A stretch of 64,000 nt of DNA from an uncultured bacterium (GCA_965368975.1 CBDUPA010000009.1:32001-96000), one strand, 5' to 3'. Positions 1 through 64,000 are shown, counted from the first letter of the stretch. The notes: generated by a model not told the origin, from the letters alone. A program made the numbers and translations.

Positions 1-9821: not shown

Positions 9822-10424
9822 CTACTGCTTCGTGTAGATCACCTCGATCATCTTGACCTCTGTCCCATCCGGACCAGGACCATACATCTCCATGACCTCG
9901 GTGGTCGGACTGGTCCAGTGGAAGGTCATTCTCGACTTGACCGGACCTTCGGCGATGGGGTCGTTGTAGGTTCCGGTGAACGTACAAGCCATGTCGGCAT
10001 CACAGGTGCCCTCCATCACCATGATTCCGGTGGACATGCTGTCATTCCAGGTGGCCCAGTACTTGCCGCTGACATTGTCATAGCCCGTCATGGCCTGACC
10101 GATGAAGGGCATGCCCATCATCGTGCTCTGGAACGTCTCGAGCATGACCCGACCTTCGAGGATCATGGTGCGCGTGGCGCTTCCCTTCTCCTCCACCGGA
10201 GGGGCGGCGGGATCTGCCCAACTCCTGGACACGGTCGTGTACTCCCCGGCTTGCGATGCGAGCATCTCGTGCTGCTCTCCCGGAACACCAGCCTGCAGAT
10301 AAGCCTGCATCATAGCCACCTCTTCCGGTGTCATCTCCTCGGAGCCACGCTGGCTGAGAACGGGTGTAACAAGCAGCAAGAGTGCGGCAGCAGTCAGCAG
10401 TAGGCGTGAGATTGTGTGGTTCAT
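9822..10424 (-). CDS. Secreted DUF1579-like protein
   Basis: Signal peptide; PGEQHEMLA...GEY and GYDNVSGKYWATWNDSMSTG motifs. Confidence 0.8.
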   Translation of the reverse strand: MNHTISRLLLTAAALLLLVTPVLSQRGSEEMTPEEVAMMQAYLQAGVPGEQHEMLASQAGEYTTVSRSWADPAAPPVEEKGSATRTMILEGRVMLETFQSTMMGMPFIGQAMTGYDNVSGKYWATWNDSMSTGIMVMEGTCDADMACTFTGTYNDPIAEGPVKSRMTFHWTSPTTEVMEMYGPGPDGTEVKMIEVIYTKQ

Positions 10425-10495
10425 ATCTCCTCCTCGTTGGGTCGATGGATTGTTGGAAACGGAAACCTGCAGAGGTTATACCGTTCTCCCGGCAG

Positions 10496-11941
10496 TCAGC
10501 CATCCGGCGGTTCGTCTCTCGCCTCGTCTGGTTTCCTCGGCGCCCCTTCTGGTTCCTGAGGCAGCTCTTCTTCCGGAGGGAAGCGCTTCATCATCCACAA
10601 CAGCAACGCCAACCCCGGCACCGCCGCGATCGTGGTGACCAGAAAGTAGTTCACCCAGTTCATGTGGTCCGCCAACACGCCGCCAGCCGACGCGAAGAAC
10701 GTGCGCGCGAAGGCGGAGAAAGAGGACAGTAGGGCGTACTGCGTAGCGGTGTAGGCAACGTCGCACAGGGACGAGAGGTAGGCCACGAAGATCGCCGTCG
10801 CCAGTCCACCCGACAGATTCTCGACGCTGATCGTCACCGTGAGCATGGGCACCGAATAGCCGATCCACGCCTGCAAGCAGTAGATCAGGTTGGAAACCGC
10901 CTGGAGAATGCCCGCGATCAGCAGGCTGCGCATGATGCCGATCCGGGCCACCAGGGCACCTCCAGCGAAGGCGCCGGTGAGCGTCATCGCCAGACCATAG
11001 GACTTCGAAATGACGGCGATCTCGGCCTTGGAGAAGCCAATCTCGAGGTAGAAGGGATTGGCCATCACCCCGAGCAGGGCGTCGCCGTACTTGTAGAAGG
11101 CGACGAAGAGCAGGATCACCAGCCACGCCGGTCGGGTCATGAACTCGCGGAAGGGCGCGATCACCGTGCCGTAGAGCCAGCTGCCGGCCCGCCCCAGCGA
11201 CCTCGGAAGGTTCGGGTAGCGCTGTAGGAAGAGCGCGACCTGCTCCTCGCTTTCCTGGTCTCGACGTTGGACCTCGTCGGACTCGTCCGGCTCTGGCGTC
11301 AGCAGCACCGTCACCATGCCGAACGCCATCACCACGGCCATCGCCACGAAGGCCCAGAACCAGCCGAAGAACTGCGCCACAAGCAGCGCGCCGGCACCCG
11401 CGATCAGCATACCGGTGCGATAGCCGGCAACGATGTTGGCGGCTCCCGCCCCCAGCTGCGACTCTTCCAGGATCTCAGTGCGGTAGGCGTCGATGACGAT
11501 GTCCTGGGTCGCCGAGGCGAAGGCCAGGATCACCGCCCAGAGCGCGGTCTGGAAGATGCTCTCGCTGGGATCCGTGCTGCCCAGGCCCAGAATCGCGCCG
11601 ATCACCAGCAGCTGCGAGAAGATCATCCAGCTGCGGCGTCGGCCGAGCAGCCGCGTCAGGATGGGCAGCGGAACGCGGTCGACCAGGGGTGACCACAGGT
11701 ACTTGAAGCCGTACGCCGTGCTCGCCCAGCTGAAGAGCCCGATCGCTGTCTTGCTGACCCCCTCCTCGGTCAGCCAAGCCGATAGCGTCCAGTAGACGAG
11801 CGGCAGTGGCAGACCACTGACGATTCCCAAGAAGAAGATCGACAGCACGCGCGGGTGCAGATATACCGCGACGCTGCGCACCCAGGCGTAGCGTCGCCAA
11901 GACTTGGGAAGCCAGTCGGGATCGATCAGCTTAGAACTCAC
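10496..11941 (-). CDS. ampG: AmpG muropeptide permease (MFS)
   Basis: FKYLWSPLVD, GRRRSW, SATQDIVIDAYR, ATQYALLSS motifs. Confidence 0.93.
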   Translation of the reverse strand: MSSKLIDPDWLPKSWRRYAWVRSVAVYLHPRVLSIFFLGIVSGLPLPLVYWTLSAWLTEEGVSKTAIGLFSWASTAYGFKYLWSPLVDRVPLPILTRLLGRRRSWMIFSQLLVIGAILGLGSTDPSESIFQTALWAVILAFASATQDIVIDAYRTEILEESQLGAGAANIVAGYRTGMLIAGAGALLVAQFFGWFWAFVAMAVVMAFGMVTVLLTPEPDESDEVQRRDQESEEQVALFLQRYPNLPRSLGRAGSWLYGTVIAPFREFMTRPAWLVILLFVAFYKYGDALLGVMANPFYLEIGFSKAEIAVISKSYGLAMTLTGAFAGGALVARIGIMRSLLIAGILQAVSNLIYCLQAWIGYSVPMLTVTISVENLSGGLATAIFVAYLSSLCDVAYTATQYALLSSFSAFARTFFASAGGVLADHMNWVNYFLVTTIAAVPGLALLLWMMKRFPPEEELPQEPEGAPRKPDEARDEPPDG

Positions 11942-11955
11942 TGGCTCTCAACGGC

Positions 11956-14823
11956 TTATGCATGCCACATCACCTCAAGGTGCTGCAAGTCTTCCACTCC
12001 CAGGTGGATGGCGAGATCTCGGAAAAGCGACATAACATTATTGAAGCGCTTTTTATATCTATCCATCTCTGCTTCCATGCACAGTTCTGGAATGTTAAAA
12101 GAGTTCATCTCGAGATTTCGCAATGCCGCCTTCAGAAACTGCTCCTCCTCCAAGAACCACTCCAGAGTTGAGGTGCCCGAACTGGCATGTTTTCTGGCAG
12201 CACCAACTACATACTCGACGCTAGTAACCAACACACGCAACATGGTGTCGACCTCGGAATAGGTCGGCAGACGTCTCCTGAGAAGTGCCTTGAGCGAAGC
12301 CTTTGTATGGATGAATCTCTTAATGTAAGCCGCCGTTATCTGCTGCTTATCCAGATTCTGAACAAACCCCTTGAGGCCGGGTATGCCACCTCCCAACTTG
12401 GAGACCAGGGAGACTATATCTTCCTTCGGCAACTCACCACTTAGCTGGGGACGAAGGTCGTCCTGCCGTGCATCTTCCGACCACGCGGAGATGATGCTCT
12501 CGATTTGCTCCTTGATTTCCGGAGCTAAAGACTCGCTAAAGTGCAGAGCAGTCATTGCAGTTGTAGCGCGAGTAATCGCAGGGGCATACAGCACCAGGTA
12601 ACCGGTGCCACCATAAGCCATTCGGTACCGTCGCTCCCACAACTCGACTTTTGTAACAAGCTGACTCACAAGCAAATTGAGGTATGTCTTATATTCCGGA
12701 CTCACCTTCTTCAGACCCAAGACGATCTCTGTACTATTGAATGCCGTAGCAAGTGTTTCATACAGGATTCGTAATGTAATCATCTCCGTCTGATTAAGCT
12801 GTCTCGATATATCAGGTATCGCATTAAGGCTACTCCGATAGAAACCTATTTGTTTCCACTCAGTTTCACCCAACAGATCCAGAAGACGAAGATACTCCTC
12901 TAGCTTCGTCTGAAAAGTCAGCGAACGATCATTAACGGGTCTCTCTGCCAGCTCAATCGCGCAGTACCACACATATTCAAAATTACCCAGAACTCGACGA
13001 AAGTACTCATGCCCATGCTCGGAAAGCACAACATCCTGTCGCAAATCTCTTTTCTTCGCCCGAAGAGAACTGTTAGTGCTAAACCAGAGAAGTAACCTGA
13101 ATTTATTATGCAAGGAATTCAGGTTATCCAAAACAGCCTCAAGAGGAATTCCCGTCCGGGCCAGACGAGAGGCGACTTCGCTTACTACCATGCGCGGCTT
13201 GGCATTGAGCAAAGCTAGTATCCGAAGCTTCGAAAGCGTCGGATAGTTGGGGTGGGATCTAGCACGGGCGGGCAAGAAGAGATTTGAGACCCGCGGAATG
13301 GCTATCGGATGACGGCTCTCAGCCAACAACGTATAGACCAACTGCCCATACGGTACAGGAACACTCCGGGAGATTCCTTTCAAGTCGGTCCGACCGACAG
13401 CAGAACTCAAAATTATGGGCCTAATATAGAAATTCTGAAAAAATCGCTGCAGTTGATTGAGTGCATAACGGCAACACCTCCCCACTAAAGCATCCAGAGT
13501 ACCTGCAAGCTCCCTCAAAGCCTGCGAGGGAATCTGCAACAGGAACAAATAGTGGTGGTCGGCGTGGACCCGCTCCTTTAACTTTACAACAGGGTCTCCA
13601 CCTTTATCCTCACCCACAACCAAGATTAGTGCATAAAAGTAAGAACAAACCACAAAGGCCTTCACCTCCTCGTCAGTGGGTTCTTCGCCTGCTTGCCATG
13701 GACTGGGATAACTCTGTCCAGACTTGAGATCCTCTACAGACCTCCCAAGAACATACTTGATTAATCTATGCAAGACCATTGTGAAATTATTGGGCCCGTG
13801 ATGATACCGAAAGATCAGCTGCCGCTTATAGCTTCGATTCGCTATCGAACTCGGGCGTAAGGGTACCAAGATTGAAATCTTTGGGATCTCTGATGCTGCA
13901 TCTAACAATTCGTCTAGTATCGCCTCTATATGTGCCGTTGGCAGCTGGTCAAGATTGTCAATTATTAATATATTGAGCGGGTTCTCCGTAGAGCATCTCT
14001 GGACATAGAACTCCAGTAGAAGCCGCATGAAATCTCGGCTCTTCTCTGAATCTTCCGTGAGATCTTGAATCAGATCATCAAGGTCCGGCGCCGCCTCTCT
14101 GTAGGTGTCAATTAATTTCTTCACGACATCAAGGGTTGGCTCGAGTTCTAGTAGCGTGCCACCCATGGTTAGGGATCTTGTGACAAGCCCAACATGATTG
14201 GGATGCAAAGGCTCCTTCCAGCCAACGATGTCATTGACAATCAGCAACCTCCTCAGAACCGTGTATTCATCGTCCAAGAAGAGAACCTGTTGCGGCGTGA
14301 GTTCAGTTGGCGCCAACCACTCTTCTAGAAGCCGTGTATAGAGCGCGAACCGGATCTCCTTCATTGCACGACGGACAGCCCCCTTCTTCTTGCGGACATT
14401 ACCAGTCTTGAGAAAATCGATAATTAGGGGGCGCCGGGGACAAGCGATCCTGCCGCACGGGCAGTTGCTGGATCCAGCCAACTCAGCCAACTGCCGGGAG
14501 ACGTAGTTGACTGTCGTACTCTTCCCGGCTCCAAGGCCACCTACCAATATCAACAAATTGAAGTTTGGGCGGGTGTGAAGCCTCTGGACTAACTCGCTTT
14601 CATAGTTCACTCGTGGACTTCTTCCGGAGGTATCAGCTTCGATCACAATCGCTGGACCGTCACTATCGACCCCTGGATAAAGATTAATCCTCTCAGACCC
14701 GGGTATATAGTCTTCTCTGTCTAATAACTGCTCCGCTCCAATTACCTCTCTCAAGAAACCTATAATTCTTCCAAGAAAGACCTCATACTGGCCTTTTGCA
14801 AGCTGCGTCTCTACTTCTAGCAT
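11956..14823 (-). CDS. Hypothetical 955-aa P-loop NTPase (STAND-like) with probable winged-helix domain; low GC
   Basis: Walker A LILVGGLGAGKST; Walker B ILIIDNLDQ; ILVPLR sensor-like strand; visibly AT-richer than its flanks. Confidence 0.7.
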   Translation of the reverse strand: MLEVETQLAKGQYEVFLGRIIGFLREVIGAEQLLDREDYIPGSERINLYPGVDSDGPAIVIEADTSGRSPRVNYESELVQRLHTRPNFNLLILVGGLGAGKSTTVNYVSRQLAELAGSSNCPCGRIACPRRPLIIDFLKTGNVRKKKGAVRRAMKEIRFALYTRLLEEWLAPTELTPQQVLFLDDEYTVLRRLLIVNDIVGWKEPLHPNHVGLVTRSLTMGGTLLELEPTLDVVKKLIDTYREAAPDLDDLIQDLTEDSEKSRDFMRLLLEFYVQRCSTENPLNILIIDNLDQLPTAHIEAILDELLDAASEIPKISILVPLRPSSIANRSYKRQLIFRYHHGPNNFTMVLHRLIKYVLGRSVEDLKSGQSYPSPWQAGEEPTDEEVKAFVVCSYFYALILVVGEDKGGDPVVKLKERVHADHHYLFLLQIPSQALRELAGTLDALVGRCCRYALNQLQRFFQNFYIRPIILSSAVGRTDLKGISRSVPVPYGQLVYTLLAESRHPIAIPRVSNLFLPARARSHPNYPTLSKLRILALLNAKPRMVVSEVASRLARTGIPLEAVLDNLNSLHNKFRLLLWFSTNSSLRAKKRDLRQDVVLSEHGHEYFRRVLGNFEYVWYCAIELAERPVNDRSLTFQTKLEEYLRLLDLLGETEWKQIGFYRSSLNAIPDISRQLNQTEMITLRILYETLATAFNSTEIVLGLKKVSPEYKTYLNLLVSQLVTKVELWERRYRMAYGGTGYLVLYAPAITRATTAMTALHFSESLAPEIKEQIESIISAWSEDARQDDLRPQLSGELPKEDIVSLVSKLGGGIPGLKGFVQNLDKQQITAAYIKRFIHTKASLKALLRRRLPTYSEVDTMLRVLVTSVEYVVGAARKHASSGTSTLEWFLEEEQFLKAALRNLEMNSFNIPELCMEAEMDRYKKRFNNVMSLFRDLAIHLGVEDLQHLEVMWHA

Positions 14824-14956
14824 GATTCATCTCCAGGGTTTTCCAATAAATTGCCTTCGCTCTCTTGCGAGAGCTTCTGCAAGACTTCCTTCGCTCGGCG
14901 CTTCTATCTTTGTGCTCACGTCTCATCAAGGGATCAGTCTGGCAGAGAGCTAATTG

Positions 14957-16687
14957 TTAGCGGCCAGAGGCCTGCGGGTAGATCGGCTTCAGGTCGACGG
15001 GCACATCCCGCAGACGCTCGATCGCCGCCACAAGTTCAGGACTCGGACGACCGTAGCGCTCCAAGAAGTCCTTGGTGGCCGCGTAGTCGCCGGTGGCTTG
15101 CAGCATGACGAGACGGTGCAGCAGGTCGCGGATGGCGCCTGGGAAGGCGCCGCTGACGGTGGCGAAGCGACCCTCTTCGTCGACGGTGAGAGCGCCCTTT
15201 TCGAGCAGGTAGTTGAATTGCGCCACGACGCCTTGACCGTGGGCTTCGTCGTAGCCGAAGCGCGCGGAACGGAAGAGGCCAGCGACGTAGGTGGGCTCGA
15301 CGTAAGGGGCGAGATCTTCCGACATGTCACCGGTGCCGATGAGAGAAAGGATGTTGTAGATACCCATGACGTCGGCCTTGGCCTCTTCCATCACCGAGTA
15401 GAACTCCTTGAGTTCGAGACGGACCTCGGTCTCGCGACCGTCGACTTCGATCAAGCCGGGGCCGAGTCCGTGGGAGAGCTCGTGGTGCAGAACCTGGTTG
15501 AAGAAGGCCTCGAAGCTGACGTTGGCGGCATCCTCCGCACTGAGGGTGCGCTGCGCGATGGGCATGAGCATCTGGTCGTACTTGGCACGGATGACGTTGC
15601 GTAGCAGAACCTTCTTCGAGCCCTTGGCCTCGCGTACACGTTCGTCGTTGGGCAAGTTGTAGGCTAGCGCCTGGACGCCGGGACGGGCATCACCGTGGGC
15701 GTAGACGACATCGACGACGCGCAGCGGGCTCTCGGAACCGCGGTCGAGATTCTTGTGCTGCTCGGGGATCGGCAGGTTTTGTTCCAGCCAGGGCAAGCGA
15801 GCCTTGTAGGCGTCGAGCTTGGCGGACTCTCCAGGCAGCGCAACGGTGACGTAGGAAGTGAAGGCAGCCTTGAAGTTGAAGAGTTCGTCTTCGTAGACTT
15901 CGTAGGGTCCGATGGTCACCTCGACGAGGCCGTCGAGATCCATCCAAGCCAGGTCGCTCTCGTAGTAGTCGTCACTCAGGAAGGCGTCGGCGCGCAGTTC
16001 GAGGAAGCGCCGTAGCGTCGGATCGTCGGTCTGGCTGGCGGCTTGGCGCAGCAGCTCGGCCGCCGGCTGCAACCACTCGGCGTATTCCTCCGAATACGGG
16101 ACGGCACGCAGACCTCCGTCCTCGGTGCGTCGAACAACGCTGTTCAGGCTCTCGAAACCGGCGCGCTGGTCTGGATGCTCGGTGAGCCAAGCCTCGAACT
16201 CTTCCGCGGTCAGGTCTTCCGGATAGAAGCCCGCACCGGGCGGGTGCTCTTCACTACCGATAAACGGTTCGCGCTCGGCTTGCCGATCCCAGGGCCCCAT
16301 CATGATCTCGAAGTAAGAACGCGCGGCCTCGGGTCCGGGACCGCTCCAGCTCTGCAGACGTTCCCGCATCTCTGGATTGCCGCGCCAGGCCTGGCGCCAG
16401 AAGATCTCGGCCATCAGGTCACTGGCTTGCACCAGGGTAGCGACGACGGCACGATCGGACTCGGAGAGCGGCGACATGTCGGCCTGGATCTCGGTCGGGG
16501 CGAACTGCTCGACCCGCTGCTGCACGTCGTCGGCGTACGGCAAATCGGCGACTGCTGCAGCCACTTCGGGCTCGGAGGTCGCATCTTCACCGGAAGGACC
16601 GCAAGCCCCCGGGAGTACCAGGACGAGGGCCAGAGACAGGAATATCCAGCTAGAGGCGGAAGATCGGGGGTTGTGCTGTCGAAGCAT
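14957..16687 (-). CDS. Peptidase M49 (dipeptidyl-peptidase III-like) Zn hydrolase, probable lipoprotein
   Basis: HHELSHGLG, EEAKAD, TIGPYEVYED, AYNLPNDERV motifs; LPGAC lipobox-like; start at MLRQH is inferred. Confidence 0.85.
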   Translation of the reverse strand: MLRQHNPRSSASSWIFLSLALVLVLPGACGPSGEDATSEPEVAAAVADLPYADDVQQRVEQFAPTEIQADMSPLSESDRAVVATLVQASDLMAEIFWRQAWRGNPEMRERLQSWSGPGPEAARSYFEIMMGPWDRQAEREPFIGSEEHPPGAGFYPEDLTAEEFEAWLTEHPDQRAGFESLNSVVRRTEDGGLRAVPYSEEYAEWLQPAAELLRQAASQTDDPTLRRFLELRADAFLSDDYYESDLAWMDLDGLVEVTIGPYEVYEDELFNFKAAFTSYVTVALPGESAKLDAYKARLPWLEQNLPIPEQHKNLDRGSESPLRVVDVVYAHGDARPGVQALAYNLPNDERVREAKGSKKVLLRNVIRAKYDQMLMPIAQRTLSAEDAANVSFEAFFNQVLHHELSHGLGPGLIEVDGRETEVRLELKEFYSVMEEAKADVMGIYNILSLIGTGDMSEDLAPYVEPTYVAGLFRSARFGYDEAHGQGVVAQFNYLLEKGALTVDEEGRFATVSGAFPGAIRDLLHRLVMLQATGDYAATKDFLERYGRPSPELVAAIERLRDVPVDLKPIYPQASGR

Positions 16688-16803
16688 GGGATCGGCACTC
16701 CTTTCAGGCGGGTTCGGGAACCTCGGCCGTGAGCTTGTGGGCCGCGAGCTTGCGGGCCGCGTAGTCTTGAGTCTTGCAGTAGGTAGGGCGAAATTGTAGC
16801 GCG

Positions 16804-17481
16804 TCACGGGTCCCGCAGCAGCGCCCGGGCGGCCAGTTGCAGCAATTCCTCACCGGCCAGAATCTGGTCTTGCTCGCTGGCGATCTGGAAGCGGACCTCC
16901 AGCTCGAGACTCCAGCCGCGGTCGTCGAGCTGCAGGCGCAGTTCGGCGGTCAGATCCTCGGGCCGGTAGCTCCAGGACTCGATCAGGATATGGTCGACGC
17001 CAACGTCGCGGCCTCGGTCTCGGCCGGATTCGAGGGACGGCGACGCGCGGTATTGCTGGCTGAGCACGCTGGGCGGACCGAGCAAGATGTGCGCTCGGCC
17101 GCGGGCGGTCAGGCTGCCCCGCAGGTCGCCGGCACCGAACAACATGTCGGCTTCCTGGACACGCAGCAGGAAGCGGTCCAGATGTGGATTGCCAGCGACT
17201 TCGGGCGCCGGGTCGCGGCGGCGCCAGAACTCTTCGATGAACTGGGCGATCTCGCCCCCACTGCGCAGGCGACGGTACTCGCGCTGTTCGGAGGCCAGCA
17301 TGAGCCAACGTACGGGCCCTTCACCCCAGGTGGCGGCACGGCCTGGCGACTGGACACCGCGTGTCTGGGCACCCGCAGGCATCACGAAGGCCAGGAACAG
17401 AAGCAAGAGAATCGACAGAGGAAACTCTCGACTCTTGGGGCCCTGGAGGGTCCCCCGCAATGGACCCTGAAATTCACTCAT
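16804..17481 (-). CDS. GWxTD-domain protein
   Basis: WGEGPVRWLM..EQREY..FIEEFWRRRDP..N...GSLTARGRAHILLGPP pattern; start uncertain. Confidence 0.75.
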   Translation of the reverse strand: MSEFQGPLRGTLQGPKSREFPLSILLLLFLAFVMPAGAQTRGVQSPGRAATWGEGPVRWLMLASEQREYRRLRSGGEIAQFIEEFWRRRDPAPEVAGNPHLDRFLLRVQEADMLFGAGDLRGSLTARGRAHILLGPPSVLSQQYRASPSLESGRDRGRDVGVDHILIESWSYRPEDLTAELRLQLDDRGWSLELEVRFQIASEQDQILAGEELLQLAARALLRDP

Positions 17482-17603
17482 CTCGGCATCCGAGGTCTGC
17501 CCTCCTGGCGACACGAGTGGCGAACGCACCGCACAGGTGCAGCGCAGTGGATCGGGGCACACAGAAGGGAAATCGTGGACACGCAAGCTGGATTCAGCTC
17601 TCC

Positions 17604-17894
17604 TCAGTTGACACCGTCCGGGGCCATCGGATCGATGGCTTCCTGAATCTTGCCGTGCTGCTGCTCGTAGCGCTGCAGGTTTTGACTGAGCGCGTTGATG
17701 ATGCGCTTGAGGTGCCCGGGGCTGGTGACCACACGGGCGGTGACGGCACCCTGCGGCGGCACCAGGTTGATGAAGTCGAGAATGAATTCTTCGCGCGTGT
17801 GGGTGATGCGCAGCAAATTGGCGTAGCGACCCTTGAGTTCGTCGTCGTCGATCTTGATGTTGATGTTGCGAGAGCTGGACGGATCGGGGGTCAT
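17604..17894 (-). CDS. DUF3467-family protein
   Basis: GRYAN...EEFILDF...ARVVTSPGHLKR...NLQRYEQQHGKI pattern. Confidence 0.85.
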   Translation of the reverse strand: MTPDPSSSRNINIKIDDDELKGRYANLLRITHTREEFILDFINLVPPQGAVTARVVTSPGHLKRIINALSQNLQRYEQQHGKIQEAIDPMAPDGVN

Positions 17895-18005
17895 GAAGGC
17901 TCCTTGAATCGACTATGCGCCGACGCTACCTGTAGTTTCGTTCAGTTTGGTTCGGTTCCAGACGGCCGGTTGCACCGGTCCGTTGGATGATCGCGAGTGT
18001 CGCGG

Positions 18006-20015
<2,010 letters not shown>

Positions 20016-20070
20016 CGCTTCTGTGTCGTTCCGGTGGATCGTCTGGTGATGTCGTTCCGTGGATTGCGCT

Positions 20071-21267
20071 TCAGTCGTAGCGGAGCTTGCGCGCACCGAG
20101 CAAGGTGCTCGCGAACCCGAAGCCCAACAGTACCAGGGAAGGCAGCCAGACGGCCTCCCAACCTCGGCCGAACGAGATCAGCGCGTGAAACGCGTTCATG
20201 GCCCAGGCGGTCGGGAAAGCGAAGGCAGCTGTCTGTAGCCACTGGGGCATGATCTCCGACGGCCACCAGCAACCACCCAGAGAACCGAGGATCATGCTCA
20301 GGATCCAGCCGACGCTCGACGCCTGCTCGGCCGTCGAAACCGTCGCGCCAAGGAGCAGCGACAGCCCCGCCACGGCGAGCGCATAGGAGAACAGCACTGT
20401 GACCAACGCTCCGGGATGACTACCCCAGCTGACGCCGAACAGCACGCTTCCGACGACCAGCAGCAGCACGATCTGCGCCGCCGCGATCAGCAGGCGGCCA
20501 CCGAGCTTGCCGAGCAACAGTTCCGACGGACGCAACGGTAGGGTCGCCTGGCGCTTGAGCATGCCCTGCTGGCGCTCTTTGGTGAGGAAGATGGCCCCGT
20601 AGATCAGCGTCATCATCAGCACAATGAACGTCAGCGTCCCCGGGACGCTCTGGGCTGTACCTTGCGGCACGGGCTGGCCGCGACCGGCGTCGGAAGCCTC
20701 GACCACCACCTTGGGCGGGCGCTCGGCCAACAACGAATAGGCTTCCGGTGTCATGCGAGCGTTGACATCTTCGCCTTCGGGTGTCGTCGAGGCCAGCTCT
20801 GCCATGCGTGACACCAGGCGCACCGAGGCACGGAAGATCACGGCTTGGGCCGCCAGCGTAAACGTCGGGTTGGCCTCCGTCTCGGCCTCGAGGCGCAGCG
20901 TCTGTTGCTCACCGGCCAGGGCTCCGGCGGTGAAGCCGGCGGGAATGATCAGCACGCGCGGCGCGGCATCCTCGCCGTCGAGCGCCGGCTGAGACCCGAC
21001 CTCCTCGAGCCGGACGTGCTCGACAGTAAGCTCGTCAACCAACGACCGGGCCAGCCAACCGCCGTCCTGGTCCTCGACTGCCAGCGCGATCTGGGGCTGC
21101 TGCGTGCTGCTCGAACCGGTGTGACCAAACAGCCACATGAAGGCCACCGGCAGCAGCAGCATCCAGATGATCGAAGCGCGGTCCCTGAGGGTCAACCTCA
21201 AGTCCTGCATCGCCATCCTACCGACACGAGAGAGCGACGCCTTCCAGCCACCCGGCCGCCCCATCAT
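20071..21267 (-). CDS. ABC-2 exporter permease
   Basis: TM, large loop, 5 TM; KERQQGMLKR and LGGCWWP motifs. Confidence 0.88.
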   Translation of the reverse strand: MMGRPGGWKASLSRVGRMAMQDLRLTLRDRASIIWMLLLPVAFMWLFGHTGSSSTQQPQIALAVEDQDGGWLARSLVDELTVEHVRLEEVGSQPALDGEDAAPRVLIIPAGFTAGALAGEQQTLRLEAETEANPTFTLAAQAVIFRASVRLVSRMAELASTTPEGEDVNARMTPEAYSLLAERPPKVVVEASDAGRGQPVPQGTAQSVPGTLTFIVLMMTLIYGAIFLTKERQQGMLKRQATLPLRPSELLLGKLGGRLLIAAAQIVLLLVVGSVLFGVSWGSHPGALVTVLFSYALAVAGLSLLLGATVSTAEQASSVGWILSMILGSLGGCWWPSEIMPQWLQTAAFAFPTAWAMNAFHALISFGRGWEAVWLPSLVLLGFGFASTLLGARKLRYD

Positions 21268-22538
21268 ACCGAGACTCCTTGACGGAGATGGCGGTGAAGC
21301 CGCGACGCACCAAGGGTCAGCGACAGCGCGCCAATCAGCGCCAGCACCAGCGCGTTGGGTGCGATATCGAGCATACCGCCGCCGGTGAGCAGCGAGACAT
21401 AACCGTCAGTGCCCCAGTAGAAAGGTGACAGCGGCGATATCTGGCGCAGCAGCGGCGGCAGGCCGTTGAGCGGAATGAAGCTACCGCCAGTGAAGGCCAT
21501 CACCAGGAAGATCACTGAACCGGCAGTACCCGCGCGCCCTTCGTCCGGCGCCAGACCGTAGAGCAAGGCCGCGACGCCGGTCACGCAGAGGATCAAGGTC
21601 GCCGACAGTAGCAGTGCGGCCAGCGGATCGCCCGTGCCCGCTCCCTGGACCCAGGCGATGATGCTGATCACCAGCAGGCAGCCGGTGGCGACCACCGCGG
21701 TGACCGCCACCTTGGAGGCGACGACGGTCGACAGGGTCACGGGACCCGCCAGCTGGCGCTGCAGGGTGCCTTGCTTCAACTCGGTGATCAGGTCGCGCAT
21801 GCACAACTCTCCGATCATGAACAGAGAGAAGACGGTGACTCCGGGCAGGATGAAGAGGAAGATCGAGTCGGTGCCATCACCGCTGTCGCCGTCTTCCTCG
21901 GCATCCGGCGTCGACGCTTCGAGCGTGATCACCGGCGGAAGGATGTAGGGCGAACCGGCCTGGATCAACCGATGGCTGCTCACCGCCACCGCTGCCACCG
22001 CGGCGGCGGTGGGGGCCTCTTCGGTGTCGAGGAAGGGCCGCAGTTCAGTGAGCGGTTCACTCAGGACGTAGGAGCCGGCGCTCAGGATTTCGGCCAACAC
22101 GCTAGTGATCTCCTCGGCGACCCGGGGCAGAATGCTCTGCGCCGGGTTGCGCACTAGCTCCAGAACGAGTGGCAACTCCGTTCGCGCCTCCGGATGGACT
22201 AGCAAAGCGTCGGTCAGCTCCGGCGGCAGCACCAGAAGCGCCGACGCCTCCCCGGCCTCCATGCGTGTCCGGCCGTCCTCGACGCTCACTTCCTCGGCGT
22301 CGAAGTACTGGGCTGCCTCCTCGTTGGCGAAAGCACCCACGAGGAAGTCACCCAGGAAACCTTCGTCCTGGTTGGCAATCAGTAGCTGGACCTTCGGTAC
22401 TCGCTCACCATCTCCCCCGAAAGCCAGGGCGAGCACCCCGGCGTAGATGAGAGGGAAGAGCAAGAGGATCAGGGTGCCCAGGGGACTGCGCCGGCGGCGG
22501 CGCAGATCCTTGCCCAGCATGTTCAGGATGGTGTTCAT
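21264..22538 (-). CDS. ABC-2 exporter permease
   Basis: ELKQGTLQRQL, TGGSFIP, SPFYWG motifs; overlaps the next permease. Confidence 0.88.
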   Translation of the reverse strand: MNTILNMLGKDLRRRRRSPLGTLILLLFPLIYAGVLALAFGGDGERVPKVQLLIANQDEGFLGDFLVGAFANEEAAQYFDAEEVSVEDGRTRMEAGEASALLVLPPELTDALLVHPEARTELPLVLELVRNPAQSILPRVAEEITSVLAEILSAGSYVLSEPLTELRPFLDTEEAPTAAAVAAVAVSSHRLIQAGSPYILPPVITLEASTPDAEEDGDSGDGTDSIFLFILPGVTVFSLFMIGELCMRDLITELKQGTLQRQLAGPVTLSTVVASKVAVTAVVATGCLLVISIIAWVQGAGTGDPLAALLLSATLILCVTGVAALLYGLAPDEGRAGTAGSVIFLVMAFTGGSFIPLNGLPPLLRQISPLSPFYWGTDGYVSLLTGGGMLDIAPNALVLALIGALSLTLGASRLHRHLRQGVSV

Positions 22539-22568
22539 CTCAGGGCCCGCCGCCTCAGTCGCTCTCGC

Positions 22569-23498
22569 CTAGTCCCGAAGGGCACGGCCGGTGAGTTTCA
22601 GGAACAGCCCGTTGAGGCTCGGTGGCTCGATCGAGACGCTGTCGATCGGAATTCCTTGCTGGTAAATCACGCCCAGCAGTTCGGCGGCTCCCCGGCCTTC
22701 GCCCTCGGTGGCCAGCACCAAGCGCCCCTCCTCGGCGCTGATCAAGCGCACACCTGCCAGTGCTTCCAGCTTCTCGCGTGCCTTGTCGACGATGAAGCCA
22801 CCACGCAGGGTAACGACTTCCGCTTCCCCAACCATGTGCTGCAACTCCTCCAGCGTCCCTTCCGCGAGGATCCGCCCCTGGTCGATGATGCCGATGCGCT
22901 GGCACAGGCGCTCGGCCTCTTCCAGGTAGTGCGTGGTGTAGAGCACCGAAGTTCCGTTCTCAGCCACACGCTTGACCACGTCGAGCAGCTTCTCGCGCGC
23001 CTGCGGATCGATGCCGACAGTCGGCTCGTCCATGAGTACTGCTTGGGGCTGGTGGATAAGACCGAGGCTCAGGTTCAAGCGGCGCTTCATGCCACCCGAG
23101 AAGCCCTTCACCGGTTCTTTCGAGCGACCCGTCAGGCCCACCAGGTCGAGGGCTTCGTCGATCGCCTGACGCAGCTTGCGGCCACCGAGACCGTACATGC
23201 CACCCCAGAAGCGCAGATTCTCGCGTGCAGTCAATTCCTCGTAGATCGCCACTTCCTGCGGCACGACCCCCAGACGGCTCTTGAACAGGATGGGATCGGC
23301 AGCCAGGTCGACACCATCGAAGGTGATACGACCGGCGTCTGGAGCGAGCAGGCCGGCGATCATCGACATGGTGGTGGTTTTGCCCGCTCCGTTGGGGCCG
23401 AGCAATCCGTAGATCTCGCCGCTCCGTACCTCGAATGACACACCGTCGACGGCACGGATCTCGCCGAAGCGCTTTGCCAGGTCTTCCGCCCGGATCAT
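22569..23498 (-). CDS. ABC exporter ATP-binding subunit (DrrA/LnrL-like)
   Basis: GPNGAGKT, FSGGMKRR, LMDEPTVGIDP, TTHYLEE motifs. Confidence 0.93.
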   Translation of the reverse strand: MIRAEDLAKRFGEIRAVDGVSFEVRSGEIYGLLGPNGAGKTTTMSMIAGLLAPDAGRITFDGVDLAADPILFKSRLGVVPQEVAIYEELTARENLRFWGGMYGLGGRKLRQAIDEALDLVGLTGRSKEPVKGFSGGMKRRLNLSLGLIHQPQAVLMDEPTVGIDPQAREKLLDVVKRVAENGTSVLYTTHYLEEAERLCQRIGIIDQGRILAEGTLEELQHMVGEAEVVTLRGGFIVDKAREKLEALAGVRLISAEEGRLVLATEGEGRGAAELLGVIYQQGIPIDSVSIEPPSLNGLFLKLTGRALRD

Positions 23499-23650
23499 GG
23501 GTTCAGGCTCCTTGGATGGTTGCTGGATGAATGCTAGCAGACCGTCACTGTACCGCTACGGAGATCCCCTGCTAGATGTTGCAACCTGTCGGCATCGTAT
23601 TCATCACACACTACAATCAGCCACACATCCCGGCAATGAAAGGAACCCGT

Positions 23651-24070
23651 ATGCTGCTCGCTGACGCATCCGAGCTCACTCCGCCCATCGCGCAATTCGA
23701 TGGCTTCTTACACTTCATCGCTCAGAGCATCGGCTTGGTCGGCGTGTTGGTCATTCTCTGGGGTCTTTTGCGCGCCCTGGTGCAACTAGGACGGCTGGAA
23801 GCGGCGGCGATGCGGGGAGCCATCGATCCACAGGGCCGTGAGCGACTACGGACCGACCTCGGCTACTACCTGCTGCTGGGCTTGGAATTCCTGGTCGCCG
23901 CGGACGTCGTCGAGACGATCCGTGCGCCCAGCCTCGAACACCTGGCGGTACTCGGCGCCATCGTCGTGATCCGGACCGCGATCAGTATCAGCCTGAACTG
24001 GGAACTTGCACAGCACCGACGTGCTGCCGAGGAGCGTGATGCTTCCGCTAACCTGGAGACCGCCGGGTGA
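23651..24070 (+). CDS. DUF1622-family membrane protein
   Basis: LRTDLGYYLLLGLEFLVAADVVETI...LGAIVVIRT pattern. Confidence 0.88.
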   Translation: MLLADASELTPPIAQFDGFLHFIAQSIGLVGVLVILWGLLRALVQLGRLEAAAMRGAIDPQGRERLRTDLGYYLLLGLEFLVAADVVETIRAPSLEHLAVLGAIVVIRTAISISLNWELAQHRRAAEERDASANLETAG

Positions 24071-24501
24071 GCCAGCAGCTCTTTCTCACGCCGCTCTTCT
24101 TGCTTCCTGGTGTTGCCCTGCTGGTCCTCTCGACATCGGCGCGCTACAGCTCGCTCCATACGGAAGTCCATCATCAGATCCACGACGAAAACGGTGACCC
24201 TTGTGGTCACCACCTAAGGCGGCGTGCGCGACTCTTCCGCAACGTGTTGGTGTGCCTCTACAGTGCTATCTGCCTACTGTCGCTGGCTGCCTTGAGCGGT
24301 GGCGTAATGAAGGTGGCAGGGCTGACCGCAAGTGACGGGCTCGTCCTCGGCTTGTCGGTTTTTGCGGTAGCTCTCGTTGTGGTCGCCACTGCTCTGCTGG
24401 TACACGAAGCAACCCTGTCGCTGCAGGTCATCGAAGACCATCTGAATGAAATACCTGACTCGGCCCCTCGCCGCCGAAAGGAGTCCTGTGAGTACCGATA
24501 G
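24067..24501 (+). CDS. Small membrane protein (DUF2721-like)
   Basis: P..LLPGVALLVLSTSARY...L.RR..L with 3 TM segments; GTGA overlap with the upstream gene. Confidence 0.65.
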   Translation: MSQQLFLTPLFLLPGVALLVLSTSARYSSLHTEVHHQIHDENGDPCGHHLRRRARLFRNVLVCLYSAICLLSLAALSGGVMKVAGLTASDGLVLGLSVFAVALVVVATALLVHEATLSLQVIEDHLNEIPDSAPRRRKESCEYR

Positions 24502-25294
24502 AAACTACCAATGGCAACTGTTGAGCCTCGACCCGGAAGAACTGCGCGATGCACGGCTGCAGGTGCACTGGGCTGCCCAGATCATCGCCGCTACGGCCAA
24601 CGTCTTGCTGGAGAAACGCGATGACGACAGCCAGAGTAACCTCGGCTGGCGCCGCGACCAAGGGGCACTGGTGACTCATGCGTTACCTGGTGTCGGACTC
24701 GCGGCGTTGCGGCTGGCCGACCTGACTCTGCTGCTGCTCGACGAAAACGGCGGCGTACGGCGCGAGCTGCCCCTAGCCGGCAGCACGCTGGCCCAGGGGC
24801 TCACCGACTTCGGCGCTGCCGTGGGTACGGAGCTGAGCCTCCGCGACTACGACATGCCCGAGCATGCGGTCAGCCAGGGCGCTGCCTTCGATGCCCCAGG
24901 GGAGGCCCATCGCGAACTCGCCCGCTGGTACGGCAACGCCGCCGCACTGCTCAGCCAGCTGCAGGCAGAGGACCACCGCGCCTCCGACTTGCGCTTGTGG
25001 CCACACCACTTCGACATCGCCTTCCTGATCTCTCTACCCGATGACGCCAGCATCGGCGTCGGCTTCCTGGCCAGTGACAGCAGCTATGCGCAACCATACT
25101 GGTACGTCAGCCCCTGGCCCTATCCAGACGAACCCCCAAGCGCACTACCGGCGGCCGGGGGTCACTGGCACACCGAGGGCTTCACCGCAGCGGTGCTGAC
25201 CGCAAACCACCTGCTGGCGGAGAGAGACGCTGCCAGCCAGCAACAGAAGGCGGAATCCTTCCTCCGCTCGGCCCTCGGGATCCTGCTACCTTGA
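24488..25294 (+). CDS. Hypothetical protein (DUF5996-like)
   Basis: LWPHHFDIA, GVGF..D....PYWYVSPWP, GHWH pattern; GTG start at 24488 is inferred. Confidence 0.6.
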   Translation: MSTDRNYQWQLLSLDPEELRDARLQVHWAAQIIAATANVLLEKRDDDSQSNLGWRRDQGALVTHALPGVGLAALRLADLTLLLLDENGGVRRELPLAGSTLAQGLTDFGAAVGTELSLRDYDMPEHAVSQGAAFDAPGEAHRELARWYGNAAALLSQLQAEDHRASDLRLWPHHFDIAFLISLPDDASIGVGFLASDSSYAQPYWYVSPWPYPDEPPSALPAAGGHWHTEGFTAAVLTANHLLAERDAASQQQKAESFLRSALGILLP

Positions 25295-25340
25295 CCAGGT
25301 ACCCTGGCTTGGCAACCACCCCTCTTAGGAGAACTGCAGA

Positions 25341-26954
25341 ATGAGAAAGCAAGCTATTGCCGCCTGGGCGGACCTAGGCGACCGCACGCCGACCTACGCG
25401 CTGGTAGAGAACGTCGACCTGGTGATCATCCGCTACGGAGACGACGTCTCGGTCCTTTACGGCCGCTGCCACCACCGCGGCGCCCTGCTGGCGGATGGCC
25501 ACATCGACGGCCATAACCTGATCTGCGGTGTGCATGGCTGGGACTACCGCTACGACACCGGCATCAGCGAGTACAACAACGATGAACAGCTGCACAAGTT
25601 CAACGCCTGGGTCGAAGACGGCCAGGTCTACATTGACGCCGACGAGATCGCAGCCTGGGAAAGGGACAACCCGCAGCCTTACGACCGTGAGTCCTACCAG
25701 GGCACCTACGCGGACGTCCACGGCGCGCCCGAAGAGCCGCACACCAAGCTGATCCAGGAGCTGGCGACCCACGGTCTCGACAAACTCGGACACCATGGCC
25801 CAGTGAACGCCATGGGCGTAGCGCGCCAGCAGCTGCCGAACTGGGACGACCTACAATTCGTGACCGCCCAGCTTTACAAAGTGCCGCAGCTGGATGATGT
25901 CGAGGTGGACACAGACCTGGTCATCGGACCGAGCAGCGCCAAGCCGCTGAGACTCGACATTCCGATCTTCGTCTCGGACATGAGCTTCGGCGCGCTGTCG
26001 GAGGAAAGCAAGATAGCGCTGGCACAAGGGGCTCAACTCGCTGGCACCGGGATTTGCAGCGGTGAGGGAGGCATGCTGCCCGAGGAACAGCAGGCCAACA
26101 GTCGCTATTTCTACGAACTCGCTTCCGCGCGCTTCGGCTTCTCCTGGGACAAGGTCAAGCAGTGCCAGGCCTTTCACTTCAAGGGCGGCCAGGGCGCCAA
26201 GACCGGCACCGGCGGCCACCTGCCGGGCGAGAAGGTGCAGGGCAAGATCGCTGACGTACGCGGCCTCCAGCCCGGACAATCGGCGATCTCGCCGGCACGC
26301 TTCCCGGACTGGGACAACGTCGAGGCCTTCCGCGAGTTCGCCGGCCAGGTGCGCGACGCCACCGGCGGCATTCCGGTCGGCTTCAAGTTGTCGGCGCAGC
26401 ACATCGAGAAGGATATCGACGCCGCCCTGCACGCTGACGCCGATTACGTCATTCTCGACGGTCGCGGTGGTGGTACCGGCGCGGCACCCTTGATCTTCCG
26501 CGACAACATCTCGGTCCCCACGATCCCAGCACTGGCGCGCGCACGCCGTCATCTCGATCGCCAGGGACGCAGCGAGGTCACGCTGATCATCACGGGCGGT
26601 CTGCGCACGCCGGCAGACTTCGCCAAAGCCTTGGCCCTCGGCGCCGACGGCATCGCCGTCTCCAACGCCGCGATCCAGGCCATTGGCTGCCTCGGCATGC
26701 GTGCCTGCCACACCAACAACTGCCCTGTGGGTATCGCGACGCAGAAGCCGCACCTTCGCCAACGCCTGGTGATCCAGCCCGCCGCGGAGCGCTTGGCCCG
26801 CTTCTTCGGCGCCGCGGTGGAGATCATGAAGCTGATGGCCCGTGCCTGTGGTCACACCCACCTGAGCCAGCTCTGTCCCGACGATCTGACCACCTTCGAT
26901 CGCGACATGGCCTACCTGTCCGGCGTCGCCTATGCGGGCGTCGTGCCCGTCTGA
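25341..26954 (+). CDS. Rieske [2Fe-2S] fused to FMN-binding glutamate-synthase-family protein
   Basis: CHHRG...CGVHGW Rieske ligands; MSFGALS, SGEGG, GQGAKTGTGGHL, GGTGA; CLGMRACHTNNCP Fe-S motif; no glutamine amidotransferase domain. Confidence 0.9.
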   Translation: MRKQAIAAWADLGDRTPTYALVENVDLVIIRYGDDVSVLYGRCHHRGALLADGHIDGHNLICGVHGWDYRYDTGISEYNNDEQLHKFNAWVEDGQVYIDADEIAAWERDNPQPYDRESYQGTYADVHGAPEEPHTKLIQELATHGLDKLGHHGPVNAMGVARQQLPNWDDLQFVTAQLYKVPQLDDVEVDTDLVIGPSSAKPLRLDIPIFVSDMSFGALSEESKIALAQGAQLAGTGICSGEGGMLPEEQQANSRYFYELASARFGFSWDKVKQCQAFHFKGGQGAKTGTGGHLPGEKVQGKIADVRGLQPGQSAISPARFPDWDNVEAFREFAGQVRDATGGIPVGFKLSAQHIEKDIDAALHADADYVILDGRGGGTGAAPLIFRDNISVPTIPALARARRHLDRQGRSEVTLIITGGLRTPADFAKALALGADGIAVSNAAIQAIGCLGMRACHTNNCPVGIATQKPHLRQRLVIQPAAERLARFFGAAVEIMKLMARACGHTHLSQLCPDDLTTFDRDMAYLSGVAYAGVVPV

Positions 26955-27004
26955 GCATGAAGCCCCTCTAGGTAGAGACAACGGAAACCAAGGAGCCTGC
27001 AAAC

Positions 27005-28966
27005 ATGAGCGACAACACCCACCTGATCTGGCACCGCGTGGCAGGTCTCAACGAGCTGCCCGAAGGCCGGGTCAAGACAGTTACCGTGGGCAAAGAGAGC
27101 ATCGCGCTGACCCACCATGACGGCCAGTATGGCGCGCTCGAGAACGCCTGCCCGCACCAGGGCGGCCCCCTCGGTGAGGGTTCGATCGAGAACGGCTACC
27201 TGCGCTGCCCCTGGCACGGCTGGGACTACTGCCCACTCTCCGGCAAACCACCAGGAGGGTACGACGACGGAGTGCGCACCTTCCCGGTGGAGGTGCGCAG
27301 CGACGGCATCTACATCGCGCTCGAAGCCGAGGAGCCGGAAACGCGCACCGTGTCGGACGTCATGGCCGAGACCATGGTCAACTGGGGGGTGAAGCATGTC
27401 TTCGGCATGGTTGGCCACTCCAACCTCGGTCTTGCCGACGCACTGCGCCGACGCGAGGAGGCCGGCGACCTGACCTTCATCGGCATCCGCCACGAAGGCG
27501 CGGCCGCCTTCGCCTGCTCGGCCTACGCCAAACTGACCGGCAAGCCCGCCGCCTGCCTGGCGATTGCCGGCCCCGGCGCCACCAACCTGCTCACCGGCTT
27601 GTGGGACGCCAAGGTCGACCGCGCGCCTGTGCTGGCGCTCACCGGCCAAGTCAACACGCAGGTGCTCGGCCCCGGTGCCTTCCAGGAGCTCGACCTGGCC
27701 GCCGCCTTCGCTCCGGTCGCCGGCTGGAGCCAGACCGTGCTGTCGAGCTCGAAGCACGCTGAACTCATGAACCTGGCCCTCAAGCACGCCGTCCAGTACC
27801 GTGAAGTCGGACACCTGATCTTCCCGGACGAGGTGCAGGAGATCGAGGTAGGCAGCATCGACGATGGTGGCCCAGAGGCTTCCGGCCCGGAAGGCCGGCT
27901 TACGCCTACCGACATCACCCCACCACCCACGGCCCTGGGGGCAGCAGTCGAGAGGCTACGCAGCGCCCAGCGACCAGTGATCATCGTTGGCCACGGTGCT
28001 CGCGACGGCATGGACGAGGTCACCAAGCTCGCCGAGCACCTGCGCTGCCCGGTGCTCACCACCTTCAAAGGCAAGGGCCTGATCTCCGACTTCCATCCGA
28101 ACGGTTGTGGTGTGCTCGGACGCAGCGGCACCCCGATCGCCAGCTGGTTCATGAATGAATGCGACACGCTGCTGGTATTCGGCGCCTCGTTCTCCAACCA
28201 CACCGGCATCACACCCAAGAAACCGATCATCCAGGTGGACTTCGATCCATGGCAGCTCGGCCGTGTCCATGCCGTCGACGTGCCGGTGCTGGGCGATATC
28301 GCAGTCACCGCGCGCCTGTTGCGCGAGGCACTGCACGACGCCAACCCAACGGACCAGACTCCGGAGATCACCGAACGCTGGAGGCTCTGGCGGGCCGAGA
28401 AGGCGAGTCGCCGGCAGGACGACCAGAGTCAGGGCTTGGGAGCAGCTACCATTTTCGAGACTCTGACCCACCTGACACCCGAGAACGCCGTCATCGCCGT
28501 CGATGTGGGAAACAACACCTATTCGTTCGGTCGCTACTTCGAGTGCAAGCAGCAGGCCGTCCTCATGTCAGGCTATCTGGGATCGATCGGCTTCGGCTAT
28601 TCGGGCGCCATGGGTGCCTGGGCGGCGGCAGGACATCAGCGGCCGATCATCGCGGTCACCGGCGACGGGGGCTTCGGTCAGTACCTGGCCGAGGTCACGA
28701 CGGCGGTCAAGTACGGCATGAACCTGACGCACATCCTGCTCAACAATTCCGAGCTAGGCAAAATCTCCAAGGAACAGCGGGGAGGACGCTTCGAAGTCTG
28801 GCAAACCTCGCTACACAACCCGAATTTCGCAGAGTACGTGAGCAACTGCGGCGGCCTCGGAATCCGGGTTTCCAAGGTCGAAGAACTCGAACCGGCGATC
28901 CGGCGAGCCCTGGCGTACGATGGGCCGGCGACGGTCGAGGTGCTGCAGAACGTCGAGTTGCTGTGA
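27005..28966 (+). CDS. Rieske [2Fe-2S] fused to TPP-dependent enzyme (pyruvate oxidase/ALS family)
   Basis: CPHQG...CPWHGW; IRHEGAAAF; GPGATN; GDGGFG...LNN TPP motif. Confidence 0.9.
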   Translation: MSDNTHLIWHRVAGLNELPEGRVKTVTVGKESIALTHHDGQYGALENACPHQGGPLGEGSIENGYLRCPWHGWDYCPLSGKPPGGYDDGVRTFPVEVRSDGIYIALEAEEPETRTVSDVMAETMVNWGVKHVFGMVGHSNLGLADALRRREEAGDLTFIGIRHEGAAAFACSAYAKLTGKPAACLAIAGPGATNLLTGLWDAKVDRAPVLALTGQVNTQVLGPGAFQELDLAAAFAPVAGWSQTVLSSSKHAELMNLALKHAVQYREVGHLIFPDEVQEIEVGSIDDGGPEASGPEGRLTPTDITPPPTALGAAVERLRSAQRPVIIVGHGARDGMDEVTKLAEHLRCPVLTTFKGKGLISDFHPNGCGVLGRSGTPIASWFMNECDTLLVFGASFSNHTGITPKKPIIQVDFDPWQLGRVHAVDVPVLGDIAVTARLLREALHDANPTDQTPEITERWRLWRAEKASRRQDDQSQGLGAATIFETLTHLTPENAVIAVDVGNNTYSFGRYFECKQQAVLMSGYLGSIGFGYSGAMGAWAAAGHQRPIIAVTGDGGFGQYLAEVTTAVKYGMNLTHILLNNSELGKISKEQRGGRFEVWQTSLHNPNFAEYVSNCGGLGIRVSKVEELEPAIRRALAYDGPATVEVLQNVELL

Positions 28967-29064
28967 CGTCGAACGTCCCTGCTATGCTCGACCGGTAACT
29001 ACCCGTTGTCAGTGCCTTTCCCGAGAGGGTGGCCGTCCAGATGAGACCTAGAGGAGCCTACGCC

Positions 29065-29403
29065 ATGACCGACCGTGTCCGGAACCTTGTCCAGTTCGCC
29101 GCCGTGCTGCTGATCGCCACCGCCTTTCTCACCGCCGCCCCCACGCTCTCGGCTGAGGACGAGCAGCCCGCTACCGCCGAGGTCACTTCGATTTTCAAGG
29201 TGACCGGCATGACGTGCACCAACTGCGAGGCATTGATCCGCAGCAACGTGCAGGCACTGGACGGCGTCAGCGCGGCGAGCGCGGACCACATGGCGGGAAC
29301 CGCCGAGGTGACCTACGATCCGGCGAAGGTGACGACGGAGCAGGTCATCCAGGCGATCACGAACGCTGGTTACGGCGCGGAGTTGCTGGAGACCAAGGAG
29401 TAG
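29065..29403 (+). CDS. Exported heavy-metal-associated (MerP/CopZ-like) protein
   Basis: Signal peptide; VTGMTCTNC metal motif; AGY near the C-terminus; GAGGAG RBS. Confidence 0.88.
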   Translation: MTDRVRNLVQFAAVLLIATAFLTAAPTLSAEDEQPATAEVTSIFKVTGMTCTNCEALIRSNVQALDGVSAASADHMAGTAEVTYDPAKVTTEQVIQAITNAGYGAELLETKE

Positions 29404-29523
29404 GGCCCCACGCGCTCGCTACAGGCCGCTGATCACAGGCCGCTGGCCAGAGATTGGGCGCTCGTTCTGCTCTCTGGTTTATACTCGGCGGATCTATCCA
29501 CAATTCGTTGGGAGGAAGTACCG

Positions 29524-29727
29524 ATGAAAAAGCGGAGAAAGCTGCAGCTCAGCCGTGAGACCCTGCACACGATGGATTTGCGCACGGCGCAGGGCGGTGA
29601 CGTGATCCAAGCGACCGTTCAGGCCACCACGATCATCATCAAAGAGACGATCGAAATCGCCGTCCGGTCCGAAGAGGGGTGCCCGACCTACTCTTGCTGC
29701 TGCCTGACTTGCCCCCCCTGTCCCTGA
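29524..29727 (+). CDS. Small Cys-rich peptide, putative RiPP (lanthipeptide-like) precursor with GG leader
   Basis: GGAGGA RBS at 29511, TATACT at 29480; leader MKKRRKLQLSRETL...AQGG; core ends CPTYSCCCLTCPPCP; downstream hairpin plus T run. Confidence 0.72.
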   Translation: MKKRRKLQLSRETLHTMDLRTAQGGDVIQATVQATTIIIKETIEIAVRSEEGCPTYSCCCLTCPPCP

Positions 29728-29752
29728 GGCTCATCGCCGCCTCCGAGCCCTG

Positions 29753-29771
29753 AAGCGGCCCAGCCGCTTTT
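29753..29771 (+). terminator. Hairpin/terminator after the peptide gene
   Basis: AAGCGGC-CCA-GCCGCTT then TT; lies between convergent genes. Confidence 0.5.
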
Positions 29772-29823
29772 AGAGTTCGTAGGCGGCCCAACCGACTTAT
29801 AGCTCGTAGGCGGCCCAGCCGCC
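29770..29823 (-). repeat. 27-bp tandem duplication of the kinase 3' end
   Basis: On the minus strand GGCGGCTGGGCCGCCTACGAGCTATAA is followed directly by GTCGGTTGGGCCGCCTACGAACTCTAA. Confidence 0.85.
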
Positions 29824-32800
29824 GGGGGCCAACACATTGGCCATCAGGTCGGTGCGTTTGATGCTCTGGCTGGCGATCCACTCATCGGCCTGTCGCATCA
29901 GGTCCTTGCCGCGCGAGCCCCGCAGCTGGCCGAGGCGGCGGCGGGCGGCGGCAGCGTAGAGGCGCATGTCGTGCTTCTCGAGCCCCTCGATCGCCTGCTC
30001 CAGGAGCCCTTCCGCCTCTTCCTTCAGACCCTCCGTGGCACGAATGCCGGCCCGCAGGAGCAGCGCCAGCGGATCGGACCAGAAGAGCTTCTCGCTCTCG
30101 ATTTTCTTCAGGTCGCCCTGGACGACCTTGATCAGCTGCTTGTACTGCTCGGTGTCCAGACCGGCCTCAACAGCGGCGGCGAGCGCGCAGCGAGCGCGCA
30201 GGCACGAAGCCTCGGTGCGCGTGAACTGGATACGCAGCAGCATCGACTCTTGTAGACCACCCCACAATTCCTGCAGCCGCCGCCAGGCTTCCAGGCCACC
30301 GGCCGAGTACATGGCGATCTCGACCATGCCCGTCATGTGCCAGTAGTGTTGCAGGTGGAAGCCCTGCTGCGACCAGCGACTGATCGACTGCTCGACTTCC
30401 TCTTCCGCCAGCTTCGGCTCGTCGTTGACCAGCCAGGCGACCCAGGTGACGCGGCTGCGCAGGTTGGTTTCGGCGTAGAGGTCACCACGCTCCTGCACAT
30501 CTTTGAGCAGCGACGGCAGGCGACGGCAGATCTCCCCGTACTCGCCGAGCAGCAGCAACGCTCGCAGCTGGAACTGCATCGTGGTGTCCAGCTCCCACGT
30601 GACGCCGGTGCAGCGCTCACGCAGGATCTCTTCGCCGTAATCCAGGCGCTCGACCGCCTTCTGCCAGTGACCTTCCAGATAGGCCGCCATGCCCGAGGTC
30701 ATGTGCGCGAGGCCGAGGGCATGCGGGTGGTTGACCTTCTGTGCCAGGCGCATCGACAAACGAATGAGATTCTCGGTGCGATCCAGCCCCTTGTTGCCGG
30801 AGGTCGCCGAGGCGATCGTCTCGATGCACAGGGCGCGCGCCACGCGGTACGGCTCGCCTGCCTTGAGTGACAGCAGCAGGTTACGCTTGCTGTAGTCCAT
30901 ACCGCGAATGGTGTCGACGATCGCCAGGCCGACGGACACGGACCAGCAGGTGTCGATCTGGATCAGCTTCTCAGCGGCGATCTGCGTCGAGTCGCGTTCC
31001 TTGAACTTGAGACCCCGGATCTTCAGGAAGGCGATGCTGCGTAGCAGCGACAGCAACGCCTGGCGCGGTGTCTCCGCCAGCTTCATGCCGATCGACTCGA
31101 GCACGTGACGGATGGTGGCCAGCCCCTTGTCGATGCGGCCGCTGATCAGCAGTTGCTCGGCGGCGCGGCGGCGCAGCTCCAGGGCGTCCGCGGCCATGCC
31201 ACCTTCGGCCGACAGCAGATAGGCCTGCGCTGCTTCGGCACCTCGGCCGGCGTTGGCCAGGGCATCCGCGAGCTTGATCTGCAGCTGCCGGTAGGCCTCA
31301 CCCTCGTCGACGGCGAGGTCGAGAGCGATGCGATAGAGACGGCTGGCGCGATCGAAAGCCAGGGCTTCGGCAGCCTGATCTGCCGCCTGCGCGGCAAACT
31401 CGGCGGCGCGGTCGCGCTGGCCTGCTTCTTCGAAGTGGATGGCCAGGACTTCAGGATCGACGTTTCCGGCTGCCTGCAGCGCTTGCGCCAGGCGCAAGTG
31501 ATAACGCTTGAGCAGGGCCGGCTCGAGCAGCTTCGGGACGATCTCGCGGATGCGGTCGTGGTAGCACTCGACTTGGTCGTCCTTGTGACTGCTGCCACGC
31601 AGACGGATCAGGTTGGCCGAACGCAGCGCAGCCAGGGCCGCCTGCACCTCCTCGACCTCTGCGGCTTGCTTGGCGACGTCCAGACTGACCGGCTGGCCAA
31701 TTACCGAAATGACTTCCAGCAGGCGCCGCGCTTCTTCTGGCAGGCGATCCAGGTGCGCCAGCATGACCTTCTCGATCGTCGCTTCGCCGACCGCGCGTTC
31801 GACGTCGCCGCTCACCGCCTCGTCGCCGGAGACAGTCTGTGCATACCGCACCAGCGTGTCGATCAGGAATGGGTTGCCGCCGGACTCGCGTACGATGGTC
31901 TCGGCCAGCGCTTCGGCGGCTGGCGAGTCGCTGCGTAGCAGTTGCAGCGTCAGACGCCGCGACTCCTCGGGCCCCAGCTCTTTGAGCACAACCTCCCGTA
32001 CTTCGATCGCCGCCTTGGTCAGCTCGGACGAGAAGAGACGCCGCAGCAGGGGGCTGGTGAGCGCCTCTTCACTGCGGAAGCACGCAAGCAGCATCAGTGC
32101 CGGCGGGTCCGGCGGTCGCAGCAGCTCATTGAGCAAAGACGCGCTATCCAGATCACCCCACTGTAGGTCGTCGATGTAGAGCACGACCGGATGGCGGTCG
32201 GTGAGGCGCAGAAAGAGTTCGCGCAGCGCGGCGAAAGCGCGGCGACGCAACTCGCGGGAGTCGGGAATCTCCAGCACCCTGCGCTTGGCGTTGGCTATCG
32301 CCTTGACGCGGCGTAGCACCGGGAACAGCCGCGCCAGTGCCAGTACGTTGTACGGCATCAGCACCTCGACTTCTTGTTCCGGCAGCTTGCGCAGATAGCG
32401 GCTGAGCGAGTCGACCAGGCTGTCCAGCGCCTTGTAGGGCACGGACTCACGCTGATAGCAGCGACCGGTCAAGACCACCACCTGGTTCTCGTACTGGTGG
32501 TAGACGTCGAGCAGGAAGCGGCGCACCAATGCGCTCTTTCCCATGCCCGACGACCCGTGGACAAAGACGGCCACCGTACGCCCCTTGCGCGCGGCGCGGA
32601 AGCTGTCCATCAGCTGCTCCATCTGATCCTCTCGGCCAACGAACGGCGCGGAGGTGACCGAAGAACTGGTAGACCGCACCAACGAGGCTGTCGACTCCTC
32701 GGAGCCCAGCCAGCGCAGGACGTCTTTGCCGGCGGGACGCTTTTCGGGATCGCGGTGCAAGAGCGCGCGACACAGCGTGTCGAGATCTTCCGGAATACTC

Positions 32801-33750
32801 GGTAGCAGCTCACGTGGCGGCGGCGGATCGACGCGCTGCTTGTCGGTCAGGATGCGCATGATGCTGCCGGTAAAGGGAATCTGGCCGGTCAACGCTTCGT
32901 AGAGCACCGCACCGACGCTGTACCAGTCCGACGCCTGCGAAATGTTCAACCCCGCGGCTTGCTCCGGTGACATGTAGGCGGGTGTGCCGACGATGTCCTC
33001 TTCGAGGCTCTCGTAGATCCGCTGCGCCATGATCTCGCGCACCAGGCCGAGATCGAGCAGAACGACGCGGCCCTCGTGCGTCGCGAGGACGTTCGAGGGC
33101 TTGATGTCGCAATGCAGCTTGCCGGTATCGTGGAGCGCCGTCAGGCCCTCCGCCAGTTGCCGCAGAGCCGTTCGCAGCATCGCCGGGTCGAACGGCAGGG
33201 CCCGGGGGAGAACAGGGGCGGAATCTCGGGCCGTACCCTCCGGGCTGGCAGCACGGGTCTTGGAACTCTCACCCTCGCTCGCAGCATCGGAGCCCCGTGG
33301 AGCAACCCCGACCGAGGTAGCGTCGCTGGTCGAGGCGGCGTCGTGGGCCAAAGTAAGGCCCTCATCTCGCAGCAGTCCCTGGTCGAGCAGGGTAGGTGCC
33401 TCGTCCGCCAACACGGAGACCAGTGGTTGGTCGTCACGCCGCCGGACCGCTTCGGTGAACGGCAGCCCCTTGACCAACTCCATGGTGAAGAACCAGCGGT
33501 CGCCGTCCGAGAGCAGCTCGTACAACTGCACCAAGTTGCGGTGGTTGACGTCACCCAGCGCGCGGAACTCTTTCTTGAAACGGTAGATCGCGGCCGGATC
33601 GACCTGATTCAGCGTCTTGAGCGCAACGATCGCCTTGCGCTCACGATCGTACGCCTCGTACACCGACCCCGAGGTACCGGAGCCGAGTTTGCGGCGCACG
33701 GAAAAGCGCTCCGTGCCCGCGAAGTCCTGCTGAAAGGGATTGTCGATCAA
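29797..33750 (-). CDS. Hanks-type Ser/Thr kinase / AAA(STAND) ATPase / TPR-like protein
   Basis: LGSGTSG, VALK, HCDIKPSN, LLDLG, GTPAYMSPE; Walker A GSSGMGKS; Walker B LYIDDLQW; GGNPF. Confidence 0.92.
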   Translation of the reverse strand: MIDNPFQQDFAGTERFSVRRKLGSGTSGSVYEAYDRERKAIVALKTLNQVDPAAIYRFKKEFRALGDVNHRNLVQLYELLSDGDRWFFTMELVKGLPFTEAVRRRDDQPLVSVLADEAPTLLDQGLLRDEGLTLAHDAASTSDATSVGVAPRGSDAASEGESSKTRAASPEGTARDSAPVLPRALPFDPAMLRTALRQLAEGLTALHDTGKLHCDIKPSNVLATHEGRVVLLDLGLVREIMAQRIYESLEEDIVGTPAYMSPEQAAGLNISQASDWYSVGAVLYEALTGQIPFTGSIMRILTDKQRVDPPPPRELLPSIPEDLDTLCRALLHRDPEKRPAGKDVLRWLGSEESTASLVRSTSSSVTSAPFVGREDQMEQLMDSFRAARKGRTVAVFVHGSSGMGKSALVRRFLLDVYHQYENQVVVLTGRCYQRESVPYKALDSLVDSLSRYLRKLPEQEVEVLMPYNVLALARLFPVLRRVKAIANAKRRVLEIPDSRELRRRAFAALRELFLRLTDRHPVVLYIDDLQWGDLDSASLLNELLRPPDPPALMLLACFRSEEALTSPLLRRLFSSELTKAAIEVREVVLKELGPEESRRLTLQLLRSDSPAAEALAETIVRESGGNPFLIDTLVRYAQTVSGDEAVSGDVERAVGEATIEKVMLAHLDRLPEEARRLLEVISVIGQPVSLDVAKQAAEVEEVQAALAALRSANLIRLRGSSHKDDQVECYHDRIREIVPKLLEPALLKRYHLRLAQALQAAGNVDPEVLAIHFEEAGQRDRAAEFAAQAADQAAEALAFDRASRLYRIALDLAVDEGEAYRQLQIKLADALANAGRGAEAAQAYLLSAEGGMAADALELRRRAAEQLLISGRIDKGLATIRHVLESIGMKLAETPRQALLSLLRSIAFLKIRGLKFKERDSTQIAAEKLIQIDTCWSVSVGLAIVDTIRGMDYSKRNLLLSLKAGEPYRVARALCIETIASATSGNKGLDRTENLIRLSMRLAQKVNHPHALGLAHMTSGMAAYLEGHWQKAVERLDYGEEILRERCTGVTWELDTTMQFQLRALLLLGEYGEICRRLPSLLKDVQERGDLYAETNLRSRVTWVAWLVNDEPKLAEEEVEQSISRWSQQGFHLQHYWHMTGMVEIAMYSAGGLEAWRRLQELWGGLQESMLLRIQFTRTEASCLRARCALAAAVEAGLDTEQYKQLIKVVQGDLKKIESEKLFWSDPLALLLRAGIRATEGLKEEAEGLLEQAIEGLEKHDMRLYAAAARRRLGQLRGSRGKDLMRQADEWIASQSIKRTDLMANVLAPGGWAAYEL

Positions 33751-33927
33751 CGTTGTGCTCGGCGATCTTTGTTAGACAGCTTGCGCATTCAAGTTCCTCG
33801 TGCAGGCGCTGAGGCGAAAGCTGTTTTGAGCCTGAGGGTAATAACTTTAGATATCAGCTCCGTGCCCCAGTGTCCAGGTGGACGGGCCTACGATGGCCAT
33901 GGACACGTCTCTCGAAGAGTCGGTTCG

Positions 33928-35187
33928 TCAGACAGCGGTCTCTTCTGACCATAGACGTCCGATCTCCAGAACGACCTCCACCGCCTTGTGCAGCTCATAG
34001 TTCGACGTCCACTCCAGGCGTGAGTGAATGTTGTGGGAGCCGCAGAAGATGTTGGGCGTCGGCAAGCCGATGAAGCTGAGCCGCGAACCGTCCGTGCCAC
34101 CGCGCACGGGGGGCGAGACGACCTCCAGCCCTGCCTGCTCCATCGCCCGGCGAGCGACGTCTGTCACCACCGGGTGCTGGTCCAGCACCTCGCGCATGTT
34201 GCGGTAGGTCTCTTTGGCTTCCAGCTCGAAGCGGGATCCCGGCCAGGCTGCCACGGCTTCGGCCGCCAGCCGCTCCAACAGCTGGCGTTGCTCGCCCAGC
34301 TTGGCGCTGTCGAAATCGCGCAGCAGAATGCGCACCGTGACCTTCTCGACCCCACCCTCCACGACATTGGGATGAACGTAGCCCTCGTACCCATCAGTGG
34401 TTTCGGGGGACAGGGAGTCCTTGGGCAGACGACCGAGGAAGTCGGCGAACACGCGCAGCGCATTGACCATGCGCCCCTTGGCGTAGCCCGGATGGGTGTT
34501 GAAGCCATGGAAGGTGATGCGCACCGAGTCAGCGGAGAAGGTTTCCACTTCCAGCTCACCGGCAGCACCGCCATCGACCGTGTAGGCGTAGCGAGCACCA
34601 AAGGCCGGCACGTCGAAGAAATCCGTACCGCGGCCAACCTCTTCGTCAGGGGTGAACGCGAGGCGAACCTTGCCACGCGGTAGCTCCGGATGCGCCATCC
34701 AGTACTCGGCCGCCGCCACCATCACGGCAACACCCGCCTTGTCGTCGGCACCGAGCAGCGTCGAGCCCGAGGCAGTGATCACGTCGTGGCCAAGCACAGC
34801 CTCCAGGTCTGGATTGTCGGCCCGTGTCAACACGGCGTCGGGAGCATCCGGCAGCACCAGATCCTGCCCCTGGTAGTTCGTATGGACAATCGGAACGACA
34901 CCGGCACCGCTCATCTCCGGTGAGGTGTCGACGTGCGAGACGAAGCCGATCACTGGTGCACCTTCGACGGTCGCCGGCACTGTCGCGGTCAGGTACCCGT
35001 GCTCGTCGAGCAACACGTCCTGCAGTCCCAGCTGCCGTAACTCGGCTTCGAGCAGGCGCTGGAGATCCAGTTGTTTCGGGGTACTCGGATAGGTGTCGAC
35101 ACCGTCTTCACTCTGCGTGTCGTAGGTGACGTAGCGCAGAAAGCGTTCAACACAGGTCGTGGGGTACTTGGGCTGGAAACGTGACAT
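33928..35187 (-). CDS. pepT: Peptidase T (M20B tripeptidase)
   Basis: ERFLRYV, SHVDTSP, LLGADDKAG, TPDEEVG, RGGTDGS motifs; start at MSRFQ is inferred. Confidence 0.93.
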   Translation of the reverse strand: MSRFQPKYPTTCVERFLRYVTYDTQSEDGVDTYPSTPKQLDLQRLLEAELRQLGLQDVLLDEHGYLTATVPATVEGAPVIGFVSHVDTSPEMSGAGVVPIVHTNYQGQDLVLPDAPDAVLTRADNPDLEAVLGHDVITASGSTLLGADDKAGVAVMVAAAEYWMAHPELPRGKVRLAFTPDEEVGRGTDFFDVPAFGARYAYTVDGGAAGELEVETFSADSVRITFHGFNTHPGYAKGRMVNALRVFADFLGRLPKDSLSPETTDGYEGYVHPNVVEGGVEKVTVRILLRDFDSAKLGEQRQLLERLAAEAVAAWPGSRFELEAKETYRNMREVLDQHPVVTDVARRAMEQAGLEVVSPPVRGGTDGSRLSFIGLPTPNIFCGSHNIHSRLEWTSNYELHKAVEVVLEIGRLWSEETAV

Positions 35188-35335
35188 CACCGGCAACGCT
35201 AGCACCCCCGGCACACCAGCGCCAACCCCACTGAGAGAACCAACTAGCTCGACCAGGCGCGAGCGCGAAGACGAAAAAGAGCGACGGGAGCACGGCCCCC
35301 GCCGCAAAGGGAGGAAACTGCCGAACTTTCGGTCT

Positions 35336-35722
35336 CTAGCGAGCGCTGTCCGTACTAGCTGTCGAGCCTGCGTCGGCGGCGTCAGCCCTCGCGGTCGCTT
35401 GCCCGGAGCGCACCTTCTCCGTCAGCGTCGTCTGCCCTTGCAGGGCGACATAGGGCTCGATCAACGCGAACGTCTTCTCGCCGATACCACGCACCAGCAT
35501 CAGGTCCTCCACGACCTGGAAGGGGCCGTTCTCGTCGCGGAACTCGACGATGCGGCTTGCGATGGACGGGCCGACTCGGGGCAGCAGTTGTAGCTGTGCG
35601 GGAGTCGCGGTGTTGACGTTCACCACCGCATCGGCAGCGAAAGCGGCCGGCGCGCCGAGGGCGGTGCCCAGCAGCAAGAGCATGGCGGTGAGAACACGCA
35701 TCGGATCAATGATTCGGGTCAT
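35336..35722 (-). CDS. comEA: ComEA-family helix-hairpin-helix DNA-binding protein
   Basis: Signal peptide; VNVNTAT..QLQLLPRVGP..A.RIVEFR..NGPF..VEDL..VRGIG. Confidence 0.9.
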   Translation of the reverse strand: MTRIIDPMRVLTAMLLLLGTALGAPAAFAADAVVNVNTATPAQLQLLPRVGPSIASRIVEFRDENGPFQVVEDLMLVRGIGEKTFALIEPYVALQGQTTLTEKVRSGQATARADAADAGSTASTDSAR

Positions 35723-36142
35723 GGGAATCTCCTCATTCGTTCTTTGTTTCAAGGCGTTTGCTTCGAGTCTTGGCTTTGCTTGCTCCGAGCTCCGTGGTCG
35801 TCGTGGCTACCCTCCTGCTGTCACGCGGTCATTGAAGGTGTTTGGCTTCTGCGATGCGCCCTTCGGCGCGCTTGGCACATACACACTTCAAACCAGCTGC
35901 CAGACTTGGCAAGGAGATATAAACTCTTGTTTCAGAGTGGCTTACAGATATTCCGACGAACACACAGAGAGGCGCCGTGGTCCAGGAATTCTGCTCTGCA
36001 AGGAGCTGGAAGCCGTCGTACGAAGCCTTACGGCATGACAAGATTCTTAGACGGCAGGCAAAATCTTTTGACTGGTACCGACATCCGCGGCTAAGTGCCC
36101 AGCAAGCGCGAACTTAGAGCCCGAATTGAACGGGCAAAAAAC

Positions 36143-36337
36143 TGTGGAAAACGAACATCGGATGCGCACACCTGGAAACATAGATAAATAGCTATATCTG
36201 GCGCTTGACGCGGCCTAACCAACCACGCGGCAGTCACTTAGACCTCTCTTAGTAAGCCTGCACACCTCACAGACAAGAGCTCGAGAAGCCAGCAGCAGCG
36301 GAACCTTCCAGGGCGGTTATCCACAGGATTTCCCACA
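36143..36337. promoter_or_regulatory. DnaA-box cluster with AT-rich patch (candidate oriC or DnaA-binding locus)
   Basis: TTATCCACA 36317-36325; TTTCCCACA 36329-36337; TGTGGAAAA 36143-36151; AT-rich AAACATAGATAAATAGCTATAT near 36176-36197. Confidence 0.45.
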
Positions 36338-36610
36338 GGGCTGTGAGGCACAAACCCCTGATCACGCGAGGAGATCCTCGCCTTCTGGCGGGCCGCACCG
36401 TCGGCAAGCGAAACGGCAACCATCGCAACGACAGCCCAGGAGACGACCCGCGACCGGTGTGGAATCCGAACCCATGTAATCCACTGCTCTCCATGGACCT
36501 TCCGCGGTACGAAGGGGTACCATTCCCCTGGAAGCACGGGATCCGGTGGCGAGTTTCGCGGCTCCCGCCCGGACCACCTGACGAGAACCGTGACCAACCG
36601 AGCCTGCTGA

Positions 36611-38237
<1,627 letters not shown>

Positions 38238-38241
<4 letters not shown>

Positions 38242-39671
38242 CTCTTCGAAGCCTCTGGGGCTTCCTGAGATGCCTGCTTGGTCCGAATGCGATCCGCGCG
38301 GGCGACGCTCAGCTTGAGCAGCGGCGGTGTCATGAGAGTGGTCAGGATGACCATGATGACAACAGCGGAGAGGGTGGTCTGGTTGATCACCGGCTCGCCG
38401 CGCAGCATCAAGCTGGCACCGACACTGGCGAAGATCAGACCGACCTCACCGCGCGGCACCATTCCGATGGCAACCGACAGGCGGTCAATCCAGACATCGC
38501 CCCCGAACACTCCCAGGCCACAGATCATTTTGCCGACCACGGCCGTCACCGAGAGCGCGAGCGCAAAGCCCAGGACTTCGACCTGACCGAAGGTCGACAA
38601 GTCGACGCGCGTGCCCATGAGCACGAAGAAAACCGGCACCAGGAAGCTGTTGATCGGAAGCAGCAGATCCTCGAGCGTGCCATCGTGGTGTAGATCGTCC
38701 GGGTTGTCCACTGGATTGAGCTTGTCCTGAAACCGCACCGGATCCAGGATCAAACCGGCAGCAAAAGCGCCGACGATCGGGGCCAGGTCGAGCAGGCTGG
38801 CGAGGTAGGAGAGCAAGAAGCAGAAGCCGAGCGAGAAGGGCAGCAGGATGCCCTGCATGTTCAGCCGGGTAGCGATGCGAGCGAAGACATCGGGGACCTT
38901 GCCACCGATGATCACGGCACCCGCCAGGAAGGCGATGGCCTTGAAGACGATGAACACGATGCTCAGCGCATGGAGGCTCTCACCGGTGCTCGAAGCCAGG
39001 ATCATGCCCTGGACAATCGCCAGCACGACGAGACCGAGAATGTCATCGAGAACCGCGGCTCCCAGGATGATCCGCGCTTCCTGCGTGTCGACCTTGCGCA
39101 GATCGGCCAGGACACGGGCCGTGATGCCGACGCTGGTTGCGCACAGAGTGGCACCGATGAAGATGTGGACCATGCGGTCCAGGTCCGGCAAGAACAGAGC
39201 CGACAGGCCCCACCCGAGAAAGAAGGGCGCCACGACCCCCAGAACGGCGACGAACAGGCTCGAGCCGCCGACAGAGCGCATCTCGTCCAGATTCGAGTCG
39301 AGGCCGACCTCGAAGAGCAGCAGGATGACCCCGATCTCAGCCAGGATCAGGATGCCCTGATTGGTCATGAGGAAGTCGAGGCCGTGAAAGCCGAACAGCG
39401 CCAGGTTGCCTATCAGAACGCCGAACACCAGCTCACCGAGCACCGAAGGTTGGTGCAGCTTCTGGAAGAGGTAGCCTGCGACCTTGGCGCCGGCAAGCAT
39501 GATGACCAGCGCCAGCAAGACGGGCATGACGGGTCCAGCATGGCCCCCTTCGTGCTCCCCGCCAGGCGCAGCCGCATCGGTGGCCGCGAAGGCGGCGTCG
39601 CCCGAACCCTGCGACCAAGGCAGCACGAACAGGCACATCAAAATCGCGATCAAGAACCAAGCACGACGCAA
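38238..39671 (-). CDS. CPA2-family cation:proton antiporter
   Basis: QPSVLGEL, ATSVGIT, AAVLDD, IVGAFAAG, GMVPRGEVG; TTG start after GGAGGT is inferred. Confidence 0.92.
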
Positions 39672-39788
39672 GTGGACACCTCCCTGGACAAACGGCAGCG
39701 GCGGCCCGCGAGGCGGCCGCGAAGGATCGTATCGTACCACCCAGTTCTGTCCCGTTCAGGGGAACTTCGGGCTCGCGGACCTGGAAGT

Positions 39789-39804
39789 CGGCACGGCTTT
39801 TGCT
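39789..39804 (+). promoter_or_regulatory. sigma54 (-24/-12) promoter of the two-component operon
   Basis: CGGCAC-GGCTT-TTGCT, 29 bp before the histidine kinase start. Confidence 0.65.
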
Positions 39805-39832
39805 GGAATAAAGTCACCATGGAGGAACCATC

Positions 39833-41398
39833 ATGAGTCTTCGTCTTCGTCTCTTCTTGCTCATCGGCGGCCTGATCGCCATGTTGGCTGGGGCTCAGTG
39901 GTGGTGGATGCGCTCGCTGACCCAGGACCTCGGCACCCAGGCCGGCGAGGTGGCCTTCTTGGTCGGAGAGTCGGTGGTCTCAGCCTTCGTCGACGAGAAC
40001 CACCTGGGCTGGCAGACCGCCACCGTGACCAGCTCTGGCCACAGCACCGGCGGAGCAGCGGACTCTGACCAAGAACAACACGAACACCAGGTCTTCGATT
40101 TCCGCTTCGAAGACGGACAGAACACCGACAGCCCTCGGCAGCGGCGGCGGATTCAGCTGGTCACCGAGTCACGAACAGAGCACACGATCGAGCTGCGCGA
40201 GCTGGAGCCCAGTGGTACCCGGGTGACGCGGGAATGGACGGCGTCGGCTCCCCTCGACGCAGAGACAAGGGAAAGACTGCGCCATCAGCACTTCGAGGTG
40301 CGCAGCGACGTGCCGGTCAGCCAGGAAGTCGATCCAGAAGACCCCGGCCGTATCGTCTTGCGCCTGCTGGAGCAGGACGGCCAAGAGAGCGAGTTGCTGC
40401 TCGGCAATTCCCAACTTCTCCACCGGATTCCGATCCCCCGCTCGCCGCTGGTACAGCCGCTGGAGCGTTTCTCCGAGCGCTTCCTACTGGGTAGCGCCGG
40501 CATTCTCCTCCTGGGGCTGCTGCTTGCCGGCCTGCTGGCACACCGAGTGACGGCACCGCTGTACCGCTTGTCACGTGCAGCCCGCGAGGTGGGAGAGGGC
40601 GCCCTCGGAACCCAAGTCGCCGTGCACACCGGCGGCGAAGTGGGCGCGACCCTGACCGCCTTCAACCGCATGTCCCGGCACCTGCAGGACCTGGACGCGG
40701 ACGCTCGGCGGCTGCGCGCCCGCGAACACCTCGGCGAGCTCGGCGAGGTCGCCCGCGGCCTGGCACACAGTCTGCGCAATCCGCTCAACGCCCTGGGACT
40801 TTCCGTGGAAACCCTGACCGCGACCGACGAGGAAAGCGAGCGCTTGCAGCTGGCTGACGCCGCCCGCCGGCAGATCCGCCGCATGGACAGCGCCTTGCGG
40901 TCGTTCCTGGCCCTCGCCAGCGGCGGCGGCGGCGAGCCGGAACCTGTGTCGCTGACCGCGTTGCTGCAGGATGTCGCCCTGGAAGCCTTGCAAGACGCCA
41001 ACGGCGGCCGTGTACGAGTTGACCTCGAGCCCGGCCCCACGCTGCCGCCGCTACGCGCGGTGGCACCAGAACTGAGGGCCGTGCTGCAGGCGCTGGTGAT
41101 CAACGCCGTAGAGGCCAGTCCGGCGGGCGGCTCGGTGACGGTCAAGGCCTCGTCACCCGAGGCGGAGCACTGGCGCGTCGAGATCTTGGACCGTGGCCCC
41201 GGCTTGCCGGCAGCGGTCCGTGAGCGTCTGTTCACACCTCACACTTCGACCAAGCCCCACGGCTCGGGGATGGGACTCTACCTCGCCCAGCGTATCGCCA
41301 GCAATCGCTACGGCGGCGAGCTCCGCTTGCTGGAGCGGGAGGACGGAGGCACCCGCGCGATCCTGGATCTTGCACCCCGCTGCGGAGGCAATGCATGA
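39833..41398 (+). CDS. Membrane sensor histidine kinase (HAMP, HisKA, HATPase)
   Basis: Two TMs; H-box GLAHSLRNPL; INAVEA; DRGPGL; GSGMGL. Confidence 0.92.
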   Translation: MSLRLRLFLLIGGLIAMLAGAQWWWMRSLTQDLGTQAGEVAFLVGESVVSAFVDENHLGWQTATVTSSGHSTGGAADSDQEQHEHQVFDFRFEDGQNTDSPRQRRRIQLVTESRTEHTIELRELEPSGTRVTREWTASAPLDAETRERLRHQHFEVRSDVPVSQEVDPEDPGRIVLRLLEQDGQESELLLGNSQLLHRIPIPRSPLVQPLERFSERFLLGSAGILLLGLLLAGLLAHRVTAPLYRLSRAAREVGEGALGTQVAVHTGGEVGATLTAFNRMSRHLQDLDADARRLRAREHLGELGEVARGLAHSLRNPLNALGLSVETLTATDEESERLQLADAARRQIRRMDSALRSFLALASGGGGEPEPVSLTALLQDVALEALQDANGGRVRVDLEPGPTLPPLRAVAPELRAVLQALVINAVEASPAGGSVTVKASSPEAEHWRVEILDRGPGLPAAVRERLFTPHTSTKPHGSGMGLYLAQRIASNRYGGELRLLEREDGGTRAILDLAPRCGGNA

Positions 41399-42813
41399 AG
41401 GGCGAAGAGCAGCGGAGGCAGCGAGTGAGTGACATCCGCGTTCTGATCGTCGAGGACGAGCCGGATCAGCGGCGACTGCTGGCGGACATCTTGCGCTCGG
41501 AGGGCTACCTGGCGACCGAAGCCGAGGACTGTGCGAGCGCCCGGACTCAGCTGCAAGCCACGGCCGTCGACCTGGTGCTGAGCGACTGGAAGCTACCCGA
41601 TGGAGATGGTATGGAGCTACTGCTGGAAGTCCAGAGCCACTGGCCGCGCACCGCCTTTGTCATGATCACCGCCTACGGCACTATTTCCCGCGCCGTCGAA
41701 GCTGTGCGTCGAGGTGCCGATGACTTCCTGCCCAAGCCCTTCGAGCGACAAGCCTTGCTGCTCGCGCTCGAGCGCACGCTCAAGGCTCGCCGGCTGGAAG
41801 CCGAGAACCGGCGACTGAGCGAAGAGTTGCAGGAGCGCGACCGCCTGGTCGACCTCGTGGGCAGCGCCCCGAGCATGCAGCGGCTGTTCCGGCGCGTCGA
41901 GAAGATCGCTGGCACGCAAGCCACCGTGCTGCTGGCAGGGGAGAGCGGCACCGGCAAGGAACTGGCTGCGCGTGCCCTGCACGCATTGTCGTCGCGCGCC
42001 CGCGGTCCTTTCGTGGCCGTCAACTGCGCGGCCATCCCCGAGGGTCTGATGGAGGCCGAGTTCTTCGGTGCCGAGAAGGGTGCCTTCACCGGCGCCGACC
42101 GAGTGCGGGTGGGCAAGTTCGAGGCGGCCCACCTCGGAACCCTGTTTCTGGACGAGGTTGGCGAGCTACCACTGGAGATTCAGCCCAAGTTGCTGCGCGC
42201 CCTGCAGGAGGGCACCGTGACGCGGGTCGGCGGCAATCGCGAGCTGGCAGTGGACGTGCGGATCCTGGCCGCGACCAATCGCGACCTGGAAGCCGAGGTC
42301 GCCGCGAGTCGCTTCCGCGAGGATCTCTACTACCGCTTGAACGTGGTACCGATCCCCCTGCCACCGCTACGCGATCGTCGCGAGGACATCCCGCGACTGG
42401 TGGAGCACTTCGTGCAACGGGCAGCGCGCCGCCACGGCGTCCAACCGGCCAGGTTCCCTCCGGCTTTGCTACGCCGTCTGATCGACTACACCTGGCCGGG
42501 CAACGTACGCGAGCTGGCCAATGTCGTCGAGCGCCTGCTTCTCCTTGCCGACGACGACCTGGTACAGGCCGAAGACCTACCCCCGTCTTTCGACGGTCCC
42601 AACGGCGGCGGTAGTGCCGAGGACAGCGCCCAGAACGACGGTGGCTTCCGCCTACCTCCCGGAGGCTTGTCCTGGGAGGCGCTGGAATGTAGCTGTCTAC
42701 AGCAGGCCCTCGAACTAGCCGGCGGCAACCGCGCACGCGCAGCCCGCCTGCTGGACCTACCGTACAAGGCGTTCCTGTATCGACTCGAGAAGCACGGTCT
42801 GGCTGCGAGCTGA
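41395..42813 (+). CDS. NtrC/ZraR-family sigma54-dependent response regulator
   Basis: Receiver domain (VEDE, SDWKLP, KP); GESGTGKE; GAFTGA; WPGNVREL; Fis-type HTH. Confidence 0.95.
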
Positions 42814-42903
42814 GGCAGGCTTCCCCTCCTCATTTCGGCAGCGGTCTTCCCATTTCGGGATGTCTGTGACCTTCTCGACGCGGATTCTCCGGTCCTATGG
42901 GGC

Positions 42904-42919
42904 TGGCACGAGGGTTGCT
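42904..42919 (+). promoter_or_regulatory. sigma54 promoter with candidate upstream activator repeats
   Basis: TGGCAC-GAGGG-TTGCT; CATTTCGG(C/G)A repeated at 42831 and 42851. Confidence 0.8.
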
Positions 42920-42994
42920 GTACAGGAGCGATAGGTCGACATTGATCTTCCCGATCAACCCAAGGCCATCCTGATCAACCCAAGGAGAACTACG

Positions 42995-43987
42995 ATGAAG
43001 CAAATATCCTCCCTCCCTCTGCTGCTGACCGCACTGGCCCTGACGGCCGCTTTGGTGGCGGGCCCGGCAGGTCCCATGGCTGCTGACGAGGCGCACGAAG
43101 GACACCAGGTGAAGCTGAAGGTGATGGCCGGTGACGAACTCGTCACCGTCGACCTCAGTGACCTGGAGCTGGGGCAGAGCAAGCAGATCTCGACCGACTC
43201 CGGCAAGCTCATCACCGCCACACGCGATGACCAGGGCTACGAACTGGACATCGATGGCAAGACGATTCGCATTGGTGGTCACGGTCATGGCGGCGTGCAG
43301 GTGCACTCCGACGACGACCACCAGGTCGTGATCCACGAGCGGCAGGTACACCGTGAAATCCGCGAGATCCGCCTCGACGATGGCGACGTGATCAAGATCG
43401 AAGGCTCCCTGGACCTGGAGGTTGGCGAAACGCGGGAGCTGACCACTCAGAACAGCGCCCCTGCAACGCTGAGCCGTGACGACGAAGGCCTACTACTGAG
43501 TGTCGGCGGTGAAGAGATCCGCCTGCCCAATCACCACGCGATCGCGATGGCCGCCTTCAGCGGTGAGGGCGAGCACGTCATGGAGTGGCACACCGACGGC
43601 GGCTCTACGACGCACGGCTTCCGGCAGGTCATCGTGAACTGCGATGACGGCGACGAGGACTGCGCCGAGCGCATCAAGATCAAGCACTTCGACATCGACA
43701 ACCTGAGCGAGCTGGACCTGGAGAACATCGACCTGGAGAACTTCGACTTCGAAGGCTTTGAGGATCTCGACATCGACCTCGATGGTGACGTCAAGGTCTT
43801 CGTGGTGCGGGGCGACGACGTCCTACACACGGGTGACGGCGAGCACGGCACACGCGTGATGATTCTGCGCACAGACGGAGAGGAACTGCACCTCAGTGGC
43901 GACGGCGACAGCGAACACAAGGTGATAGTGATCGAACTGGACGAAGAGATCGAGATCCACACCGACGACGAGAACGAGCCCCGCTGA
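42995..43987 (+). CDS. Secreted His/Asp/Glu-rich hypothetical protein with an internal duplication
   Basis: AGGAG RBS; signal peptide; two copies of DLE.G....TT/ST......T..RDD.G..L...G..IR; typical GC3 codon usage. Confidence 0.85.
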   Translation: MKQISSLPLLLTALALTAALVAGPAGPMAADEAHEGHQVKLKVMAGDELVTVDLSDLELGQSKQISTDSGKLITATRDDQGYELDIDGKTIRIGGHGHGGVQVHSDDDHQVVIHERQVHREIREIRLDDGDVIKIEGSLDLEVGETRELTTQNSAPATLSRDDEGLLLSVGGEEIRLPNHHAIAMAAFSGEGEHVMEWHTDGGSTTHGFRQVIVNCDDGDEDCAERIKIKHFDIDNLSELDLENIDLENFDFEGFEDLDIDLDGDVKVFVVRGDDVLHTGDGEHGTRVMILRTDGEELHLSGDGDSEHKVIVIELDEEIEIHTDDENEPR

Positions 43988-44236
43988 CCGGCCAAGCAAG
44001 GCCCCGGGAGAGAAATTTCCGGGAATTTCCAGAAAGCTGTCCATCCAATCAGGGGTAGCGGCAACACCATAGTGGGCAGGGCTACAAACACTGCAGTTCG
44101 CGGCCCTGTTGCAAGGTCTTCCGCACTCCTAGAGAAACGGCGTGGCCGAGGTTGGTCGCCACGCCGTATTTTTTTGTCTTCAGCTTTCTGTCTTCAGCTT
44201 CTAGGCCTGTGCTACGATTTGCCCGCCGTGCAGCAC

Positions 44237-44734
44237 ATGGCCCCTCCATCGAGCTCCCACCCCGCCTCCGTCCCGAAACCGAGCCGCGACGTTTACGCCC
44301 TGTTGACGCTGATCAGCGCCGGCCTGATTTTGGTGCTCACCCTGCCCCCTGGCAGCGGTAACCAGAAGGGCCTGAGCCTGCAGCCCTTCGCCGAGACCGG
44401 ACGCTTCATCGGGCTGATCCTGAGGGCAGAAAACCCGCTGGACTTGCAGGTGCTGCGTCACCTGCTGTGGCACGTCGGTGGAAACCTCTTTGCCTTCCTC
44501 CCTTTCGGCTTTGGTGCTGCCGGCTGGATCCGCAGACGCCCCGGCACGGCGGCACGATGGGCGGCGGCGCGATGGGCCGTGCTGGCTGGCCTGGTGTTCA
44601 GTCTGAGCATCGAACTCGGGCAGCTGTTGATCCCCTACCGCGCCACCGACATCGACGACCTGATCTTCAACACCCTCGGCGCATTGTCGGGGGCTGCCGT
44701 CTACCTGCTGTGGACCGCACGCGAGTCGGCTTGA
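44237..44734 (+). CDS. VanZ-family membrane protein
   Basis: GNLFAFLPFGF, SLSIELGQ, RATDIDDLIFNTLG motifs. Confidence 0.85.
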   Translation: MAPPSSSHPASVPKPSRDVYALLTLISAGLILVLTLPPGSGNQKGLSLQPFAETGRFIGLILRAENPLDLQVLRHLLWHVGGNLFAFLPFGFGAAGWIRRRPGTAARWAAARWAVLAGLVFSLSIELGQLLIPYRATDIDDLIFNTLGALSGAAVYLLWTARESA

Positions 44735-44759
44735 TGGGTCCTCTGGCAGGCCACCTGGA

Positions 44760-45926
44760 TTGACGGGAAAGCTGACCGGCCGCGCCTTCCTGCCGGCACT
44801 CTTGCTGGCCCTGCTCAACGTGCTGGTGGCCCCTTTCATGGGCAGGGTCCGCGACTGGCTCAGTGAAAGTCTGGGCAGCGTCTTCGTCACAGGCCTGGCT
44901 GCCGTCCTCGTCCTGACACTGATCACCGCGTTGGCCATCGCTATCGCACGTATTCGCCACCATCGCGGGTGGCGCTATGCCGGTCTCGTCGTGGTGGTCG
45001 TGCTAGTGGCCGTACAGACATTCCTGCTCGGGCGCGATATCGACAACCCAGCGCTGGCCCTGAAGGTCAACATGGTCGAGAAGGTGCACCTCGTGCAATA
45101 CGGCCTGCTCGCGATCCTGCTCTATCGTCCCCTACGCACGCTCGGCAACCCGGCCATGGCCGGCTTTACGCTGCTCGGTGTAACGCTTGGCGGCATTGCC
45201 GAGGAGTGGATGCAGTGGCTGGTGCCGCTGCGCGTCGGCGAAGCGACGGACGTCGCGCTGAACGTCTATGCCGGCCTGCTCGGGCTTGTTTTTGGCCTTG
45301 CCTTGACGCCCCCGGAGTACTTCACCTGGACGGTGCCGCGGCGACAGTGTTCGTGGTTGCTGATCGGACTGGCGGCCGTGACCTTGGCCTTCGGTGGCTT
45401 CTTCCACTGTGCTCATCTCGGTTCGTGGGTCGAGGATCCCGAGATCGGGCGCTTCCGCTCATGGTATCCGCGCGAGGAACTCCTACGCCTGCGCGACGAA
45501 CGCGCCCAGCGTTGGCCGGACGCGCCGCCACAACTGAACACCATCGGCCGCGAAGACCACTACCTGAGCGCCGCCGGCTGGCACGTCAACCACCGCAACC
45601 ACAGCTTCCAGCTCGGCCACGCCTTTGTCGCCTGGCAGGAGAACCGCATCCTGGATACCTACTTCACCCCCTTCCTGGACCTGCCGCAACGCTCCGGTGA
45701 AGGTACTTACCGACTACCGGAGAGCCAGCTGGAGCAGCTGCGGCAAGCTTACGAAGAGATCGCCGAGCGGCAACCGCGACGCATGGGCCGCTATGTCAGC
45801 CCAGTGCTGGAGCAGCGCGTCGTCACGCGTCCGACGGCAGGGGAGTGGTGGGCCGGAATCGGCGGATTCATCGTAGTGCTGCTGGCAGGCGCCGCACGGC
45901 TCGGACGCGGTGCCCGGCCGCACTGA
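44760..45926 (+). CDS. Membrane protein with a VanZ-like domain and an extracytoplasmic domain
   Basis: EKVHLVQYGLL, EEWMQWLVPLRVGEATDVALN pattern; multiple TMs. Confidence 0.7.
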   Translation: MTGKLTGRAFLPALLLALLNVLVAPFMGRVRDWLSESLGSVFVTGLAAVLVLTLITALAIAIARIRHHRGWRYAGLVVVVVLVAVQTFLLGRDIDNPALALKVNMVEKVHLVQYGLLAILLYRPLRTLGNPAMAGFTLLGVTLGGIAEEWMQWLVPLRVGEATDVALNVYAGLLGLVFGLALTPPEYFTWTVPRRQCSWLLIGLAAVTLAFGGFFHCAHLGSWVEDPEIGRFRSWYPREELLRLRDERAQRWPDAPPQLNTIGREDHYLSAAGWHVNHRNHSFQLGHAFVAWQENRILDTYFTPFLDLPQRSGEGTYRLPESQLEQLRQAYEEIAERQPRRMGRYVSPVLEQRVVTRPTAGEWWAGIGGFIVVLLAGAARLGRGARPH

Positions 45927-46808
45927 TCACAGCTTGCTCATCGGCCCGTCCGAAGTCTGCCGGCTGACCGCCTTGACACTTGCTGGTTCGGGCAGGATCT
46001 GGCGCAGGTAGGGCTCGATGCCCCGGTTCTGGTCCCAGTCACGGGGATAGCCCAGGGACACCTCCTCGAAGCGGACGCCGTCGCGGTAGTGAGTGCCCTT
46101 CATGTGCAGGTGCCCGTAGACCACGGCGGTGACGGGATAGCGGGTGTGCCAGTCCTCCGTCTTGCGGGTACCGCACCAAATAGTGAAGCGCGGAATGCGG
46201 AACAGGCGCACCAGATCGCGGCGCAGCGGCCAGTGGTTGATCAGGATCAGCTTGTGACCACTGGCGGCAGCCTGTGCCAGACGCTGCTGGCTGTAGCGCA
46301 CGCGGTCGTCACACCACTGCGGACGGCCGGGAAAAGGGTCAGCGTGGAGCAGCACCTCGTCACTGCACAAGACACCCGAGTCCGCCGCCCAGGAGACCGC
46401 GTTCTCGATCGGGATGTCGTCGGGGGCGAAGCTGTAGTCGTAGAAGGTGAACAGCGGCACCACCAGGTGGCCTTCGGTGTCGTCGTTGCCCGGCCAGTAG
46501 GGGTATGGATCCTCGGGCGTCAAGACCCCGTAGCTGCGGCAGATCTGCACCAGGCGCCGGTACTTGGCCTCGCCGCGCAAGCCCTCGGGATCCGAGCTGA
46601 CAGTCCACAGGTCGTGATTGCCCGGCACCCACAGCACGCGCTGGAAGCGCGGCGTCAACACGGACAGCGCAAAGCGCAACTGCATCTCTGTCTCACCGAC
46701 ATCGCCGGCCAGAATCAGCCAATCCTTGGGATGGCGCGGAACGTTCTCCAGGGCCGCGCGATTGACGCGATTGGCCAGATGGAGATCGCTGATGGCGTAC
46801 AACTTCAT
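45927..46808 (-). CDS. Calcineurin-like metallophosphoesterase, PptH/Rv2795c-like
   Basis: AISDLH, AGDV, VPGNHDLW, YDYSF, NHWPL, WCGT..T.DWH.RY, YGHLH, RFEEVSLGYPR. Confidence 0.85.
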   Translation of the reverse strand: MKLYAISDLHLANRVNRAALENVPRHPKDWLILAGDVGETEMQLRFALSVLTPRFQRVLWVPGNHDLWTVSSDPEGLRGEAKYRRLVQICRSYGVLTPEDPYPYWPGNDDTEGHLVVPLFTFYDYSFAPDDIPIENAVSWAADSGVLCSDEVLLHADPFPGRPQWCDDRVRYSQQRLAQAAASGHKLILINHWPLRRDLVRLFRIPRFTIWCGTRKTEDWHTRYPVTAVVYGHLHMKGTHYRDGVRFEEVSLGYPRDWDQNRGIEPYLRQILPEPASVKAVSRQTSDGPMSKL

Positions 46809-47839
46809 CAGTTGACGGTCTCGTCGTCATCCAGGCGACGCACCGACTGCGACGGTGTGGCGATCCCCAGCGGATCGGGAGCGAGAATCTCCGGCTCCAG
46901 CACCTTGGCTTGTTTCGTAGCTGGCTTCTTGGTAGCTGGCTTTTTGGTGGCTGGCTTCTTGGTCGCTGGCTTCTTGGTGGGTGGCTTCTTCACAGGAACC
47001 TTCTTCGAACCACCCTTCGCAGCACTCTTCTTCGCCGTGCTCTTCTTGCGCTTCGCCGTGGCTTTCTCTTGGGTCTTCTGTTGGGCCTCCTCTTGGGCCT
47101 CCAGGGCTTGCGCTTCCGCCGCGGCCTCTTCGGCCGCTTCCATCTCGGGCGTTGGCGACATCACCAGAGCGTGGCGCACGCGACCGCGCGAGAACTTGAA
47201 CTCGGTCAATGGATGCCGGATCGGCTCCAGCGTCATGTCTGGATGAAAGATCGCACCACCACCGGTAGGAATGCCAAAGCCGCGGATGTGCTCGCCGGCC
47301 TTGGGCATCAGCGACATCATGCGTGGCCATTCCGGGTCGTCGTGGACATCGATGAAGAAGGGCAAGATCTTGAGCAAGGTCGGGAGTTCAGGGCTCTTGG
47401 CGTTCTCTTCCGGCGGCCCGAAAAGACCGATCTGGACTGCACCCGCCGACACGCCCATGATCACCGCGCCCTCCTGGTGACGCTGCACGACCTTGGTGGC
47501 CAGACCATTCTCTTCCATCACCTTGTAGCCATGGTGCACGTCGCCACCAGCCAGGAGGATGATGTGGGCCCGCCCAACGTAGGCGGATTCTTCCTGCGTC
47601 GGCTCGGACGGAATCATCTTGGTGTTGGTGACGCCGATGCTCTCCATGGCGCCCCGGAACAGTTCGTAGAATTCGGGGCGATCCTGATTCGAAGCACCGA
47701 TATAGGCGGCACGCGGCTCTTCAACATCGTCGTCGAGAGCTTCGCGGATGCGGCGCAGAAACAGCTCGCCACTCTCGTCGCGCCAGAACAAGGGCTGGCT
47801 ATCGGCGAACAGGAACAACGGTTTCTGTGACTCTTCCAA
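46808..47839 (-). CDS. Peptidase S51 (PepE/cyanophycinase-like) with histone-H1-like Lys-rich tail
   Basis: AYIGAS, LAGGD, GVSAGA nucleophile elbow; C-terminal KKPAT repeats. Confidence 0.78.
   Translation of the reverse strand: MEESQKPLFLFADSQPLFWRDESGELFLRRIREALDDDVEEPRAAYIGASNQDRPEFYELFRGAMESIGVTNTKMIPSEPTQEESAYVGRAHIILLAGGDVHHGYKVMEENGLATKVVQRHQEGAVIMGVSAGAVQIGLFGPPEENAKSPELPTLLKILPFFIDVHDDPEWPRMMSLMPKAGEHIRGFGIPTGGGAIFHPDMTLEPIRHPLTEFKFSRGRVRHALVMSPTPEMEAAEEAAAEAQALEAQEEAQQKTQEKATAKRKKSTAKKSAAKGGSKKVPVKKPPTKKPATKKPATKKPATKKPATKQAKVLEPEILAPDPLGIATPSQSVRRLDDDETVN
46916..46990 (-). repeat. Five 15-bp tandem repeats encoding KKP(A/P)T
   Basis: Units (g/c)gtNg(c/g)tggctt(c/t)tt at 46916, 46931, 46946, 46961, 46976. 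Confidence 0.9.
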
Positions 47840-47959
47840 GGGTAGGCTCCTCCGTTCAGATCCGAGAATGTCAGTTCATCTGGCCTTCAGACACCTCAAG
47901 AGGTGCGCCGAGAGGCTCGTCCTTGATATCATGAAGCCTTCGGGAGGAATTCGGAAGAC

Positions 47960-48520
47960 ATGGCAGAATCGGACAAAGCGGAACAGCTCAGAATTACCCT
48001 GCACCTGGAAGGCACGCAACTGGAGTTGCTCGAGGGGGATCTCACCACCCTCGAAGTCGACGCCATCGTCAATGCGGCCAACGAGGATCTGCAGCTCGGT
48101 AGCGGTGTCGCGGGCGCGATCCGCGATCGTGGCGGCCCTGCGATCCAGGAAGAATGCGACCGAATCGGCCACACGCCGGTCGGCACCGCGGTCATCACCG
48201 GCTCCGGCGATCTTCCGTGCAAGCAGGTCATCCATGCCGTAGGACCACGCTATGGCGAAGGCGACGAGGACCGTAAGCTGGCGTCTGCCGTTCGCTCGGC
48301 TCTGGCCGTGGCGGACCGCGACGGCCTGCGCTCCGTGGCCTTGCCGGCGATTTCGACCGGCGTCTTCGGCTTCCCGATTGATCGCTGCGCGCGCATCCTG
48401 CTGACCGAGGTGCACCGCTACCTACAGGGCGGCACCAAGCTAGAGCAGGTTGTCATCTGCCTGCGGGGCGAGGACAACTTCGGCATCTTCCGCCGCGAAC
48501 TGCGCCGCGGTTTCCGGTAA
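47960..48520 (+). CDS. Macrodomain protein (ADP-ribose hydrolase-like)
   Basis: GDLT...VDAIVNAAN..L..GSGVAGAI, VIHAVGP, PAISTGVFGFP. Confidence 0.93.
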   Translation: MAESDKAEQLRITLHLEGTQLELLEGDLTTLEVDAIVNAANEDLQLGSGVAGAIRDRGGPAIQEECDRIGHTPVGTAVITGSGDLPCKQVIHAVGPRYGEGDEDRKLASAVRSALAVADRDGLRSVALPAISTGVFGFPIDRCARILLTEVHRYLQGGTKLEQVVICLRGEDNFGIFRRELRRGFR

Positions 48521-48628
48521 CGCAGAACCAGAGGGCACCCACACTGGGGGCGACCCAAGCCAAGAGGTATCGAAGTCCGGTAGGAGCAGGTCAGGTGCCT
48601 ACCTTGGATGGGGGAGGTTCAATCCCCG

Positions 48629-49903
48629 TCATGCTCCGTACTTCTTCAGACGCCCCGCGTTCGCCAGCAGAACGCCCATCAGATAGCGCGCATCCATCGT
48701 GCCCAGGTGGCCCCGGGTGCAAGCCTCTTCGGTGAAGCACTGCGTGTCGTCGATGTAGGCGTTGGCGGCATGGAGCAGGAGCGGCACCGGATGCCAGCTG
48801 TGCGCACTCATCGGCGCCGGTGTCGAGTGGTCACCCGTGATCGCCAGCACGTCCGGCAGCAGCGACAGCAGGCGCGGAAGTTCGGCATCAACCTCTTCGA
48901 GTACCTCGACCTTGGCGGCCAGGTTGCCATCCTCGCCCGCTTGGTCGGTCTGCTTGACGTGCAGGAAGTAGAAGTCGAAGCCACCCTCTTCGCCTGCCGA
49001 GGCTGCTGGCGGCGGCGACCAGTGCTCGATGACAGTGTCGAGAATGTCGCCGATACGCTTGCCGCAGGGCACCACCTCCATACCGCACGCCGAGGCGACA
49101 CCGCGGTAGAGGGGGTAGCCAGCGAAAGCACCGGCGCGCAGCTTGTAGAGCTCGTCCCAGGGCGCCAGGTCCGGCATCGCGGAGAAGCCGCGCAGCAAGA
49201 CCTCGTTGGCCTGCTCTTCGTCGGAGATCGCCTGGCGCATCACAGCCAGCGCTTGCTCGACGTGTTCGGCGGTCTTCGTGGCTGCTGCCGGGTCCGCCGC
49301 GGCTTGTAGCGGGCGCGGTGGCAGCGCTGGCACACCCAACTTCTGCGGATCGGTGTCGGCCAGCTCGGGCGACAGACCCTTGCCATCCAGGATCAGTACA
49401 AAGCGATGCGCCTCGCCGGGCTCCACCTGCACTTCGAGGCCCTTGATCGGTGCCGCTTCCAGCGCCGTCTGCATCTTGGCGCAGATGCGCCGGCATTCTT
49501 CGGTGGGGGGTCGGCCGGCCCGGCGATCGAGCAGCTTGCCGTCGGCGTCACGCGTGGCGAAGTTGCCACGCACCGCGACCTGCCCGCGCTTCACCTGCAA
49601 ACCCAGTCCGAGCGCTTCCAGGACGCCGCGGCCGATGTCGACTTCCGGCCGCTGCGGATCGTAGCCGAACAGCGACAAGTGCCCCGGCCCGCTACCGGGC
49701 GTGACACCGGGCGCTACCGGCGTCAGACGGCCAAGCGCCGAGCGGGTGGCGAGGGCGTCGAGGTTGGGCGTGTGCGCCTTTTCGAGGGCGGTCTGAGGTT
49801 GGTCGACCGTGCGCAGGTCGCCGACACCATCGAGCACCAGCAACACGATCCGGGACGGCGCTTTCTGCGCCAGGCGGCGCAGCAACTCCAAGTGTGCGTC
49901 CAT
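48629..49903 (-). CDS. apgM: 2,3-bisphosphoglycerate-independent phosphoglycerate mutase (ApgM type)
   Basis: LDGVGD, TPNLD, PGSGPGHLSLFGYD, DRRAGR, TGDHSTP, HSWHPVP. Confidence 0.92.
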   Translation of the reverse strand: MDAHLELLRRLAQKAPSRIVLLVLDGVGDLRTVDQPQTALEKAHTPNLDALATRSALGRLTPVAPGVTPGSGPGHLSLFGYDPQRPEVDIGRGVLEALGLGLQVKRGQVAVRGNFATRDADGKLLDRRAGRPPTEECRRICAKMQTALEAAPIKGLEVQVEPGEAHRFVLILDGKGLSPELADTDPQKLGVPALPPRPLQAAADPAAATKTAEHVEQALAVMRQAISDEEQANEVLLRGFSAMPDLAPWDELYKLRAGAFAGYPLYRGVASACGMEVVPCGKRIGDILDTVIEHWSPPPAASAGEEGGFDFYFLHVKQTDQAGEDGNLAAKVEVLEEVDAELPRLLSLLPDVLAITGDHSTPAPMSAHSWHPVPLLLHAANAYIDDTQCFTEEACTRGHLGTMDARYLMGVLLANAGRLKKYGA

Positions 49904-49994
49904 CGTCGTTCCTCCGCAAGCAGATTTCGTCGGTCCCCGGTCAGCGAGCGCGCCGCTCCGGGCCCGCGAGGCTTCCCTTCCAGGCTCCCAGGCT

Positions 49995-50420
49995 TCAGGC
50001 TACCAGATAAGCGCTGGCGCGGATCTGCAAGCGTGCCCGCGGCTCGAAGCCCGTGCCGACGAGTGCAAAGGCCGCCCGCTCGGCCAGCACGGGAAGCACG
50101 ATCCAGCCATCGAAGCTGTCGCCGCTGGCATACGGCGGCACCACCGGCTCGATCTCCGCGATCTTGATCCAGTGGTCGTCTTCAGGGTCGAAGGAGGCCC
50201 GCAGATCGACGTAGGCTCGGTCCAGGTCGATCGCCCGTTGCGAAGATGGGTGCCAGAGCGAGAAAACGAAGCGCACCTCGTCGTACTCGCTGGTCTTGAG
50301 CATTGCTTCGCCGTTCGCCGTCAGCTGATACATAAAACCACCGGCACTGTCGGTGGCGTAGATCTCCGCCGTCGGGTCGAAGAAAATCTGCCTCGGGGGC
50401 ACAGGGCGGGCGTTGGTCAT
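49995..50420 (-). CDS. Hypothetical protein
   Basis: 141 aa; GGAGGA RBS before ATG; realistic globular, beta-rich composition; no family recognised. Confidence 0.75.
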   Translation of the reverse strand: MTNARPVPPRQIFFDPTAEIYATDSAGGFMYQLTANGEAMLKTSEYDEVRFVFSLWHPSSQRAIDLDRAYVDLRASFDPEDDHWIKIAEIEPVVPPYASGDSFDGWIVLPVLAERAAFALVGTGFEPRARLQIRASAYLVA

Positions 50421-50540
50421 CGATCCTCCGTGACGCGTGGCTCAAGATGGGTTCGGACTCATCGAGTGTCTCGACTCATTTGCGAAGCTTGTAGTGTATC
50501 ACCGTCGCCGCGATGACCTCCGTCGCGGGCACCGCACGCC

Positions 50541-52916
50541 TTACTCGATCAGCACTTGCTCTTCTGCCGACACGAACAGCACGTCACGCAGCAGCGGGAA
50601 ACGCTGCAGGAGTTCGGCCCCCTTGCGTTGCAGGCGTTTCTGCGTGAAGCCGAGGACCACGAGGTCCGCCGCACGCGACTGCTGCAGCACCAGCTCTTCG
50701 AAACCCTCCGGCGAGTCGGTGGGGAAGATGCGTAGGTTGCGCTCGCTGATCGGCAGGCGACCGTCCGACACCATGCCGCGCAGACGCGCCACCTGCATGT
50801 CCGCCTCCTGGCGCGGGAAGGCTGCGAATACACAGATCTGCGCGTGGTGCCAATCCGGATGCGCTAGCAGGATGTAGGCCAACAGGATCATCAGGTTGGC
50901 GTTGCGGTAGTCATGCCAGGTGAGCCAGATGTGAATGCTGGCCCTGTTACCGAAGAAGTACTCGCCATGGCGCAGCACCAGGCTGTTCATGTGCGTCACC
51001 GACGTCAAGTGGCTGCCGTCGAGGATCTCGTCGATGGCATCGGCATCGTCGTGAATCGAGAACTCGAACAGCACCGTGTTGTTCTCGACACCCGAGATGC
51101 CCGGCAGCTGCACGCTCTGCGCCAGCGCTGAACGCATCGACGGGCTGATGATCGTGTCGACGTAGACACTGCTGCGCCGGGCCTGGTTGACGCGAATCAG
51201 TTGCTCCAGAATCTCGCGGCTCTCGTTCACCGTCTGAGGGTCGAGTGGTCCCTTGATGAAGTGCAGGTACGTACCGAAGCCGTAGCGATGGCACAGCCAG
51301 GTGAAGAACTGCAGGGGCGCCGCACGCTCGAAACTATGGGAGTGAATGGCAATGGCACTGGGACGCCATTGCTCGCCGCGGTTACCCTGCCCACTGACCT
51401 GCAGCTTGACCTGAATGAAGCGGTTGGCCTGCGCCATGACGCCCTGGAAGATGACGCCCAGATCACCGCCGTCACCGCGCCCCTTGCGGATGCCGTGGTA
51501 GAGCAAAGCCATGACCGCGATCGCCAGCACGGCGAAGAGCGGGTCCATCTGGAACATCAACAGGAAGCAGAGCACCGCACCGAGCAGACTCAGGTACCAC
51601 TTGGAGCGAAAGCTGGGCCGGTAGCTCGGTCGTGCCGCGAAGTGCTCCAGCGCACTGATGGCGCACAAAGCACCATAGGTGACCATGAAGAACATCGAGA
51701 TGATGCGGGCCACGAAGTCGACGTTGCCGCCCGCGACGGTGATGATCGCCAGCACACCGGTGATCAAGGTGGCGTTGCGCGGTTCGTTGGCGGCTCCTAC
51801 CCCTCGAGCCAGCATGCCGTTCAAGCGCCGTGACGGCAAAATGCGGTCGTACGCCAGCGCCTGCAGGGTGCGCGGCGCCACGAGAATCGAGCCGATGGCC
51901 GACGACAGCGTCGCACACGCCAAGCCGATCGGGATGATTGGACCCCACAGCGCGATGCGGCTCATCACCAGCTGGTCGCCGGCCAGGATCTCGGGCGGCG
52001 CCGACAGGCTCAGCTTGAAGACGATAGCGACGTACATCAGCATGCCGAAAACGGTGGCGGACAGGATGCCGAGCGGGATCGAGCGGCGCGGATTGGCCAG
52101 ATCGCCGGACAAGCCGACGCCAGCAGTCATACCCGTGAAGGCAGGAAACACGATGGCGAAGACCAGGATGAAGGGATCGGCGTCGGGAACCCGGGCCGCC
52201 AGCTCCAGACTCGCAGCACCGCCGGCCTCACCCGCCATCTCACCGACCGGCGAACCGAGGAAGAAAAGCAACAGCGACACCCCGAGAATCGACGCCACGA
52301 CCCACAGCGCCTTGACACCAATGTCGGCACCGCGCGTCAGCATCAGGATCAGCAGCAGGAGCAGCGCCGGCATCGAGACGAACCGAGGATCGAAAGGTAT
52401 CCCCAGCAATTCCGAGATCCTGGGTGCCAGCGGCTGGAAGGCCTCGGCGAACGCGATGACGTAGAAGGCCACCGAGATGGCCTGCGACAGGTACAGCGAG
52501 ATGCCGATGGCACCACCGATGGTGGCGCCGAACGAGCGCGAGATGATGAAGTACTCACCGCCGCCTTCAACCCGCCGATTGGTCGCGATCTCGGCGATCG
52601 CCAGCGACGTCGGCACGGTGACCAGGTGGCCCAGAAGGATGATCGCCAGCGCACCTAGCAGCCCTGTGTGGCCGACCGCATAGCCGAAACGCAGGAAGAG
52701 CACCGCGCCGAGGATGGTACTGACACTGGCCAGAAACACTGGCGCCGTGCCCAGCGCGAGGCCCCGCGTCTCGCCTGCTGGTGCCCCAGGAATGGTCGGG
52801 ACGGACCCCGTATCGATGCTTGCATCGGCACCAATAGAACCCCCGAGCGACGGCTCGGTCGAGGGCGGAACTCCCGGCACGATTGGCGCCGGTGCTTGTG
52901 GCTGGCTCTCGGACAC
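50541..52916 (-). CDS. APC-superfamily permease, SLC12/cation-chloride cotransporter-like
   Basis: ILGAVLFLRF, IATN..V.GGGEYFIISRSFG, FPAFTG..AG...SGDL.NP.RSIP.G; soluble C-terminal domain. Confidence 0.85.
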   Translation of the reverse strand: MSESQPQAPAPIVPGVPPSTEPSLGGSIGADASIDTGSVPTIPGAPAGETRGLALGTAPVFLASVSTILGAVLFLRFGYAVGHTGLLGALAIILLGHLVTVPTSLAIAEIATNRRVEGGGEYFIISRSFGATIGGAIGISLYLSQAISVAFYVIAFAEAFQPLAPRISELLGIPFDPRFVSMPALLLLLILMLTRGADIGVKALWVVASILGVSLLLFFLGSPVGEMAGEAGGAASLELAARVPDADPFILVFAIVFPAFTGMTAGVGLSGDLANPRRSIPLGILSATVFGMLMYVAIVFKLSLSAPPEILAGDQLVMSRIALWGPIIPIGLACATLSSAIGSILVAPRTLQALAYDRILPSRRLNGMLARGVGAANEPRNATLITGVLAIITVAGGNVDFVARIISMFFMVTYGALCAISALEHFAARPSYRPSFRSKWYLSLLGAVLCFLLMFQMDPLFAVLAIAVMALLYHGIRKGRGDGGDLGVIFQGVMAQANRFIQVKLQVSGQGNRGEQWRPSAIAIHSHSFERAAPLQFFTWLCHRYGFGTYLHFIKGPLDPQTVNESREILEQLIRVNQARRSSVYVDTIISPSMRSALAQSVQLPGISGVENNTVLFEFSIHDDADAIDEILDGSHLTSVTHMNSLVLRHGEYFFGNRASIHIWLTWHDYRNANLMILLAYILLAHPDWHHAQICVFAAFPRQEADMQVARLRGMVSDGRLPISERNLRIFPTDSPEGFEELVLQQSRAADLVVLGFTQKRLQRKGAELLQRFPLLRDVLFVSAEEQVLIE

Positions 52917-52956
52917 GTCGACTCCAATCCTTCCTGGGGCAGATTTCCGGGCAGGG

Positions 52957-53712
52957 CTAGGCGTTGCGCTGCAACCGATTGAGCGTGCGCCGACAGATTC
53001 CGCGCACGATGCGCACTTCGCGGCTGTTCATGCGGCTGCGCGCAGCGAGCTGACGCAGGTCGCGCAGCACACCGTCAAAGCTCTCGTCACGGGCGAAGCC
53101 AACCTGCGCTAGGGTATCGCGCGCATGATCGAGCATTCCTTCCAGCTCGGCAGCCGTCGCCGGTGGCTCCTCGTCGCCCAGGACGCGCGGGTCCGGGACA
53201 CGCTCCCCGCGCAGCAAACGATGCTGCGACAGCTCGTACGCCACGATCAGCACCGCCTGGCCGAGATTGAGCGTCGGCTGGCGAGCATCGCACGGAATAC
53301 GCACAAGCGGGTCACACAGCGCCAGTTCCTCGCGGGTCAGGCCGCTGGTTTCAGGACCAAATACCAGCGCCACCCGCGTATCGGCAGTCTCTTTCTCCAG
53401 GCAAGCTCCCAGTTCTCGTGCGGTCAGCAACTCGATGGTCGTGCGCTCGCGGCTCGACGTCGTTCCGACCACTCGTCGATAGGGCGCCAGCGCCTCCTCC
53501 AGGTTCGCGCAACGCCGCGCGGCGTCGAGAACTTGCCCGGCGTGCACAGCGAAGGCACGCGCGGTATCGCCCAAGGGTACCGCCGGCTCCACCAGCACGA
53601 GCTGGTCGAGTCCCATGTTGGCCATGGCGCGGGCCACCGCACCCACATTGCCTTGTTGCTGCGGCCGCACCAAGACGACGGCGGGACGAAGGGGATGAGT
53701 TACTTCAGTCAT
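52957..53712 (-). CDS. trmJ: TrmJ/LasT-family SPOUT RNA methyltransferase
   Basis: NVGAVARAMANMG, ALVFGPETSGL, TLNLGQAV motifs. Confidence 0.88.
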   Translation of the reverse strand: MTEVTHPLRPAVVLVRPQQQGNVGAVARAMANMGLDQLVLVEPAVPLGDTARAFAVHAGQVLDAARRCANLEEALAPYRRVVGTTSSRERTTIELLTARELGACLEKETADTRVALVFGPETSGLTREELALCDPLVRIPCDARQPTLNLGQAVLIVAYELSQHRLLRGERVPDPRVLGDEEPPATAAELEGMLDHARDTLAQVGFARDESFDGVLRDLRQLAARSRMNSREVRIVRGICRRTLNRLQRNA

Positions 53713-53833
53713 TCAGTAAGCCTGGTCTGGACGGGCAGATTGTACAATGGATCCCAAGGAGGGGTTTCCGGGAGATCCGCCCTTAAACTCCCTGGCTGAC
53801 CCCACGAGCCTTCTGTTGACCGCGAGGAGCTGT

Positions 53834-54142
53834 ATGCCGAAATCCGTGATGCGTGCCCACCTGATCTTCACCGGCACCGGGCCGATCCTGGTTTTGTCGA
53901 CCTACCCCAAGCTGACCGACGAACGCCTGATCAACAAGCTGCGCTACAAGGGGATCGACAAGTTCATCGCCTACCGCGTTGACCTGGACGCCGTCGAAGC
54001 CCGCTACGGCAACGCCTACCACCACATCGCGGCAGATCTGCAGGGAACCGAGGACATCCGCGTGCTCGACTTCAACGGCCACCAGATCATGGCCAATTTC
54101 TCCCTCGACGCCCTCGGCGATCCGATCAAGTTCGGTGGCTGA
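53834..54142 (+). CDS. Conserved small hypothetical protein
   Basis: GAGGAG RBS; IFTGTGPILVL...KGIDKFIAY...RVLDFNG; typical codon usage. Confidence 0.8.
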   Translation: MPKSVMRAHLIFTGTGPILVLSTYPKLTDERLINKLRYKGIDKFIAYRVDLDAVEARYGNAYHHIAADLQGTEDIRVLDFNGHQIMANFSLDALGDPIKFGG

Positions 54143-54181
54143 GGGCCGCCGGCTCCGAGACCGCCAGCACCGGGAGGCACC

Positions 54182-55138
54182 ATGAGCGTCGAAGTCTCCG
54201 TCATCGTCCCCACTTACAATCGGCTGGAAGTACTGCCGGAGGTGCTGGAAGCCTTGCTCGCCCAGCGCGCGGCGCCGTCGTACGAGCTGATCGTAGTCAA
54301 TGACGGCTCGACGGACGGCACCCGTGTATGGCTCGACGGCTGGCTGCGCCAGGCACAGCTCCACGCTGCCGTCCCGTGTCGTGTCCTGCACCAGGAAAAC
54401 AGCGGCCCGGCGGCGGCGCGCAACGCTGGCGTCGAGGCAGCGCACGGGCACTGGGTGGCCTTCCTGGGTGACGATACCGTCCCCACGCCGGGATGGTTGG
54501 CGGGCCACCGACAGGCACACCGACAGCGCGGCGACCGGCCACACCTGGCAGTCATCGGCTACACCCGCTGGCACCCACGGATGCGGCTCAACCCCTTCCT
54601 GCACTACATCAATGAATACGGTCTGCAGTTCGGATATTCCCTGATCGACGACGCCGAGAACGTCCCGTTCAACTTCTTCTACACCTCCAACCTCTCCCTG
54701 GGCCGTGACCTGCTGCGCGCCGAACCCTTCGACCTGCGCTTTCCCTATGCCGCCTGGGAAGATATCGAGACCAGCTACCGCCTCAGCGGGCGTCATGGCA
54801 TGCGCCTGATCTACGAGCCCGGCGCCGTCGTGCTGCACGACCACCCGACCCGCATCGAGCGCTTTTGCGCCCGGCAGGAGAAGGCCGGCTATTCCGGGGT
54901 CGTTTTCTACGGTCTGCACCCTGAGCTGGGCTCCTTCGTCGGCGTCGGCCCAGACGGTCCACCACCGGTCCCGGATGGCCGCAAGGTACGCTGGCGTGAG
55001 AGACTGGTACGCGCTTTGCAACATGTTCCTGTGAAGCTACCCCGTCTTTGGGAAGACACGCTTCGAGTTCACTACATTCGAGGTCTTCAACGAGGGTGGG
55101 GTGACGAAGCTCACCTCAGGAAAGGAGAAGCATCATGA
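54182..55138 (+). CDS. Glycosyltransferase family 2
   Basis: VSVIVPTYNR, VNDGSTD, GPAAARN, FLGDD, WEDIE motifs. Confidence 0.92.
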   Translation: MSVEVSVIVPTYNRLEVLPEVLEALLAQRAAPSYELIVVNDGSTDGTRVWLDGWLRQAQLHAAVPCRVLHQENSGPAAARNAGVEAAHGHWVAFLGDDTVPTPGWLAGHRQAHRQRGDRPHLAVIGYTRWHPRMRLNPFLHYINEYGLQFGYSLIDDAENVPFNFFYTSNLSLGRDLLRAEPFDLRFPYAAWEDIETSYRLSGRHGMRLIYEPGAVVLHDHPTRIERFCARQEKAGYSGVVFYGLHPELGSFVGVGPDGPPPVPDGRKVRWRERLVRALQHVPVKLPRLWEDTLRVHYIRGLQRGWGDEAHLRKGEAS

Positions 55139-56934
55139 AATCCACAGCCTGTCGATCTGTGCCTCTCGTGGCTTTCGCGGCGGCGGTGTTGCTGCTCGGG
55201 CTGTGGCCCGCGCTGCCATCACAAGCCGACGGAATCGCCGCATCGACGCTGACCACCATCCACTCCAACTTCAACGGCAACTCGGCCGGAGTCGGCAACG
55301 ACCAGCAGGAGCGTGGCCAAGCCCGCTCGTCGAGTTCCTCCAGCTCGTCGAGTCGTGCCAGCTCCTCAAGCAGTAGCTCTGGCTCCTCCCGGGGTAGTGC
55401 CAGTAGCTCGAGTTCTTCGAGCTCCAGCAGCAGCTCCGGGTCGTCGCGTTCCAGCGCTAGCTCGTCGCGCAGTTCCTCTGGCAGCTCACGCGGCAGCAGC
55501 GCCCGCAGCTCGTCCTCGAGCAGTGGCTCGCGCAGCAGCCGTGGCAGCGCGACCCGCTCGTCCGGCACCCGCAGCTCGTCCAGCGACTCCGGCCGCAGCA
55601 GCCGTGGCACCGCGACGCGCTCGTCCGGTGACTCCGGCCGCAGCAGCCGCGGTACCGCGACGCGCACCACCTCGGGTGACTCCGGCAGTCGTACCGATCG
55701 AGGACGCACCTCCAGCGGACGTACCGACACCACCAGCGGTGACCGTGGCCGGGGCACCTCGACCCGCACCACGCGCAATTATCCCGGCTACGATCGCGGC
55801 GGACGTACCCGCACGGACACTCCGACCTACGGTGGTGGCGGCGGCACTGACTACCGCCCGCGCATCGATCGCGCCGACGAGGATCGCACCGACAACTACC
55901 GGGGTCGTCGGTCCAGTCGTCGCTACAGCTACGACCACTACGGCTACGACTACCCCCATCGCACCTACTACTGCCCCTACGACTTCTGGTACTGGAACTT
56001 CGGTATCGGTCCGGCGGGCTACTGGGCCTGGAGCTGGGGCTGGGACTACCCATTCTACGGCTGGGCCTGGGATGCCGGCTGGCCACGCTACCACTACGGC
56101 TACACCAGCCCGACCGTGTTCTGGAGCGCCAACATCGGATGGGGCGTCCACGCCAACGTCGCCTTCCCGATCTACACCCCGTACTACCGCTACCACGACG
56201 AGCGCTCTGACCTCGGTGGTATCGACCTCAACGTCAACCCGCAGGATGCCGGCGTCTACCTGAACGGCCAGTACATCGGCGTGGTCGACGAGTTCAACGG
56301 CTGGCCAGGCTACCTGTGGCTGGAAGAAGGCATTTACCACCTGGTGGTGTACAAAGAGGGATACGAGACAATTTCCCGTGAGTTCACCATCCAGCGTGGC
56401 GTGGTGCTGAACGTCCGCCAGCGCATGTCCATCGGTATCGCGACGCATCCGGACGAGGTCCCCGTACCGCCCCGCGTGCGCTACGAGATCGAAGCCCAGC
56501 GGCAAGCCGAGGAAGACCGCCTGGCCGAGCGTGACCGCAGCGAGGACGAGTGGCGTCAACGTGCCGCCGAGTATCTCGCTCGTCGTGACGCCGAGCAGTA
56601 CGAAGCGGACACCGGCAGCCGTCGCGGCAGCCTCGAAGGCGTCCTCGACGCTCGCGTCGCTCCCGCTCGCCTGAACATCGACGCCGTCCCCGCGGATGCG
56701 TCCGTCTACCTCGACGGCACCTTCCTCGGTACCGCCGCTGACTTGGCGAGCCGAGGTGGCGTGCTGGTCGATCCGGGTAACCACGTCTTGGAGCTGGTCC
56801 GTCCGGGCTACGACTCCAAGCAACGCTCCTTCACCGTCGAGGCCGGCGACCAGCTGCAGGTCAATCTGCAGCTGGAAAAGGCCGGCGAAGGGACCCGTGA
56901 AGAGGGCGTGGCTGTGTCGTCGCTGGCACCGTAG
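55135..56934 (+). CDS. Secreted PEGA-domain protein with Ser/Arg/Gly-rich and Tyr/Trp-rich regions
   Basis: Signal peptide; two PEGA-like units (P.DA.VYL(N/D)G...G...G.H.L....GY). Confidence 0.85.
   Translation: MKSTACRSVPLVAFAAAVLLLGLWPALPSQADGIAASTLTTIHSNFNGNSAGVGNDQQERGQARSSSSSSSSSRASSSSSSSGSSRGSASSSSSSSSSSSSGSSRSSASSSRSSSGSSRGSSARSSSSSSGSRSSRGSATRSSGTRSSSSDSGRSSRGTATRSSGDSGRSSRGTATRTTSGDSGSRTDRGRTSSGRTDTTSGDRGRGTSTRTTRNYPGYDRGGRTRTDTPTYGGGGGTDYRPRIDRADEDRTDNYRGRRSSRRYSYDHYGYDYPHRTYYCPYDFWYWNFGIGPAGYWAWSWGWDYPFYGWAWDAGWPRYHYGYTSPTVFWSANIGWGVHANVAFPIYTPYYRYHDERSDLGGIDLNVNPQDAGVYLNGQYIGVVDEFNGWPGYLWLEEGIYHLVVYKEGYETISREFTIQRGVVLNVRQRMSIGIATHPDEVPVPPRVRYEIEAQRQAEEDRLAERDRSEDEWRQRAAEYLARRDAEQYEADTGSRRGSLEGVLDARVAPARLNIDAVPADASVYLDGTFLGTAADLASRGGVLVDPGNHVLELVRPGYDSKQRSFTVEAGDQLQVNLQLEKAGEGTREEGVAVSSLAP
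55321..55780 (+). repeat. Ser/Arg/Gly/Thr low-complexity repeat region
   Basis: Poly-Ser runs and repeated SGRSSRGTATR units. Confidence 0.85.
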
Positions 56935-56953
56935 ACCCTTAACTCCCTATTTT

Positions 56954-56981
56954 CCCCCTCTCCCGCTCCGGGGAGAGGGGG
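56954..56981. repeat. GC-rich palindrome (REP-like or terminator)
   Basis: CCCCCTCTCCC-GCTCCG-GGGAGAGGGGG, 11-bp perfect stem. Confidence 0.65.
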
Positions 56982-57107
56982 GACTCCTCCTCCCATCCCC
57001 ATCGGATCTGGATCTCGGGCCGTGTGGCGCCCCTCATCTCCCTCGCGGGGATCCCGCCCACCTCCGCAAACCTGACAATTCCGCGACGCCATCGTAAGAT
57101 TGTCAGC

Positions 57108-58292
57108 ATGTGGATCCCAAGAATCCTAGCTCCTGAACTCCGCCGCCTCGCCAAGACCTTCCCCGTCCTCGTCCTCGTCGGCCCCCGCCAGGTCGGCAAG
57201 ACGACGCTTTTGGAACGCGTGTTCGACGACTACGCCTACCTCCCCCTCGACGTCGCTGGCCACGCCGAGATGGCGGAAACGCAGCCGGACGAGCTGCTGC
57301 GACGCTACCCGCCACCCGTGGTTCTAGACGAGATCCAGTACGCTCCGGCCTTCTTCCGCCACATCAAGACCGCCGTCGACGCCCGCCGAGGCGAGAACGG
57401 CATGTTCATCCTGACCGGCTCGCAGAACTACGCGCTGATGGAAGGTGTGTCCGACAGCCTGGCAGGACGCGCGGCGGTGATTCCGTTTCTGGGACTTTCA
57501 GGCAACGAATGGGGCGTCGTGGACGAGCTGCGGCAGCGCTATGACTGGCGCGAGTTCCTGTGGCGCGGAGGGTACCCGGCCTTGTGGGAGCACCTCGACG
57601 AAGCCGCCCCCCGCGACCGGTGGTACCAGGGGTACCTAACCACCTACTTGGAGCGCGACGTGCGCAACTTGCTCAACGTGGGCAGCTTGCGCGATTTCGA
57701 GCGATTCCTGCGCGCCTGCGCGGCACGCACGGCGCAGACGTTGAACCAGAGTGACCTGGCGCGGGATGTGGGTATCTCCGCTTCGACGGCGAGCGCATGG
57801 CTGAGTACGCTGCAAGCGTCAGGGCAGATCTTCTTGCTCGAGCCGTATCACCGCTCGCTGGGCAAACGCCTCGCCAAGTCCCCCAAGCTCTACTTCGCCG
57901 ATACCGGCCTGGCGGCCTTCCTGCTGGGCTTCGCTTCTGCCGACGCGCTGTTCCGCAGCCCGAGCGCGGGAGCAATGTGGGAGAACTACGTAATCAGCCA
58001 GTGGTTGCGCTGGCGGGACTGGACGGAGCCTTCGACATCACTCTGGTACTGGCGGGACCCGAATGCCGAGGTGGATTTACTGCTGGAGCGCAACGGCAAG
58101 CTGATCGCGGTGGAGTGCAAGCTGAAGCAGACCCCGGTGACGAAAGACCTGCGGGGTATCCGGCGGTTGCGGACGTTCTATGGCGCGGACGAGGTAGCCC
58201 GTGCGTACGTCGCGTGCACGACCGAGGTGCCATACGACGTGGATGACGGCGTGACGGCCATGCCCGGATGGCGAACCTGGGACCTAGACTGA
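57108..58292 (+). CDS. AAA_14 ATPase with DUF4143 / restriction-endonuclease-like C-terminus
   Basis: GPRQVGKTT, LDEIQ, LTGS, GGYP, KSPKLYFADTGL, EVDLL...AVECK. Confidence 0.9.
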   Translation: MWIPRILAPELRRLAKTFPVLVLVGPRQVGKTTLLERVFDDYAYLPLDVAGHAEMAETQPDELLRRYPPPVVLDEIQYAPAFFRHIKTAVDARRGENGMFILTGSQNYALMEGVSDSLAGRAAVIPFLGLSGNEWGVVDELRQRYDWREFLWRGGYPALWEHLDEAAPRDRWYQGYLTTYLERDVRNLLNVGSLRDFERFLRACAARTAQTLNQSDLARDVGISASTASAWLSTLQASGQIFLLEPYHRSLGKRLAKSPKLYFADTGLAAFLLGFASADALFRSPSAGAMWENYVISQWLRWRDWTEPSTSLWYWRDPNAEVDLLLERNGKLIAVECKLKQTPVTKDLRGIRRLRTFYGADEVARAYVACTTEVPYDVDDGVTAMPGWRTWDLD

Positions 58293-59537
58293 GCGCCCAG
58301 CGTTCTCGGCTGCTTTCGGCAGAGCCTTGATCTCCAGGGCTTCTTGGAAGGCAGGCAGCGTGTCCCGCACCTCGATCGCGAGAGGATCCGTCGTCGAGCG
58401 CAGCCGGATCTCCAAGTTCTCGAGGAGCTTCTCGGCCTCCAGGATGTCTCCCTCCTCCAAGGCCACTGAGAACTGCTGCATCTCGCACAGCAGCCGGCTT
58501 GGCGCTTGTGTTGCCGGCAACCACTCGATGCGCAGAGCGGCCAGGCGTTCGAAGGCTCCTTCGTCCAGGATCTGCCGCAGTGAGCGCGCCTGGAGTGCTG
58601 CCAGGGCCTTTTGTCCCGCCGGGCGTTGCCCTGGGCTGAGTGCGGTGGCGTCCAGCACGCGCTCGACGAGTGCCGGTTCTTCCTCCGCGATCAGCTCGAC
58701 GTGGCGGCGTAGGAAGGGATGAGGAAAATGGCTGACCTCGTGATGTAGCACCGGGGTGAAGCGCAGCAACGGACCGCCAGGCCGGAAGCCGAACCGATCC
58801 CCGAGATAGAGGAAAAACTGCAGAGTCACCTCGACCAGGTAGATCGGCAGCCTCAGGCCTGCAGCGACACCAGCGCTGAAACCGACCAGCGCGGCGGTGG
58901 TGGGAACACCCGGTTCGTAGGCACCGAAGTACAGAAAGCCCAGGTAGAGCCCGATCACGAGGATCATGGGGCTGAGGATGACGCCGGCCTTGGAGGCTGA
59001 GCGACCGGCTCGCAAGCCTCGAGCAAGATCCGGGGCCATTCCGGCCGCGACTCCCAAGGCCAGCATGAAGCCGGTTTCCAAGAGAAAGCCGTTGGCGAGA
59101 CCAAGAGCAAGGCCGAAGGTCGAGGCCAGAATGGCTGCCTCAGGAACACTGATGTAGAGGGACCAGACCAGCATCAACGGGACCCCGATCAGAATCCCGA
59201 AGGCAACGTCTGCCAAGCCCACCGCTACACCTAACCCTGACAATGCAGCTGCCGTTCCCAGCGCCAGCGAAGGCGTAACGATGAGGACGGTGAAAGCCGT
59301 CCGGACCAGGAAGCCTGTCCAGGCGGACCAACCCGGCCGCAGTGATTCCCTACATCGCTGCAGGGCTCCGGCCAGCCCGAGCCGGGTGCGCAAGCGCCTC
59401 CAGACATCGCCGATCGAGTCACCTGGATCGATATCGAGGGCACGCAACCGGCGATGCAGTGCCACGGGTTGCATGAAGAACATCCAGGCGAAGTGAAGGA
59501 AACCTGGAAGCCGTACGCCAAGGGTTTGTCTACTCAC
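58284..59537 (-). CDS. Hypothetical membrane protein
   Basis: Several Gly/Ala-rich TMs followed by a helical soluble region. Confidence 0.7.
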   Translation of the reverse strand: MSRQTLGVRLPGFLHFAWMFFMQPVALHRRLRALDIDPGDSIGDVWRRLRTRLGLAGALQRCRESLRPGWSAWTGFLVRTAFTVLIVTPSLALGTAAALSGLGVAVGLADVAFGILIGVPLMLVWSLYISVPEAAILASTFGLALGLANGFLLETGFMLALGVAAGMAPDLARGLRAGRSASKAGVILSPMILVIGLYLGFLYFGAYEPGVPTTAALVGFSAGVAAGLRLPIYLVEVTLQFFLYLGDRFGFRPGGPLLRFTPVLHHEVSHFPHPFLRRHVELIAEEEPALVERVLDATALSPGQRPAGQKALAALQARSLRQILDEGAFERLAALRIEWLPATQAPSRLLCEMQQFSVALEEGDILEAEKLLENLEIRLRSTTDPLAIEVRDTLPAFQEALEIKALPKAAENAGRSV

Positions 59538-59763
59538 GAGGGATCTCCGATTATTCCGAGGTGAACTATAGATGAGAAGCCGGCGATCCGGCCCGGAGAT
59601 AGGTAGACCTACGGCCCGCTGGATTCAAAGTTTGAGACCAGCACCGTGCCACCGCAAGGGTGCAGGCGGAAACATGCGGGACGACCATTTCGTTGCGGTC
59701 TTGGGACCCGACCTCCATACGGTAGACTTTCTCCTCACTACCCACCATCCCGCAGGAGGCCTC

Positions 59764-61698
59764 ATGATCCCCGTCAAGCCGCACATCGCCGCCAATGCCC
59801 ACATTGGTTCCCTGGAGCACTACCACGAGCTGTACCGGGAGTCGATCGAGCAGCCAGACGTCTTCTGGCGCCGGCAGGCGGAGCGCTTGACCTGGTTCCA
59901 GCCACCTTCCTCCGTCTCCGAAACCGACCTGCACGAAGCCGAGTTCTCCTGGTTCGCGGGTGGTCAGCTCAACGCCTCGACCAACTGTGTGGACCGGCAT
60001 GCGGACACGCATCCCGAGCGCACGGCGATCATCTGGGCCAAGGACGAGGCGGGGGAGTACGAGCGGATCAGCTACCGCGAGCTGAAGCGACAGGTGGCGC
60101 GGGTTGCCAATGTGCTGAAGGCCTGCGGGGTGCGCAAGGGCGACCGGGTGTGTATCTACCTGCCAATGATCCCGGAGCTGGCGTACACCATGCTGGCGTG
60201 CGCGCGCATCGGCGCGGTGCACTCCATCGTCTTCGCCGGCTTCTCGGCCGAGGCGCTACGCGATCGCATTCTGGACGCAGGCTGCCGGGTGGTGGTGACG
60301 GCGAACGAAGGGCTTCGCGGCGGTAAGCACATTCCGCTCAAGCACACCACGGACGACGCGGTGGCCGGATTGTCGATCGTGGAGACAGTGTTGGTGGCGC
60401 AGCGCACGGACAAGGACGTGCCGATGCAGGCGGGGCGGGACTTCTGGCTGCACGAGGAGATGGCGAGGCAGCGGCCGGTGTGCCCGGCGGCATGGATGGA
60501 CGCGGAGGACCCACTATTCATCCTCTACACCTCGGGCTCGACCGGCAAACCGAAGGGTGTGCTGCACACGACGGGCGGGTACCTGACGTACACCTCCCTG
60601 ACGCATGAGTACATCTTCGACCTGCAGCCCGGCGACATCTACTGTTGCGCCGCGGATATCGGCTGGATCACCGGCCACAGCTACATCATCTACGGACCGC
60701 TGGCCAACGGCGCCACGACGGTGATGTTCGAGTCGACGCCGGTGTATCCGGACGCCGGCCGCTACTGGCGCATGGTGGACGAGCTGGAGATCACCCAGTT
60801 CTATACCGCCCCGACAGCGATTCGCGCCATTGCGCGGCATGGCGACGAGTGGGTGACGAAGTACAGCCGCGAGTCGCTACGCATCTTGGGCACGGTCGGC
60901 GAGCCGATCAACCCGGAGGTGTGGAATTGGTACCACGACCTGGTGGGCGGTGGCCGCTGCGCGGTGGTGGACACCTGGTGGCAGACGGAGACCGGAGGCG
61001 TGTTGATCACGCCACTGCCGGGAGCGACAGCGACCAAGCCAGGCTCGGCAACGCTACCGTTCTTCGGGATCGAGCCGGTTCTGATGGACGACGACGGCAA
61101 CGAGGTCGAGGGAAACGACGTCTCCGGCAACCTGTGCCTGCAGCGCAGCTGGCCAGGGCAGGCCCGCACCATCTACGGCGACCACGACCGCTTTCTCGAG
61201 ACGTACTTCCGGCGCTTCCCAGGCCTCTACTTCACCGGTGACGGCTGTCGGCGCGACGAGGACGGCTACTACTGGATCACCGGCCGTGTCGACGACGTGC
61301 TCAACGTCTCGGGCCACCGGCTGGGCACGGCGGAGGTCGAGAGTGCGCTGGTGGCGCACGAGGTGGTGGCTGAGGCGGCGGTGGTGGGTTTCCCGCACGA
61401 GATCAAGGGCACGGGTATCTATGCCTACGTCCACCTGACCGAGGAGGCGGAAGAGTGGGACCCGGAAGAGCTGATCGGCGCGCTGAAGGACCAGGTCCGC
61501 CACGCCATCGGCCCGATCGCGACCCCGGATCGCATCCATGTCGCCGCGGGACTGCCGAAGACCCGTTCCGGCAAGATCATGCGCCGCATCCTGCGCAAGA
61601 TCGCAGCCGGTGAGTACACGGACCTGGGCGACATCTCGACGCTGGCAGATCCCGGCGTCGTCGAACAGCTAGTGGAAGAGCACCGCCAGCACGCATGA
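59764..61698 (+). CDS. acs: Acetyl-CoA synthetase
   Basis: [43 protein letters not shown]; GGAGG RBS before ATG at 59764. Confidence 0.97.
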
Positions 61699-61764
61699 TG
61701 CCCCGGCATGGGGATGCTCATCTTCCCTTCCGGCGCGGCAAAGCCCCACAGGCCCCCCAACGAA

Positions 61765-63222
61765 CTAGTTGACGAGTTCTTCGGGGATCTGGCGCGGCAA
61801 GTAGCGCAGACGCCGCAAGTAGTTCGTGATCCGCTCCACCAGCGGCTGGTCCACCTGACCACCGCTCGCCGACTGACGGAACAGCGTCAAGATCGCCGTG
61901 CCTTCGACGCCGATCTGTTCCGGGTCACAGTGCCCGGCCAGAGAACCAGCCAGCAGGCGCAACTCGCCGAGGCGCTTCTGCTGGGTGAAGACACGCGCCA
62001 AATCAAGGCTGACCAGGACGGCATCGAAATTCTCGCCGCGACGCAGGAAGGCGTTGCGCGTCTCTTGGTAGGTCCGTTCGGCCTCCGCCAGATCGTCGCT
62101 CTCGGCCAGCTTGCCCTCGGTCCAGCGCAGCTGGAGGAGTGCCCGGTCGTGCCCGAGTTCGGAGCAACGCTGGCGAGCTTCTTCCACCAGGGCAACCACG
62201 AGCTCGCTCTGGCTGCTGCTCTCGGCCTGGCCGCTCTCAGCCCTGCAGAGAGCCAGTCGGGTCAGGGCGCGGCAGTAGAGGTGGGCGTCGACGGCCGGGT
62301 CGAGCCGCTCCAGCGCCATTTCCAGCGGTCGCAGACCGCGCTCGGGACGACCGGCGCGATGCAGGGTGATCGCTTGATCGATCAGCGCCCGGCAGCGCAG
62401 CAGCGGCTCGTCGAGCTGGCGGTAGACGGTGACCACGCGGCGGTGCAGCATGAGAGCTTCGTCGAAGCGGCCTTCGTCACGGCGCAGCGCGGCGAGCTGT
62501 TCGAACACGTCGACCACGGACAGGTCGATGCCGGTGCCCTGGCGCTGCAACTCCTGCGCCTTGTCGAACGCCTCGCGCGAAGCCACCAAATTGCCGGCGG
62601 CACGGTGGGCGTTACCCAGGAAGGCCCAGGCGACGGCGCGTTCGTCGCACACTAGGCGGCGGCTGTAGATCTCGGGGCGCAGGTGGTCTCCCACCTCGAC
62701 CGCCAGTCGCGCCAGCTCGACGGCCTCATGGGCTCCGCGTCGCAGGCTGGCCACGCGGCTGGCCTCGCACAGCAAACGGCGCAGCGGTAGCGAGTGGTAG
62801 CGCGGATCGTTGGCCACGACCTGCTGGCACGTCTCGGTGTTGAATGTCATGAGCACGGCCAGGGCTCGCAGAGCGTCCGCCTTTTGGCGCTCGGAGCGCT
62901 GCCGCCAGCCCAGCAATTTTGCGCCGGCGGCACGAATTACGGAGCCGTACTCACTCGGAGCCCCGCTCGGCTGACCTGCCGGTACGGCATCCACTTCGCG
63001 TGCCAAACGCTGCAGCGTCCTGCGGACGGTCTCAGCACAGCGCGGACACGTCGGCACGTAACGAAACACCGGCGCTGCCGGAGCGTAGAGTTCGGCGCCG
63101 GGCTGTGCACCGCGGGGAATCAGCTGCAGCAGCTGACTCAGGACGTCTTCGGAGACGTGTTCATGAACCGAGGATGTCGGTTCCGTCTGGGCGAAGTGTG
63201 CATTTTCCACATTCTGCTCCAT
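61765..63222 (-). CDS. TPR-like helical repeat protein with N-terminal CxxC
   Basis: CPRC near the N-terminus; WAFLGNAHR, ALIDQAI, LRWTEGKL, LVSLDLA helical repeats. Confidence 0.75.
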   Translation of the reverse strand: MEQNVENAHFAQTEPTSSVHEHVSEDVLSQLLQLIPRGAQPGAELYAPAAPVFRYVPTCPRCAETVRRTLQRLAREVDAVPAGQPSGAPSEYGSVIRAAGAKLLGWRQRSERQKADALRALAVLMTFNTETCQQVVANDPRYHSLPLRRLLCEASRVASLRRGAHEAVELARLAVEVGDHLRPEIYSRRLVCDERAVAWAFLGNAHRAAGNLVASREAFDKAQELQRQGTGIDLSVVDVFEQLAALRRDEGRFDEALMLHRRVVTVYRQLDEPLLRCRALIDQAITLHRAGRPERGLRPLEMALERLDPAVDAHLYCRALTRLALCRAESGQAESSSQSELVVALVEEARQRCSELGHDRALLQLRWTEGKLAESDDLAEAERTYQETRNAFLRRGENFDAVLVSLDLARVFTQQKRLGELRLLAGSLAGHCDPEQIGVEGTAILTLFRQSASGGQVDQPLVERITNYLRRLRYLPRQIPEELVN

Positions 63223-63607
63223 GTTCGGCGGTTCTAACTCGGCACTCCGTAGCTCACCCTACCCTTAGCTATCGCTGCCTCTGTCAACCTCGAGATAACC
63301 CGTGCAACCTCCGCTTGTTGGTGCCTCGCCAAGGTGAGTACCGCAAGAGGGTTGGCGGCCGCCGGAGATAGGCTCCGGCGGACCGACCGTAGGGAATCCG
63401 AACACATCGAATGTCAAATCATGCCCAGACCAAAGGAGAAAATCGAAATCATGCTAGCTGCGGCACTCTGAAGGAGTTGTCGCAGTCTGCTTCTATGAAC
63501 AGTGGTGTGGCATGGCGGGAAAATGGGGACAACTTTTTTTCGCACTCGTGGACTGCGCCGTCGCGACAGGCGCGAACCGCCTGAGAATCGGGGCGTTTGC
63601 CCGCGAG

Positions 63608-64000
63608 TCAGAGCGCGCCGAGATCCGCGGCCGTGGGTAGAATGCCGAAGCCATCCGCGGACTGCACCGCCGTGACGATGGCCGCCGCCACGGCGTGCTC
63701 GGCCAGCACGCCGACCTGGTTGACGTGCGCCGGCTGGGTGCCCGACGACAAGACCGCGATCAGATCGCCGTCATAGAGCGTGAGCGCTGGCGCCAGGGCT
63801 CGGTGAAACCCACCGAAAGCCATGTGACAGACCTTGAGTAAACCAGGTTTCGGCAGCGCCGCGTCGGTGATCACTGCGGCCAGGGTGGTGTTGCCTTCCC
63901 ACACCGTCTGGTGCTCGGGCGGCAGGTTCGCCAAGACACGCTCGGCACCGGCCAGCTCGAGACTGTCGGGTGAGCGGCGGCAACCGGCGAGCAGGCGACC
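63608..64000 (-). CDS. P1/S58 (DmpA-like) peptidase, C-terminal part; runs off the window
   Basis: NTTLAAVITDA.L, ALAPALTLYDGD pattern. Confidence 0.75.
   Translation of the reverse strand, partial: GRLLAGCRRSPDSLELAGAERVLANLPPEHQTVWEGNTTLAAVITDAALPKPGLLKVCHMAFGGFHRALAPALTLYDGDLIAVLSSGTQPAHVNQVGVLAEHAVAAAIVTAVQSADGFGILPTAADLGAL

Follow-up and report, generated by a model that had tools for sequence, protein, structure and literature searches.

The window, a stretch of 64,000 nucleotides (G000:C9:32001-96000) from a 7.13-Mb genome of 59 contigs and 65% GC, contains a 67-aa gene whose product we regard as probably an orphan, divergent class I lanthipeptide precursor of the L1a type, one that would be processed in trans and leave the cell once cut behind a double glycine. 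Taken singly, the gene adds a divergent orphan to a precursor family that is already known. What is unusual is the layout of one LanB and about 55 precursors; since these are dispersed and combine a conserved leader with hypervariable cores, the genome appears to run a system of one dehydratase and many substrates.

The peptide gene and its surroundings comprise the following features.

29524-29727, plus strand: peptide ORF of 67 aa with an ATG start (sequence and ORF list).
29524-29598, plus strand: leader, residues 1-25, MKKRRKLQLSRETLHTMDLRTAQGG, with a double-glycine end (leave-one-out leader HMM, residues 1-28).
29599-29724, plus strand: core of 42 aa, a 27-aa Thr/Ile-rich, Cys-free part followed by CPTYSCCCLTCPPCP.
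29725-29727, plus strand: TGA stop codon (sequence and ORF list).
29511-29516, plus strand: Shine-Dalgarno sequence GGAGGA, 7 nt ahead of the ATG.
29480-29485, plus strand: TATACT hexamer seen in the sequence, a putative -10 element.
29736-29787, no strand assigned: long hairpin in the gap between the peptide gene and the convergent kinase gene (fold z = -3.8, inverted repeat).
29742-29821, no strand assigned: three tandem 27-28-nt direct repeats, the last copy being the 3' end of the kinase gene.
29029-29403, plus strand: neighbouring gene whose HMA-type metal-binding product has a hydrophobic segment at its N terminus (PF00403, E=2.8e-17).
29797-33750, minus strand: neighbouring, convergent gene for a 1317-aa Ser/Thr kinase and AAA_16 ATPase protein (PF00069, PF13191).

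The leader and the 42-aa core with six Cys including a CCC run can be read directly from the ORF, just as the sequence-only reading had described them. The full core is DVIQATVQATTIIIKETIEIAVRSEEGCPTYSCCCLTCPPCP. Its CPTYSCCCLTCPPCP tail has 6 Cys, with the CCC run, and 8 Ser/Thr, and CPPC is also present among the clustered Cys. The ORF had been credited with its own expression signals as well. The 67-aa frame, the GGAGGA sequence and the hairpin hold up; the promoter comes down to the TATACT hexamer, since a consensus scan returned 0 sigma-70-type sites in 29000-30000. Downstream of the ORF lies a 19-nt inverted repeat (29736-29754 / 29769-29787), and the region 29725-29835 folds with -55.9 kcal/mol (z = -3.8), a value equalled by 0/200 shuffles. 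The consensus scan found no canonical T-rich terminator 3' of the ORF; the two terminator-like sites that it did report lie 5' of the ORF or, on the opposite strand, within it. The hairpin at 29736-29787 would likely serve as a bidirectional transcript end. The GC3 of the ORF is 0.81, compared with 0.74 for long ORFs and a leader-family mean of 0.76. Judged from its sequence, the ORF is a real gene, beyond chance. No Pfam or NCBIfam family matches the peptide at E<=1.

The peptide shares its leader with a large set of paralogues. A motif scan, then a leader HMM, was run over the 133,041 six-frame ORFs of the genome. Small ORFs with the leader MKKxxxKLxLxRETLxxLxxxxLxxAxGG and a short Cys-rich tail numbered 54 at E<1e-3 with the HMM, and 53-55 depending on the scan; leader paralogues of the kind that the sequence-only reading proposed to look for are thus abundant in this genome. 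They occupy 36 loci across 22 contigs, and some stand in tandem groups of 2-6. The 53 with identifiable starts (21 contigs) were taken into an alignment, in which L9 is invariant, M1, L7, T13 and L14 reach 90% conservation or more, and GGAG or GAGG stands at -20 to -4 in 50 of the 53. The cores are hypervariable, rich in Cys, Ser and Thr, and not alignable. Scored against a profile of the 52 other leaders, with the E-value computed against the same 133,041 ORFs, the peptide matches over residues 1-28 at E=6.6e-9 (38 bits); relative to its paralogues its leader carries a 3-residue deletion.

The family can be placed among described leaders. NCBIfam model NF038153 (lant_leader_L1a, class I lanthipeptide) is matched by 44/53 members at E<=1, the best at 1.2e-10; the peptide itself has no match to it at E<=1. 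A radical SAM-target RiPP model, TIGR04149, is weakly matched by 6/53, the peptide not among them. Passages of Walker et al. 2020 (PMC7268733) describe LxLxKx5L class I precursors from Bacteroidetes, many of which end in Gly-Gly and whose clusters often encode C39 proteases, and a section of PMC9680876 describes the viridisins VdsA1/A2, whose double-glycine leaders direct LanB/LanC modification; pinensin and Ped15.1/15.2 are cited in parts of both sources. The peptide reads L7-x-L9-x-R11-x5-M17, then G24-G25: compared with the published LxLxKx5L, the spacing and the Gly-Gly are kept, with R for K and M for L. Like L1a class I precursors, it has a short basic N-terminus, LxLx(K/R)x5(L/M) and a Gly-Gly end. 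By profile comparison, the leader is homologous to those of bona fide L1a members, and it is not a new type but that of the class I 'LxLxKx5L...GG' precursors of NF038153. The suggestion that it resembles a lanthipeptide leader was borne out, in that it matches a lanthipeptide leader family; the type appears to be class I (LanB/LanC) and not the class II type of the prochlorosins with which it had been compared. In a protein atlas the nearest clusters score 0.80-0.83, which makes them leads only; two of them carry PF28317 Lant_leader_dom.

The cores, although not alignable, share a directional pattern. They consist of 12% Cys and 20% Ser+Thr. With Cys positions fixed in the shuffles, a Ser/Thr lies 2-5 residues N-terminal of a Cys in 143/185 cases against 110 +/- 6 expected, and 0/2000 shuffles reach the observed value; the same spacing on the C-terminal side shows no enrichment (104 vs 96, P=0.10). 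The result is unchanged without four close paralogues. This direction-specific spacing, Ser/Thr and then Cys, is, at the level of sequence pattern, that expected of thioether rings formed with a dehydro-residue upstream of the Cys. Cys counts are even in 25 members, odd in 27 and zero in 1; odd counts being as frequent as even ones, the family does not fit obligate disulfide pairing. Five of the six Cys of the peptide have a Ser/Thr 2-5 residues N-terminal. Candidate donors in its core are S24, T30, S32 and T37, with T6, T10, T11 and T17 further upstream. The 27-residue Cys-free N-terminal part of this core is unusual in the family.

Candidate enzymes lie outside the window, in other parts of the genome. 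That no LanB/C/M, YcaO or radical SAM gene is found in the window, as the sequence-only reading stated, agrees with the genome-wide searches, in which none of PF04738, PF14028, PF05147, PF13575, PF02624, TIGR04085, PF04055 and PF03412 had a match within C9:32001-96000. The remainder of the window's 14-48 kb consists of housekeeping and transport genes. The nearest Lant_dehydr_N match lies 57 kb from the peptide gene, a PF05147 search found no LanC on its contig, and the only LanB-like genes on that contig are four paralogues without the elimination domain, outside the window. There is one full-length LanB, a 1159-aa ORF with Lant_dehydr_N and Lant_dehydr_C (G000:C13:48.6-52.1 kb). Two leader-family precursors and a pair of LanC genes come after it on the same strand, with housekeeping genes on either side of the set. 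Two more pairs of a precursor and a LanC, at C13:186 kb and C1:561 kb, have no LanB nearby; provided that those loci work, this genome already depends on LanB acting in trans. For a split LanB at C12:117-121 kb, the leader HMM finds no family ORF within 48 kb, so this cassette would use another leader type. A LanB or LanC gene is found within 2 kb for only 4/54 members of the family, and the other 50/54 have no known maturase within that distance, so processing in trans would apply to nearly all of them. Three C39-peptidase ABC transporters (PF03412 matches in 762-812-aa frames) are present, none of them near the peptide gene. The search for lanthipeptide maturases and C39 transporters elsewhere in the genome therefore found both.

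Further RiPP-type genes in the genome are one LanM, one YcaO and six rSAM-SPASM genes, together with one orphan copy, at C22, of the radical SAM C-methyltransferase TIGR03975; in the relative G030 a family member adjoins a TIGR03975 gene. A radical SAM gene beside the C10 paralogue was considered as a maturase and rejected, as it is the housekeeping gene for lipoyl synthase. PKS/NRPS genes, S9 and M12B peptidases, ABC ATPases and MacB-type permeases also recur beside family members, at 2-5 loci each, and no shared maturase stands out among these neighbours. The closest relatives of the LanB with named records are from Acidobacteria and Thermoanaerobaculia MAGs (44-55% identity), a Saprospiraceae MAG (36%) and Pedobacter (30%); the host genome appears Acidobacteriota-like, a label that leans on these LanB relatives.

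The leader family tracks full-length LanB at genome level. Among 40 relatives, seven carry the family (38 ORFs in G011, 31 in G030, 23 in G039, 7 in G007, 3 in G020, and 1 each in G010 and G038), and all seven have a LanB (PF04738, E<=1e-105). The family occurs in 0/28 relatives of that sample without a LanB match at E<=1e-40, and is absent from 5/12 that have LanB. It was found in 0/5 genomes of the same taxonomic family. In a second sample of 150 genomes drawn evenly across the phylum, where at most the best 42 candidates per genome were scored, the family (E<=1e-6) is present in seven, again all with LanB (E<=1e-95), in 0/139 without such a LanB, and is absent from 4/11 with a strong LanB. 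Summed, full-length LanB is present in 14/14 family-bearing genomes and the family in 0/167 genomes without LanB, the two samples sharing at least 3 genomes and related genomes not being independent; over both samples, 9 genomes have a strong LanB and lack the family. Leader-positive genomes represent at least nine taxonomic families besides this one. G001 and G002 have LanM-sized LanC matches and 0 leader matches; since LanM-sized LanC proteins occur in relatives without the leader family, LanM is not the partner.

Copy number sets this genome apart. A typical leader-family genome has one or two precursors beside LanB (G061, G092, G128), and among the sampled genomes 23-55 dispersed copies occur only here and in a single sister family, at least three genomes of which have 23-38 leader-family ORFs, with one to three LanB matches each; among the matches listed for G011 and G039, none is on the LanB contig.

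A model of the complex between LanB(1-820) and the peptide scored 0.64, against 0.01 for the best control; the mark for this score is reached by 58/80 solved complexes and 2/110 mismatched pairs. The input alignments held 5 sequences for LanB and 53 for the peptide, and the runs gave at least 28% contact agreement and a partner pLDDT of at least 36. The predicted interface pairs peptide residues 6-19, the conserved motif, with LanB 244-314; the modelled fold of the peptide itself is poor. LanB-leader complexes have already been solved, so the pass may show likeness to these and not binding by this copy. Any L1a-type leader would probably pass the same test.

We propose that the leader-recognition region of the single full-length LanB on C13 binds leader residues ~6-19, KLQLSRETLHTMDL. 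The enzyme, drawing on glutamyl-tRNA as LanB proteins do, would then glutamylate and eliminate Ser/Thr of the 42-aa core. A stand-alone LanC cyclase, or spontaneous addition, would close thioether rings onto the six C-terminal Cys. A C39-peptidase ABC transporter would cut after Gly24-Gly25 and export the product. Binding, dehydration, cyclisation, cleavage and export, like any bioactivity of the peptide, are steps that we infer. The earlier suggestion of a trans-acting, possibly combinatorial RiPP system gains support from the paralogues, the distant maturases, the C39 transporters and the co-occurrence with LanB; because all four checks were positive, trans-action is the best reading. Several observations count against the peptide being such a precursor: (i) it misses NF038153, with R for K, M for L and a shortened leader; (ii) no maturase is encoded within 57 kb of its gene; (iii) the leader family is not exclusive to LanB, given the TIGR04149 matches and the TIGR03975 gene in G030; (iv) 9 strong-LanB genomes lack the family; and (v) half of the core is 27 residues without Cys, and orthologues are confined to near-identical strains.

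A near-identical copy of the ORF exists in another assembly, and the locus occurs in metagenome contigs from two studies. A search of 5.8 billion proteins returned a single match, 66/67 identical (99%), differing by A30V. Contigs of four runs from the two studies (sludge and soil) cover the locus. Between metagenome records of ~700 nt and the window there are 42-47 differences; among those listed, at least 3 fall inside the ORF, two synonymous and A30V. The repeat array 3' of the ORF varies in copy number between strains, 28 nt or 20 nt being missing in metagenome contigs. Sludge contigs keep the order HMA gene, peptide gene, kinase gene. Soil contigs diverge between 29408 and 29499, with the HMA-peptide intergenic sequence replaced. 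Searches for an orthologue of the core found none, either in 40 relatives, which gave leader-level matches only, or in 185,579 species represented by one genome each, and the core of the best relative is unrelated to that of the peptide (E=11).

The adjacent HMA and kinase genes look coincidental. A BLAST cluster had linked 10/36 loci to kinases; it was rejected, as generic kinase and repeat domains joined it. Counted directly, a kinase lies within 500 bp of 4/36 loci against 1.7 expected (P=0.09), which is not significant given the genome's 85 kinase ORFs. A class III/IV assignment (LanKC/LanL) was likewise set aside: the 1317-aa protein matches LanL/LanKC models over the kinase domain only, the remainder being an AAA_16 ATPase region and unassigned sequence, and it contains no LanC domain (PF05147).

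Three other accounts of the peptide have to be weighed. It might be an exported double-glycine peptide that LanB never touches, its core being unmodified, disulfide-bonded or modified by another enzyme such as a radical SAM protein. In the consensus of double-glycine leaders, positions -4, -7 and -12 are hydrophobic and position -8 is acidic. The peptide shares the GG site with class II bacteriocins and microcins, and the three C39 ABC transporters of the genome would suit such export. The distance of 57 kb to the nearest maturase, the 50/54 family ORFs without one within 2 kb, the even Cys count of 6 in this core and the failure to match NF038153 also fit, and a radical SAM route could draw on the 6/53 weak TIGR04149 matches and on the TIGR03975 enzyme, adjacent in G030 and an orphan at C22 here. 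Double-glycine bacteriocins, however, are unmodified or disulfide-bonded and usually encoded beside their transporter, whereas this family tracks LanB and has thioether-type spacing. The finding of LanB in 14/14 family-bearing genomes, and of the family in 0/167 genomes without LanB (in samples sharing at least 3 genomes), speaks against LanB-independent export. Disulfide peptides have no reason to place Ser/Thr before Cys in one direction, Cys counts in the family are odd as often as even, and the predicted leader contacts on LanB coincide with the conserved motif. On this evidence we consider export without LanB, the main rival, unlikely, though it retains some weight. It is improbable that the gene is a decaying or silent paralogue without a product of consequence. 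The divergent leader with its deletion, the miss against the curated model, the restriction of orthologues to near-identical strains and the lack of a consensus promoter would all suit decay, but the frame is intact, the Shine-Dalgarno sequence strong and GC3 typical of the genome at 0.81. Moreover, among the differences listed, the conservative A30V (the 66/67 copy) is the sole protein change in a strain whose flanks differ by ~9%, and the leader motif residues, the same ones that are modelled on LanB, are intact.

The sequence-only reading had itself offered a metallothionein-like peptide as its alternative, on account of the HMA gene. In its fuller form this would be a metallothionein- or chalkophore-like metal-binding peptide that partners the neighbouring HMA protein, with the cytoplasm as its place of action or, if exported, the periplasm. 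The peptide gene lies 120 nt downstream of the HMA gene and in the same orientation, the HMA product has a hydrophobic N-terminal segment, the six Cys are clustered in CCC and CPPC, and the gene order persists in the sludge-metagenome contigs. The adjacency is nonetheless peculiar to this locus: within 5 kb of any of 11 GMxCxxC-motif ORFs there is 1/53 family members, this peptide only. A search of 12 relatives gave no HMA orthologue at E<=1e-10, no other metal-resistance gene occurs in the 14-48 kb of the window, a terminator-like hairpin stands between the HMA and peptide genes, and the sequence between them is replaced in soil contigs. A cytoplasmic metallothionein would have no need of a GG-ending family leader, which is one for export and cleavage. 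The metallothionein idea thus drew little support, and we regard metal binding as very improbable.

As a probable class I lanthipeptide precursor, the peptide can be set beside two known systems. L1a systems and this genome have in common a Cys/Ser/Thr-rich core, separate LanB and LanC proteins and C39-type leader removal, the last presumed here; unlike published L1a members, the peptide misses NF038153 and is not beside a LanB or LanC. Published L1a cases, as the cited sections present them, have one to three precursors beside the enzymes, against a dispersed set of ~55 here. The prochlorosins, which depend on ProcM, resemble this family, according to passages in PMC7268733 and PMC10783134, in that hypervariable cores follow a conserved leader in many precursors, most of them encoded far from a single synthetase, and that the leader ends in a double glycine. 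As those passages describe them, they differ in their fused LanM, their long Nif11-type leaders and their cyanobacterial origin, where this genome offers separate LanB/LanC candidates and a short L1a leader. The LanM of this genome, unlike ProcM for the prochlorosins, does not track the leader family in relatives. A class I counterpart of the prochlorosins, here and in the sister family, is a tentative possibility, with the balance tipped slightly against it: one tolerant LanB would serve dozens of dispersed precursors, a few with a private LanC and the rest with shared LanCs or spontaneous cyclisation. Within this many-substrate set, the peptide has an unusual Thr/Ile-rich arm and a CCC/CPPC tail. 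We found no literature report of a class I system in which each LanB is matched by dozens of dispersed precursors; the supplementary tables of genome-mining studies might hold cases. The search range given in the relevant part of Walker et al. 2020 was seven genes either side of a LanC (PMC7268733).

If the layout is as proposed, cluster-based genome mining would miss most of the lanthipeptide repertoire of such genomes, here 50/54 precursors. Promiscuous lanthipeptide enzymes are in demand for building libraries of peptides constrained by rings; so far their main natural example has been ProcM, of class II. This LanB and its LanCs would then constitute a naturally promiscuous enzyme set of class I.

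The peptide gene (29524-29727, plus strand) lies in a neighbourhood whose other genes include a transporter and two Rieske-domain enzymes.

Features in the window
20074-23498, minus strand: ABC-2 type exporter, comprising a DrrA-like ATPase and two ABC-2 permeases
25341-28966: two consecutive enzymes with N-terminal Rieske domains, followed by the HMA gene

One Rieske enzyme (537 aa) joins its Rieske domain to a glutamate-synthase-like FMN domain and the other (653 aa) to a TPP pyruvate-oxidase-like enzyme. Transporters of the ABC-2 exporter class serve in lantibiotic immunity; the exporter here precedes the peptide gene by 6-9 kb, and no tie between the two was seen in this analysis.

Both flanks of the peptide gene vary among metagenome contigs. 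Between the HMA and peptide genes, soil-metagenome contigs carry unrelated sequence in place of 29408-29499, with loose ends at 29407 and 29500, and sludge contigs retain the segment with a 10-nt insertion at 29456. On the 3' side, a 27-28-nt unit is present in three tandem copies (29742-29821), the last of which forms the 3' end of the convergent kinase gene. The minus strand of the middle copy encodes GWAAYEL-stop a second time. Metagenome contigs lack either 28 nt or 20 nt of this array, thus the copy number differs among strains.

The remaining loci lie outside the window, those with contig numbers (C1, C9, C13, C22 and C27) in the source genome and L015 in its relative G030.

Features outside the window (L numbers are genome stretches with their own coordinates)
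L024:8320-11682, L050:8386-11445, L020:5713-7884 and L030:4763-7177: M12B/PKD-domain and S9 prolyl oligopeptidase neighbours of leader-family ORFs
C27, 37.5-40.3 kb (L053:8118-10799): leader-family ORF, then an asparagine-synthase-like gene and a small radical SAM gene, same strand
L015:1789-3204 (G030): TIGR03975 'RiPP maturation radical SAM C-methyltransferase', adjoining a leader-family ORF
C22, 23.9-25.7 kb: single TIGR03975 copy of the source genome
C13, 97-123 kb: two of three C39 ABC transporter genes, two rSAM-SPASM genes and small ORFs
C9, 118.5-128.8 kb (L059:6540-16817), minus strand: four tandem genes, 811-905 aa
C13, 186.2-187.7 kb: precursor and stand-alone LanC, LanB absent nearby
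C1, 561.3-562.9 kb: precursor and stand-alone LanC, LanB absent nearby

Four leader-family loci are directly adjoined by the large M12B/PKD-domain proteins and S9 enzymes, which are possible peptidases for the leader or the product. The C27 locus, 7 kb from the sole YcaO gene of the source genome, may represent another way in which leaders of this type are modified. C22, which holds the TIGR03975 enzyme, has no leader-family ORF. The small ORFs of the C13 transporter cluster have an acidic leader of another type (...AGG), and the cluster looks like a RiPP island of its own.

The four tandem C9 genes gave weak Lant_dehydr_N matches only, lack an elimination domain and match nothing in NCBIfam; we take their architecture to be reminiscent of small LanB or peptide-aminoacyl-tRNA-ligase-type enzymes. 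The precursor and LanC pairs on C13 and C1, having no LanB nearby, imply that LanB acts in trans.
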